Assembly (NCBI GenBank): GCA_951406725.2
Contig: OX597831.1
Span: forward strand, 69,006,001 to 69,070,000
Length of the DNA stretch: 64,000 nucleotides
Source of the DNA: Octopus vulgaris
Taxonomy: Eukaryota
Direction of reading: 5' to 3'
The number at the start of each line of letters is the position of its first letter. Position 1 is the stretch's first letter. Positions 1 to 64,000 of this stretch are shown here, piece after piece. The position numbers were made by a program, and so were the translations under genes. Below the pieces are notes generated by a model, which had not been told where the DNA came from, did no database searches, and worked only from the letters and a program-made list of their open reading frames with translations.

Positions 1-625
1 ATTCATATATATATACGTTATAATTTCATTTTTAGTTTATACAACAGCATTTTATCTTTTCCTGAAAACTATTACTACCAGCACAGTGGATAAAATTTTC
101 TTGTTTATGTTGGTTGGTTTTGCTACTAATCTTATCAAAATGCTTGAAATAAATGCCGATATATGCTATCTCACTAAACATCAACACAAGAGTATCTTTG
201 ATCTTGCATTTATATTAATGTTATACACAGAAATCAGAAATAGACTTGTTCTGAAAATCTGCTTTATATGCATCAAATTAATATTTTCTTTGGTCTATCA
301 TATCAGATTCCTCACATTCTTTTTGAACTACTGGGTAAGTAAGATGCTCTTTGGGCAGCAGGTTTTGTAGATTCTTTTATTCTTCATATGCTGTAATAAA
401 TTTTCCCTGATACATTCACTAGTATTAGTGTCTTGAACATGAATAGAATGTACATAGCTTAAATGATTAGTATTTTATTTGTCATTGACAGAATAATAAC
501 TGGGTTTTTACACATGAAATTACAATAGTTTGTCAAATGTATCAGCTACTTTTATGAGTTTTTACGATCACCAATTTCACTTTGCTACGGCCATCTCCAA
601 AATCATTAATCATATGATAGTAAAA

Positions 626-663
626 TCAATAAATCATACTCTGCGGCCCTTCATATTCCACAT
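626..663 (-). other. possible spliced exon start (reads DVEYEGPQSMIY-stop if phase 1; may be non-coding)
   Basis: Minus-strand acceptor ttattctttcattccAG at 664-665, then AT GTG GAA TAT GAA GGG CCG CAG AGT ATG ATT TAT TGA; no homology recognised. Confidence 0.2.
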
Positions 664-1815
664 CTGGAATGAAAGAATAAATTGAAAGTACAGAATTTCA
701 ATTGGTACTTCTTCCTTTTCCTCAAATTTTAACACATTCACTCAACTTTTAGGAAATTTTATCCACTCTCTAGTATTGATATTGAATGATTATCCAAAGC
801 ATAATTTGAGGCATATTATTTAGTCATGTCTGTATTTAAGATTACTATAATACAGCTAAACAGGTTTTGAATGAAATCACTTTCCTCTTTTTCTAGCTTG
901 ACTGGTAACATCATATACTCTCACTGTAAACTACAAACTTAGAGTTAGTTAAATTCTTACACCTCCCTACATCTCTTATATTTCGGCACATGTAGACACA
1001 AACTGTATAGAAAACATACAGCTCACTTGCATTGATAAAAACCCTTCCACCTAATTTTTAAGAACCTTGTCTGTAAAACTGTTAAAAAGATTTCCAGCTT
1101 CTCAGACAAAGGAAAAGTGCTATAGAACTGCAAAGCACACCAACATGGCTTCAGACAACTAGATTTAGAGAAACAAATTAATAAAACTTAAACCCTACAG
1201 GAAAAATAAAGCAAAATGGAAAACAGACACACATATTGCCATCAGGCAAAATCTGGTGTATGTCTCCAAATCCAATATTTCCAAAGCTTCATAAATCTGA
1301 TTTTGGAAATATTTATCCATAGACTACAAAAGTTCCATTTCATTCAAACAACACTAATTAAATTGGAGTCACAATTACATAAAAAATAAATAGAATGTCA
1401 TCACAGTTATATGACACCCAGAGTAATAGGTGACAACTGATTCTATGAAGTCATTTGAATAATTCTTTCAAAGTAGCATGTATGAATTAGTGTGTGTTTG
1501 TGTGTGTGTGTGGGTGTGTGTATCAGACACCCAGACTGTGGCACTCAGACTGTTTGGGCTTAGCCCCAGGATAAATTTACTAAAGTGAACGTATATTTGC
1601 AAACTGCTTTAATTTCTGCCAATTCTTCAAGTATGAAATTTCAGCCAATAACTCAGGCTCTTTTTATTGATCCTGGTCACAGTTAATATAGTTTCATTAA
1701 GCATAGGGTGGTTGTCTTAGAGGTGCCCAGTGTCAAAAAATAACATTTGTAGCAGATGTCCTCTTGACATCATTCACACGCACCTAACTCAGGCTCAAAA
1801 GTTACAACCCGAGTT

Positions 1816-2170
1816 CATCATCATCATCATCGTTTAACGTCCGTTCTCCATGCTAGCATGGGTTAGATGGTTCGACCGGGGATCTGGGAAGCCAGAAGGC
1901 TGCACCAGGCTCCAGTCTTATCTGGCAATGTTTCTACAGCTGGATGCCCTTCCTAACGCCAACCACTCCGTGAGTGTAGTGGGTGCTTTTTACGTGCCAC
2001 CTGCACAGGTGCCAGGCGAGGCTGGCAACGGTCACGGTCGGATTGGTGTATTTTATGTGCCACCGGCACGGAAGCCAGTCGAGGCGGCGCTGGCATTGGC
2101 CACGAGTCGGATAGTGCTTTTTACGTACCACCAGACCAGGGATCCTGGCTTGTTCAATTCGATTTCGATT
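1816..2170 (-). mobile_element. 5'-truncated RTE LINE 3' end, (GAT)n tail
   Basis: (CAT)n then cgtttaacgtccg...ggatgcccttcctaacgccaaccactcc; same sequence as the 3' UTR of the RTE at 40675-42495. Confidence 0.85.
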
Positions 2171-2639
2171 TCGAATCTACAATTGTAAGAATTAAAAGTA
2201 ATTAAAATTCAATGTTTCCTTGAAACAATAAATTTGTATAGAGATTAGGATTTAAATTCCAATCTATGAAAAGTTTCCATTCTTCAATATTCTTAAAGGA
2301 ACGAAAAAATCATCCAGCAACTGGGGCTAATATGAATGAACCTGGTAGGTGTAAAAGACTAACTGGCATCTCTTGTCAAGAGAACAGGTGACAGTCAGAT
2401 CACTGATGTTTTTTGTGCACTCTGATGTTGCAATTTGACTGCTGTTATTCTGTGCGTCTGTGTATAAAGATCAGCTGTGTTTTGAAGGGTTGCATTATTT
2501 TTACTCTTAACTGAGAAATAGAGAAAGACATAGTGATAGATATAAAACAAATAAGCCATTTGGGCACTAGCGTGGCTAGAGTGTGTGCTACTCGGGTTGT
2601 TCCTTCTGATTGCTACCCCAGACCCCACAAAAATAGACA

Positions 2640-2733
2640 TATTGCCTACAACAGACCCAAAAGTGCCGCCCCTTTAAAAGTGTAACCTGGAGTGGACCGC
2701 TCCTACCATGCCCACCTCCTAGCTACACTAGTG
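2640..2733 (-). mobile_element. possible DNA-transposon (hAT-like) terminus
   Basis: Minus strand reads cactagtgtagctaggagg...gcggtccactccaggttacac, resembling CAGTGGCGTAGCTAG-type termini; no partner end found. Confidence 0.3.
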
Positions 2734-2876
2734 CATTTGGGGCTAGAAATAAAGTGGAAAACATGAAATTTTTCAAGCAGGCATGTGTTTTATGTGAAAT
2801 CTGGAATGGGCCCAAGTGATGCTGATGACCCGGAGTTGCCTCTGGTGTCTATATAGTGTATATATATATATATATA

Positions 2877-4140
2877 TGAGAAGGTACCCAAAAGAAACTG
2901 GAATTTTGCAATATTATTTTATTCACTTAGTTTTACATGTTTACACTTTTACTGTCTTCAAAGTATTTACCATTTGAAGCAATTATTTGGTCTAGATGTG
3001 TTTTCCATTGTTCAAAGCAGTCCTGAAACGTTTTAACATCTCCATTCTTTTATCTTCACCTCTTCCACATCTGCAAAACATTTTCTTTTAAGAACCTTTC
3101 TCATTTGTGGGAACAAAAAGTCGGAGGGAGCAAGATCAGGTGAATAGGGAGTGGGGGTAGGTAGAGACATGCCATTTTTTGTCAAAAACTGTTTCACACT
3201 CAACGTGGTGTGTGCTGGTGCATTGTGAGGAAGCTACCACTCTCCACTTTGCCACAGGTCAAGGTGATTTTGTCTCACTGCGTCTCGTAAATGCTTCAAA
3301 ACTGCCAAGTAAAATGGTTAACAATTTAACCAGGAGGAACAAATTCTGTGTGGACAATTCCTTTTGCATCGATGAAACAAATCAGTATCATATTGACATT
3401 GGACTTCACTTGGACTTCACTTGAGACGCTTTTGGGGTGGGACATGGTGACATTGAATGCTCCCATTGACTTGATTGCTGCTTCATTCCTGGGTTATAGC
3501 TGTACAACCAGCTTTGAAAAAGGGTCCAGATCAACTTCCAACTGTTCTTTCAGTTCACAACATACATTCAGTCATGACTACTTTTGATCTTCCATGAGTA
3601 AACAAAGCATGAATTTTGCTGCAACTCTTTTCATTCGCAATTCCTTGCTCAAAATTCGTTGGCATGAGCTCCAGGACACACCAGTCATATCAACAAGTTC
3701 ATCAATTGTTTGGCGATGGTTCTCCGAGATCAGTTCATGAATTTTCGTGATGTTTTCATTCGTTCAGGAGGTTGTCAGACGCCCTGAACAAGGTTGGTCT
3801 AAAGCATGAAAAACACTCATAAACTTGTGTTTTGCTCATGGCTGCGTCCTTGTGAACTGTGTGAAGCATGATAACTGTTTCAGCCACTGTTTTCCTCAGC
3901 GGAAAACAGAATTTCACAGAAGCACTCTGTTCTTTCATTTAAGCCATCGCAAAAATCATCGAACAGGGGTGAGGCCCTGCAAAACAAAGATGCACCACAT
4001 GGCAGAACGACCTCACTCGACAGCGCCTGTTAGTAGACTGATTCCTGAAGGTCACATCAATTGGCTTCTAGCAGTGGAAGCCTGAACTATAATGGGCCTG
4101 TCCCACAGAGAACGTTTCCAATTACTTTTGGATACCTCCT

Positions 4141-4142
<2 letters not shown>
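2877..4142 (-). mobile_element. decayed mariner (Tc1/mariner) element
   Basis: TIRs tgagaaggtacccaaaagaaactggaa / ttccaattacttttggatacctccttg; minus-strand peptides KEQSASVKFCF...MSKTQVYECFSCFR and PYSPDLAPSDFLFP (about 3110-3155). Confidence 0.9.
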
Positions 4143-4178
<36 letters not shown>

Positions 4179-4293
4179 AGAGTAAGCATATAAATGGGAA
4201 ACAAGGTGGGAGAAAATAGTACTCGAATATCAGAGGTAGAGTAATATGCTTTATCATTAAAGCTGCAAAAACATCACAAAAATGTCACAAAAT

Positions 4294-4333
4294 ACTGCTA
4301 CTCAGAGTTTTATGTCCCCATTCATTGGGCAGT
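4294..4333 (-). ncRNA. degenerate minimal hammerhead-like motif (Penelope pLTR type)
   Basis: Minus strand ACUGC-CCAAUGA-auggggacau-AAAACUCUGAGUA-GCAGU: perfect stem I, palindromic stem III, GUA triplet; both core boxes mutated. Confidence 0.45.
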
Positions 4334-4609
4334 TGTGATCCAGAATGGAATAAGAATTGAGGTTGTCTGTGTAAGTTATATTTTGATATAACTGACATTG
4401 ACAGATACACTTTTAAATTTGATTGGTTGTTTTGACTAACAGTCTTTCAGAAGTATACAAGTTGAGACAGTAAATATACAAATAGAAAAGAAATTAAAAA
4501 TAAAATGATATAAATATCATGTATAAATTCGAAGAAAATTTTGAGTCAAAAAGGAATTCCAAGTTAAAAAGAAATCATGCATGTCCAGAGTAAATTAATT
4601 AATTGTAAA

Positions 4610-4755
4610 TAAGTAAGTTTGCTGCAACTTTTTTCATTCACAATTTCTTGCACAAAACTCGTTAGCATGAGCTCCAGTCATAGCAACAAATTTGTGAATT
4701 GTTTGGCAAGAGTCCTCTGAGATCAGTTCATGAATTTTCATTATGTTTTCATTTT
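4610..4755 (-). mobile_element. mariner fragment related to 2877-4142
   Basis: Aligns by eye to 3615-3760 (ttgctgcaact...catgagctccag...gagatcagttcatgaattttc). Confidence 0.7.
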
Positions 4756-5183
4756 CCTTCCCCATCACCACCACCACCACCACCACCCAATTTGCTGCCC
4801 TCATGGCAAAATTTGAAATTATTATTATTATTTTTATAGTATTTCATAAAATGTTTTAATAAGGATATTAATATTTTTATATTTGTTAATATTTATTTAC
4901 ACTCTCCCTATTCAATACTTATTGTTGCAGTATGTACATTACTTACCTAACATAGATATTTGGTTAGGCCTACAAAGATTGCTCATATTAATATTACATA
5001 AAATAATGGTTTTAATACTTTAACTTTAATCTTATAATTGAATTTTATTTAGTTTTTTCTTAATCTACACCTCTGAAATTCCATAATTCATTCTTTCTTT
5101 TAACAATTTCTATATTTATATTCAACATGCCAGACACACAGTTGTGTGTATATATGCGTATATATGTATTGATGTATGAATAA

Positions 5184-5405
5184 TCATCATCATCATCATC
5201 ATCGTTTAACGTCCGCTTTCCATGCTAGCATGGGTTGGACGGTTTTGACTGAGGGCTGGCAAACCAGATGGCTTAACCGGCTCCAGTCTTGATCTGGCAG
5301 AGTTTCTACAGCTGGATGCCCTTCCTAATGCCAACCACTCCGAGAGTGTAGTGGGTGCTTTTTACGTGCCACCTGCACGGGGGCCAGTCAGGTGGTACTG
5401 GCATA
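5184..5405 (-). mobile_element. RTE LINE 3' end
   Basis: (CAT)n tail plus the conserved 3' UTR shared with other copies. Confidence 0.85.
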
Positions 5406-5786
5406 ATATACATATATATTTACATTGGTATGTATATGTATGTCTATAAACATGTGTGCATATATGGACATGTGTATATATACTCAATTGCTTTTTTACA
5501 ATTTAACTTTCTCTTTTCCTCCTTTTGTTTTCTTTATTTTCCGTCTCGATACTTTTACAGATGCTACAATGTCAAAATTGAAATGTTTCTATATTTTCTC
5601 TTTTTTATTCCCCCTCTTCCCCCCCACTTATCTGGTTCTTTTTTGTCGTTTTTTACTTTCTTCTTTCTTTAACTAGCGATGGAAAATGGATGCATATATG
5701 AGTATGCATGTGTAAATGTGACTTTGTATTTATGTATACAGATATTTGTAAGTATATTTTTATGTATGTATATATGTATATGTATA

Positions 5787-5830
<44 letters not shown>

Positions 5831-5853
5831 TACATATATCACCGTGATATATG

Positions 5854-6159
5854 TGGAGGTGCAATGGCCCAGTGGTTAGGGCAGCGGACTTGCGGATGGA
5901 GGATCGGAATTTTGATTCCCAGACCATTGTGAGTGTCTATTGAGCGAAAACACCTAAAGCTCAACGAGGCTCTGGCACGGGGTGGCGGCGATCCCTGCTG
6001 TACTCTTTCACCACAACTTTCTCTCCCTTTTTCTTCTGTTGGCCTGCTTGCTTAGCCAGCGGGGTGGCGTCATTTGAAGGCTAAAACAATGTGAGGCGCT
6101 TTGTGACCAGCGATGTGTAACAACATCTGATAGCCTGGTCGGTCACGGTGGTCACGGTG
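5854..6159 (+). mobile_element. tRNA-derived SINE, family C
   Basis: A-box tggcccagtggttag, B-box-like ttttgattccc, (gtcacg)n tail; flanked by duplicated atatatgcatacatatat; second copy at 37875-38173. Confidence 0.85.
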
Positions 6160-6744
6160 ATATATGCATACATATATATGTATGTATAAATGAGTAACAA
6201 AGATGTACAGGTGTCAATTCATTATGGCCATTTCAAGTGGCTTCTTTAATTGATTAATGAAAACATATTTTGCATATTTATAATGTTAAAGCAAAATATA
6301 ATTAAATATAAATATATAGATGAAGGCTAGAAGTACACTTAAAATTGTAAAAGGGGATATTTTGAGATATAAGAGAAATATTAAGGCTTTTTGTAAATGG
6401 AATGTATAGAATATCCTGATAGAAACTTATATGATGAATATATAACGGAATATAATATAAATAGATACTTTTAGTATACGTTAAACTGATATCAAAATCA
6501 TTCTCATTAAATATGGGTGGGTAAAGGTAGGATATAGTAAAACATGAGATCTAATATATAGGGTAAGTAAATTAGAGATATTAAATATATAAAGGGGTAC
6601 ATTCAGATACAAGATTTAAAAAGATTTAGTCCTATAATCACATAATGAATATCATGTATAATAAAAAAAATTATAACAATGTAAGATTACAGTATAGATT
6701 GAATTTCATGAAAAAAAGTATAAATTGTCACAAACTTATAAGCT

Positions 6745-6940
6745 ACAAAAACCATAAAAATATATAAAAAGATATATAAAGGCATGAAATTATAAAAAAT
6801 ATAATATAAGAATTTATAAGATATGATGTGTAATTAAAAAATGTATATTGATATAAACTATAAAAACCATGAAAATATATAAACGGATATATAAAGGCAT
6901 GAAATATAAAAATATAAAATAAAAAATTTATAAAAATTTA
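6745..6940. repeat. AT-rich direct repeat, two units, period about 115 bp
   Basis: aaaaccat(a/g)aaaatatataaa...gatatataaaggcatgaaat...atttataa occurs twice. Confidence 0.7.
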
Positions 6941-7629
6941 TAAAAACACAAAAAATCATTAAAAGCTACAAACAACCTAAAGGCATAAAAAAGATATAAA
7001 GAAAAATATAAGATGAAATAAAAAGATTTTCTTTATAATGGCATTGATATATGGAAAAAGTTATAGCCAGAATGTTCTTTTCAATACAAGATGAAATGAA
7101 ATATAAATGTACCAAGTTTTAACAGAGACAAAATTATCTTTGGAAATGGGTTTATAAGATATATGTAGAGTACATCAAAGAAAATGATAAAAGGTAGAAT
7201 AGTAACAGATCTTAGAGGCTATATTTTATCTTTAGGGGAGATGCAAAATTTAAGAATCCACTAAAAATAATAAATATATTTTATATCAACCATGATAGAA
7301 GAGGCTCACCACTGGGAAAGGGTAAATACATATTGTAATTATTAAAAGTTTATAGGTCAAAGGGACTAAGGGTCACTAGAATGCATTATTGAACGGGTTT
7401 CAACATACAAGGCTCTGAATGATATGGCATCCTGAATAACTTATCTCACCAAAAATACAGTATGGTATAATTATTAATTACCTACTTCTAAAGTATTTAA
7501 AAGTATGTGTAATCTTAAGATCTAATTTATTATTAATTAGGTTGTGTTTATCTCTATATTTGATTATTTTCCATATCCCCATATATTTGTGTATGGTTGA
7601 GCTCCACACACTATATCCCACTTTAGACT

Positions 7630-8470
7630 GAATGCCACCCAAGACACACTAAAACAAACATCCCTTTCAACCTTGCAAGAAGGATATGCACAATAGTGTC
7701 AGAACAAAATGCCAGAAACTTTAGACTACAAGAACTCAAAAACACTCTAATTGACAGACACTACCCAGTTCAACTCATAGAGGATGGAATCAGACGTGCA
7801 ACAGAAATCAACATAGAAACTTTAAGAAAAGTTCAACACATCAACATACCTTCCCCGAAAATACTGCCTTACATATCCACATACAACCCCAGAAACAATG
7901 AAGCTTTCACCATCATCACTCAGAATTTACCAAGGCTTCATAAGGACCCCAAATTAAGGGAAATTCTAAACATACATAAAATCATTAAAAGCTACAAACA
8001 ACCTAAATAACTAAAACAGATCCTCACAAAGGCAAAAATTGTTTTCTGAAATAACGGATGCAAAAGTAAAAAAATGTGGTAGACCAAACTGCGCAACATG
8101 CCCAAACCTTCTAGAAGGATCAGAATTCCTCTTCAAAGAGGGACAAAAATTCAAGATCAAATCTAATTTTACTTGTGCTTCAGAAAACCTAATTTATGTC
8201 ATAAGATGCTCGGGCTGCCACCAAAGCTAATTAGGGTCCACAGGATTATCGCTCAGATGCAGATGCACTCTACATCGACAATAGATTGCATTCCCAGAAT
8301 ACAGAATGATACCCTTTAGTGAACATATTGAGAAATGCGCAAAGCAACTACTACCACAATTTTTAATCTTTCCATTCTATCAATGTGCTATTGGAACACC
8401 AACACAAATTAGATTAAACAAGGAAACATTCTTCATTGAAAAATATAAACCAAAACTTAACCATTTCTAA
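7630..8470 (+). mobile_element. Penelope-like element, RT C-terminus plus GIY-YIG endonuclease (pseudogenised)
   Basis: NIPFNLARRICTIVSE..., KCGRPNCATC zinc knuckle, FTCASENLIYVIRCSGC, end ETFFIEKYKPKLNHF*; stops and frameshifts. Confidence 0.9.
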
Positions 8471-8811
8471 CATTTTTATACAAGGAAACTCATCACATTG
8501 AAAAAAAATATAAAGCGATTATCTACCGGAAGAAATCCTTGCCTGGAACTCTTCACTTCATAGTGAAGACATGACATGATGTAGGTAAAGAAATTTGAGA
8601 AATTTGAAAAGAAAATACGAAATAATTTATTTCTCCAAAAACTATGTCGCTATGCACAAAATTTTCTAACATTTTTCTAATGACTTAAATATATACTTTA
8701 ACCTTATAACACAAGTCTTCTGTAGTTTTTTCACCCTTTTAAAAAGTTTTTATACTTCCAATCACGTGCTTTCACACACCAACTCTCCCACCTATATATA
8801 TATATATATAC

Positions 8812-8892
8812 ATATAAATGTAGAGAGAAATTAGGATTAAAAGAAGGAAAAAGAAGAAAGTATAAGAAGAAAATAAATGTAAGATCCCTGGA

Positions 8893-8927
<35 letters not shown>

Positions 8928-9043
8928 TATATATGTGTATGTGTGTGTGTATATGTGTAAGATCCAGGGATCTTACATTTATTTTCTTTTTATACTTTCT
9001 TCTTTTTCCTTCTTTTAATCCTAATTTCTCTCTACATTTATAT
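8812..9043. repeat. inverted repeat, arms about 90 bp, around a CA/TG microsatellite
   Basis: atataaatgtagagag...gatccctggatcttacac is mirrored by gtgtaagatccagggatc...ctctctacatttatat. Confidence 0.95.
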
Positions 9044-9146
9044 TCTCCACTCTTACTTTACTCTCTACATATTCTGGTTAAATCTTCCATATGTTAGCAT
9101 TTACCTTTCTGTGGTTATATAAACTTTCATTTAATCAATATATCCT

Positions 9147-9233
9147 TGGGCTGAAGAGTAGCCTGCAGTATACACCTCGCCTAGATATTTACTACTTCTG
9201 AGGTTCTGCTCGCTATGAAACATATGCAGCCCA
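9147..9233 (+). ncRNA. degenerate hammerhead-like motif downstream of the Penelope ORF
   Basis: tggg-CTGAAGA-gtagc...gctat-GAAACATATGCA-gccca; stem II and palindromic stem III present, cleavage triplet imperfect. Confidence 0.45.
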
Positions 9234-9261
9234 GATTTTATGTACTCCATTCCATAGCTCT

Positions 9262-9560
<299 letters not shown>

Positions 9561-9799
9561 AGTAAATGAAATAATGCTCTAATTAATTGAAAATCTCTGA
9601 CTTCCAATATCCAAAGATACTCTTTTAAGGGAATTAGTTTAAAAAGAGTCAACAACTAACTCTCCTTGAAATTTTAGAATTCAAAAGACACTCATTTTAT
9701 AAACAATGAAATGATAACTAATTCTTAAGACATCAGTTCCTATGCCATCATTTTCCATTGCATATATACATTTGTATATGTACACACACACATATATAT

Positions 9800-10194
9800 C
9801 TCTTTTACTCTTTTACTTGCTTCAGTCATTTGACTGTGGCCATGCTGGAGCACCGCCTTTAGTCGAGCAAATCAACCCCGGGACTTATTCTTTGTAAGCC
9901 CAGTACTTATTCTATCGGTCTCTTTTGCCAAACCGCTAAGTGACGGGGACGTAAACACACCAGCATCGGTTGTCAGACACACAAACACAGACACACAAAC
10001 ATATACACACATATATATATATACATATATACGACAGGCTTCTTTCAGTTTCTGTCTGCCAAATCCACTCACAAGGCATTGGTCGGCCCGGGGCTATAGC
10101 AGAAGACACTTGCCCAAGGTGCCACGCAGTGGGATTGAACCCGGAACCATGTGGTTGGTTAGCAAGCTACTTACCACACAGCCACTCCTGCGCC
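9800..10194 (-). mobile_element. tRNA-derived SINE, family A
   Basis: Reverse of ggcgcaggagtggctgtgtggtaag...ggttcaatccc...ccttgggcaag...internal (TA/TG)n...(aagagta)n tail. Confidence 0.9.
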
Positions 10195-10399
10195 TATCTA
10201 TATCTGTGTATATTTTACTACATAATGTTCTTGTACCTAGCAAACCAGCGATTATGAGTTGGTGTAAGCATCCATTATAACTTATATATAAATGGTACCA
10301 TTTTTACAACTATCATAACCTTATTACAACTTTGTATTATTTGATTATTTGCCTTCTACTATAGTAAGTAATGCAAGTCAAACTTTCTCCAAAAGAAAG

Positions 10400-12300
10400 A
10401 GGAAGTTGTATGGCTTCAACAAAACAAAAATTAAGATGTCACCTACTGTGAATCTTACTTGAAGAAATGCAAATAAATTGATGCATAAAAGACATAATAT
10501 GAGAATATATCTCAATTCATGATGAAAATAAAGTCAACAGAAAATGAACAACCAAAAGTATTGGCAATTTTACTCATGATAACATTCCCTTTATACTGAT
10601 TATCTTTTAATGGTGTATATGAAAGAAAATTTTTGGACAGTTAGGTTGCTCGAAAATTATCAACGAAAAGTACAAAATTTTTGTATGTCATTCAGGATGA
10701 AATAACCTTTCCCCATAACTGATGAAATTACAATCTTTTAATTCTCCATATTTTCTTGACTGTGGTTGTGAGATACTTTAATCTGAAATGCATGATTTAA
10801 TACGCATTGTTAGATACAGTTGTCAAAAAGTAATGGCTCTTGTTCTTACAATGCTGTTAAGTTTATCTTGCATGCAAAAAATATTCCTCTAGAAAATATT
10901 ATTGGATTGACAAATGATAATTGGTCTTCCATGATAGGTACCAAAAGTGGGCTCCAGAAATTGTAAAGTTGATGTCATTTGTTATTTATATTATGATATT
11001 TGTCTGTCATTCTGTCACTCGTCATGTTGTCACTGTAGTGCTATCATACTTAGAAGCTTTCATAAAAGATTAAACACATAATTTTTTTTACACTGCAGCA
11101 AAAAACATTGAGAGTTCAAACTTATTCAGGAATTTGTTGCAGTAACTTTCTACAAGAGATCCTTTTCTTGAGTTGTTACAGTGATATTGCAATAATTTGA
11201 TGCTTTTATTGAACTGAAGTGAATTGAAAGTTGACAGGCGTAGGAGTGGCTGTGTGGTAAGTAGCTTGCTTATGAACTACATGGTTCCAGGTTCAGTCCC
11301 ACTGCGTGGTACCTTGGGCAAGTGTCTTCTGCTATAGCCCGGGGCCAACCAAAGCCTTGTGAGTGAATTTGGGAGACGGAAACTGAAAGAAGCCTGTCGT
11401 ATATATATATATATATATGTATGTGTGCATATACGTTTGTGTGTCTGTGTTTGTTCCCCCAACATCGCTTGACAACCGATGCTGGTGTGTTTATGTCCCC
11501 GTAACTTAGCAGTTTGGCAAGAGAGACCTATAGAATAAGTACTAGGCTTACAAAGAATAAGTCCTGGGGTCGATTTGCTCAACTAAAGGCAGTGCTCCAG
11601 CATGGCCACAGTCAAATGACTAAAACAAGTAAAAGAGTAAAGAGTAAATGCCATTGGTGTCAGGTGAATTTATAAGATATGGAGCAATTATGGAATCAAG
11701 CACATGTTGCTTTTCCATCAGGGTGTATTACAGGAAGTAAATTTACTGAATGTTGAATTCCACTCAGAGCAGTTTGTAATGATATCATTGAAAAACATAT
11801 TTGCTTGAGTTTCTTTATTTAAGATGAATTACTGAACAATGAAAATAATTACAGAAACATTACTTGGAGGAAAAACAACAGTAGATTTAAATTTTGAAAC
11901 TTTTGATAATGAAATTAGTGTTAGAAGATCAAAACTGGTTCTTTGAAATTCATTGTGGAACTTTGAATTCAAATAAGAAATTTTTTCCTTTGGTTGAACA
12001 GAAAAGACAATAATATCAAATGTACCTTAGAACCCAAGCATATCTTCCACGTCTGTCACTTTTCCAGCTGTTCATTTCCTATCCATTGTGCCAGAAAATA
12101 GTTTTACTTTTAGTGATTCAGGGACACTTTACCTAACTCTAATGATATATATTTCTGAATTCAAGTACAAGAGATGATTTGTTATCCAATTGTATAAGCA
12201 ATTCAGCTGTTTACATTCTTCAGCATTTATTATACCAATATTAATGAACTGTGTCAAAATGAGAAACTCAAATTTCTTAAAAACAAAACCATTAAAGGAA
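10400..12300 (+). mobile_element. decayed hAT transposase, interrupted by a SINE
   Basis: YNAVKFILHAKNIPLENIIGLTNDNWSSMIGTKSGLQ...IFVCHS (about 10845-11015) and LQEVNLLNVEFHSE match hAT catalytic-region motifs; boundaries approximate. Confidence 0.7.
11237..11646 (+). mobile_element. SINE family A, full length
   Basis: tRNA-like head, central microsatellite, aagagtaa tail. Confidence 0.9.
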
Positions 12301-13141
12301 GAAATCTATTACTAGAAATGCAATGGAATGCAATATATGGAAGACTAAACAAGAACAATCAAAGACTTACTATACGCTGCAAGCAAAATAAGCTTGGAAA
12401 GAAAAAGGGAACACTGAGATTAAGGAACCATTTACTGTTTCAAGAGGAATTGAAGAAGATGAATAATTATTGTGTCCTAAATATAAAAATAAGCAGATTA
12501 GCAAATAAATATAAGCAGAATACTAGTATATTTCCTATCAAGCATCAAATTTTCATAATCTGGGTTTGATTTTCTTTTGAGATCTGGCTTTTTATCCAAG
12601 CCTGATCTGAGATTTCCCTGGAAATATTATTTGTTGATCTTGACTATGATGTGGGAAATGGATCCAACTATTATCATTGTACATTATAAAATTTGAATGC
12701 CTCGTTGCTTTCCTTCGGCAAGGAATGACATGGTGGATCTATTTCAACAGTTAAAAACAAAGTCTTTCCTCTGACCAAATCTCAAAAGTATCTTCAAGTA
12801 CCACATGATACAATAGGTAAGAGTAGGATGAGATATTTTGCCTTTTAGGGTATTAGCTGAATGGTCAATTAAATTGGTAAGCATTGATACAACTACACTC
12901 CATTTTCAACAGTTCATTCAAAGTAATGTGAAGAAGCATTTAAACATTTTGTGGAGTTTTTTATCTTACCTATTGGGTTGATCCATTTTGATGATACATT
13001 CACAAACACACACACAGACACACGCGCACGCACACACACAAAATATATATAATTAATAGTTTAAAGAAAACAGAGAGTATACATAGAATAATAGTTCTTC
13101 AATAATAGTGCAGTCAATTAATAAGTTCTTATTTTTTCACC

Positions 13142-13231
13142 TACATTACGTTTCGGCCAATTGTTATTGTCCATATTTGCACACTTAAAGTGCATTATAA
13201 TGTTATAAAACAATGACCTCTTCTAGACATA
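13142..13231 (-). ncRNA. hammerhead-like motif with long stem II (Penelope pLTR type)
   Basis: Minus strand uaugu-CUAGAAGA-ggucauug...caauuggcc-GAAACGUA-augua; stems I and II pair; one extra base in the CUGAnGA box. Confidence 0.55.
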
Positions 13232-13929
13232 TTGGCTGCTACTTTTTTGCTTCCCTCGACAGGAGAATATATTCTGACTGAATGGTTAGCTTTTAGTTCT
13301 TTTGTGTAACTGTGTGTTTGATGTAGTTCTAAAAATATCCCAAAACTGACTTTTTGATCCTACTGGTCAAAGGAAGAATCTGCTGCCAAGAAACTGGGTC
13401 ATGTAACTATTCCACAACACTTATTGGTTTATTTGATAAACGCTTTAATCATTGTTTATAGCAAGTTGATGCAGGTTGTTTATCCGACCCCTTCCAACTC
13501 TTAATTCTAGCAACTGAAAAAAACCCACATTATCTTGGGGATGACCCAATCTATACTATAATGGAGAAAACTGCTTATTAATTAGATATGTAATAATTAC
13601 TAAAAGAAAGCAATTATTAAAGGGTTGACTGTCTGGAAATATTTTTATAAATATTTTTATAAATTTCTAAGAAATTGCCTATAATTTTGACTTCTGAAGT
13701 TTATTGAATGTTTTTAACTCCAAATTCTCACAAATTTAAATATTCATTGCATTCACTGTGTCCTATTCTTCATGAATTTAAATATTCATTGCATTTACTG
13801 CGGAGTAGATTTTAATGTTGAATAATAAACACTGTTAATTCATTGCAGGCAACATTTTACATTTTTATTTGCAACAGTCTCTCATTCTCATTAACCCCTA
13901 TTTTCATTAATGATAATTTAATAATAGCT

Positions 13930-14190
13930 ATATAATTATGATACGAGACACAATTTCAAGAATATTACCAATTTCTGGACGATGCTAAATGAATATTTTT
14001 GATAAAATGAGAATTTTTTAATATACCGGTATAATTTTAAAGTGATTTTCTGTTGAATGAATGCATGCTATTACACAAAATAGCTGTATAACTTTGATAT
14101 GAGGCACAATTTCAAGAATATTATCAGTTTCCAGAGTTTATTAAATGAATATTTTTGATAAAATGAAAGTTCTTTAATATACCGGTAAAT
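13930..14190. repeat. diverged direct repeat, about 100-bp units, period about 158 bp
   Basis: cacaatttcaagaatatta...taaatgaatatttttgataaaatga...taatataccggta occurs twice. Confidence 0.8.
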
Positions 14191-14584
14191 TTTTTTTTCT
14201 AATGAAGAAGTGATTTTGTTGGTGTGGCTACTTGAAACGATATAAGCCTTACAATAACATTTATGTAATCGATGTTATTTCTAGATTGCTAAAAAAGACA
14301 GTTTTTAATGAACTTTCATTTATATATAAAATGTGACTGAAAAAGAAAATTTAGCAGTAAAGGCACAATGGCAGAGAGAAAGACAGACAACTGAGTCAGA
14401 TGCAACCAAACCAAAGTGAGTGAAACAGATGCCTGAATATGCATGGAGACATAAACATGATTCTGTTTCTGCTACACATGACCGACTGGTTAGGGTATCT
14501 TGAAAAGAGAATATTCTACTTCAAAATAATGGGGTCAGATCACAGATTGTTGATGCAACACTAAAGAGATCTTTACTTTAAATA

Positions 14585-14980
14585 GTGGTGGCTGTGTGGT
14601 AAGTAGCTTGTTTACCAACCACATGGTTCCAGGTTCAGTCCCACTGTGTGGCACCTTGGGCAAGTGTCTTCTACTATAGCCTCGGGCCGACCAAAGCCTT
14701 GTCAGTGGATTTGGTAGACGGAAACTGAAAGAAGCCCGTCATATATATATGTATATATATATATGTTTGTGTGTCTGTGTTTGTCCCCCTAGCATTGCTT
14801 GACAACTGATGCTGGTGTGTTTATGTCCCCGTTACTTAGCTGTTCGGCAAAAGAAACCGATAGAATAAGTACTGGGCTTACAAAAGAATAAGTCCCGGGG
14901 TTGAGTTGCTCAATTAAAGGCAGTGCTCCAGCATGGCCACAGTCAAATGACTGAAACAAGTAAAAGAGTAAAAGAGAGTA
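14585..14980 (+). mobile_element. SINE family A inserted in the Helitron
   Basis: Same family as 11237-11646. Confidence 0.9.
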
Positions 14981-15509
14981 AAGTGGCATTGACAACCAAG
15001 AAGGTCATTCTGATGAAAGTGAGTTTGCTAATTACCTTCAAAATCAAACTACCCAATGCCTTTGCCTTAAAAGTGTTACTCTTTCAGATCTATGTGATTT
15101 TGTATATGTAGACCTCAAAAATAACTTCACAAACCCTGTGTGGCTTGCAAATAGAACCATAGTTACTCCAACAAATGAAGCAGCACAATTTGTGAATGAT
15201 TTTCTGTTGACCAGGATTCCTGGTGAGCTAAAACTATACAGAAACTCAGATACAGTTAATAATGGAACTCTGTAACCAATCAAGTTCATCAACAAATTTA
15301 CACCATTAGAGTTTCCACCACACATTCTCAAACTGAAGAAAAATTATGCATAATGCTTCTGAGAAATTTAGATGCTACTAATGGATATCCTTGTCATTTA
15401 CATGATCAGGTTATTGAGGTTGAGGTTGAGATTGCTTCTGGTCCTTATGCAGGATCAACTCTGCTAATCCTAAGAATACCACATGTATCTCAAGAAATGG
15501 AATTTCCAT

Positions 15510-15687
15510 TCACGGCACATAAAAAGCACCCACTACACTCATGGAGTGGTTGGCGTTAGGAAGGTCATCCAGCTGTAGAAACACTGCCAGATCAGGCTGG
15601 AGCCTGGTGCAGCCTCCTAGCTTCCCAGACCCCGGTCGAACTGTCCAACCCGTGCTAGCACAGAAAATGGATGTTAAACGATGATGA
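15510..15687 (+). mobile_element. RTE 3' end inserted in the Helitron helicase
   Basis: Interrupts FPF|TCKQF; ends gttaaacgatgatga. Confidence 0.85.
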
Positions 15688-15857
15688 TTTACCTGCAAAC
15701 AATTTCATGTGAAGCAAGCATTTGTCTTGACCTGCATCAAGGCCCAGGGACAGACTTTTGAACAAATTGGAATCTATCTTCTGACACAATTCTTCTCACA
15801 TGGTCAGTTGTATGTTGCATTATCTAGAGTTCAAAAGAAGCCTAATGTAAAAATATT

Positions 15858-16253
15858 CTTTTCTATTCTAGGCAAAAGGCCCAAAATTTTTGGGAAGGGT
15901 GGCAGAGTCGATTAGATCAACCCCAATATGCAACTAGTACTTAATTTATCAACCCTGAAAGGATGAAAGACAAAGTCGACCTTGGTGGAATTTGAACTCA
16001 GAACATAATGACAGATGAAATACCTATTTCTTTACTACCCACAAGGGGCTAAACACAGAGAAGACAAGCAAGGTCAGACAAATTGATTAAGTCGATTATA
16101 TCGACCCCAGTAACTGATACTCTTTTAATCGACCCCGAAAGGATGAAAGACAAAGTCGACCTCGGTGGAATTTGAACTCAGAACGTAATGGCAGACGAAA
16201 TACTGCAAGGCATTTCACCCAGCCTGCTAACGTTTCTGCCAGCTCGCTGCATT
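15858..16253 (-). mobile_element. SINE family B (internally duplicated) with 16-bp TSD
   Basis: TSD ctaatgtaaaaatatt at 15842-15857 and 16254-16269; B-box gagttcaaattcc; central aggtcgactttg.ctttcatcctttcggggtcgat domain. Confidence 0.9.
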
Positions 16254-16950
16254 CTAATGTAAAAATATTGGCTGAGAGAAATAAAAACTGACAATTGTAT
16301 CTACATGCTTTCTAGTAAGTTTCAGTAAATAGAATTAACACATAAATTACATATATAAAGTAACATATTTGTGTGGAATTAAATTGTTTTGGCATATTTC
16401 AGCACATGCCGAATGAAGGATATCGTTATATTAGACCATTTTAAATTTGAATATATTTGAAAAAGTGAGGCAACGTCATTATCATGTGTTTTCACGGCAC
16501 CAAACTTGTGTGTGTGTGTGTGTGTGCGTGTGTGAGTGTGTGTGAGTGCATGTGTGTGTGTGAGTGTGTGTGTGTGTATCCCTCTTTCCATCTATCTATC
16601 TATCTATCTATGCACACCTATGTAAGTTCTACCAATTATTAATGATAAATATATATAGCAGATTGACTCTTTACAAAAGAGAGATTATGACTGATAAAAT
16701 AATGAAAGCAATATTTACTAAGCAAGTGAGCACTATTATACAAAGGAATAATTAGACGTAAAATATCATAAAATTATTAGAATTGGGAAACAAATATGGA
16801 AATATTATTGAGTGACTAGCAGAAAATCGTGTGGAGGGTGGTCTTTCTGCTATTATATATAATGTGTTTTATTTAGGTACATAAATGTTTTCTTCAACAC
16901 CACTGTTAGATACATCATGGGAATATCTCTTCTGAAAATAAAGAAATTAG

Positions 16951-17377
16951 GGATCTTTGCAGTTTGAACGGCAGTTTTTAACATAATTTCTAGGTAACTA
17001 AAAAATTCTAAACTTCGTATATTGGTAGAATGTATTTATAAAACATCTTTTTCTCTTGGCTTTATTGAGAAAATTCTATAGTTTGTAAGATATTTGTTGT
17101 TTTTTTTCTTCAATTTCTGCAATTTCAACCAATCAGTGATGTCTATTGAGGTAAAAACATTCTGTGCCGTATTAATATGTCCCTTGTTTAAGAAACAGAT
17201 TGGGTTTATTTACATTTGTGAAGAAAAAAAGATACCCTTCCCCCACCCCTAACCCTAACCATAACCCTAACCCTAAAACAGATTGAAATGCAATAGATCA
17301 ATACTAGGGTCATCATTATGGGTGACAATTTCATATGACACCGCTAGAAAAAACTGCCGTTCAAAGCGAAAAGATCC
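16951..17377. mobile_element. MITE with about 29-bp TIRs, 8-bp TSD and internal (CCCTAA)n
   Basis: ggatctttgcagtttgaacggcagttttt / aaaaactgccgttcaaagcgaaaagatcc; TSD gaaattag/gaaattat. Confidence 0.92.
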
Positions 17378-17628
17378 GAAATTATAATTAATATTTTGAT
17401 GGTGAGTATAGTGGGTTGGAAGAACTTGGAAGGGCTTCAAATGAAATGGTTTGCATTATTGATTTCCCCTCTTTTCATTCCAAATTCGAATCCTCTGTAG
17501 GTCAACACTATCTTTAAACCTTCTAGTGTAGATAAATCAAAATACTATTAAAATACTAGGTTTAATTTAAGATGCTGTTGTTCTGTAGTAGGTTCCAGTG
17601 TTTCGTATGGTGCTATAGAGTTTAAATC

Positions 17629-17631
<3 letters not shown>

Positions 17632-17704
<73 letters not shown>
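17632..17704. repeat. (CA)n microsatellite
   Basis: Direct reading. Confidence 0.95.
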
Positions 17705-17705
<1 letters not shown>

Positions 17706-18277
17706 ACATCCAAGGTATAAATAAAAAGAAAAAAGATTATTATTATTACTCTGGTGTCACAATTGCGTCACTTGTAATTTCAAAATATAACGTCAGCTTA
17801 AAATTTTGTCTAATGACTCAATATTGTATCAATGATAGCTGATGAAATTAAAGTAAACAGTTTGTGTAATATTAAAAAACTTAATATTAAATTTCTCGTA
17901 TGATGATTTGAAAATTTCATTTGTATTTCAGTTAACAAACGGCAAAGATTTAGAAAAAATCTCATTTGTCATGTAAAATAAATAGATTAAAAAAAGGTCG
18001 ATATATCTGATGTATGTTATATATTTGTTATATTTTCCATATCAGAAAAGTATTAAAGAGGTATGAGGAAAAAAATAAATGAATGCAAACAGTATTAATA
18101 AGAATTTCATAAAGACATACCTGTCTAAGGATGTAGTGTTAGAAAGGTGAAAACTACGCTTTCTAATAGATGTCCTCAGTTTAATGTCAAAACACTTTTG
18201 TTGTGGTTTTGTTTTTGTATTCTATCAAATTTATGCTGAAGAAAATTATCATGAAATATAATTCATGCTTACTATTT

Positions 18278-18305
18278 TACACACACACAAACACATGCAC
18301 ACGCA

Positions 18306-18351
<46 letters not shown>

Positions 18352-18410
18352 CACACACACAAACACACGCACACACAAACACACACACACACACAAAGAC
18401 ACACACACAG
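18278..18410. repeat. degenerate (CA)n microsatellite
   Basis: Direct reading. Confidence 0.95.
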
Positions 18411-18569
18411 TTGCCTTACCAGAAATACAGCACAAAACCAAACTGCATCTCATCTTGGCTAACTCTCTCCCTAATTAGTTGGGCTATGACCCTCTCCATA
18501 ATTTTCATCAGCTGATGCAACGATTTGATACCTCGGTAATTATTTCTATCTAATATATCTAATATCTTT

Positions 18570-18965
18570 ACCTTTGTAGCAATTGATTATGGTGCTGCTA
18601 TACTAGTCATTGGGTATGACTCCTTCATGAATCACCTGATTTACAATATGAGTAACTAGACCATAACCCACACCACCGAATATTTTAAGCATCTCAGCAG
18701 TTATTCCCAATGGGCCGGGGGGCTTTTCTTGTCTTCATGTCCTTAATTACTTTATCTACCAGTGTACTGTTAATTCAGGGAGCTGGTCCCTCAATTAAGT
18801 CAACATTTGGTAGACTCTCTTCCTCCCATTTGTTCGCTACATTCAGTAGTCTTTCATAATGGCTTCTCCAAGCCTCTTTCTTTTCAGAATCACTAAATGC
18901 AAGTGCACCATCATCCATGCAGACACATTTCTCTCCTTAGGCATCTCAATTTTCTCTCACTCACT
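18570..18965 (-). mobile_element. RTE LINE internal fragment
   Basis: Reverse complement matches 32150-32580 (AWRSHYERLLNVANKWEEESLPNVD). Confidence 0.8.
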
Positions 18966-21299
18966 GATAGGAAATATAGTTACAAATAAGAAGAATGTAT
19001 TCATGTATTCAACTTTTTAATTCAAGTGAAATTGCTGGGACTGATGTCACCCAGTGAATTAACTCATGAGTCCCTCCGCCCAAAGTTTTCTTCCTGTTCC
19101 ACTCCATACAGAATCCTTAGCAATGTTTTTGAACTACTATTACTCATAAATGCAAGCATATAATATAGCAATAATACCATTTCCCTAAGCTGTCCAGAAT
19201 TAGACATCTTGGCTATGAATGCAATACAGTACAAATGGCAGGATGTGGACCAGTAACATTGTTTGTGATTACCTGATATTTTAAATCTATATAGACAATA
19301 TAAATTATACATAAATCTTTATTCTGTTATCTCATTGAAGAAGAGATAAAATGTGTAAGCATTTAAGTTCATGCATTAAGATCATAGGTCTTGAGCTCAA
19401 ATTTAGTATAGTAATTTTGATGTCTGTTGGTAAAAATAGTTAATTCTCAATTCATCTAGTTGTCAGGACTAATTGTCTGATTTGATAGCTATTATAAACT
19501 ACTTTCCTTTTCAACAGTTATCTATATTCTACTTGGTACTATAAAAACGGAGCTCAGCACAAATCCTTGAATAATCTTCAAAGTTCTTGGAGATATTTAA
19601 ACTTATCTTCCTTGAGTCACATTTCAGAATTTTAGAGAAAGAAAATATTTTGTTATCAGCCATTGGGTTGAAAATTACTATCTTTTATTTAAATGGAATG
19701 AAATAAATAAATAAAGTTTTTTTTTCGTTAGTTTTCATTCTGTATTGTTAAATATTTCAGAAAGTCAACATCGTTTCAGACAAATGTCTAAATTTTCTAA
19801 ATTCTATTTACCAAATGATATTGATTTGCTTTCTTCCTTTTGAAAGTTTTTTCTATTTAGCAACATAACAATGTATTGTATGAATGTGAGGCTTGAATAA
19901 AACTTTGTTGATGATATTAATTGAATTTTAGTTGATAAAACTTCACAAACAGGCTCTTCTTTACAAAGATCTGTTTAGTAAAAATACCATTGTTTAATTT
20001 ATTCGATTTTTGAAATGTTTGTCTTCATATCAATATGAAATAAGAACAAAGCTTACATGAATACTTCTTTGAAATCTTAACTACTTATTTTAAAATAAGG
20101 TGTAAGTTTGAAACTTTATCTGAAAAATAGTATAATACAACATATGTTTACATATTAAATTTCTTTAGAAAAATAGGCAAGAAAGAAACAGTTTCACCTT
20201 ACTGTTTATCATTTCTTGTGTTGCCATGTTTCTGAAGTTTGAATTTAATTATCGAGGGATTCTTTGAAACTGTATTGAAACATAGTCGAAGCTGTATGTA
20301 TGCATTTTCTATTTGTATGTAACTAACACAAGTTAAAACATTAACTATATCAACAGAATTGTTGTTTACAGGACAATGAAAAATGTAAACTTATTTAGAC
20401 TGAACCATATTAAGAATGTTATCCTTAATTATACATTCTTCACAATTTTCCAGTGTCTTTATTTTAAATTGCCTTATCAATGAATAATTTTCATACAAAA
20501 ACCATATTCTGTCAAAACATTTTAAGATTTGGTAGTTGTGTTTCAATCTATGCTTCATTGAGGAGGTCCAATACGACTGAAACATGTCCAAAGTATTCAC
20601 ACTTATCAGAATCACTATCCATTAGTTATTTTCATTTGATTATTAATCAGTATAATTTCCCTCACTTGTAATAAATGCTAAGGAATTTTATTCTCATTCC
20701 AGGTATAATGTAAATAAAGTAAAAGATTTCTTTTGGAATAAGTTAACCAGCACTTAACTATATGTTCTTCATACAGATTACATCCCTAACAAATTTTCCA
20801 ATATTATTATTGAACAGTTTAGAATTTGATTAACTTTTAACTAAAGTTCCGACTTTAACAAAGAATCAAAGAAATCTAGAAGAATTCAAGTTATAGATTA
20901 CTTTTATTCCTTTGTAATTTTGATTCAGCTGAGATTCTAAAGATTTAAATGCATTGTTTGGAATATTTCAAAACTGATACCATAATGAAATAAAATGAAC
21001 AATGATTTCAGGAAACCTTTTCTTTATAATGTTTGTAACGTCAGATTTGTTTGGATTATTTTAAATTGTTTAGCAATATACAAGTGAAAGTGCATGGCAT
21101 ACAATCATAAGATTGTAGGTTCTGTTTTTCGTCCAAGACATGAAGTGTATTTCTTAGTAAGGTACATCATTTCATGTTGCTCCAGTCAACTTCGTTGTAA
21201 ATGAGTATTACCTTGGTGCTTGTCCAGCTTTCTTTTCCTCTAGCTGTCATATCCTTCCAGATGTGCCACAGTCTCAAAGGTAAGAAGACCAAGAAGATG

Positions 21300-21700
21300 C
21301 ATTGAGAACATTCGTTTCACCCCTCCCTTCTCTGAAGTCATCATCCTCACTGACTTCAATGCCCACAACTCCTTATGGCTATCACATTCATTTGGCTATT
21401 GGAGCCAAAGCTAAATCCTTTGCTTTTCTCAACTCTTTACACAGATACCAAACCATCCGACAGACTTTCCAAACACTCTTGATCTCTTTTTATATCTCTA
21501 AAGCTAAGACTTAAATGGTAACCTTCTTTGCCCATATTGGACATCTGATCACTGCCTTGTTATAAATACTCAACATACAATCACATAAAACACAACATTC
21601 CCATCCCTTTAGACCCTGTTGTCAGTTAACTGGTCAGATTTCCATCAGTTTCATACCATTTACACCTCAGACAGCAAATGTGATTCATGCTTGACTGATC
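21300..21700 (+). mobile_element. LINE APE-endonuclease relic
   Basis: LTDFNAHNSLW, NTLDLF and IGTSDHCL motifs across frames. Confidence 0.7.
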
Positions 21701-21789
21701 AAAGCCATCTAAACAGGCAACTGAAACCATCCTTTTAGACAAGTCTATACCCCATCCCCCATAACAAAAGCCTAATGTCAATATCCCAA

Positions 21790-22460
21790 GTCACGCTAAT
21801 GGATATGAAAAGTGGAACGGCTATTGGGAGGTAACTGCAGATTTACCTGGGTGCCAGGTTTTCTTTCCTATCCCAGTTACGAAAACCAGATATTTTGATG
21901 TGGTTTGAAAGAAAGAAAGTTGTAAATATAGTCGAGCTAACGGTTCCTCATGAAGATAATATGGACGCCGCTCGGGCTCGAAAATTGAACCGTTATGAAA
22001 ACCTCCTCGAGGAATGTGAAGACGCAGGCTGGAAAGCGGAACATTTTCCTATCGAAGTCGGATGTAGAGGGTTTGTTGGACACAGCGTGAGACGACTGTT
22101 GTTATCGCTAGGCCTAACTCATCGTAAAGTCAATACCACCATGACTGATATCCAATCTACAGTGGAGAAGGCTAGCCACTGGATTTGATTAAAAAGAGAT
22201 GATGAGCGATGGCTAGAAGGATATTGAGCTTTATTTGATAACCAGCTGATCTAGCAAGCGGGGACTCATATCAGTGAGGGGGGCTGGTGCGCATTGATGC
22301 TGTCGAGAGGTAGGCCCCGAAACGGCGCGCATTCTCTCCTGATGACCCCATACACTTGCTAGCTTCCGGTATACAGAGCTTTTGACTGGTAGCACTTGCA
22401 TGTGCAAGTTGTTTGCAAGACATCGTACTGCAGTTGTTTGGGATAAAAATAACAGGATCT
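21790..22460 (+). mobile_element. 3' end of a HERO-like (R2 group) non-LTR retrotransposon with restriction-like endonuclease
   Basis: PDILMWFERKKVVNIVELTVPHEDN...RK..Y...GWKAEHFPIEVGCRGF...EKASHWI*LKRD; GC-richer structured 3' UTR. Confidence 0.85.
22286..22353 (+). ncRNA. rearranged (pseudoknotted) hammerhead-like motif in the HERO 3' UTR
   Basis: GCUGU-C-GAGAG...GAA-ACGGC...CUCUC-CUGAUGA: stems I and III pair around GUC; stem II is poor. Confidence 0.55.
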
Positions 22461-22469
22461 AAAATGCCT

Positions 22470-23520
22470 GAAGAATTTCACCAAGTTAAAACTGGGTGAT
22501 TTGCCCAGTAGTGCGAATCTTCTAGAGCCAGACAGCCAGATTTTTCAGCCTACACATGGTAATGTAGGCCAAATCCAAATTATTCCAGATGAAGATATGG
22601 ATGATGCCAAACTCAGATCTGACAGACTTTGGTTTGTGGACAGAATTGTCATATGAGGAAGTATTCCATTGAGTAGTGTGTGAGGCAGGAGAGGGAACTT
22701 TTAAACTCGGTGTTGTTGCAGCCTATTTTAAATTCCAAGCAAGTGTACAAAAAGTAGTCTAGCTTTTATACAATTAACAAAAGTCAATGTATAATTATAA
22801 AGCAAAGAGTGAATCGTGCAATTTCCTTCAAAAACCAATGTCATTGCATTGTTTGTAAATTTTTTGAAGACTTGCTTCTTTTAATACAGTTTTGGTTTCT
22901 GAAGGATTTGATAATTAGCAAAACTTCTATCTTATTCAAACTCATAAACACTCAGATAAAGTACAAGAATGCCATACTGATTTACTGAAGAGGAAAATAA
23001 ATGTAAACAACAGCTTCAAAGCAATAGAAACAAATAAAGTAGAATGGTAGTACTGGTGGCTTGTCATGGGGAGAATTATCACTGTAATTTCCATTCTTGC
23101 AGAAACAGGCTTACCTTTCAGAGAAGTTAACAATCTTTTAGAACTGGGAGCAAAATTTGATCTGTTCTATGGGTTTGTATTAATGGATATGAGAATTTGT
23201 CAAAAACTGTTTTTGAAGAAATGATTCAACTCAAAGCGAAAAAAAAAAAAGTTAAGGATATTATTCTGGCAGAGAGGTAAATGGTACTTGCACTTGTACA
23301 TGAAACTAAGCCTTAAGCCTACAGATGGGCACTCTCAGACCTTTATCAAATTATATACATGAAAAGTTCAGATGGCCTTCCCTAATGTGGAAAGCAATCT
23401 TGCAGCCATTTCTCAGCTTAAGTATAACTAATTGACCAAGAAAAGGTCTTTTCATGACCTCAATCCCTTTGAGTATTGAAAATAGTAAGCTTAGATAAAT
23501 TTTGATGAACTTTTGTTATG
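22470..23520 (+). mobile_element. internally deleted hAT (ZMYM1-like) transposase relic
   Basis: YWWLVMGRIITVISILAETGLPFR...NNLLELGAKFD, then hATC-like FPNVE...LSIEN...INFDEL. Confidence 0.65.
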
Positions 23521-23521
23521 A

Positions 23522-23718
23522 ATCATCATCATCGTTTAGCGTCCACTTTCCATGCTAGCATGGGTTGGACGGTTCAACTGGGGTCTGGGAAGCCAGAAGG
23601 CTGCACCAGGCCCAGTCTGATCTGGCAATGTTTCTACGGCTGGATGCCCTTCCTAACACCAACCACTCCGTGAGTGTAGTGGGTGCTTTTTACGTGCCAC
23701 CGGCAGGTGAGGCTGGTA
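23522..23718 (-). mobile_element. RTE LINE 3' end
   Basis: (CAT)n tail plus conserved 3' UTR. Confidence 0.85.
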
Positions 23719-24070
23719 AAAAATAAAAATTTTACTCTTAGCAATTTGATGATTGTAGTGTCTGTTTCTTAACATCTATTCTAAAATTGTCTGTTACATT
23801 GCCACTGGCAGGTAGTCGTGATCAATATATTAATACTCAAGCAATTAAATTTGTAAACACAAGATTTTTGTAAAGAATAGCAGTACACTTAAAATTTCAT
23901 TTTCCTAAAACTTCTTGCTTATTCAGCAAAATGTTTAAAAAGTTCAGTTATTCAAAAAGTTTTCACTGTTACTTTTAACATTTGTACAATTTTTCAATCA
24001 CTTTTTATATTCAATAATAACATCCTATGTCCTTTAGAGGAAGAGTTGAGAATTGTAGATATTTACTCAC

Positions 24071-24334
24071 CTGTCAACATCCTTGGCTTTTCTCAATTTT
24101 GTTTAAAAACACCTTTCCATCTTCTTTGAGTCAGGAAGTTAGGAGAGTGGGAAGTATCTCACTAGTGGAATAGCCATGGGCTTTGCTAAATCTGGCACTG
24201 CTCTCTTGATATCTATATTCACACTAGCAAGTGATACTTTTTCAAATGTTAGATCTATTGTTTCTTTTTCTTTTAATCTTACATATGGAATGTTCAACTG
24301 AACAGCAGCACTTCCTTGACTCCTTTGTGCATAC
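24071..24334 (-). CDS. candidate exon of an unidentified host gene: 64 codons, stop at 24139-24141, then a donor
   Basis: AG at 24335-6; open frame YAQRSQGSAAVQLNIPYVRLKEKETIDLTFEKVSLASVNIDIKRAVPDLAKPMAIPLVRYFPLS*; consensus donor CAG|GTGAGT at 24071/24070; weak polypyrimidine tract; no family recognised. Confidence 0.4.
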
Positions 24335-24382
24335 CTACTTTTACATGTAAATATAAATCTATTATTTCATATTTATTCATAC

Positions 24383-24723
24383 CTATTGAATATTTGGGCT
24401 GTAGGTGAATATTTAAACATCTCTCATCATCATGATAGAAATCATCATCCTCATCATCATCATTGTTTAGCGTCCGCTTTCCATGCTGGCATGGGTTGGA
24501 CGGTTCAACTGGGGTCTGGGAAGCCAGGAGGCTGCACCAGTTTCTACGGCTGGATCAGACTGGGCCTGGTGCAGCCTTCTAGCTTCCCAGACCCCAGTTG
24601 AACCGTCCAACCCATGCCAGCATGGAAAGCGGACGCTAAACGATGATGATGATGATGATGATGATTTCTATCATGATGATGAGAGATGTTTAAATATTCA
24701 CCTACAGCCAAAATATTCAATAG
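24383..24723. repeat. fold-back: 158-bp arms, 25-nt spacer
   Basis: 24383-24540 is the reverse complement of 24566-24723 with few mismatches; each arm is unique flank plus RTE 3' end. Confidence 0.95.
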
Positions 24724-24901
24724 AAAGCATAGTGCAAATAAATTTTAAAACCACAATTCCACAAGCGGAAGCAGAACTATGACTGACATTCTTCTTTGCA
24801 TTCAAAGACCTTAATAATAATGATTGATGAAGTAGGGTAGTAAATGGAAGAATAGCAAGTATATTTATATGCAAATTTTTATAACAGTTTCGTAGCATTA
24901 A

Positions 24902-25122
24902 CCCTTTTGTTACTAACCTGGCCAAAACCGGCTCTGGCTCTGTGGTAAAATGTCTTGTTTTCATAAGTTATTGAATTAAAATATTCCACCAAGCCTTAGT
25001 CACAATTTATGTTCCTAACACTAGCTTAGTAATAACTAAGTTACTTTACTAAATTCTTTGTTATATTTAAAATAATTAAAAGAAACACAGAGCATCTCAA
25101 AATAAATACAGTAACGAAAGGG
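24902..25122. mobile_element. piggyBac-like MITE
   Basis: TTAA on both sides; TIR cccttttgttac / gtaacgaaaggg; second copy at 58636-58856. Confidence 0.88.
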
Positions 25123-25476
25123 TTAATTCAGCCACCGTGCTGCCAGCTTAACAAATCAACACTATCTGCTGCACCAACTCAACACACACTTTAAGCACTA
25201 ACAAAACCATTGTCACCGCCACACCTGCTATATACCATGATCTGCATTGCTATAGTGAGCACTATTGTTGCTTTACCCTTAGTAGTGATTATATTCACTA
25301 CCTTAATAATATCAACCGTGTAGAGGTTAATGTGAAAATTTTAATAACATCAGAGTAGTTGACACTAATAAATGTATTGCTTTAACACATTTTAAATAAA
25401 GTGATTAGAGTAAACTAATTTTGGTAATAATAACTTTCATTTATACATTTATGTTTAGCTTCTTACATACACACAA

Positions 25477-25523
<47 letters not shown>

Positions 25524-26089
25524 ATATCTAGACCAAAAGTGTGAAATATAATTAATTTAATAAAATTAATAAACTTCACCTAGTAGTTTTATCGGTATGG
25601 AAAAGACCATATTTGGTAAGGATTATATTAATTATAATAAAGGTTTAATTGCAACAAGTTGCTCAAAACCACATACCGAAAATATTAGAAATGGCAGCCA
25701 AATAGATCACCATTTCTCCTACTAGTAAAAAAGTCTCCACAAGCAAACAGAATTTGCAACCCGTATATGGTAAAGAGAAAGAAAATAACAAAATCCCAGC
25801 CTATTGGATTAATTATAGATGAAATCGTTTCTAGATTAGAACCAGAAGTTCATTTCCTTGTCAATATAATATTTTCTATAAATCTAGAAATGCTAGGAAA
25901 AAGCTCACCCATTACACCAGCTCGATCAGGCGACATCGAATGATCTAACGGTCTGCCAGCATCTCTACATTTATATAGACAGGCGAATTCGTATCTCCCT
26001 CCAAAATTACCACGTGAGTTACAAAAACATTACCAACGAAACGAAGTTTCACAGATTTATTGTATGGGAGTAATAGTATACAATATACA

Positions 26090-26144
<55 letters not shown>

Positions 26145-26279
26145 GTCTGTCCTACCCATGCCTGCATGGAAGATGGACGTTAAATGATGATGATGATGAT
26201 ATGCACATAGTCTTAAATATGAGTCGTACATAATTTATGAATATTTTCATATACTTGTTCATTTTTTTCGCATCATTCC

Positions 26280-27110
26280 ATGGCAAAAATTGTCTGGATC
26301 TGCAGTAACAACTAAGCAATGATATATATGTTTGTACCTTGATCTATAGGTACACACAATTGAAAGGGCCCATCTAGACCAAAATGTGTCTGGCATTCTT
26401 GTTAGTCACTGCTAGGGTTATTTTCATCTACCTCATATGTATTATCATCTACCTTATATATATTAAACCCAACACATACCTAAAAGATATATCTGGATGC
26501 ATACTGCAGTAACTTGCCTTTAAACGATGTATATTCTGGTCAATAATGCATTTACTAACGCAACCCAAATTGGATTTAGTGGGGCAAATAAGCCTAACTG
26601 AAGGTTTAATGGAGAAGCTAGGCTTATGGTTCTTTAGGGTGAAGTGTGTGTGTGTGGGTGGGTGTTTAGGTGTATAAGGTTCCATTTGATCAAGTAATCC
26701 AAGGTCTTGAATCAGCTTATAGTAGAAGTCTTTGATATCCTTAAGTTAGTGTATATATTGATTAGGAGGGTATATAAGTTCCTGGTTTTGTCTGAAGACA
26801 TACAAATGCAAATTCTGGAAATAATCCTGGAGAGGTCCTTTTGGAGTGAATTCATCATATTCAAGAATTTCGTAATCCATTTTGAATTTAGCCAAGGAAG
26901 GGTTAGGAGGTGGATTTTTATGAGTTCTAAAATTATAGCAATCTTTATCTTTGGAGTAGTAAGAATTATTTCATTTGTTGTCATAGAAGAAAGCCTTCCA
27001 TCTCATCTGTGAAATGAAGTCATCAATATTCTGTATTAGTAGTTCCGTGTAAAGATCTCTGGGTAGAATTGGGATATCCTTAGTAGTAGTGCCAAACATT
27101 GCTTATCCAC
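26280..27110 (-). mobile_element. Penelope-like RT N-terminal relic
   Basis: SSDKTRNLY and PSVRLICPTKSNLGCVSKCIIDQ resemble PLE ADKT and RLINPAKS motifs; boundaries approximate. Confidence 0.6.
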
Positions 27111-27899
27111 TATAAGTGTAATCTATAAGTAGTAATCAGCTGAACAAAGGGTATACAGATAGTACACGAGAGTGGAGTGTGTTCAATATAAAAAACACAC
27201 AGTTATACTGAAAAGAATTTAAACTTTAACTCCAAATTCTTTGACCTAGACAAGGCTCATGCTATCAATAGTGACTATAAGAAAAATTCGAACTAAGCTA
27301 ACGTCAAGTTAGTAATGGAGATAAACATAGTTAAGCTTTATATAAATATATTTAAATGGAGCACAAAGAATACAGAATTATCATAAACCGGATGGATAAA
27401 ATATATTAAATGACACATGCATACTGAATGATCAGTATATCCCTCTTCTAGTATTGATGGCACAGCACCTCTGACTATTTTCATCAAGAAAATACAGTTT
27501 AATTCAATTAACTATAGGTTTGGTAAGGACGAAGGTTTTACAAACTTCATTTTGAATGTTCAAACGTAATTCAACATACCTTTTGTTTTTATCAAAAAGA
27601 TTATGCATGACACAATGTTATAATTATATGTATACACAAACACATCTATATACCATATATATATAATATGGGTAAGAAGATGAAAAATGAAGTTAGCATA
27701 TCTTTATAATTAGTCACTGTCAAGTTTTGTAATTTGCTGATTTCATAAGCACCAATATAAGAATAAAGGTCAAATAATCATAAACTACAAATTTCTATCA
27801 TGTCGCTGTTGAATCATCTCTTGTAATTCGATTCTGCTGACAAGCAGTGCAGTTGGAAATGAAGGTAGTCACATCTCAAGACACGTTTGGCCAATAGAA

Positions 27900-30800
27900 C
27901 CTCAGAGAAATTTTGCTGAGCATTTGTTGAGTACCCAAATGTGTATCATGACTGTCATGAAGCACACTGTCCCATAGTTGGTAGGGAACTAATATTCTCG
28001 TTTGCAAATATAGAATTCTCTCTTCTATCATTTGCTGATCATGCATGCATTTAGAAAGGAGGTTGCCCTTTTTTTAGCAAAGTCCATTTTCTGGATATGA
28101 CCATGCATTTGATTTTCTAAATATGTCTCATATTCAGTAATATTGTTCACATGATTGATATATGCGAGGCCAAAGAGAATATCACTCACTTGCTCAACTG
28201 CAAAGATAATTCCTTCGTCCATTACTTGCAATCTCAATATTGTATCAACATGAGGAATTTTAGAGCCAAAGATATGCAATATATCAAAATCAACTGCCAT
28301 TAATTGAATAGCCCATTGCCTGATTCTAGCGGAAACATTCATAGGGATCGACATTTTGGGGTGGAAGATATATTTTAAAGGTTTATGATCGATATTGAGT
28401 TTGAACCTTTTTAATTAGCAGGAATTGTTTGAGATAGGTAACAGCTTCGCATTTGATATTTGACCAGTTAGACTCAGCTGGTGTCAATTTTCTTGACACA
28501 TATAAAACAGTGTTACCATTTTGTGAAAGTATTATGGCAATGCTGTTCATTGAGGCATCAGTCATCAACTTGGCAGGTAATTTAGGATCTAATGGCATCA
28601 ACACAGGTTCTTTGCGTAGCTGGTCTTTAATATTCTCAAATTCAAGTTGGCACTTGTCAGTCCACTGAAAACGATTGGCAGGGGTTAGATTCTGCATGCT
28701 AATTGGTTTCTCACTGAAATTTGAAATAAATCTCCCAAAGTGTCCTGATTAGTCCAAAAAAGGATTGTAGTTCCTCAGTGTTTTTTTGGCTGATTTAATG
28801 CCATGATTCTGTAAGTGAGTTCTTTTGTGGGATTAATTCTTTCTGCTGATATCATATCACATGGCCTAGAAATGTGATGCATGTAGTCTTTTGAACAAAT
28901 TTTTCTTTGTTGACACTGACTTGTTTCTCACATAACCTTCCGAGGATGACATTTAAATATTTATTCAGGTTCTCTTCCATCTTAGCAAAAACGATAATAT
29001 CGTCTTGCTAGGCAATGAAATTTTTTTAGTCCATTGAGCACCACATTCTCTATAGCATGCTGAAAAATTGCAGATCTAGTTTTCATCCTCATCTGTAATC
29101 ACGTAACCAAGTATATCACTCTTCTAGTATTGATGGCGCAGCACCTCTGACTATTTTCATCAAGCTTGATCTGCCAATATGTATTGGTTAAATCAATCTT
29201 AGTGAAGAATCTTGCACCACTGAGCTTGCTGAATATGGTTTCTGTTTGTGGCAAAGGATAAGCTTCTGTGCATATCTTTTCATTTAGGTGAAATTTGTTG
29301 TCAGAAGACATACACACTCATCCATTTTACCTTCTCACCCACACAACTGGAGAAGTATTGACTATACCACCCGGAGCACATTTTTCAATTACACCTTTGG
29401 CTTCCAATGCATCTATTTCTTTTGATACATCTTCCTCAAGAGTCATAGGTACGTTTCTGGGGGAACAGAATTTATCAGGCATTAGGTATTAATTTAACAG
29501 AAGCTTGCACTCCTTTTGATCAGTGGCAGAAATGACTCAATGCTGCAAATTGTTTCAGCATTGAGCATGTCATGACCCAGAAGACCATACCTGCAGTCAC
29601 CTTTAATTATTTTGAAAGTGTGGAGGAATTGCTGAGCCCCTCACTTCACCGTAAGTCAAGCATCCCCAATGCATTCCATGTGGTGCCCATCGTACAATCC
29701 ATATGAAGAATCTTGCTGTGTGATTGTTGCACCAATATCTTTTACTATTATGGATGCAATAATGCTGCAGAGAGCACCCATATCATGTGTCATGTCTATC
29801 ATGTGCCCACTGAATGAAACAAATTCAAACACAGGTTTTCCAATGCATGACCAATAAAAGTCATGATTCCATCCTGATGACTCATCCTGTAATTATTCCT
29901 GGTGCTTTTGCAAACTTTCTTGCCAAAGTTTTTGCAGATAGCTTTTATTGCAGGGCATTCGTATTGTGGAAACCAGAGTCTACCTCAGTAATAACTGGAT
30001 TTGTCACTCAATTTTTTTCTTTTATCTTGTACGGTCGTTTTGGAATAGGCAATGACTTTCTCTTTTGAATTGTCATTGCAAAATTCAGATATTTGCAAAG
30101 TACATTGTAAAAATTGTACTGTAGAGTCTAAACTGAGTTTGTTAACTTCATTAGCTTGAAGAACTTTCTCTCTTTCCTCACTACTTCTTAGACTGTCAAC
30201 TGAGACATTATGAGTTTTTCACTCATTGATGTTTTAGACATTTTCGGACTTTCAAAATCACAGTATTCACTGGTGTGTTGTAGATTTGAAAGAAATTAAG
30301 AAATTGACCCATTGGGTTGTTGAATAGTGGAGAAGAATTTTATTCTTTTGGATAATATCAATTTCTTTGAAGGAGCAACATGATTTAGAATTGAATTTTT
30401 TTGGTCATCATAAGTCATTTTCATAATTTTCTTCGAGATAATTTTCAGTACTTGTAGTCCTACCAAGGAAATGAATTTCATAGCCATAAGACTTTTGTCA
30501 TGATCTTGTCGGTTATCCTTTAATTCATCCACATAAAAGTTTGTTTTGAATACCATGAGCCAGGTTGAGATGTCTTTGAGCTAGCCATTTTTTCCATTTT
30601 CACTATTGTCATTTGCTGCTATTTCGATTTTCTTCTGGTAAAGCCAGCCACTTATTTGACCACTTCTGGCTGTAGATTATATAAAGAACCCCTTTCGCAC
30701 ATGGTTTCTCTCAAACCTTCTCATCTTGCTCTGATTTTTGACACCATCATATCATGACACGAAATGATCAGCTGCTAAGCTAAGAAACTCTATTTTTTAA

Positions 30801-30995
30801 CCGTTCATCATTCTTTTCATTCATTTAACCTGTATTACTAACATGCTAATGATCTTGAGTTGAAATAACTTTGTAACTTGTAATTCATTACTTTCTCTAA
30901 TAGCTTCTAGAATCGTACCCAACCAAATAGCAGCCTGTTTACTTACTTAATTTAACATTGGCATGTTTATATCTATATTTGCAACTGCAGTAACA
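27900..30995 (-). mobile_element. decayed Gypsy/Ty3 LTR retrotransposon (putative 5' LTR, gag, protease, RT, RNase H)
   Basis: RT FFTKIDLTNTYWQIKLDENSQ and QDDIIVF; RNase H TDASMNSIAIILSQ...YVSRKLTPAESNWS and ARIRQWAIQL; PBS-like tggtgtca near 30738-30746; putative LTR starting TGTTA at 30995; no matching 3' LTR seen. Confidence 0.88.
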
Positions 30996-31169
30996 CTTAT
31001 ATATATATATATACACAATTCTTACCTTACTCTCACCCTCAGTAGAGGCAACAATTTTAACTTGTTTGAATGATGATAGGTTAAAAGTGAGAGCAACTGT
31101 TATGGCATGTCTGGTATCAAATGACCAAACAAACCTTCTTTTCAAGTACTGAATAACATCTCTCCTTCC

Positions 31170-33425
31170 CAGATTCCCTCCCACATCCCTTTCCCAATTT
31201 ACAGAGTTGGCACTGTAAATGTAGGTCTAATATGATTGTAGAGATGCTTCAATTGAAGCAGGTTGATGTATGTTGCATCCAAGAGATAAGGTGGAGAGGA
31301 GCTTCAGCCAGGTTCCTCACAGGCAAGACACATAGATATAAAATCTTTGGGAAGGTAACAGTGACAGAGTAGGTGGTGTGGGCATACTTTTTGCAGAGAG
31401 ATGGGTAGATAAGGTTACAGATGTAGTCAGAGTGTGCGATAGAGTACTTAAGCTCTGACTAGTCTTGCAGAATGGTATAGTTAAAATTATATCTGCCTGC
31501 ACCCCACAAGTAGGCCTATCAAATGAACAGAAGGATTACTTTTATGATATTCTTCTGCAGGCTACCTCAAAAATGAGTGACAATGATCTCATCTTCATGG
31601 CTGGGAATTTCAGTGGGCATGTCAGATGGCAGCCTGGTATCTTCCATAGTTGCTCTTAAATACAAAGACCCTCACTGATGAATAATGTACCCCCCCCCAG
31701 TATAGACTAGTCATTAGCGACTTTAGACGTGAGGCCAGAAGGATGCCAAGAAGCACATCAATCTGGGAAAGAAGGATTTGGAACCCTTCATATGGTCAGA
31801 GATTTAGGGACATTCTAATTGAGAAATTTGATGAGAGGGAAGAGGAGCTACAAACTTGTGACATTGAAGAAAACAGGAAATGTCTACTGGACAGCTTACT
31901 GAGTGCCACAGACCAAATCTATGGCTTGTGCAAAGTCCTTTTCAGACCTAGGGTAACGTGGTGGTGGAACAATACTGTAGACAGGGCCTGGAAGGCCTAG
32001 AAGTGTTGGGGCAGCAGGAAACTGTATCAGATAGCCAGAAGGGAAACTAGGAGACAGGTTTATCTAGCCAAGGAAGAAGCAGAAATGAAGAAGTTTGCCT
32101 ATGTTCAGCGTTGTGAGGATCAAAGAACTGAAGTATTTCAGATTGCAAGAGAGTGTGTGAGAAAAAATTGTGATGTCACAGGAAAGAAATGTGTCCGCAT
32201 GTATAATGGTGCACTTGCTTTTAATTAGTCTGTAAAGAAAGAATATTGAAGATGCCATTATGAAAGGCTGCTGAATGTGGAGAATGAATGGGAGGAGGAG
32301 AGCTTGCCAAATGTTGACCCGATTGAGGGACCAGCTACCTGACTCAACAGTATGCTGGTAGATAAAGCAATTAAGGACATATAGAAAGGAAAAGCCCTCG
32401 GCTCATCAGGAATCACTGCTGAGATGCTTACAATGTCTGGTGGTGTGGGTTATGGTCTAGTCACCCATATTGTAAATCAGGTGATACACAAAAGAGTCAT
32501 ACCCAATAACTGGTATAGCAGCACTATAGTCAACTGCTACAAAGGTAAAAGTGATGTCTAAGATTGTAATAATTACAGAGGTATCAAATTGTTGGATCAG
32601 GTGATGAAACTTGTGGCAAGAGTCATAGATTAGGCTTGGTAAAGTTCAGGAAGCTTCTGCTGCTGCTTGCAACAAAGGGCCTCTCACCAAGTGAAAAGCA
32701 GATTGTTTGATGCCTGTGTGCGAACAGCTATGCTACATGGCAGTGAAACATGGGCTATAACAGCCGAGGACATGCAAAGACTTGAAAGGAATGAAGCCAG
32801 TATGCTTTTCTGGATGTGCAATGTCAGTGTGCATGTTCGATAGAGTGCAAGCATCTTGAGAGAAAAGTTAGGCATAAGAGGCATCACATGTGGTGTGCAA
32901 GAGAGACAACTGTGCTGGTATGGTCATGTTATGCATATGGACGAGGAGACCTATGTAAAGAAGTGTCAGTCTCTAACTGTGGTGGGAACCTGTGACAGAG
33001 GTAGAATCAGGAAGACATGGGACGAGATGATGAAGCATGATCTTTGAACCTCACAGAGGCAATGACTGGTGACTATGACCATTGGCAATGTACTGTGCTT
33101 GAGAGGACCCATCAAGCCAAGTGCACCTGTACTGGTAGCACGTAAAGAACGTCCTTTGAATGTTGGGCCTCACGGAGGCAAAGTGGCTGAGTTCCTTTCG
33201 AGCATTGGGCCTACACAGAGGCAATGACCAGGACTTTTAGCATTATGTCAAGCTTGAGTAGGAGACCCATCAAGCCAAACAAAATCATTGTCATGACAGA
33301 TACCAGTGCCATGCAAATTGGTACCCATGCTGGTAGCATGTAAATGCACCACGGTGTCACACAAATGGTACTCGTGCTGGTGGCACGTAAAAGCACCCAT
33401 CACACCCACTGAGTGGTTGGCTTTA
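31170..33425 (+). mobile_element. RTE-clade LINE with APE endonuclease, RT core deleted
   Basis: VDVCCIQEIRWRG, DRVGGVGILFAERW, CTPQVGLS, YRGIKLLDQVMK, LHGSETWAI, RQLCWYGHVM; 3' UTR follows. Confidence 0.92.
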
Positions 33426-34179
33426 GTTCAATACACGACAGTACACACACACACATAAATGTCAGAAACACATTATAGTGTTGCATTTTGATGAGTTACT
33501 ATATAGGTGTATGTGACAATGTAGTTCAGGAATTTTTACTCATATACACATGGGTAATGCAGCTTGTAGAAAATTGTTTCTATCTTTGTCCAGTACATAT
33601 TAAAAGCATTCTCTGACACAAGTTAGCATCAATACACAGAATCTGAATTGCCACAGATACGTTTGTTGATATAAAAAAAAGCACTAAGCTACTTGTAATT
33701 TTTTACTTTAAAAACATTGCAAAGTTTAACAGGAAAGATAGTTTGGGTGTATCATGTGATACTGTCCCTAGATGATGTCATAATTCCCAAATTCTCTGCA
33801 GAAAAACATTTCTAAATTTGCAAGTTGATATGTCATATGACAGGTGACACATGATTATAACTTCAAACTCTTTGTTATATTTAGATCTATTTTATAATTG
33901 TTTAAATCGATTTTTAACGATTCAGTTTCCTTCCTACATATAAACCTTGTTTCCCTTATTGCATACACTTAATTACATTTTTGTTTTGTGACATATACTT
34001 GGATATTTCAGCATATAAGTAGGATTTTTTTAGGATGCATGCAAATATTTGCTTTTACACACAGGTATGTATAATTTTCCAGCTTAGTGCCTACACACAT
34101 GTGTATGTCCTGTTTTGTAATTGCTTTCCAGTCTTCCATATATACATTATTTTTACTGTGGTTATTCTATAGTTAAAAT

Positions 34180-34392
34180 CTTTTTACTTTTAATTGTTTC
34201 AGTTATTACACTGTGGCCATGCTGGGGTATCACCTTAAAGAGATTTTAGTTAAATGAATAACCCCCCAGTACATATTTTTTCTATTCTATTGGCGTCTTT
34301 TATTGAACCACTGAGTTATGGGGGACATAAACACATCAACACCAGTGATCAAGCATTGGTAGGGAATAAACGCAGACACAAAGACAAAGACA

Positions 34393-34441
<49 letters not shown>

Positions 34442-34605
34442 TTATATATAGAATGGGCTTTCAGTTTCTGTCTACCAAATCCACTCCTATGGCTTTGGTT
34501 GGCCCAAGGCTATAGTAAAAGACATTTGTCCAAGGTGCCATGTAGTGAGACTGAATTCAGAATCATCTGGTTGGGAAGCAAGCTTCTTATCACACAGCCA
34601 CACCT
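34180..34605 (-). mobile_element. SINE family A, diverged
   Basis: Reverse-complement similarity to 11237-11646. Confidence 0.8.
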
Positions 34606-34873
34606 AAATGTTTCCCCATATTTCCTTAACTTAGCTCGAAACATTCGGTAGTTTAATAATTCCATTTATTTACCAAAATTTTTATTCCAATACAAATTAT
34701 GCAGGCTAAGCAAATTCAGTTAAGTAATATTCTTTGACTTCTAAAAGTTTTCTATTTTAGGTATAATGGGTATCACCTTTGGTTCAGTATATTAACTCAT
34801 CATTTTCCTCTGAAACCAGGATGAGTTAGACTAATTTAATAATATTTGATTGTAATACTTAATAATATTCTTC

Positions 34874-35301
34874 GGATCTTTTCAGTTTGAACGGTAGTTT
34901 CTAGGTAACTAAAAAATTTTAAACTTCGTATACTGGTAGAATGTGTTTATAAAACATCTTTTTCTCTTGGCTTTATTGAGAAAATTCTATAGTTTGTAAG
35001 ATATTTGTTGTTTTTTTTCTTCAATTTCTGCAATTTCAACCAATCACTGATGTCGATTGAAGTAAAATACATTCTGTGCTGTATGAATATGTCCCTCATT
35101 TAAGAAACAGATTGGGTTTATTTACATTTGTGAAGAAAAAAAGATGCCCTTCCCCCCACCCCTAACCCTAACCCTAACCCTAACTAACCCCACCCCTAAA
35201 ACAAATTGAAATGCAATAGATCGATACTAGGGTCATAATTATGGGTGACAATTTCATATGACATCGCTAGAAAAAAACTGCCGTTCAAACCGAAAAGATC
35301 C
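34874..35301. mobile_element. telomeric-repeat MITE, copy 2
   Basis: Exact 8-bp TSD tattcttc (34866-34873, 35302-35309); (CCCTAA)n near 35160-35199. Confidence 0.93.
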
Positions 35302-35809
35302 TATTCTTCTGGCTTTTACATATTCCCATTCTGCAATTCATAGACTCACCACCCTCCTCATATAATTTTCGTTACTCTGACTAAAATTTAATATTCCTGA
35401 ACTGAATGAATACTTTTATGGCAGTACAGTCAATTTTGGCTCTTTCTCTAACCATGAGATTTATTAATATAATAAATGTTCTTCTAAATCCTAGATTTTA
35501 CTTCCCCATTTCAAATCAAATGAAAACAAGTGTTATACTATGTTTTCTGCATTAGCTCCAAGAGGCTAAACAATTATAATAATGTTTTATGACATCTACG
35601 TGGAACATTCTCACTTTGTGTAACAGACAAATTTTTTAATTATAACCATATTGTGCCATCTTGTCACACACCTTAAAGCTTCTCTTTGATTTATAAAATA
35701 AGTTTTCAAAATTTACTAATTCACTTGTTGTCTTATGAATATTAATGATTAATACATCAATATATGTTAACTTCTTTATCAATCAATCAGAAGTGGTTAT
35801 TTTCTTTCA

Positions 35810-36035
35810 ACATTATAGCATTCAGATTTCCTTGTCAAATCTAATGCTTAATTATTCACGTTGTTTGAATTAATCATGCATTATCTTGTAACAGTGAGAT
35901 TTCGATGATGTGAGTGTTTATTTTTAGAATGACATTGTAGAGTAGGCATGAGATATTGGATCTGGTCAGTTTGAACCTAAGCACAAGCAGAATATTTTGG
36001 CTGGATACGGTTGGTTTAAATGCTAAAAGGGTTAA
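35810..36035. mobile_element. second piggyBac-like MITE family, left end decayed
   Basis: tagcatt... / ...aatgctaaaagggTTAA termini. Confidence 0.55.
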
Positions 36036-36164
36036 AGATGACATTCATAACTAGCCTAATATAGGATTTAACAGTTTTAATTTCTTCTGTCACTCACCCC
36101 ACTTTCTTGATGCATGCATTTCATTTGATTCTCCTTTGTACTTTTCTTTTAATTTTGGTTTCCT

Positions 36165-36561
36165 TTCACTCTTTCACTGTTTCAGTCATTTGACTGCGGC
36201 CATGCTGGAGCACTGCCTTTAGTCGAGCAAATCGACCCCAGGACTTATTCTTTGTAAGCCCAGTACTTATTCTATCGATCTCTTTTGCCGAACCGCTAAG
36301 TTACAGGAACGCAAACATACCAGCATCGGTTGTCAAGCGATGTTAGGGAGACAAACACAGACACACAAACACACACACATATATATATACATATATATGA
36401 CGGGCTTCTTTCAGTTTCCGTCTACCAAATCCACTCACAAGGCTTTGGTCGGCCCGAGACTATAGTAGAAGACACTTGCCCAAGGTGCCACACAGTGGGA
36501 CTGAACCTGGAACTATGTGGTTGGTAAGCAAGCTACTTACCACACAGCCACTCCTGCGCCT
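36165..36561 (-). mobile_element. SINE family A
   Basis: Highly similar to 9800-10194. Confidence 0.9.
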
Positions 36562-37314
36562 ATTTCTTAGGATGTTTTCAGGACATGTCATATATGGTCA
36601 ATATATAACTTATTTGGAAAGAAAAAATCCATTATTTGACAGATTTTGGTAATTACAAGTGGGTTCTTACAGTAGTTGCTATGTGGACGTTTGTTTTTGA
36701 GTTCAACTTATGATGTGACAGTTACGTTGAGCATGCAATAGTAGTTAACATTAAAATTGTGTGCATTGATAATTACCTTGTATTTCTGTGCTCGGAATGT
36801 TGGATTTACTAGAGTTAGGATATTTCTGCTTAGGTTCATAGTAACATCCAAGTTAAGTGTACGAGTTGAACCAAATGGTCCTCTTTTTTACTTGTTCTCC
36901 TTAGTATGATGTGGATGCAGTGTTTTCCATGTAATATAGCTTATCATTGAAAAAGTTTCTTGCGAGTATATCATAATTAATGGGACCTTTGTTTGACAAT
37001 AAATTGAAAATTCTTCTACTTATATTAACCCATCAAGTTTCTAATTATGGTTGTGATGGTGATCAGAATTGTAGAGAGTGTATATTGTAGTTTCATTTGC
37101 CTTTCTACAAGAGTAAGATTCATTAGTTTATTACAGTTTCTAATTATTAAGTTTAAGGTGAGAAGTTAATATATAAAGACGGGATTTAAGCAAATAAGTG
37201 TCTACTAACCTTGAAATGGCTATGAAGGTTGGAGGAGATGTAAAGTGAACCCCCAAACATTGTTTGTCAAATTGGGAAGGGTCAGTAAAGCTGGATTTAT
37301 ATTATGTAAAGAGC

Positions 37315-37603
37315 ATGGCCGTTCGCCAGCCTCGTCTGGCACCTGTGTCGGTGGCACAAAAAAAACACCATCCGAGCGAGGCCGTTCGCCAGCCTCGTCT
37401 GGCACCTGTGTCGGTGGCACATAAAAAGCACCCACTACACTCACGGAGGGGTTGGCGTTAGGAAGGGCATCCAGCTGTAGAAACACAGCCAGATCTGACT
37501 GGCCTGGTGCAGCCTTCGGACTTCCCAGACCCCAGTTGAACCGTCCAACCCATGCTAGCATGGAAAGCGGACGTTAAACGATGATGATGATGATGATGAT
37601 GAT
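37315..37603 (+). mobile_element. RTE 3' end with two tandem units of about 63 bp
   Basis: ggccgttcgccagcctcgtctggcacctgtgtcggtggcaca occurs twice; (GAT)n tail. Confidence 0.88.
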
Positions 37604-37874
37604 AGTTCTTAGAAGCTGGTACTTTCTTGTCTGAGCAAACTTAGAGTAAGCATTCTCATAACATATAGAGTAACTTAAAACACTGAGGCTTACTAAATGC
37701 TTTAATAAAAATGACATATATGCATGAGAATGAATCCGATAGAATGGTGGGAAGACATGATATTAGTGCTGTGGAATATTGATGAGTGGTAAGCTTTTTA
37801 CCAGTCACATTACTGGTATGAAACTTATTATAGATGAAAAATTATCTTATAGTTGTCAGTCTACATATGTATAT

Positions 37875-38173
37875 GACTGTGACTGTGACTGTGACTGTGA
37901 CTGACCAGGCTATCAGATATTGCTACACATCGCTGGTCACAATGCGCTTCACATTGTTTAACCTTCAAATGACACCACCCCGCTGGCTAAGTGAGCAGGC
38001 CAACACAAGAAAGAGTGAGAGAAAGTTGTGGCGAAAAAGTACAGCAGGGATCACCACCACCCCCTGCCGGAGTGGAGTTTTAGGTGTTTTCGCCCAATAA
38101 ACACTCACAACGCCCGGTCTGGAAATCGAAACCGCGAGTCTGCTGCTCTAACCACTGGGCCATTGTGGCTCCA
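37875..38173 (-). mobile_element. SINE family C
   Basis: Reverse of 5854-6159; flanked by duplicated acatatgtatat. Confidence 0.85.
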
Positions 38174-38578
38174 CACATATGTATATACGTTACTTTATAG
38201 GAAGTGTGGGATATAATATATCTTCAAATGACTTAAGTAGTACAGCAGTGCAGGGCTTGTGTGCTGGTAAGATACTGATAATAGACCAGGTATTAGCCAA
38301 GTCAACAAAGCAAGCACTGTTAGAAAGAGAAAATTTTGGTTAAGAGCATTCTTCAGTTTTTACCATTTGAACTTAACTGATGAGGTTATAGGGAAATGGA
38401 AAGCAGCATGAGGAGACAGTGCAGAAGCTCTTTGTTGCTGAATTCAAGGAAACAACATAGCCTCAGAATGGGAAGTAATGGTAGTAAGAAATGACACAAA
38501 GTTTACGCAGATAATGTAGAAGTTTAATGAATTATATACTGAAAGGAAGTTGTATGAGGTTATATTTTGTAGAAATTA

Positions 38579-39869
38579 TGAGGGACGTTCAATAAGTAAT
38601 GCCTCTGACCCACTTGCAGTTGTTTGATCTAGCTGAAATTTTAGATGTGCAATTATTTATATCTCTATAGATTAAGTGGCAAATTACAGCTCTGAACTAA
38701 TTGTGGTTCCTGATTTACAGGTGTTTGAACTGAGTCAAGTGTGAACTAGAGCCTGTTGAGTGTCGAGCAGTGATCCGGTTTTCGTATTTGAAAGGACGCA
38801 CACCATGGGAGACTTTTGATGAAATGAAAGTAAATTATGGTGATGATGCCCCATCATATGACCTTGTAAAACGCTGGCATCGTAAATTCAAACATGGTCA
38901 GAACTCTGTGGAAACAGCTCCCAGATCTGGTCGCCCCCCCTTCTGCCATTGATCAGGCATCTGTCTGTCAAGTTGAGGCTGCCATTTTGGAAGATCGATG
39001 CATAACTATTCGCCAAATAGCCCATGAGGTCAAGATTAGTACCGGGTCTGTGGAAACTATCATTCATGACCATTTACATATGCAAAAGGTGTCTGCCATA
39101 TGGATTCCCAGGTTGCTCACACCTTTCCAGAAGCAAGAACGCGTCGAGTGCTTGAGGATGAATTTGGAGATGTGCCAAGAAAATGAGTCAAATTTTTTCA
39201 AAAGTCTGATTACACAGGATGAAACCTGGGTCCATCACTATGATCCAGAGACCAAAGCCCAGTCAATGCAGTGGAAGCACCATGACGCCTCCTCCAAAGA
39301 AGGCAAGGGTGCAGCCCTCCACTGACAAGGTCATGCTCACAGTCTTCTGGGACCAGGACGGAGTAGTGATGACAGATTTCCTGGCAAAGGGTACCACAAT
39401 TACAGGAGCCTATTATGCTTCACTTTTGAGGAAATTAAGAGAAGCTATCAAAATCAAGAGGCGGGGCAAGATCAGCAAAGGCATCCTCCTCCTGCAGGAC
39501 AATGCTCCGGTCTACAATTCACGTGTCGCCAGATCAGAAGCACAGGCATGTGGCTATGAACTCCTCCCCCATCCCCCTACTCTCATGACCTTGCACCCTC
39601 TGATTTTCACCTCTTCCCAGCCATGAAGTTGTTTTTGAAAGGAAAGCATTTCCCAGATGATGCAGTTTTGAATTCTGAAGTCATGTCGTGGTTGGAGAAC
39701 CAAGCTGGGGTCTTCTACAAAAATGGTCTCCAGAGCTGCGTCAAACAGTGGGAGAAATGCATAACTCTGGGTGGTTCCTATGTAGAAAAAGACTAATAAC
39801 TGTGCCAAGTTTCGTTGCTCTACTGCTATGGGAAGTGGGTCAGGGGCATTACTTATTGAACGCCCCTCG
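38579..39869 (+). mobile_element. full-length mariner (DD34D type) with frameshifted transposase
   Basis: TA on both sides; 37-bp TIRs with 3 mismatches; WIPRLL, ITQDETWVHHYDPETK, LLQDNAP, YSHDLAPSDFHLF, end GSYVEKD*; three frameshifts, no ATG. Confidence 0.97.
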
Positions 39870-40674
39870 TATACTTGGTTTGAATTCTTAATAATGCAGT
39901 CACAGTATTATGGATGTAAGCTTTATTTGATAGATTTTATGACTAAAAATGTCAAGAAAGAAAGAATATTTAACTGTACACTTTGTTAGTAATTCTATAT
40001 ATAATTCTATAGATAAAATATGTTAAAACTCATTTCTTAAAGTCAGGAATATACACAATCTTTTGCTGATTTAAATACACGATTAGAAGTTATATATTAG
40101 TTATACACATCGACCAACTACTGGTAAGCTGCCATTTAATTATAATAAATGTGTATCTAAGTTAAATATGGAAAGCTGAAAGTAGATTTGTCAGCAATCA
40201 TATGACAGTTGAAGTTGTTGCTACAAGTTTTTGCAACACATTTATATCATTCACTTAAACGTTACCCATGATAGAAACTTAAGAAATATTGTAGTCAAGG
40301 AAGATTAATATGTTTAAACTGAAAAACATTGTGTTGGATTCAGAGGATAGCTCTAGTGGTATGCTAAATGGTTAAAGAGCAGATACTCAGGAAGAATAAA
40401 ACCAGAAGTTAACTACTGTAATTAAAGAAAGAATTAAAAATATCTGACTTTTGAAAAAGATTCAGTCCTTGGTTAAAAGCAAAAATGTAAAGCAAGTTAG
40501 ACAATACTTAAGAGAGATTAATGAAATATATTCTGGAGTTGGCAGCTAAGGGGGCAGTAATTTTATGATTATCTTTTGTCTTTTACTTATTTTAGTCATT
40601 AGACTGTGGCCATGTTGTAGCACTGTCTTGAAGAATTTTTAGTTAAATGAATCGACCCCTGTACTAATTTTTGG

Positions 40675-42495
40675 TACAGCAGCTGCAGGAGAAATACCTA
40701 GCCAAAGATAAACTCCTATACTTGGCTTTTGTTGACTTGGAGAAAGCCTTTGACAGGGTCCCCCAATCCCTTATCTGGTTGGTGATGTTGGAAACTAGGG
40801 ATTAACAAGTGGCTAATAAGAGCTGCACAGGCACTGTACAGGGATGCTGTTTGTAAGGTAGGGGTCAGCAATGAGTATAGTGAAGAATTCCGGGTTGAAG
40901 TAGGGGCTCACCAAAGATCAGCCCTCAGCCCCCTCTTATTCCTCATAGTCCTCCAGGCAATAACAGAGGATTTCAAGACAGGTTGCCCCTGGGAGCTCCT
41001 CTAAGCTGATGACCTTGCTCTCATAGTGGAATCACTACTAGAACTAGAGAAGAAATTTTAGGTGTGGAAGCAAGGTCTAGAATTAAAGGGCTTTAGAGTC
41101 AATGTTGCAAAACCAAAGTCCTAGTAAGTAGGAAGGTGAACACATCACAAACCCCTTCAAGTAGATGGCTCTGCTTGATCTGTAGAAAAGGTGTAGGTAG
41201 AAACTCCATACGATGTAATCAGTGTAAGTTATGGATGCATAAGAGGTGCAGCAACATCAAAGGAAGATTTACCAGGAAGATAGCTTTTATGTGTGGCAGA
41301 TGCACAGGAGCAATAAACACTGCAGATGCTCAGAAAACTAATTCCATCACATGCCAGTGGGAGAAACTAGAAATAGTTGATAGCTTCCACTACCTAGGTG
41401 ACCAAGTCTATAGTGGGGGTGGATGCTCAGAGAACATTACCACTAGAATAAGAATAGCCTGAGCAAAGTTCCTCTACTGGTGACAAAGGGCTTCTCACTC
41501 AGAGTGAAAGGTAGATTTTATGATGCATGTGTTGAACCTCCATGCTACACAGTAGTGAAACATGGGCCATGACTGCTGAAGAGATGCGTAGGCTTGAGAG
41601 AAATGAAGCTAGTATGATCTACTGTATGTATAATGTCAGTGTGCACACATAACAGAGTGTAAGTGGCCTGAGAGAAAAGTTGGACATAAGAAGCATCAAA
41701 TGTGGTGTGCAAGAGAGACAACTGTGCTGGTATGGTCATGTGCTGCATATGGATGAGGAGAGCTGTGTGAGGAAATGTTACTCCCAAATAGTGGAAGGCA
41801 CCTGTGGAAGAGGGAAACCCAAGAAGACCTGGGATGAGGTGGTGAAGCATGACCTCTGAATGCTGGGCCTCACAGAAGCAATGATGAAAGACCGAGACCT
41901 CTGGAGATATGCTGTGATTGAGAAGATTTGGCAAGTAAAGTGATATCACAGTGTTGTATAACCAGCTCATTTAAAAGATAACTTTGAATCATTGGGTGAC
42001 ACACCATGCTTGAGGAGTCCTATTGAGTCAAGTAAAATCAAAATCAAAATCAAATCACAATCAATTGGAAATTGTAGTTGTGGCCAGTGCCAGTGCTGCT
42101 TAACTGGCTCCTGTGCTGGTGGCATGCAATAAGCACCATGCCTGCGTGGGTCATTGCCAGTGTCACCTGAATGGCTCTCCATGGCAGTGACATGTAAAAA
42201 GCACCATCTGAATGTGGTCGATGCCAGCCCCCTTGCCTCTACTGATTCCTGTGCCTGTAGCATGTAAAAAGCACCATCCGAATGTGGCCAATGCCAGTGT
42301 CACCTGACTGGCTCCCATGCTGGTGGAATGTAAATAGCACCCACTACATTCTCGGAGTGGTTGGCATTAGGAAGGGCATCCAGCTGCAGAAACATTGCCT
42401 GATCAGATTGGAGCTCAGTGCGGCCTCCTGGCTTGCCAGTCCCCAGTCAAACTGTCCAACCCATGCCAGCATGAAAAACGGACGTTAAACGATGA
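40675..42495 (+). mobile_element. RTE-clade LINE: RT domain, PHD finger, C-terminus and 3' UTR (5'-truncated)
   Basis: AFVDLEKAFDRVP, QRSALSPLLF, ELL*ADDLAL, C4HC3 finger, FHYLGDQ, SETWAM, WYGHVLHM; ends gttaaacgatgat. Confidence 0.95.
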
Positions 42496-42519
42496 TATAT
42501 CTGTACATCTTATTTTAAT

Positions 42520-42727
42520 CTCTTTCTACTTGTTTCAGTCATTAGACTGCAGCTATGTTGTGGCATCACCTTCAAGAATCTCCAGTTGAATGCATTGACT
42601 CCAATACATTTTTTAAAGCCTGGTACTTATTTTGTCAATGTCTTTTGCTGAGCTGCTGAGTTACAGGGACATGAACACACCAACACTGGTTATCAAGTGA
42701 TGGTGGTAGTACAAACACAGAAAGAAA

Positions 42728-42773
<46 letters not shown>

Positions 42774-42915
42774 TACATACATATACAACAAGCTTCCTTC
42801 TATCAAATCCACTCACAAGGCTTTGGTTAGCCCAAGCCTGTAGTTGAAGACACATGCCCAAAATGCCATGCAGTGGGATAGAAGCTGGAATCACACAGCC
42901 ATGTCTGCACCTACA
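42520..42915 (-). mobile_element. SINE family A, diverged
   Basis: Similarity to other copies. Confidence 0.75.
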
Positions 42916-43325
42916 TGTATATACATGTATGTATATATGCATTTATATATACGAATATATATATATATATATACATATGTATATGCATATATATATGAGC
43001 ATATACATATGTCTATCATCATCATCATCATCGTTTAATGTCTGCTTTCCATGTTGGCATATTTATTATTAATCACAGTTACATATTTATACACACGTAT
43101 ATATATATATGTAATAAATAAAATATATGCATACATACAAACATATATGTAAGTACCTACATCTACATGTATATATACATGCATAAATAAATATATATAC
43201 ATGTGTACAGAACACCACAAATAGACGTAGAACTCAACGAGAAACGAAAACGTAAAAACAGCATGGAACGGACCATTTTTCTAACAACGAGAAACAGAGT
43301 ACAAGACAAATACACAAGGAAAAAT

Positions 43326-43387
43326 CCCCTTCATCAGCTGTCTCTAGTTCAACTCCAGCGTGTTTCGAAGGTGAGGACAGAACATGT
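43326..43387 (-). ncRNA. rearranged (pseudoknotted) hammerhead-like motif in a TA-flanked module
   Basis: Minus strand acaUGU-U-CUGUC-cucac-CUUC-GAA-ACAcgc...GACAG-CUGAUGA-a-GGGG; all three stems pair. Confidence 0.65.
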
Positions 43388-44723
43388 GTCGTCAAACTAG
43401 TCTTTCTTGCGAAAGAATTAAATAAAATTCCTTTGCAGAGGGGTATATGTATATATATATACACACACACACATATAACTGGGCAGTTATATATACATAT
43501 AACTGAGTTCATAGAGTTGTGTGTAAATGATTGGTTTTTGCAAAGACAAACTTCCCCTTAATGTAATTCTTTGGTAGAGCCAACATCACAATGTGCGATG
43601 AGGCTGGACCTTTAAATAACATGGAAAACCCATCGAATGGCCTTACCATTTCTGGTTACAAAATTTCACTCTCAAAGTATGGTTCAACCTGAGACTATAA
43701 AACTATACACTTGTCCAAGATACCATGTAGTGGAATTTAAATTTGGAATTAATGAGTACAAAGTGAGCCTTTTAATGATTGAGCCAGGCAACACCTACAT
43801 GATATATACATACACATTTACATAAATCACTTTGATTTATTTCAACAATATATTACTTTATAAGAAGTAGGTCTATATACCAATTACTTTCAGAACATGT
43901 GGCTATAAGATTTTAATGAAATTTTTTCATTTGTTATGTACCACCTACTTTATCCAAATTGTAACACAAATACAGCAACATCACTCTAGTAGTTTTTCAT
44001 TCAAGAACATGTGCAAATAAACGTATACAGCATATTAGGCTGATACACGTTGGCACAGTAACAGAAGAAAAACTCAAAGCTAATCTGATTCTGTTAGTTG
44101 CAGAATAATTGTTTTTATACACCTTCTAATATATACTTTGATAAGAGATTTTTAAAAGAATCTTGTCACTCTAATCAACCTTTTCAATTTCTTCTATATA
44201 CTATATACATTTTTGTATGTTTTACTAACTAGAATCTTGTCTGGGTGATTTTATATTATATTTTATAGAGCTTATGTTGCAAATACAATGAGCTCCTTGT
44301 TTATTAATTTCTTTTGAACAATATTGCTTGATTTTATTTCAGCTTATGTAATATTTAAGCTGCTCTTTGCAGTACTGTCAAATAAGTGTTACTTTTGTAA
44401 GAAGATAACCATTGATTATTTTTCACAAACAATTAAAGAAATCGATACCTGAATAGGCAACAAAAATCAGGGAATCTTAAGTGTATTTGTATAATGTGAA
44501 AATGTTTCTGTTGTGTGACAATATTTCAAAAAAATTTTTATCATTTCTGAATGTATATTTGCTTATTTGTGAAAATATTGCAAAAAAAGTGCTTGAAAGG
44601 TAATTGCATCTATCTCAGCACACTCAGTTTGAAATGGGTACTGAGGCTAAGTAATTAATCTTCTGGTTTTTATTATAAAATTTGGATTGTGTGTGTGGGT
44701 GTGAGTGCATGTGTGTGATTATG

Positions 44724-45480
44724 TAGGCACAGGTGTGACTGTGTGGTAAGAAGCTTGCTTCTCAACCACATAGTTTTGGGTTCAGTCTCACTGTGGGGTA
44801 CTTTGGGCAAGAGTCTTCAGCTATAGCCTCAGGCTGACCAGATGGAAACTGAAACAATTCTGTCATCATCATCATCATTGTTGTTTAACGTCTGCTTTCC
44901 ATGGTGGCATGGGTTGGATGGTTTCACTGAGAACTGGCAAGCTGAGAGGCTGCACCAGACTCCAATCAGATTTGACAAGGTTTCTACAGCTGGATGCCCT
45001 TCCTAAAGCCAACTACTCTGAGAGTGTAGTGGGCACTTTTACATGCCACCAGCATGGGTGCCAGTCAGGTGGCTCTAGGCTCAGCCACAACTATGATTTC
45101 ACTCGGTTCAACAGGTCTTCACAAGCACCGCATATTGCCCAATGATTGAAAGGTGCTTTTAAATGGGCCAGTTATGCGACACTATATATGTTATATATAT
45201 ATATGTATGTATATATATATATGTACGTATGCATATATATATGTTTGTATGCCTATTTTTATGTGTGTGTGTCTTTGTGTCTGTGTTTGTCCCTCATCAC
45301 TGCTTGACAAGCACTGTTGGTGTGTTTATGTTCCCATAATTTAGCGGTTCAGCAAAAGAGATTGATGGAATAAATACCAGGCTTTAAAAATAGATATAAG
45401 TCCTGGGGTCGATGTGTTTAACTAAAAGCCTTTCAAGATGGTGCTCCAGCAGTCAAATAGCTGAAACAAGTAAAAGAGAA
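44724..45480 (+). mobile_element. SINE family A interrupted by an antisense RTE 3' end (about 44863-45150)
   Basis: SINE head, (CAT)n-led RTE UTR, then SINE microsatellite and tail. Confidence 0.8.
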
Positions 45481-45631
45481 AAGACAAAAATCTATGTACA
45501 CGTGGGGTGTTCAGGCTAAAATTGACAGTTTGCATTAAAGGACAAGAAATGGCATTATCCCATCGAAGAATAAAAGTAGTTTTAAAAAATCCAAAAACAT
45601 CAGCCTTATTATGGCTCAGAGATAAGATTAC

Positions 45632-45768
45632 TCTAAGTAGCTTCCCTCTTTTCCAATACTTAGATGGCTTCCAGTCCTCCATATCAGCTAAAATTTTCTC
45701 AATTGCAGCTTTAGTCTTCATGCTCTCCAATGCCATTAACTCTTTTTTATCAATTCATCAAGCCTTTC
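45632..45768 (-). pseudogene. exon-like segment with a 1-nt frameshift in an A6 run
   Basis: Strong acceptor ttttctcacttttacAG (45769-70); ERLDELIK, shift, KELMALESMKTKAAIEKILADMEDWKPSKYWKRGKLLR; only weak donors (45660, 45632). Confidence 0.3.
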
Positions 45769-46196
45769 CTGTAAAAGTGAGAAAACCCTATATCTGACAA
45801 AGGCACACACAAACACACACACACACACACACACAAAACACATACACATATATGACAAAGCCATGTGTATCTGCTCTGCTCAGATTACCTGATTGGTAAA
45901 ACAAGTGTCACACTAGCTTGTTTTGTTTGAGTGGTTTGAAGTAGAAAATTTTCCCCATGCACCTTTCCTATTTCCTTACAAAATATATGAAAAATAATTG
46001 AATTATGAATTAGATGAGAAAGACTGCAAACATGAGTTACTGTAGAACAGTAAGATGTTGTTGTTATTGTTGTGGTTGTTATTTACTTCCCTATTAGCCC
46101 AGGCTTATCAGACCTGTGTATAATGGTACTCTAGTTGTGGCCAACAAGTGTTATTATTAAGATATTAGCCTGTGATTTGTGGGGGATTTATTTGCT

Positions 46197-47280
46197 ATTT
46201 CTTATTTCTTTATTGCCCACAAGGGGCTACACAGAGGGGACAAACAAGGACAGACAAACGGATTAAGTCGATTATATCGACCCCAGTGCATAACTGGTAC
46301 TTATTTAATCGACCCCGAAAGGATGAAAGGCTAAGTCGACCTCAGTGGAATTTGAACTCAGAATGTAAAGGCAGAAGAAATGCCTATTTCTTTACTACCT
46401 ACAAGGGGCTAAACACAGAAGAGACAAACAAGGTCAGACAGATGGACTAAGTCGATTATATCGACCCCCAGTGTGTAACTGGTACTTAATTTATCGACCC
46501 CAAAAGGATGAAAGGCAAAGTCGACCTCGGCGGAATTTGAACTCAGAACGTAATGGCAGACAAAATACCGCTAAGCATTTCGCCCGGCATGCTAACATTT
46601 CTGCCAACTCGCCGCCTTATTTGCTATTTCTAGCAGGTTGAGGAACCTGCATCTCTACATAACACAGAACGGTCTGCATTTAAGTTAATGCATTAGAAAT
46701 AAGTTATTGGTTGTATGAGGTAAATTGACAACTTTAGTGTACAAAGTTTGAATTCAGCGAATCAGTGAATCAATGGAAATATATTAGCAACAATATTTTC
46801 TCTCAACTCTAACTGAAAATTAGACCTGTGTTCAATAATGAATATTGGTTTTAGTTTTGGCACAAGACCAGCATTTTGGGGGAAGGGGGAAGTCAATTAC
46901 ATTGACCTCCACCCCAGTGCTCAACAGGTATTTATTTTATCAACCCCAGAAGGATGAAAGGCAAAGTTGACCTTGGAAGAATTTGAATTCAAAATGTAAA
47001 GATGGATGAAATGTCTCTAAGCATTTTGCCCAGTGTGCTAACAATTCTGCCAGCTTGCTACCTTGACTGTAGTAAATGTTGGTTTCAAATTTTGGCACAA
47101 GGCCAGCAATTTCAGAGGCAGGAATAAATCAATTACATTGACATCAGTATTCAACTGACACTTATTTTATTGACCCTGAAAAGGATGAAAGACAAAGTCA
47201 ATCTCTGCAGAATTTGAACTCAGAACATAAAAAGATGGATGAAATACTGCTAAGCATTTTGCCTCTCAGTTTGCCACCTT
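46197..47280 (-). mobile_element. cluster of SINE family B copies (46197-46617 dimer, about 46840-47062, about 47080-47278)
   Basis: Repeated ggatgaaaggcaaagtcgacctcggcggaatttgaactcagaac...ttctgcca. Confidence 0.88.
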
Positions 47281-47292
47281 GACTGTAGTAAA

Positions 47293-47670
47293 TCATCATC
47301 ATCATCATCATCATCGTTTAGCATCCGCTTTCCATGCTAGCATGGGTTGGATGGTTCAACTGGGGTCTGGGAAGCCAGAAGGCTGCACCAGGCTCCAGTC
47401 TGATCTGGCAATGTTTCTACGGCTGGATGCCCTTCCCAACGCCAACCACTCCATGAGTGTAGTGGGTGCTTTTTACGTGCAACCAGCACAGGTGACAGAC
47501 AAGGCTGGCAAACGACCATGGTCGGATGGTGCTTTTTACATGCCACCGGCACGGAGGCCAGGCGAGGCTGGCAACGGCCATGATCGGATGGTTCTCTTAC
47601 GTGCCACTGGCACTGGTATCACAGCTACAATTTCCATTGATGTTGATCGATTTTGATTTTGATTTTGATT
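47293..47670 (-). mobile_element. RTE 3' end with tandem UTR units
   Basis: (CAT)n tail; near-identical to 1816-2170. Confidence 0.88.
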
Positions 47671-49089
47671 AAATGTTAATAAATATAATCAATGAAGTAA
47701 TTTATAAAAAATGTGAATGTGCTGAAGGACACATCAAATATTCTCAGTGAATGGAAATTTCCATCATAGTTGTGGAAAGGAAACAAAACCCTAATGGTAA
47801 TCATTAATGTTTTGTAATAAAAGATTTTTTTTAATCATGTTTGAGCTGTAGAATTGACAAGAAAGTATGTGTTTTAGAATTACTGGATCTCCTCAGTGTA
47901 GCAGAATGAAATTGAATCCATTTGATCAATAGAGCAGTAAGTTTTTACACATAGTACGTTGATTTTTGACCAGCAGTAAGTTGGTTAAGATTAAGCAAAA
48001 TTGAGTAGATTTAGTATTTCTACACTTACTTGATTTATTAAGAATAAATATCATAGTCTTATTTGACCTATTTACTTTAATACAATATTCAAATTTATTG
48101 TAGTTCAAAACATTCTCCTGATCCTTTTCTCTTCATGTAAACATTACTGTCAACCAAATCAAGTTGATTCATGCTCACAATATTACAGCGGTGAGGTTCA
48201 GTAAGTTCGAAACATGTCCATTACTGTCACTATTTCTGCTTACAAATGTCAGAGTTTCCTTCGAGCATGATAATTAATTCCTTGAAATTAATTTTCATCT
48301 GATAGCATTGAAATGGCAATCCTCCAGATCAAAATTTTTGTTGGCTTCTTCATTCAATACATATGATCAAAAGCACCCAGCTCACGAACTGTCTATCCTT
48401 TATTTTCTAATCATAGTGTACTTCAGATTATATTCTTCAATGTGACTATTAAAATTGTTGAAAAATTCCTTATGACATTTCCTTGTTAGAATTCGGAAAC
48501 TGAAAGATAATGATTACTGAGAATAGTAATATTTCATTTAAAATATACATGCTGTAAATATATCCTGTTATAGATATGATTTCAGTTGAACTCTTGGGAG
48601 ATAAATGAACTCAGCAAAGAGATTCAGAGAAGAAAGACTTTTGCATTATACTGCAACGGCCTGCTTGTGTTGTGCTGAACTCATTGTTGATGATTATCAA
48701 TGTTCTTTCACATTGATTACATTTTTGTCACACATTTGATGCACATATAATGAAAAATCTCACAATCTTTTACTTTTCAGGCATAATGTATTTTGAATTA
48801 TATCACGTGTACTTATCTAAACAAAATATGGATTGTATGATGCAGGTTTTTGTACAACTGCGAATAGGAATGTTTCGGCAATTGAGGGGGGAGGAGAATT
48901 AAAAGAATGAAATTTAGAAGACCTTTTGCAGAGTCAAATGAAACTTTGAAACATTGAATTACAATCCCTATTGTTGACAGACACAAATAGTTGGATTTAC
49001 TTGATCAAACAAGGTTGCAGATTTCAAAAAAGAGAAATAGTTGCGACCACATACAAGCAAACGAAATGGTCAAGATAAAAAAATTTATG

Positions 49090-49350
49090 TAAAATTGCTG
49101 AAGTGTACTGGGAAAGGCTGACAATGGACTAAAGTGTCTCTTATTTTTCTTGGGTGGGGTATTAGTGTTCTAAAAGCTGAAGGAGGAAAGTCTTGATTTA
49201 AAAAGAATTGTAATCTTCTTTTAGAATGTAGTTGAAAAAAAGGCAAGAAAAATGTTACAAACAAAATATGTGGTGTAGTATTAAAAGTTTGAAGATCTTT
49301 TGATGGGGCAGAATTGTAATATCTGTTGTTGAAAACGTGGAAATTCAAAG
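49090..49350 (-). mobile_element. possible Penelope-like fragment
   Basis: PPSAFRTLIPHPRKIRDTLVH resembles the PLE linker motif RxxNLRDxLV. Confidence 0.35.
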
Positions 49351-50047
49351 GAGTATTGTTATTAAAAAAATTACAGGTGACATTGACAATAAGACATGTC
49401 TACCATTTTAGTTCATTGTCAGTGTAGATTATTAGTTTAGAAGATTTACCTTATGAATTGCTATGAAAGAAAATTATCATAGCAGACCTCTTCAATTTAT
49501 CATCTTATACCTGATGTTCCCCAAAATAACCTTATATTTAAATATTCAAAAACTAAAAGCTGACATTTTAAGTATAATACAAAATATATCCATAAACATG
49601 TCAACCATACTTAACTCGGAGTTTGAGATAATTTTGTGCATCATGCCTTTTAATTCAGTCACTGCTGTTTAGGCTCAGTATGACAATTCTGATAGAGAAT
49701 CTAAGCTTTTATTTGTTATCATTCATTGAATATAATTATGATTGGATTTAAAACCCAACTATATAAAAAAAATCATCCATTTGGATTTGCAAAATAAAAA
49801 TTGACCCCTATATTAAGCAGTGTCACAAGCTTTAAAATTCAGGCTTACAGGGTTACTTATTGATGCATTTAGGGTTTTTATTAGAAAAGAATATTCTTTA
49901 TCAACTCAAGAAATTTTATATATTTGATTTACTTCTTTACATTATGTTTATGTGAATTGTGGTTTTCTTCACTCACTAGCATTTAAAAGTTACTTCTAAA
50001 TAAAAGTGATTTATAAATAAACAAGTATACATTTATTTAAAAGTCAT

Positions 50048-50283
50048 CTTATTTCTTTACTACCCACAAGGGGCTAAACATAGAGGGGACAAACAAGGAC
50101 AGAATAAGGGATTAAGTTGATTACATCGACTTCAGTGCATAACTGGTACTTAATTTACTGACCCCGAAAGGACGAAAGGAAAAGTCGACCTCGGCGGAAT
50201 TCGAACTCAGAATGGAACGGCAGATGAAATACTGCTAAGCATTTCGCCCGGCCATGCTAAAATTTCTGCCAGCTTGCCGCCTT
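50048..50283 (-). mobile_element. SINE family B with TSD
   Basis: Flanked by tttaaaagtcatctta on both sides (about 50036-50051 and 50285-50300). Confidence 0.9.
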
Positions 50284-50559
50284 TTTTAAAAGTCATCTTA
50301 ACAGAAGACTTCACAAAAGGGCATCAACCAAATGTTTCTCATCGATAATGGCTTCATATGTTGAATAAAGAAGTTAAGTACTTGGCACATATTAGATGAG
50401 TTTTGCTCAGTTAACTCTGTTTTGATTCTTTGAGCATCTGAGCATAAAATCTGTAATCTGATTCTCTTATAAGCGAAACAATTACCTATATAAAATATAC
50501 ACACTACACTTTCTTAAATACCAAGAGCCTTATTTTGTATTCATAAACATTTTTTTCCA

Positions 50560-50602
<43 letters not shown>

Positions 50603-52887
50603 TCATCTGTTTTTACTTAGTGCATTGAAATAATTTAATTGCTCTTAAAATTTGCTGCTAAAAATGTTTGGGAACAACTGCTCTAGACTTTCCTTGTAGA
50701 TCCTCATTGTAGATGTCCAGTGTAGACGACAGATGGGGGAAGCTTTGCAGTAACAAGGGTGAACTGCGAATGCATAAAACCCTGTGGTATTGCATTTGCG
50801 CTGAAATTATATACATTATAAATGATATAAATTAATGCAATGTTCTTTAGCTCATAGGAATGCAGTTTAAATTATTCTTTTGGTTTTAATAGGGAATCTT
50901 AGAAATGTTATCTGCAGGTAGTTTCAAACTTGAATGATTGACCATCAGCTGTGTACCTCTCTCTAAATAGACAATCGTCACTACAGACAACTCAGCAGGC
51001 TATCATCCCTGTACATTATCACTTTGAACCAACATTGCTATAGACTCTCTTTATAGCAATGACGTAGGTCATCACTCTAAGATAACATTACTGTAGACCA
51101 TCATCACTATGTAACATCATTACTATATGCCATCAACCATACTGACCAACATTTTCAAATCAGTTTCTGCCAGAGCCTTCTTTAAGAAATGTTCAGTAAG
51201 AAGCCATTGGGAGAATTGTTTGAAATAGTCCTATTTTGATTAATTAACAGCAAAATCATTTTTGGCATGTTTTTTTTATTTAATTTTATATTTGTAATTT
51301 TTATATGCAGGCATGGTCATGTGGTTAAGAAATTCAGCTCATAATAATGTAGTTTTGGGGTCAATCCTTCATTTATTTCCAGGTAAATGTAAAGTTTGTG
51401 AAAAGCTCATTGTGTGTATGAGTATGAATATTAAATGTGTGCATTTGTGTTTGTCTCTTACAATTGGTACAAATTCTGCATTGGATTGTGTGTCTGAAAA
51501 TTTGAGTTTCAGCAAAAGAAACTGACGGATTAGTTACTTGACTTAAATTAAGTACTGACATCCCTAAAATACATTTATATGGAAAATATTCAACAATTTT
51601 GATTTGCTTCTAAATTGATTATTATCTGCAGCTTGCATATTCAACAGCCTGTCTTTAACTTTGGTGAGTGTTTATCACATTCAGTTCTACTTCGGAAATA
51701 TTTAGCAAATGCAAGTTGCATGGAGAGAGATAATGGTAATTTGACAGTTTCAAACTCTATGAAACAAATTGATTGAGTAACAATTGGAACATAGTCATGG
51801 ATAATATCCTCATTATCTATCAAATAGTGAGCAGTCGGATTGTCCCACCACCATCAGCGATTTTTGGTAATTGATATAATAGGACGCATATTTGATACAT
51901 TTACTGAAACATTATAGGACTGCCTTTTCAAAATCCATGATTCTTGTCATTCCTGTTTATACTCACTGAATAATAACCGAAATAATATACACACAGGAAA
52001 TAAGCTCTGACACAGAATGTCTCTTTAAAACTAGAATACAATAATTTAAGATGACTACAATGATAATTCTTCTTCAGAGAAGTAATTATCACATTCACAA
52101 AATAGCTGGACGATAAGATTAGAAAAAGTTCTGTTGGTCACTATTCGCCAAATGAAAGGCCAACATACTGATAACTTTGTGGTTTATTTGGCTCTTTCCT
52201 GTTTGTTTCCTGTTGTTTTTAATTTCTGCTTTGGCTGGTTTTCAGATTCAAGCACTCAGTTTACAAGTCTTAAATATGTTGGTTAGTCATGGTTCCATGT
52301 GAATTAGATGTATTATAGATATTAGTTTTCACTTGATTAATGGTTGCTGTTCTATTAAGAGAGAGCACTGACCCTTTTCCAGGAAATATTAATAACCAAT
52401 TAACCAATCCTGTCCAATATTTATTTTTGCATTGAAGTTAACATGCTTGTATACATATTTACAAATACATAAGGATTTATATATAGCTTTATGTGCATAC
52501 ATTTATGTATCTATATATGTATATGCATATGTGCGTACATGCACTTGTATTTACAGGGTAAAACTTTTCTTATAACATACTTTATTGAGAATGAGAATAT
52601 ATTTGGGTTTCAATTTTTTTAATCAACGATTTTTCGTATTTCTTTATTGGTACTTTATGTTTAGTTTTGAGTAATAGCATTCTTAATTCCATCAATATTT
52701 TGAGATGCCCCATCTTCTATAGGAAGTGGTGGTGGTGACATTTTACTACCGCATTTTGTGTTAGGCAGCAAGGTATCATGGAAATGGCTATGGAAGTTAA
52801 AATTCATGATAACTATTACTTTCATATGGCTTGTATGTGTCTACGTGTGTATTGATATATTCATGTGTGTGTATGTATATAAATATA

Positions 52888-52950
<63 letters not shown>

Positions 52951-52984
52951 ATGTATGTATATACATATATATATATATGTAGTT

Positions 52985-54790
52985 GAAATTTTTTGAAAAA
53001 CAAAAGATGAAGACAGGTGTATGAACAACAAGCAAGTGTATTAGTTTGATATGCAGGAAAAATGAAATACTCTTATGTTTTGAGCCTATGCTCTTCAGCA
53101 AAAAGGAATAAGAGAAAATAAACAGAGAGAGAATTAAAAAAAAACTTGTGAATTTCAGTGGATCAACATGGCAAATGATTGGAAAAAAGTGGTTCAAAGA
53201 AAGGGAGATAATAAGAAAAAAGGCAGTTGAATGAAAGGGAGATAATAAAGTACCAGTGATCCCAACAAGAGAGGGTACGCATGCATGTATGTGTATGTGA
53301 GAGTGTGTGTGCATGAATAGAGGCGTATGAGGCTAATGTGTGTGAGTGTGTGCATGTGTAACATGTGTGTATGTGTGTGTGTGTGTGTGTGTTGTGTGTA
53401 GTAGTTGATGTATGCTTTTTCACGTGGAGTGTGCACATGTGTCTGTGACCAAACAGTGTGCATGTGTATGGTGTATATATGTGGGCGAAAGTTATCTTTA
53501 TCTATGTATATGGTGTGTGTTAATGACTGTTTCATGTGTATGTATACATAGTCTGTGTTCAGGTATTATGTGCTTGTGTATGTGTGGGATTGTTCATGGT
53601 GTGTGGTGTTTGCACTGAGTTAAACAGTGTGTGGCTGCTTATATAATGGTATGTGTAGCGATGCTATTGAAGATTGTGTGTGGGTGTGTGGATGATGTTG
53701 TGCATTGTGTGTAGTCAGTGCTAGTGTGTGTGGAGTGGTGTGGTGTTGGTATCAAGTGAGGAGAGGAGGTGAGGTTTGTGTCAGATGTAGAGAGGAGGTG
53801 AGTTGAGCCCATCTGATGCAAAGAGCAGATTAATTCCTGTTTATGATGAAGGCGTGAGTCCAGATGGCCCCTGTGCAAAGACAGTCTGAACACAGACAGA
53901 TGTTGTTATGAATGACCAGTAGAGAGGAAATGGTGCAAGACCAGGCTGTCATTGCTGAGTCTGATGACTCAGAAGTGCTCCACGAACTGGTCATCAAGGT
54001 GGCATCCCGTTTGACCAATGTACAGGGAAGGACAGTGCGAGCAGGAGATGCAGTAAATAACATTACTAGAAGTTCAGGTAAAGGAGTCGGTGATGTGATA
54101 GGGGTGATGTTGGGTGCCTGTGAGGATGGTGGTGTTGGAGAGGTAGGGGAAGCTGCAACAGTGTGGGCAGGAGCAGGGGAATGAGCTAGGCTGGGAAGTG
54201 GGGTTAGGGAAGAAAATGTGGACTAGGCAGTCATGCAAGTTATGGGCTCATTTGAAGGAGGGAAGGGGTAGGTTGGGGAAGATGTGTGAAGTGGGGGATT
54301 GGACTGGAGTCGCTGGAAGTGCATTGGAGGGGTAGGGTGGAGGGGTGGTAAATGAGTGGAAATGAGAGATGAGCAATAGTGGGCTGGGTGCAAGGAGAAA
54401 GAGCAGAGGCACGGTCCACAGATTGTACCCTGGCAAGAGCAGTGTGGATAGTGGTGAGGTGATATCCACGTAGGATGGTAAGCCATGAGTTGAGACTGAG
54501 TCTCAAAGTCAAGGTTATCACTGCAGAGCCTGCACAGATGGAGGAATTGAGAATAGGGGATGGAGAGCTTGGTGTGGGTAGGGTGGGAGGATGAGAAGTT
54601 ATGGTAGGAGTGTGAGTCAGTGTGTCTGTAGTGGATGGTGGTAGTGAGAGTAGAGTGGTGTATTCTGAAAGAAATGTCAAGAAATTCGATGGAGATAGTG
54701 CAAGAGAATTTGAGGGCTGGATGGAAGTATTGGACAAAAGGAGCCTAGTTGTTTGTGGAGAGTGAAGTGGTGCTGATACAGTCATTGATA
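52985..54790 (-). mobile_element. Penelope-like element: RT C-terminus, GIY-YIG, simple repeats and pLTR-like end
   Basis: SIPYSQFLHLCRLCSD, LRGYHLTTIHTALAR, SNVIYCISCSHCPSLYIGQTG; decayed hammerhead-like agagcauaggcucaaaacaua near 53070-53105. Confidence 0.85.
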
Positions 54791-54816
54791 TAACTACTGT
54801 ATATGTATGTATGTAT

Positions 54817-54850
<34 letters not shown>

Positions 54851-54974
54851 CGTGAAGTATATTTGCCACTTAAATGTGGCTAACCCTTAAGGGTGGATGC
54901 TACTGTAGCTTGTAGCCCCAGGATGACACCTCCTCTAGCTGGCTATTGACACACTTTCTGTGCCCTATCAATAT

Positions 54975-55050
54975 TTGCAAAGGGAAGCCATCCTTCCCAT
55001 CCTCAAGCTGACATGATACTGAAGATTGGAAGGATGGCTTCCCTTTGCAA
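54975..55050. repeat. perfect 23-bp inverted repeat, 30-nt spacer
   Basis: ttgcaaagggaagccatccttcc / ggaaggatggcttccctttgcaa. Confidence 0.95.
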
Positions 55051-55058
55051 GGGATTTA

Positions 55059-55107
<49 letters not shown>

Positions 55108-56137
55108 TATATTATATGTAAATTATTATGGTGGCTATTTGCAATCAACAGAACAAATATGTACAGAAGAATAAGCTCATTACTGTGTTATATTCAATTT
55201 ATGCAAATGGTCAGTGGCTGATATTTCGGTGCAACAAATGCCAAACCCACAGCACTGAAACCAAGAAATAAGCTGCAATTAAGAGAAAGATGAAATAAGT
55301 TATATCAAGTTATCGTGTGTAATTCTATGACCCAATCATGATGTCTTACTGTCAGTAAGCCTTTGTAACTTGAAAATGTCCAAACAGGCTTTCATTCAGA
55401 AATTCCTGTGCAGAGAAATATCTTCCAATTATAAAGTCTACAACTATTATGAAGGTTTCGCCTATTATGCCACTCTGATAATACTCCTGATGTGAACCTA
55501 TTATTTTTTCATTCTTCTCATTTTAAAGATAGTATGCAAATAATGATCTCTCTCTCTCTCACTCTCTCTCACTCTCTGTCTTTCTTTCTCCATACACCCC
55601 AATAGTTGGCCCAGTGATTTAATCTGCAATTCATATCTGTAATACAAAATGCTTATAAGAACGGATAAATAGTTATGATAATGAGAAAGAGGTGGAGGTA
55701 CGTATATCCTCCACTGATGCTTTGACTATATTGATAGATCAAGGAAAAGACAGATATAAAAACAAAGCATCTGAAAACTTGAGAGAAGGAGAGAGAGAGA
55801 AATCGAAGGAAGATGGCTCATTATTTAAACAATAACAGCTTTGGAAGGAGGGGGCAACATGCAACATTTATGTGATGCTGGTAGAAGAGACATGTTAAGT
55901 AATGCAAATCATTATAATATTAAGCATGATAATATGGAACATATCTGTCATTCATACGAGGAAGAATTTCTGAATGAAAGCCTTTATGGTCATTTCCATG
56001 TCACAAAAGATTGCCAAAAGAAAGACTCCTTCATTGGACAATGGAATTTCACCTAATGATTTAATATGATTTTGTTTTTGTTCATAATCTTGTTTTGTTT
56101 TGTTTTTCTTTTAGTTAACACAAAGTTGATGTGTAGT

Positions 56138-56430
56138 CATCATCATCATCCTCATTGTTTAACGTCCGCTTTCTATGCTAGCATGGGTTGGACGATTTTG
56201 ACTGAGGGCTGGCGAACCAGATGGTTGCACCAGGCTCCAATCTTGATTTGGCAGAGTTTCTACAGCTGGATGCCCTTCCTAACGCCAGCCACTCTGAGAG
56301 TGTTGTGGGTGCTTTTTACGTGCCACCGGCACAAGGGCCAGTCAGGTGGTACTGGCAATGACCTTGCCCAAATCCTTTTACACATGCCACCAGCACAGGT
56401 GCCAGTAAGGCGACTTTGGTAACGATCACG
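56138..56430 (-). mobile_element. RTE 3' end
   Basis: (CAT)n tail plus conserved UTR. Confidence 0.85.
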
Positions 56431-57438
56431 CTTGAAATCCACAAAAAAACATATTTGTAAAGTAAGAGATATTTCTTACTGAAAGCAACTCAAAATTTTT
56501 AGGGAGAAGTAAAATAAGAGAGAATTTTCTATAATATATTACAGGTAGATATTTAATCAATTTAGTATAGAAGAAGCCATTGAAGAAACTGGTAAATGGA
56601 CCAGCCATTATGAGGTCAATCTGCGAACTAGAAACATTAGCCAAATATCTCTCAAATCATAGTTACCTTTCCAAAAACGGAAGTTTGTATTTAGTGATGT
56701 AGTTCTGGATACATTATATGTGAAAAGCAGGAATGAATAGTCAGAGCTTTGATAATGAGGCAGCTCAACTAATGCTGCTTTGGGGCTAAGTAAGTAGCAG
56801 CAATCTAGAATAGATACAGGTTAATACACTCTTATGGGAATTTGATCTAACAGAAGACAGAATGGTGACTATATACTATTATAGCCTTGTGTCCAACACT
56901 ACTATTTCTGCTAATTTACTCTGCTTTTCAAAATAGAAGATACTGTGACCTTAACAATGTCATGTTTTCATGAGTTGCTCCACATGGTCACAGTAGTAGT
57001 GAAATTTCTTTCAAATCACCCTCCGTCACTATAAACAGGAAAGAACACATAAATAATATAACCCTACATACAAATAAAAGAATGAGATGGTCATATGTTA
57101 CATAATCAGATTTTCCTCAAATAAACAACAACATCCATTAAATGATGGAAGGATGTCTTCTAACTGGAGACCTGGTCAGAGTGCCTGTAAGAGACTCGAG
57201 TGTGCTAAAATTACCCAAGATACCAAGTAGTAATGTTAAGCAGAGCAACTGATTAAGTAGCTATAGCAAGACTTGAACCTAGAATGCAGAGGATCGGAAC
57301 AATGTCGGCATCCAGTCTAGCTGTAATAATGTTGGACTGGATACCAAAATTATTGTAAGACATTTTACTTGATAATCTAACAACTCTGCTTATTCACCAC
57401 ACAAATATAACAATAATAATTGTTTATATAAAACTTTT

Positions 57439-57847
57439 GGATCTTTTCGGTTTGAACGGCAGTTTTTAACATAATTTCTAGGCAACTAAAAAATTTTAAA
57501 CTTCATATACTGGTAGAATGTGTTTATAAAACATCTTTTTCTCTTGGCTTTATTGAGAAAATTCTATAGTTTGTAAGATATTTCTTGTTTTTTTCTTCAA
57601 TTTCTGCAATTTCAACCAATCACAGACATCCATTGAGTTAAAAAGCATTCTGTGCCGTATGAACATGTCCCTCGTTTAAGAAACAGATTGGGTTTATTTA
57701 CATTTGTGAAGAAAAAAAGATACCCTTCCCCCACCCCTAACCCTAAAAGAGATTGAAATGCAATAGATCGATACTAGGGTCATAATTATGGGTGACAATT
57801 TCATATGACACCGCTAGAAAAGACTGCCATTCAAACTGAAAAGATCC
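57439..57847. mobile_element. telomeric-repeat MITE, copy 3
   Basis: Same TIRs; TSD aaactttt/aaacttct; two CCCTAA units. Confidence 0.93.
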
Positions 57848-58254
57848 AAACTTCTTCTCTGTGTAATAATGATAATATTTACAATGTGTTTTGTTTGTGA
57901 AATGTGGTTTGAAATAAGACAGAATTCAGACATAGAATATATTTAAAATATAATAGTGAAAATGATAGGTCTTAAATTTTCAACATCAATTGGAGAATGT
58001 ATGTAGAAAATATTCAAATGCACATGCACAGACACATACACACAAATATATGCGTGCATGTGTGTGTATGTGAGAAGTCAAACACAAACAGATAACTGTC
58101 ACATCAAAGAGAGTACGGGTGTGAGATGAATATATGGAATTAAAGTACAAAAAGAGAAAATAGCCAAAATGTGACTTAACAAAGTACTAGTTTCTAATTT
58201 CTGATTGGATAGAATAATGTAAGAATGATGGATCTAAAACTGCTGGGTGTTTTT

Positions 58255-58400
58255 GTATCTTTCTGTTTCCAGCTACCAAATCTTCTCACATGGCTTTGGT
58301 TGGCCCAAGACTATAGTAAAAGATACTTGCCCAGGGTACCATGTAGTGGGACTGAGCCTGGAACCATATGGCTGGGAAGCAAGTTTCTCACCCCACAGCT
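58255..58400 (-). mobile_element. SINE family A, 5' half
   Basis: ccaaatc..ctcaca.ggctttggttggccc...acttgccc...gtgggactga. Confidence 0.7.
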
Positions 58401-58635
58401 CATAGGTGATGATAGTAAAATTAAAGTTGAATGAATAGAATCTTTATTCAATGCTGCTTATAATTTTTTATTGAAATCTGGGTTACACCAGTAACAAACT
58501 TCTCAGATATATACTGGGAACCATGTAGTCCACACTAAAAACTTTTAAAGTGTGTTGTTTATTGTTACGCATTATAGTATTTGACTTCTATTAATGAATT
58601 TTATAATGCAATGACATTTCATGAATCATCATTAA

Positions 58636-58856
58636 CCCTTTCATTACCAACCCGGCTGAAACCTGCTCTGGCCCTGTAGTACAAATATCTTGTTTTCATA
58701 AGTTTTGAATTAAAATCTTCCACCAAACCTTAGTCACAATTTATGTTCCTAACACCAGTTGAATGATAACTAAGTTATTTTACTAAATTCTTTGTTATAT
58801 TTAAAGTAATTGAAAGAAACACAGAGCATCTCAAAATAAATACAGTAATGAAAGGG
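58636..58856. mobile_element. piggyBac-like MITE, copy 2
   Basis: TTAA-ccctttcattac ... gtaatgaaaggg-TTAA. Confidence 0.9.
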
Positions 58857-59284
58857 TTAAGTGAGAACTCAGATTTATTTGGAATAAAATTGTGCATGGT
58901 AAAACGAAAACAGTTTTCTTTATTTGTAAATGGAACAGCAGGAGTGTTTCTCTTTTCCTTGGGGTGACATTTGTATCTACATAGATATAAGTTATGGAAA
59001 TTAGAATGTTTTATTGATGTTTGTTTTGATGTAAATTCGTTTATTGAAAAGTTCCATTTAGTATTTAAATTGATTTTGTATGGAGTCAACATTTTCTTTA
59101 AATTCAGAATGCTGACACTAGCAACTTCTCAAAATCATGAAAAATCGTCATTTTGCAAATGGATTTTTTTTATGTCATGCACATTTTGAGAACAAAAGAA
59201 TTGCAGGTTATTCCAGTATGTATTTTTGAAAAGACATAAATATGCATATTCATACAAGTATGTATACACTCACACAAGTCACAG

Positions 59285-59392
<108 letters not shown>

Positions 59393-59437
59393 ATATGTAC
59401 ATATAAAAACAAAGAGGAACTTGTTATTTAATTTAAT

Positions 59438-59577
59438 CGGGCATCCAGCTTTAGAAACTCTGCCAGATCAGATTGGAGTCTGGTGCAGCCATCTGGTTCA
59501 CCTCATTCAAATCGTCCAACCCATGCTAGAATGGAAAGTGGACGTTAAAAGATAATGATGATGATGATGATGATGAT
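59438..59577 (+). mobile_element. short RTE 3' end
   Basis: gggcatccagct...gtccaacccatgctag...(gat)n. Confidence 0.8.
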
Positions 59578-59882
59578 CAACTTACAGCTGTTTCCACTTA
59601 GGAGAACTGCCCTGGTTTCTTCACAGCTTTTGATTGCATTATTTGGGAAGTATTTTATTTACATACATCTCCTGTATTAAGTAACCTGATTTGAGAAGAT
59701 ATATTATCAGAGAGAACATAATAACAGACAAGCATAAATAATGAAAGATGATTATGAAAAATCATAAGATTGAAAAACTACAAGAATATGTTGGTCAGAT
59801 AAAAGATAAATTAGATATGCCTGGCTAGGCACACAACACTTTAACTATTGACTATGTCATGCTGGGTAAGCATACACACATC

Positions 59883-60750
59883 CGAGATGGTTTCAAAAAT
59901 TTCCTGGACACCATCAGATGGCAGCACACAGTTGTATACACAGTGAGAACTAGCAATGACCATCGTGTAGTAGTGTACCAAGCGACACTGTTGTGTTTAC
60001 TTTGCAAGTTGTGAAATTTGTATTTTTGTAATCACATGTATGCTGTAGTCTGCCACTTTGGCATGCACAGGAACAAAGAGCCAATGTGAAATTTTGCATT
60101 AAACTTGGGAACTCTGCTACAGAGACATTGAGCATGCTTCAGCAAGATTATGGAGATGAGGCAATGGGTCGTACACAATATTTCAAGTGACACAGTGTTC
60201 AAAAGTGGAAGACATTGAGTGGTCTGGAAGACATTGAGTGGTCTGGAAGATGTGTCATGAATGTCACATTCTAGAAATGTGGTATTCTGCATGGAAAATT
60301 CGTTCCCCATGGCCATATCACAAATTGAGAGTTCTACTACGAGATTTTGAGGCATTTGAGGGAGGACATTCTGTGACAGTGACAGGATCTGGGGAGCACA
60401 AAGAATTGGATTCTTCATAACAACAATGCACTCTGTCACTGAGATCTCCTCACTCGTGGATATTCTCACTAAAAACAACATGGTATCACTTCCACTCCCA
60501 TCCTATTCACCAGATTCAACACCTGCAGACTTTCATCACTTCTCCAAGATGAAAATGCAGCTCAAGGATTGCTGTCTTAACACTGTTGTCGAGATCCAGA
60601 GTGAATTGCAGAATGTCCTCGACTTGCTGAGGGAAAACAACTTCCGGGCTGGATTCCAAAAGTGGCAGAACTGCAAGGTGACTATTTTGAAGAAGATGAT
60701 GTTAGAATTTAGGTAAATAACTAGTCCTGGAAATTTTTGATACTATTTCG
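59883..60750 (+). mobile_element. internally deleted mariner
   Basis: TIRs cgagatggtttcaaaaatttcctggac / gtcctggaaatttttgatactatttcg; EQRANVKFCIKLG, PSYSPDSTPADF. Confidence 0.9.
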
Positions 60751-60943
60751 TGTGTATATGTGTGAGTGGGTGTGTGTGTACGTGTGCGTGTGTGTGTATG
60801 TGTGTGTGTATGCTTATAGGTATATATGCATTCACAATATATGCCCATACATGCATATATATATACATATATATGACCTCGTATGTACCATTGGCGATTC
60901 TTTTTCCTCTGTCTTCCCTTCTCTGGATCTTTCCTTCTCCTAT

Positions 60944-60978
60944 GTTTCCGACGAAGAGCTCCGCTTGAAACGTTAAAC
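60944..60978 (+). ncRNA. minimal type I hammerhead-like motif (Penelope type)
   Basis: guuu-CCGACGA-a-gagc-ucc-gcuu-GAAAC-GUU-aaac; stems I and II intact, palindromic ACGU stem III; U4C change in the core. Confidence 0.65.
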
Positions 60979-61477
60979 CCTCCTTCTTCCCTTCTTTCCT
61001 GAGAGTCCAATAATACTATATTTGTTCCACGTCCTCGCGTTGTTGTGTTTTTTGTGTTTTCTTGTTTGGATTAACTATATATATATATATGCTATTCCTC
61101 GGCATGGGTATGCAAGCACACTATGCTTATAATGTACCGGTAACAACGGAATTAACAAAAGTTTATCAAGAATCAAATTTAAATAATCAGGAAATGGAGA
61201 AAACTTGATCAACAAAGAAATAGGACCACATCTGTAGATTATTTTTTAATACAAAATATGACATAACATTTCTTTTTTGCCTACCAACTTCAAAGCTCAA
61301 TGCTAGAAGATAGTATGATTTTAATATATGGTGGTTGTCTACTCCAGATATAATAATAGTATTTGCATGCTTTTAAGTTATGAAACAATTTGTTGTGATA
61401 TATAGGGTTTTCTTATTGTTAAATAAAATGACATCAAACTATTTGTCTGTCATTTATGACTTTGTGTATACATATAT

Positions 61478-61726
61478 AAATACAGTGTACATTTAAACAC
61501 ATAAGAGATGGCCATAACAGGATATCTGACCCACTAGAAGGAGTAGTTAAACTCTAAACCACTATTAGGGGTAATTTCAAAAGGGAATGGAAAATAACAT
61601 TTGTTTTTATTTTTCATTCCCTTTCGAAATTACCCCTAATAGTGGTTTAGAGTTTAACTACTCCTTCTAGCGGGTCAGCTGTCCTGTTATGGCCATCTCT
61701 TATGTGTTTAAATGTACACTGTATTT
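61478..61726. repeat. near-perfect fold-back, arms about 120 bp, loop about 10 nt
   Basis: aaatacagtgtacatttaaacac...ggaatggaaaataa is mirrored by ttatttttcattcc...gtgtttaaatgtacactgtattt. Confidence 0.97.
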
Positions 61727-61838
61727 TTATAAGAATAATACATAGTCTATTGACTAGTTTTTTTTCTTCTCAATAGACCACTGATAGTAAAGAAATTTTC
61801 TTAATTTTTTTGCTACCCTGGAATTTATTTATAAATAA

Positions 61839-61874
<36 letters not shown>

Positions 61875-62065
61875 CTATAGATATACCTTATTAAAAGCTT
61901 AGAAGCAAATGAATGCAATCATAATATCATTGGGAAATCCAGTGGTATATACAAAATGCCACACATTAATGTGCTAAAGAGCTAATGGATTACAGAGTTA
62001 AATAAATAGCACAGAATACTATAAATATACATATGTCATGACCAAATAAATTAAGATAAACATAG

Positions 62066-62460
62066 ATGCAGGAGTGGTTGTGGTAAAAAGATGCTTCCCA
62101 ACCATGTGATTCTGGGTTTGGTCCTGCTGCATGGCATCTTGGGCAAGTGTCTTCTACTATAGCCTCAGGTTGACCAGAGTCTTGTGAGTGGATTTGGTAG
62201 ACAGAAACTGAAAGAAGCCTGTCATAAATATGTATATATTTATGTATGTGTGTCTTTATGTCTGTGTTTGACCCCCACCATAACTTGACAGTGCGTTTAT
62301 GTCACTGTAACTTAGTGGTTTGGCAAAAGAGACCGATAGAATAGATACTTGGTTTACAAAAGAATAACTCCTGTGGTCAATTTGTTTGATTAAAACCCTT
62401 GAAGGTGGTGCTCCGCGGTTGCAATCAAAGACTGAGACATAAAAAAATAAAAGAATAAAG
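62066..62460 (+). mobile_element. SINE family A
   Basis: Head, body and tail similarity to other copies. Confidence 0.85.
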
Positions 62461-62477
62461 TAAACTTGTAGTTATAG

Positions 62478-62616
62478 GTTGTGTGACTGTGTGGTAAGAA
62501 GCTTACTTCCTAACCATATGGTTCCAGGTTCAGTCCCACTGCATGGCACTTTAGCCAAGCTTTAGGATGATCAAAGCTTTGTGAGTGGATTTGGTAGATG
62601 GAAACTGAAAGAAGCT

Positions 62617-62664
<48 letters not shown>

Positions 62665-62777
62665 ATACAAACTGGGACAAGAACGCAAAACATTTAGAAG
62701 ACGATACAAAAAACACGGAGGGGACATTCGAAGCCTTCAATCTTCAGTCAAGAACCAGATCATCCTCGCAATTTTGG

Positions 62778-62847
<70 letters not shown>

Positions 62848-63040
62848 TCATATATGTTTGTGTGTCTTTGTGTCTGTGTTTGCCCTCCACCATCGCTTGA
62901 CAACCGATGTTGGTGTGTTTGTGTCCCCATAACTTAGCAGTTCAGCAAAAGAGAGGCTTACAAAGAATAAGTCGATTTGTTCAACTAAAGGCGGTGCTCT
63001 AGTATGGCCACAATCAAACGACTGAAGCAAATAAAACAAT
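62478..63040 (+). mobile_element. SINE family A with a 120-bp insert (62660-62779) inside its (TA)n
   Basis: Head to 62620, TA tract, foreign insert, TA tract, SINE 3' half. Confidence 0.8.
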
Positions 63041-64000
63041 AAATTGAAAAGAATATGAAATACAAACTTATGAAAATAAGGTTAAATACCATAAAGTTGT
63101 TTCAAATAAAGAAATAAATTAAGGAATTTTGAAACACATTTCCTAATCCCAAACATGAGATATATCAAGATAAATTAGCACTAAGCAAATGGAACTTTCT
63201 ACTATATCCATGAGAATTCATTCCATCCTAGATGTATCCTTACTGGATAAGTAAGAAATGTATTGATTAGGACACCAAGATAATCTGTTAAGGAAAACAA
63301 TACTTAATGATGGTGCTTGGCACTATATCAAGACTTTGTGTTGAAGTGGTTATAAGGAGAAAATTATGTATATATATATATATCTGATGATAGGGTCTAC
63401 ATAAAATAATAGTTAGGGAAATAGTGATTGTAGGAATAATGGAATGCAAGACTTCCTGGTTATGGTGGTAATGGTGGTAGTGGTATGGGTGGTGAGATTA
63501 GAAATGCAGGAAGGATAGTTTAGTCATAGTGGTAGTAATAACCACGTCAAGAATTTCACAGATCTGATACTGGTATGATTAGTAATTAGATAAATTATTT
63601 TGAGTTGGCTAATAACTTTAATGATGATGAAAACTTTTTACCTGAATAGCACTAAAGAATTAGTGAATAAAAGGGCAACCTGGTTTTCAGGTATGTCTCA
63701 ATATATACAACTCTAAGCCATACTAGCATGTAACTATAGGATGTAAATGAATTAATATACGTATACATATAAATATGCATATACACATGTGCATTCATAT
63801 ACATACATGCATGCATACATACATAATCTACAGTTACTCAATCTAGATTACAAGTTCAGGTTTATACCTGTAATTATTGGTGCCCTGTGATATGCAACAC
63901 ACTGCCTAAATACCAATCATGAGAAATTAGTCTTCTCAAAACTAGAAAGGAGAAAGCTAATTTGAAGACTACAGATCCAAACCATCACTAGAACTGTAAA

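Follow-up and report, generated by a model that had tools for sequence, protein, structure and literature searches.

A hammerhead core whose blocks run in the S-G-C order of the type SGC hammerheads lies in the 3′ UTR of a HERO-like retrotransposon in the window (the 64-kb stretch of Octopus vulgaris DNA analyzed here), and comparative sequence analysis leads us to predict that a four-way junction built with an upstream strand takes the place of its stem II. The motif is real and conserved, and in vivo activity of the predicted ribozyme is likely. More broadly, we see a slightly better than even chance that HERO-clade LINEs across animals replicate via an RNA circle, which the new four-way-junction hammerhead would cut and rejoin and on which an R2-type protein would prime internally and roll past its start; these elements would then be protein-coding, retrozyme-like LINEs, with a ribozyme architecture common to unrelated elements.

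The host element

According to the initial annotation, the 3′ UTR of a HERO-like, RLE-type element holds a hammerhead-type motif in rearranged order, and this placement is borne out by the truncated copy that holds the motif (Table 1) and by the RT/endonuclease frame of an intact relative. The motif begins 23 nt past the stop of the truncated copy, and the usual element 3′ end falls after GCAAGACATC. The intact copy (L064) is a 3738-bp unit with a 1175-codon RT/endonuclease frame (RVT_1), whose protein has R2 proteins as its best PDB sequence matches (E 1e-17). An alignment shows PD..ELTVP.E and zinc-knuckle motifs, which we take to be the marks of the C-terminal restriction-like endonuclease of a HERO-type protein. 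The element thus has a single ORF with an RT and a C-terminal restriction-like endonuclease, and it is not tied to a single target gene, its flanks being dispersed, AT-rich and (TA)n. The HERO label is drawn from characteristic motifs, dispersed insertion, elimination and the description in the available excerpts of PMC4640811, rather than from a reference HERO tree. Pfam searches returned no match for the ORF fragment in the window or for the reading frame after the HERO-like copy.

The 2.8-Gb genome yielded 2446 first-look candidates for this family and 494 exact matches to a 31-nt core, and relatives of the element occur in fish, lancelet and marine invertebrate assemblies. One subfamily (L284, L287, L288 and L289) is very young, its 3′ ends differing at 0–2 of 900 bases. 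The structured region has many internal deletions, which often lie between the two GGGGCC tracts or remove sequence across hairpin B and look as though the polymerase skips folded segments. Just upstream of the window copy, 21244–21414 holds part of a LINE of the apurinic-endonuclease type (Pfam Exo_endo_phos_2, E 4e-4, below the cut-off).

Table 1. Coordinates of the HERO-like copy, the predicted ribozyme and the second motif in the window.
Feature	Position	Strand	Remarks
5′-truncated HERO-like RLE non-LTR copy	21805–22424	+	about 620 bp; blastn 95.6% to unit 3120–3734 of L064
ORF-end remnant (restriction-like endonuclease region)	21835–22227	+	premature stop 22186–88; family stop 22225–27
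Outer helix	CUAGCAAG 22251–58 / CUUGCUAG 22355–62	+	
Helix A	GGGG 22260–63 / CCCC 22346–49	+	
Hairpin B	22264–79	+	loop AUCA; links helices A and C
Helix C	GGGGCU 22280–85 / GGCCCC 22313–18	+	5′ strand is the displaced stem-II partner
Helix D	GGUGCGC 22286–92 / GCGCAUU 22327–33	+	equivalent of the type SGC helix joining stems I and II
Stem III	GCUGU 22299–303 / ACGGC 22322–26	+	one U-G pair
Stem I	GAGAG(G) 22305–10 / (U)CUCUC 22333–38	+	
Core letters	GAAA 22319–22; CUGAUGA 22339–45; GUC triplet 22302–04	+	C17 = 22304
Block S	22299–22310	+	stem III 3′ strand, GUC triplet, stem I strand; predicted cut 22304/22305
Block G	22313–22333	+	GGCCCC, GAAA, stem III 5′ strand, helix D 3′ strand
Block C	22334–22362	+	CUCUC, CUGAUGA, helix A strand CCCC 22346–49, outer helix strand
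Predicted cut to usual insertion end	22305–22424	+	120 nt; equals the short stand-alone copies
Second motif	43326–43443	minus	predicted cut 43381/43380; triplet GUU

Core and pairings of the motif

All pairings proposed in the initial annotation are present in the sequence. The window copy has the full hammerhead core (CUGANGA, GAAA and an NUH triplet), and a strict S-G-C descriptor run over both strands of the 64 kb matched only the motif at 22251–22362 and a site at 43381; a minus-strand reading of the former region gave no core. Folding energy showed no excess stability over shuffled sequences (z −0.27; pseudoknots lie outside the model), and Rfam searches returned no hammerhead hit for the motif region, both as expected of a doubly pseudoknotted strand order. 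The full unit likewise matched neither a hammerhead nor an HDV model of Rfam. Helices C and I have zero probability in thermodynamic folding because both are pseudoknots. We rejected the explanation of a long hairpin arising by chance because the helices covary across relatives.

Stem II is predicted to be replaced by a four-way junction

In the initial annotation stem II was regarded as defective in this particular copy, where CCCC faces CCCC. This turned out to be the state of the whole family: among the 30 best-scoring genome copies, a sample biased toward resemblance to the window copy, CUGAUGA followed by CCCC is present in 30/30, GAAA in 30/30 and GGCCCC before GAAA in 27/30. The GUC triplet is kept in 24/30. 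To take the lack of stem II in a family consensus as a refutation, as the initial annotation had suggested, would have wrongly discarded the finding. A direct stem II of at least 3 pairs occurs in 0/25 family copies with the core.

Both C-tracts of stem II instead pair with a single upstream strand that the first reading had overlooked, forming helices A and C. Helix A, hairpin B and helix C follow one another in this order and pass at once into helix D with no linker bases, so that the core and helices A, B and C form a perfect four-way junction. The first pair of hairpin B is intact in most copies and disrupted by A22264 in the window copy. In place of the pairing between the stem-II strands of a standard hammerhead, which is not found here, we therefore predict that helices A, B and C act as substitutes.

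Covariation in metagenome relatives

Searching with the endonuclease ends of ten proteins yielded 79 metagenome loci (from the best 80 of 224 candidates), of which 41 contain the core with stems I and III under the strict descriptor. Of the remaining 38, judged by eye, 8 are too short, 18 keep the motif in a form altered by point changes or deletions, and in 12 it is absent from the 330 nt examined per locus. Five RLE relatives (L171, L177, L157, L189 and L204), with about 39% in the ORF, have no motif behind the ORF and are possibly losses or a sister clade.

Adding four sequences from the genome itself to the 41, the A-B-C chain is found in 41 of 45 cores, with zero linkers in 37; shuffles of the upstream strand contain it in 55/900 (zero linkers) or 140/900 (one base of slack), i.e., 6–16%. 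The sequences form 25 clusters with a mean identity of 55%, in which each of the six helices varies in its pairs, with three to five types at most positions (the first position of stem I and the third of stem III, for instance, have four each). While the descriptor imposes the first 3–4 pairs of each helix, positions past its minimum generally still pair, at about 80–90% overall and in 22–23/25 clusters for stems I and III; some helix assignments are doubtful, those of L147 and L163 being probably wrong alternatives. Helix A is 7–14 bp long with altered letters in most relatives, and position 11.1 is opposite G in 23/23 clusters with the chain. Only 3/25 clusters could form the first pair of a direct stem II; the other 22 lack it.

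The core is kept throughout the 25 clusters. The cleavage triplets are GUC in 10, GUA in 9 and GUU in 6 (position 17 is never G by construction of the descriptor), and C3/G8 is present in the 25 clusters; L132 and L134 have U3/G8. A kink-turn-like motif ends stem III in 16/25 clusters, a feature not seen in the window's family; kink-turns are typical protein-binding elements. L150 and L164 have a UUGACAA core, i.e., a U3-A8 swap of the catalytic C3-G8 pair, which also occurs in natural hammerheads according to the available excerpts of PMC3088659.

Short copies begin at the predicted cut

We used a pattern for copies lacking the bases 13–19 nt upstream of the predicted cut, which gave 43 matches; four of these are internal deletions or indels, and the other 39 were examined. 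Of them, 28 are 5′-truncated within −12 to +29 of the predicted cut, and 10 of the 28 start exactly at GAGAG (the equivalent of 22305), with at most 3 starts at any other position (p 5e-10 compared with uniformly spread starts). With a second pattern, one further copy starting at the site came from the first 30 of 72 matches listed. The cut-start copies are about 120 nt long, have unrelated flanks and belong to at least two subfamilies, and two of them carry target duplications (9 and 17 nt) that end exactly at GAGAG. Self-cleavage of the motif is likely, given how many short genomic copies have their first base right at the predicted cut, and we read the peak in the window's family as an indirect sign of cleavage in the germ line. 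A polymerase pause appears to be a poor explanation of the peak, since every helix with the downstream strand should already be unwound at that point.

Among unselected copies, about 2 of the first 100 of 510 matches listed start at the predicted cut, so that most templates are intact there. The related family B (GUA triplet) shows no truncation peak (about 2 of 25–30 truncations, by eye, in 73 matches), and neither does the family of the 43326 motif (GUU triplet; 2–3 of about 50, by eye, in the first 100 of 391 matches).

We rejected the possibility that the short copies are one self-amplifying SINE, as they differ in subfamily variants and flanks. A T precedes GAGAG in 11/13 cases; we make no claim of non-templated addition, since T precedes many other truncations too and the T of L210 is part of the target duplication. 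A handful of indels at the cut site in family copies were considered as a mark of template jumping.

Insertions are arranged tail-to-head

In 23/23 matches to the sequence just upstream of the ORF, two of which are one duplicated locus, this sequence is preceded by the element's own 3′ end at an identical junction with no added bases. The upstream repeats extend past the ribozyme cut in 19/23 and start at it in 0/23. They range from 25 bp to 1973 bp, the latter being the longest among the 14 examined, none of which has two full laps; the median second-lap length is about 310 bp. Insertion 3′ ends cluster a few bases from the tail-to-head junction, about 120 nt downstream of the predicted cut, and some continue into the first bases of the unit (L043, L056). 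In L065, the two repeats differ from each other at 2/896 sites and from each of 9 other copies at 11 or more. The other nine loci in this comparison gave no clear-cut signal, and in L286 and L290 the repeat is slightly nearer to other copies than to its own end.

In the metagenome set, 8/20 long loci have the order ribozyme-then-ORF or terminal overlaps, with the core just before the ORF start; the overlaps may partly be collapsed short-read assemblies of tandem copies. No RNA data set was among the sequencing runs listed for the element. The tail-to-head joint is present in 4/4 contig sets; that these derive from RNA is conjecture, and tandem copies in the genome would yield such a joint too, so we do not count it as evidence.

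These ends bear on the function of the motif. The suggestion that the ribozyme defines the template 3′ end for insertion is not supported, because inserted copies end about 120 nt past the predicted cut, which marks the 5′ boundary of short copies instead. The more general proposal of a processing role other than that of the 5′ HDV-like ribozyme of R2 is supported.

Proposed mechanism and alternatives

Our preferred explanation, to which we assign a probability of about 0.6, is that the SGC-ordered ribozyme cuts at GUC|GAGAG and that the resulting unit-length RNA, rejoined to a circle or nicked circle, is copied from an internal start. Read-through or multimeric transcripts would be cut at successive ribozymes to give a 3.74-kb monomer running from GAGAG through the tail, 5′ UTR and ORF to GUC. 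Its ends would be religated by the ribozyme or a host ligase, or else crossed by an exact jump while stems I and III hold them together. Target-primed reverse transcription would begin internally, at the GCAAGAYAT junction that lies 120 nt past the cut; the terminal hairpin at 22395–408 is a candidate priming signal. On a joined template the enzyme would pass the cut site and might begin a second lap, leaving partial tandems; on a cut one it would run off after 120 nt, leaving short copies. A template that is mostly continuous across the insertion end and the cut site, and sometimes broken at the cut, would be the simplest account. As to its parts, that the predicted ribozyme cleaves seems highly probable to us, and that the template is a circle or nicked circle reasonably so. 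A scheme of tandem-precursor cutting and circles has been proposed for Penelope elements and retrozymes (available excerpts of PMC8557442; bioRxiv 10.64898/2026.07.22.740005). Counting against our explanation, the hammerhead literature searched holds no active precedent for a large insertion between A9 and stem II.

An active ribozyme could also serve a linear template, slowly trimming the 5′ ends of read-through from tandem donors in the manner of R2, with the tandems inherited or made by end-to-end template jumps. Such trimming accounts for the 120-nt copies, tandem donors exist, and the second-lap lengths resemble those of ordinary truncated copies, as a fresh start would give. R2-type enzymes, moreover, jump between templates. 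What makes this account unlikely in our view is that 0/23 ORF-start copies begin at the upstream cut while 19 pass it, that the junction is the same without extra bases in 23/23, and that truncation would shorten inherited repeats in each round with nothing restoring them; the private variants shared by the L065 repeats point the same way, though a single donor could yield these as well.

We consider it improbable that the motif is a hammerhead-derived but non-cutting fold that binds protein or positions priming, the peak then being a pause or a transcription start site. The lack of a peak in two other families, the fact that most cDNAs cross the site and the kink-turn-like motif in 16/25 clusters would suit such a fold. 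It would leave unexplained why every catalytic letter has been retained, along with the NUH triplet and the C3-G8/U3-A8 swap, and why the peak falls on one nucleotide that was predicted beforehand, at a point where helices with the downstream strand are already unwound. There is only a very slim chance that cleavage occurs solely as a dimer or in trans, with the strands of two units or RNAs making a conventional stem II. Head-to-tail copies do put several motifs on one RNA, and the minimal hammerheads of Penelope elements act as dimers; however, the strand after CUGANGA is not complementary to that before GAAA in any copy, so a second copy supplies no stem II either, and both stem-II strands have covarying partners in cis.

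Further motifs and repeats

The initial annotation had pointed to the same strand order at 43326–43387 in an unrelated element, and the second motif does lie in an unrelated repeat. This repeat has 1850 candidates with no recognizable ORF within 1.5 kb, and the same four-way junction, with the chain CCC(C)U / CUGC..GCAG hairpin / GAA(GG) in 15/25 loci and no direct stem II in the loci examined; the window copy has an altered stem III and helix C. Family B (L110–L115) is HERO-related and more abundant, with 33–35% to the ORF end in 2/6 loci, and has the same architecture, its 3′ UTR being longer and its hairpin B having a GAAA loop. L119–L125, L127 and L129 represent at least five more repeat families in S-G-C order, the stem-II partner again being upstream in L120/L121; most of these families do not resemble the HERO protein and are perhaps of the Penelope type.

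Elsewhere in the window, near-perfect inverted repeats around microsatellites or short spacers (8869–8986, 24512–24594, 61545–61659 and 54977–55048) have weak miRNA-family matches, all below the Rfam cut-offs, and are probably MITE-like or fold-back repeats. A 151-codon frame at 38870–39325 with a weak helix-turn-helix match is probably a remnant of a DNA transposon.

Relationship to known systems

Type SGC non-circularly permuted hammerheads (HRIMA-1 and variants) were described by Eckert et al. 2023 (PMC10085705), and as presented in the available excerpts of that paper they share with the HERO motif the S-G-C order, every letter of the core, stems I and III and a helix that connects stem I to stem II on their far sides; the S-to-G linker, typically 3 nt there, is GUA here. 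Unlike in type SGC, where CUGAnGA runs straight into stem II, as Eckert et al. assumed in all of their searches, block C of the HERO motif is interrupted, with the partner strand upstream and helices A and B inserted. Moreover, their motifs are 50–80 nt long and come from metatranscriptomes, with none in the genomes of known organisms, whereas the HERO motif sits in chromosomal retrotransposons.

Penelope-like elements and retrozymes, to judge from the available excerpts of PMC8557442 and bioRxiv 10.64898/2026.07.22.740005, resemble the HERO-like element in their partial tandems (a truncated copy before a full one), a hammerhead within the repeat, a (TA)n bias, and the tandem-precursor cutting and circular intermediates proposed for them. 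Their hammerheads are of type I, unlike the HERO ribozyme. The proteins also differ: Penelope encodes a telomerase-like RT with GIY-YIG, and the HERO protein is an R2-related RT with a C-terminal restriction-like endonuclease, so the HERO-like element is neither of the Penelope kind nor noncoding. PMC8557442 defines LINEs as elements without terminal repeats; it also notes that Naiads have hammerhead cores matching none of the descriptors, and these may be related to the HERO motif.

With R2, as described in the available excerpts of PMC13580325, the element shares a single RT/RLE frame and a ribozyme that frees, or in the HERO case would free, element RNA from a longer transcript; unlike the 5′ HDV-like ribozyme of R2, the HERO motif is a hammerhead that lies behind the ORF and, in a tandem or circle, also before it, and the element inserts in dispersed sites with the insertion end 120 nt inside the RNA. 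It agrees with the HERO clade in being RLE-type and mostly not target-specific, while the available excerpts of PMC4640811 mention neither a ribozyme nor a terminal repeat in that clade. We found no report of four-way wiring, ribozymes, circles or terminal repeats in HERO elements in the literature covered; papers behind subscription, Repbase Reports and the supplementary files to PMC10085705 and PMC8557442 lay outside this scope and could bear on novelty.

This young element encodes a relative of the R2 enzymes that are now employed for gene insertion, and internal priming on circular RNA by an R2-type enzyme would, if confirmed, be practically useful. If our reading is true, the motif represents a hammerhead architecture that the assumptions of published permutation searches had excluded, and non-circularly permuted hammerheads would be present in thousands of copies in animal chromosomes. 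The old hypothesis of a circular template for Penelope would become testable in a young, intact element, and two textbook rules for LINEs, namely the lack of terminal repeats and priming at the RNA 3′ end, would be broken.
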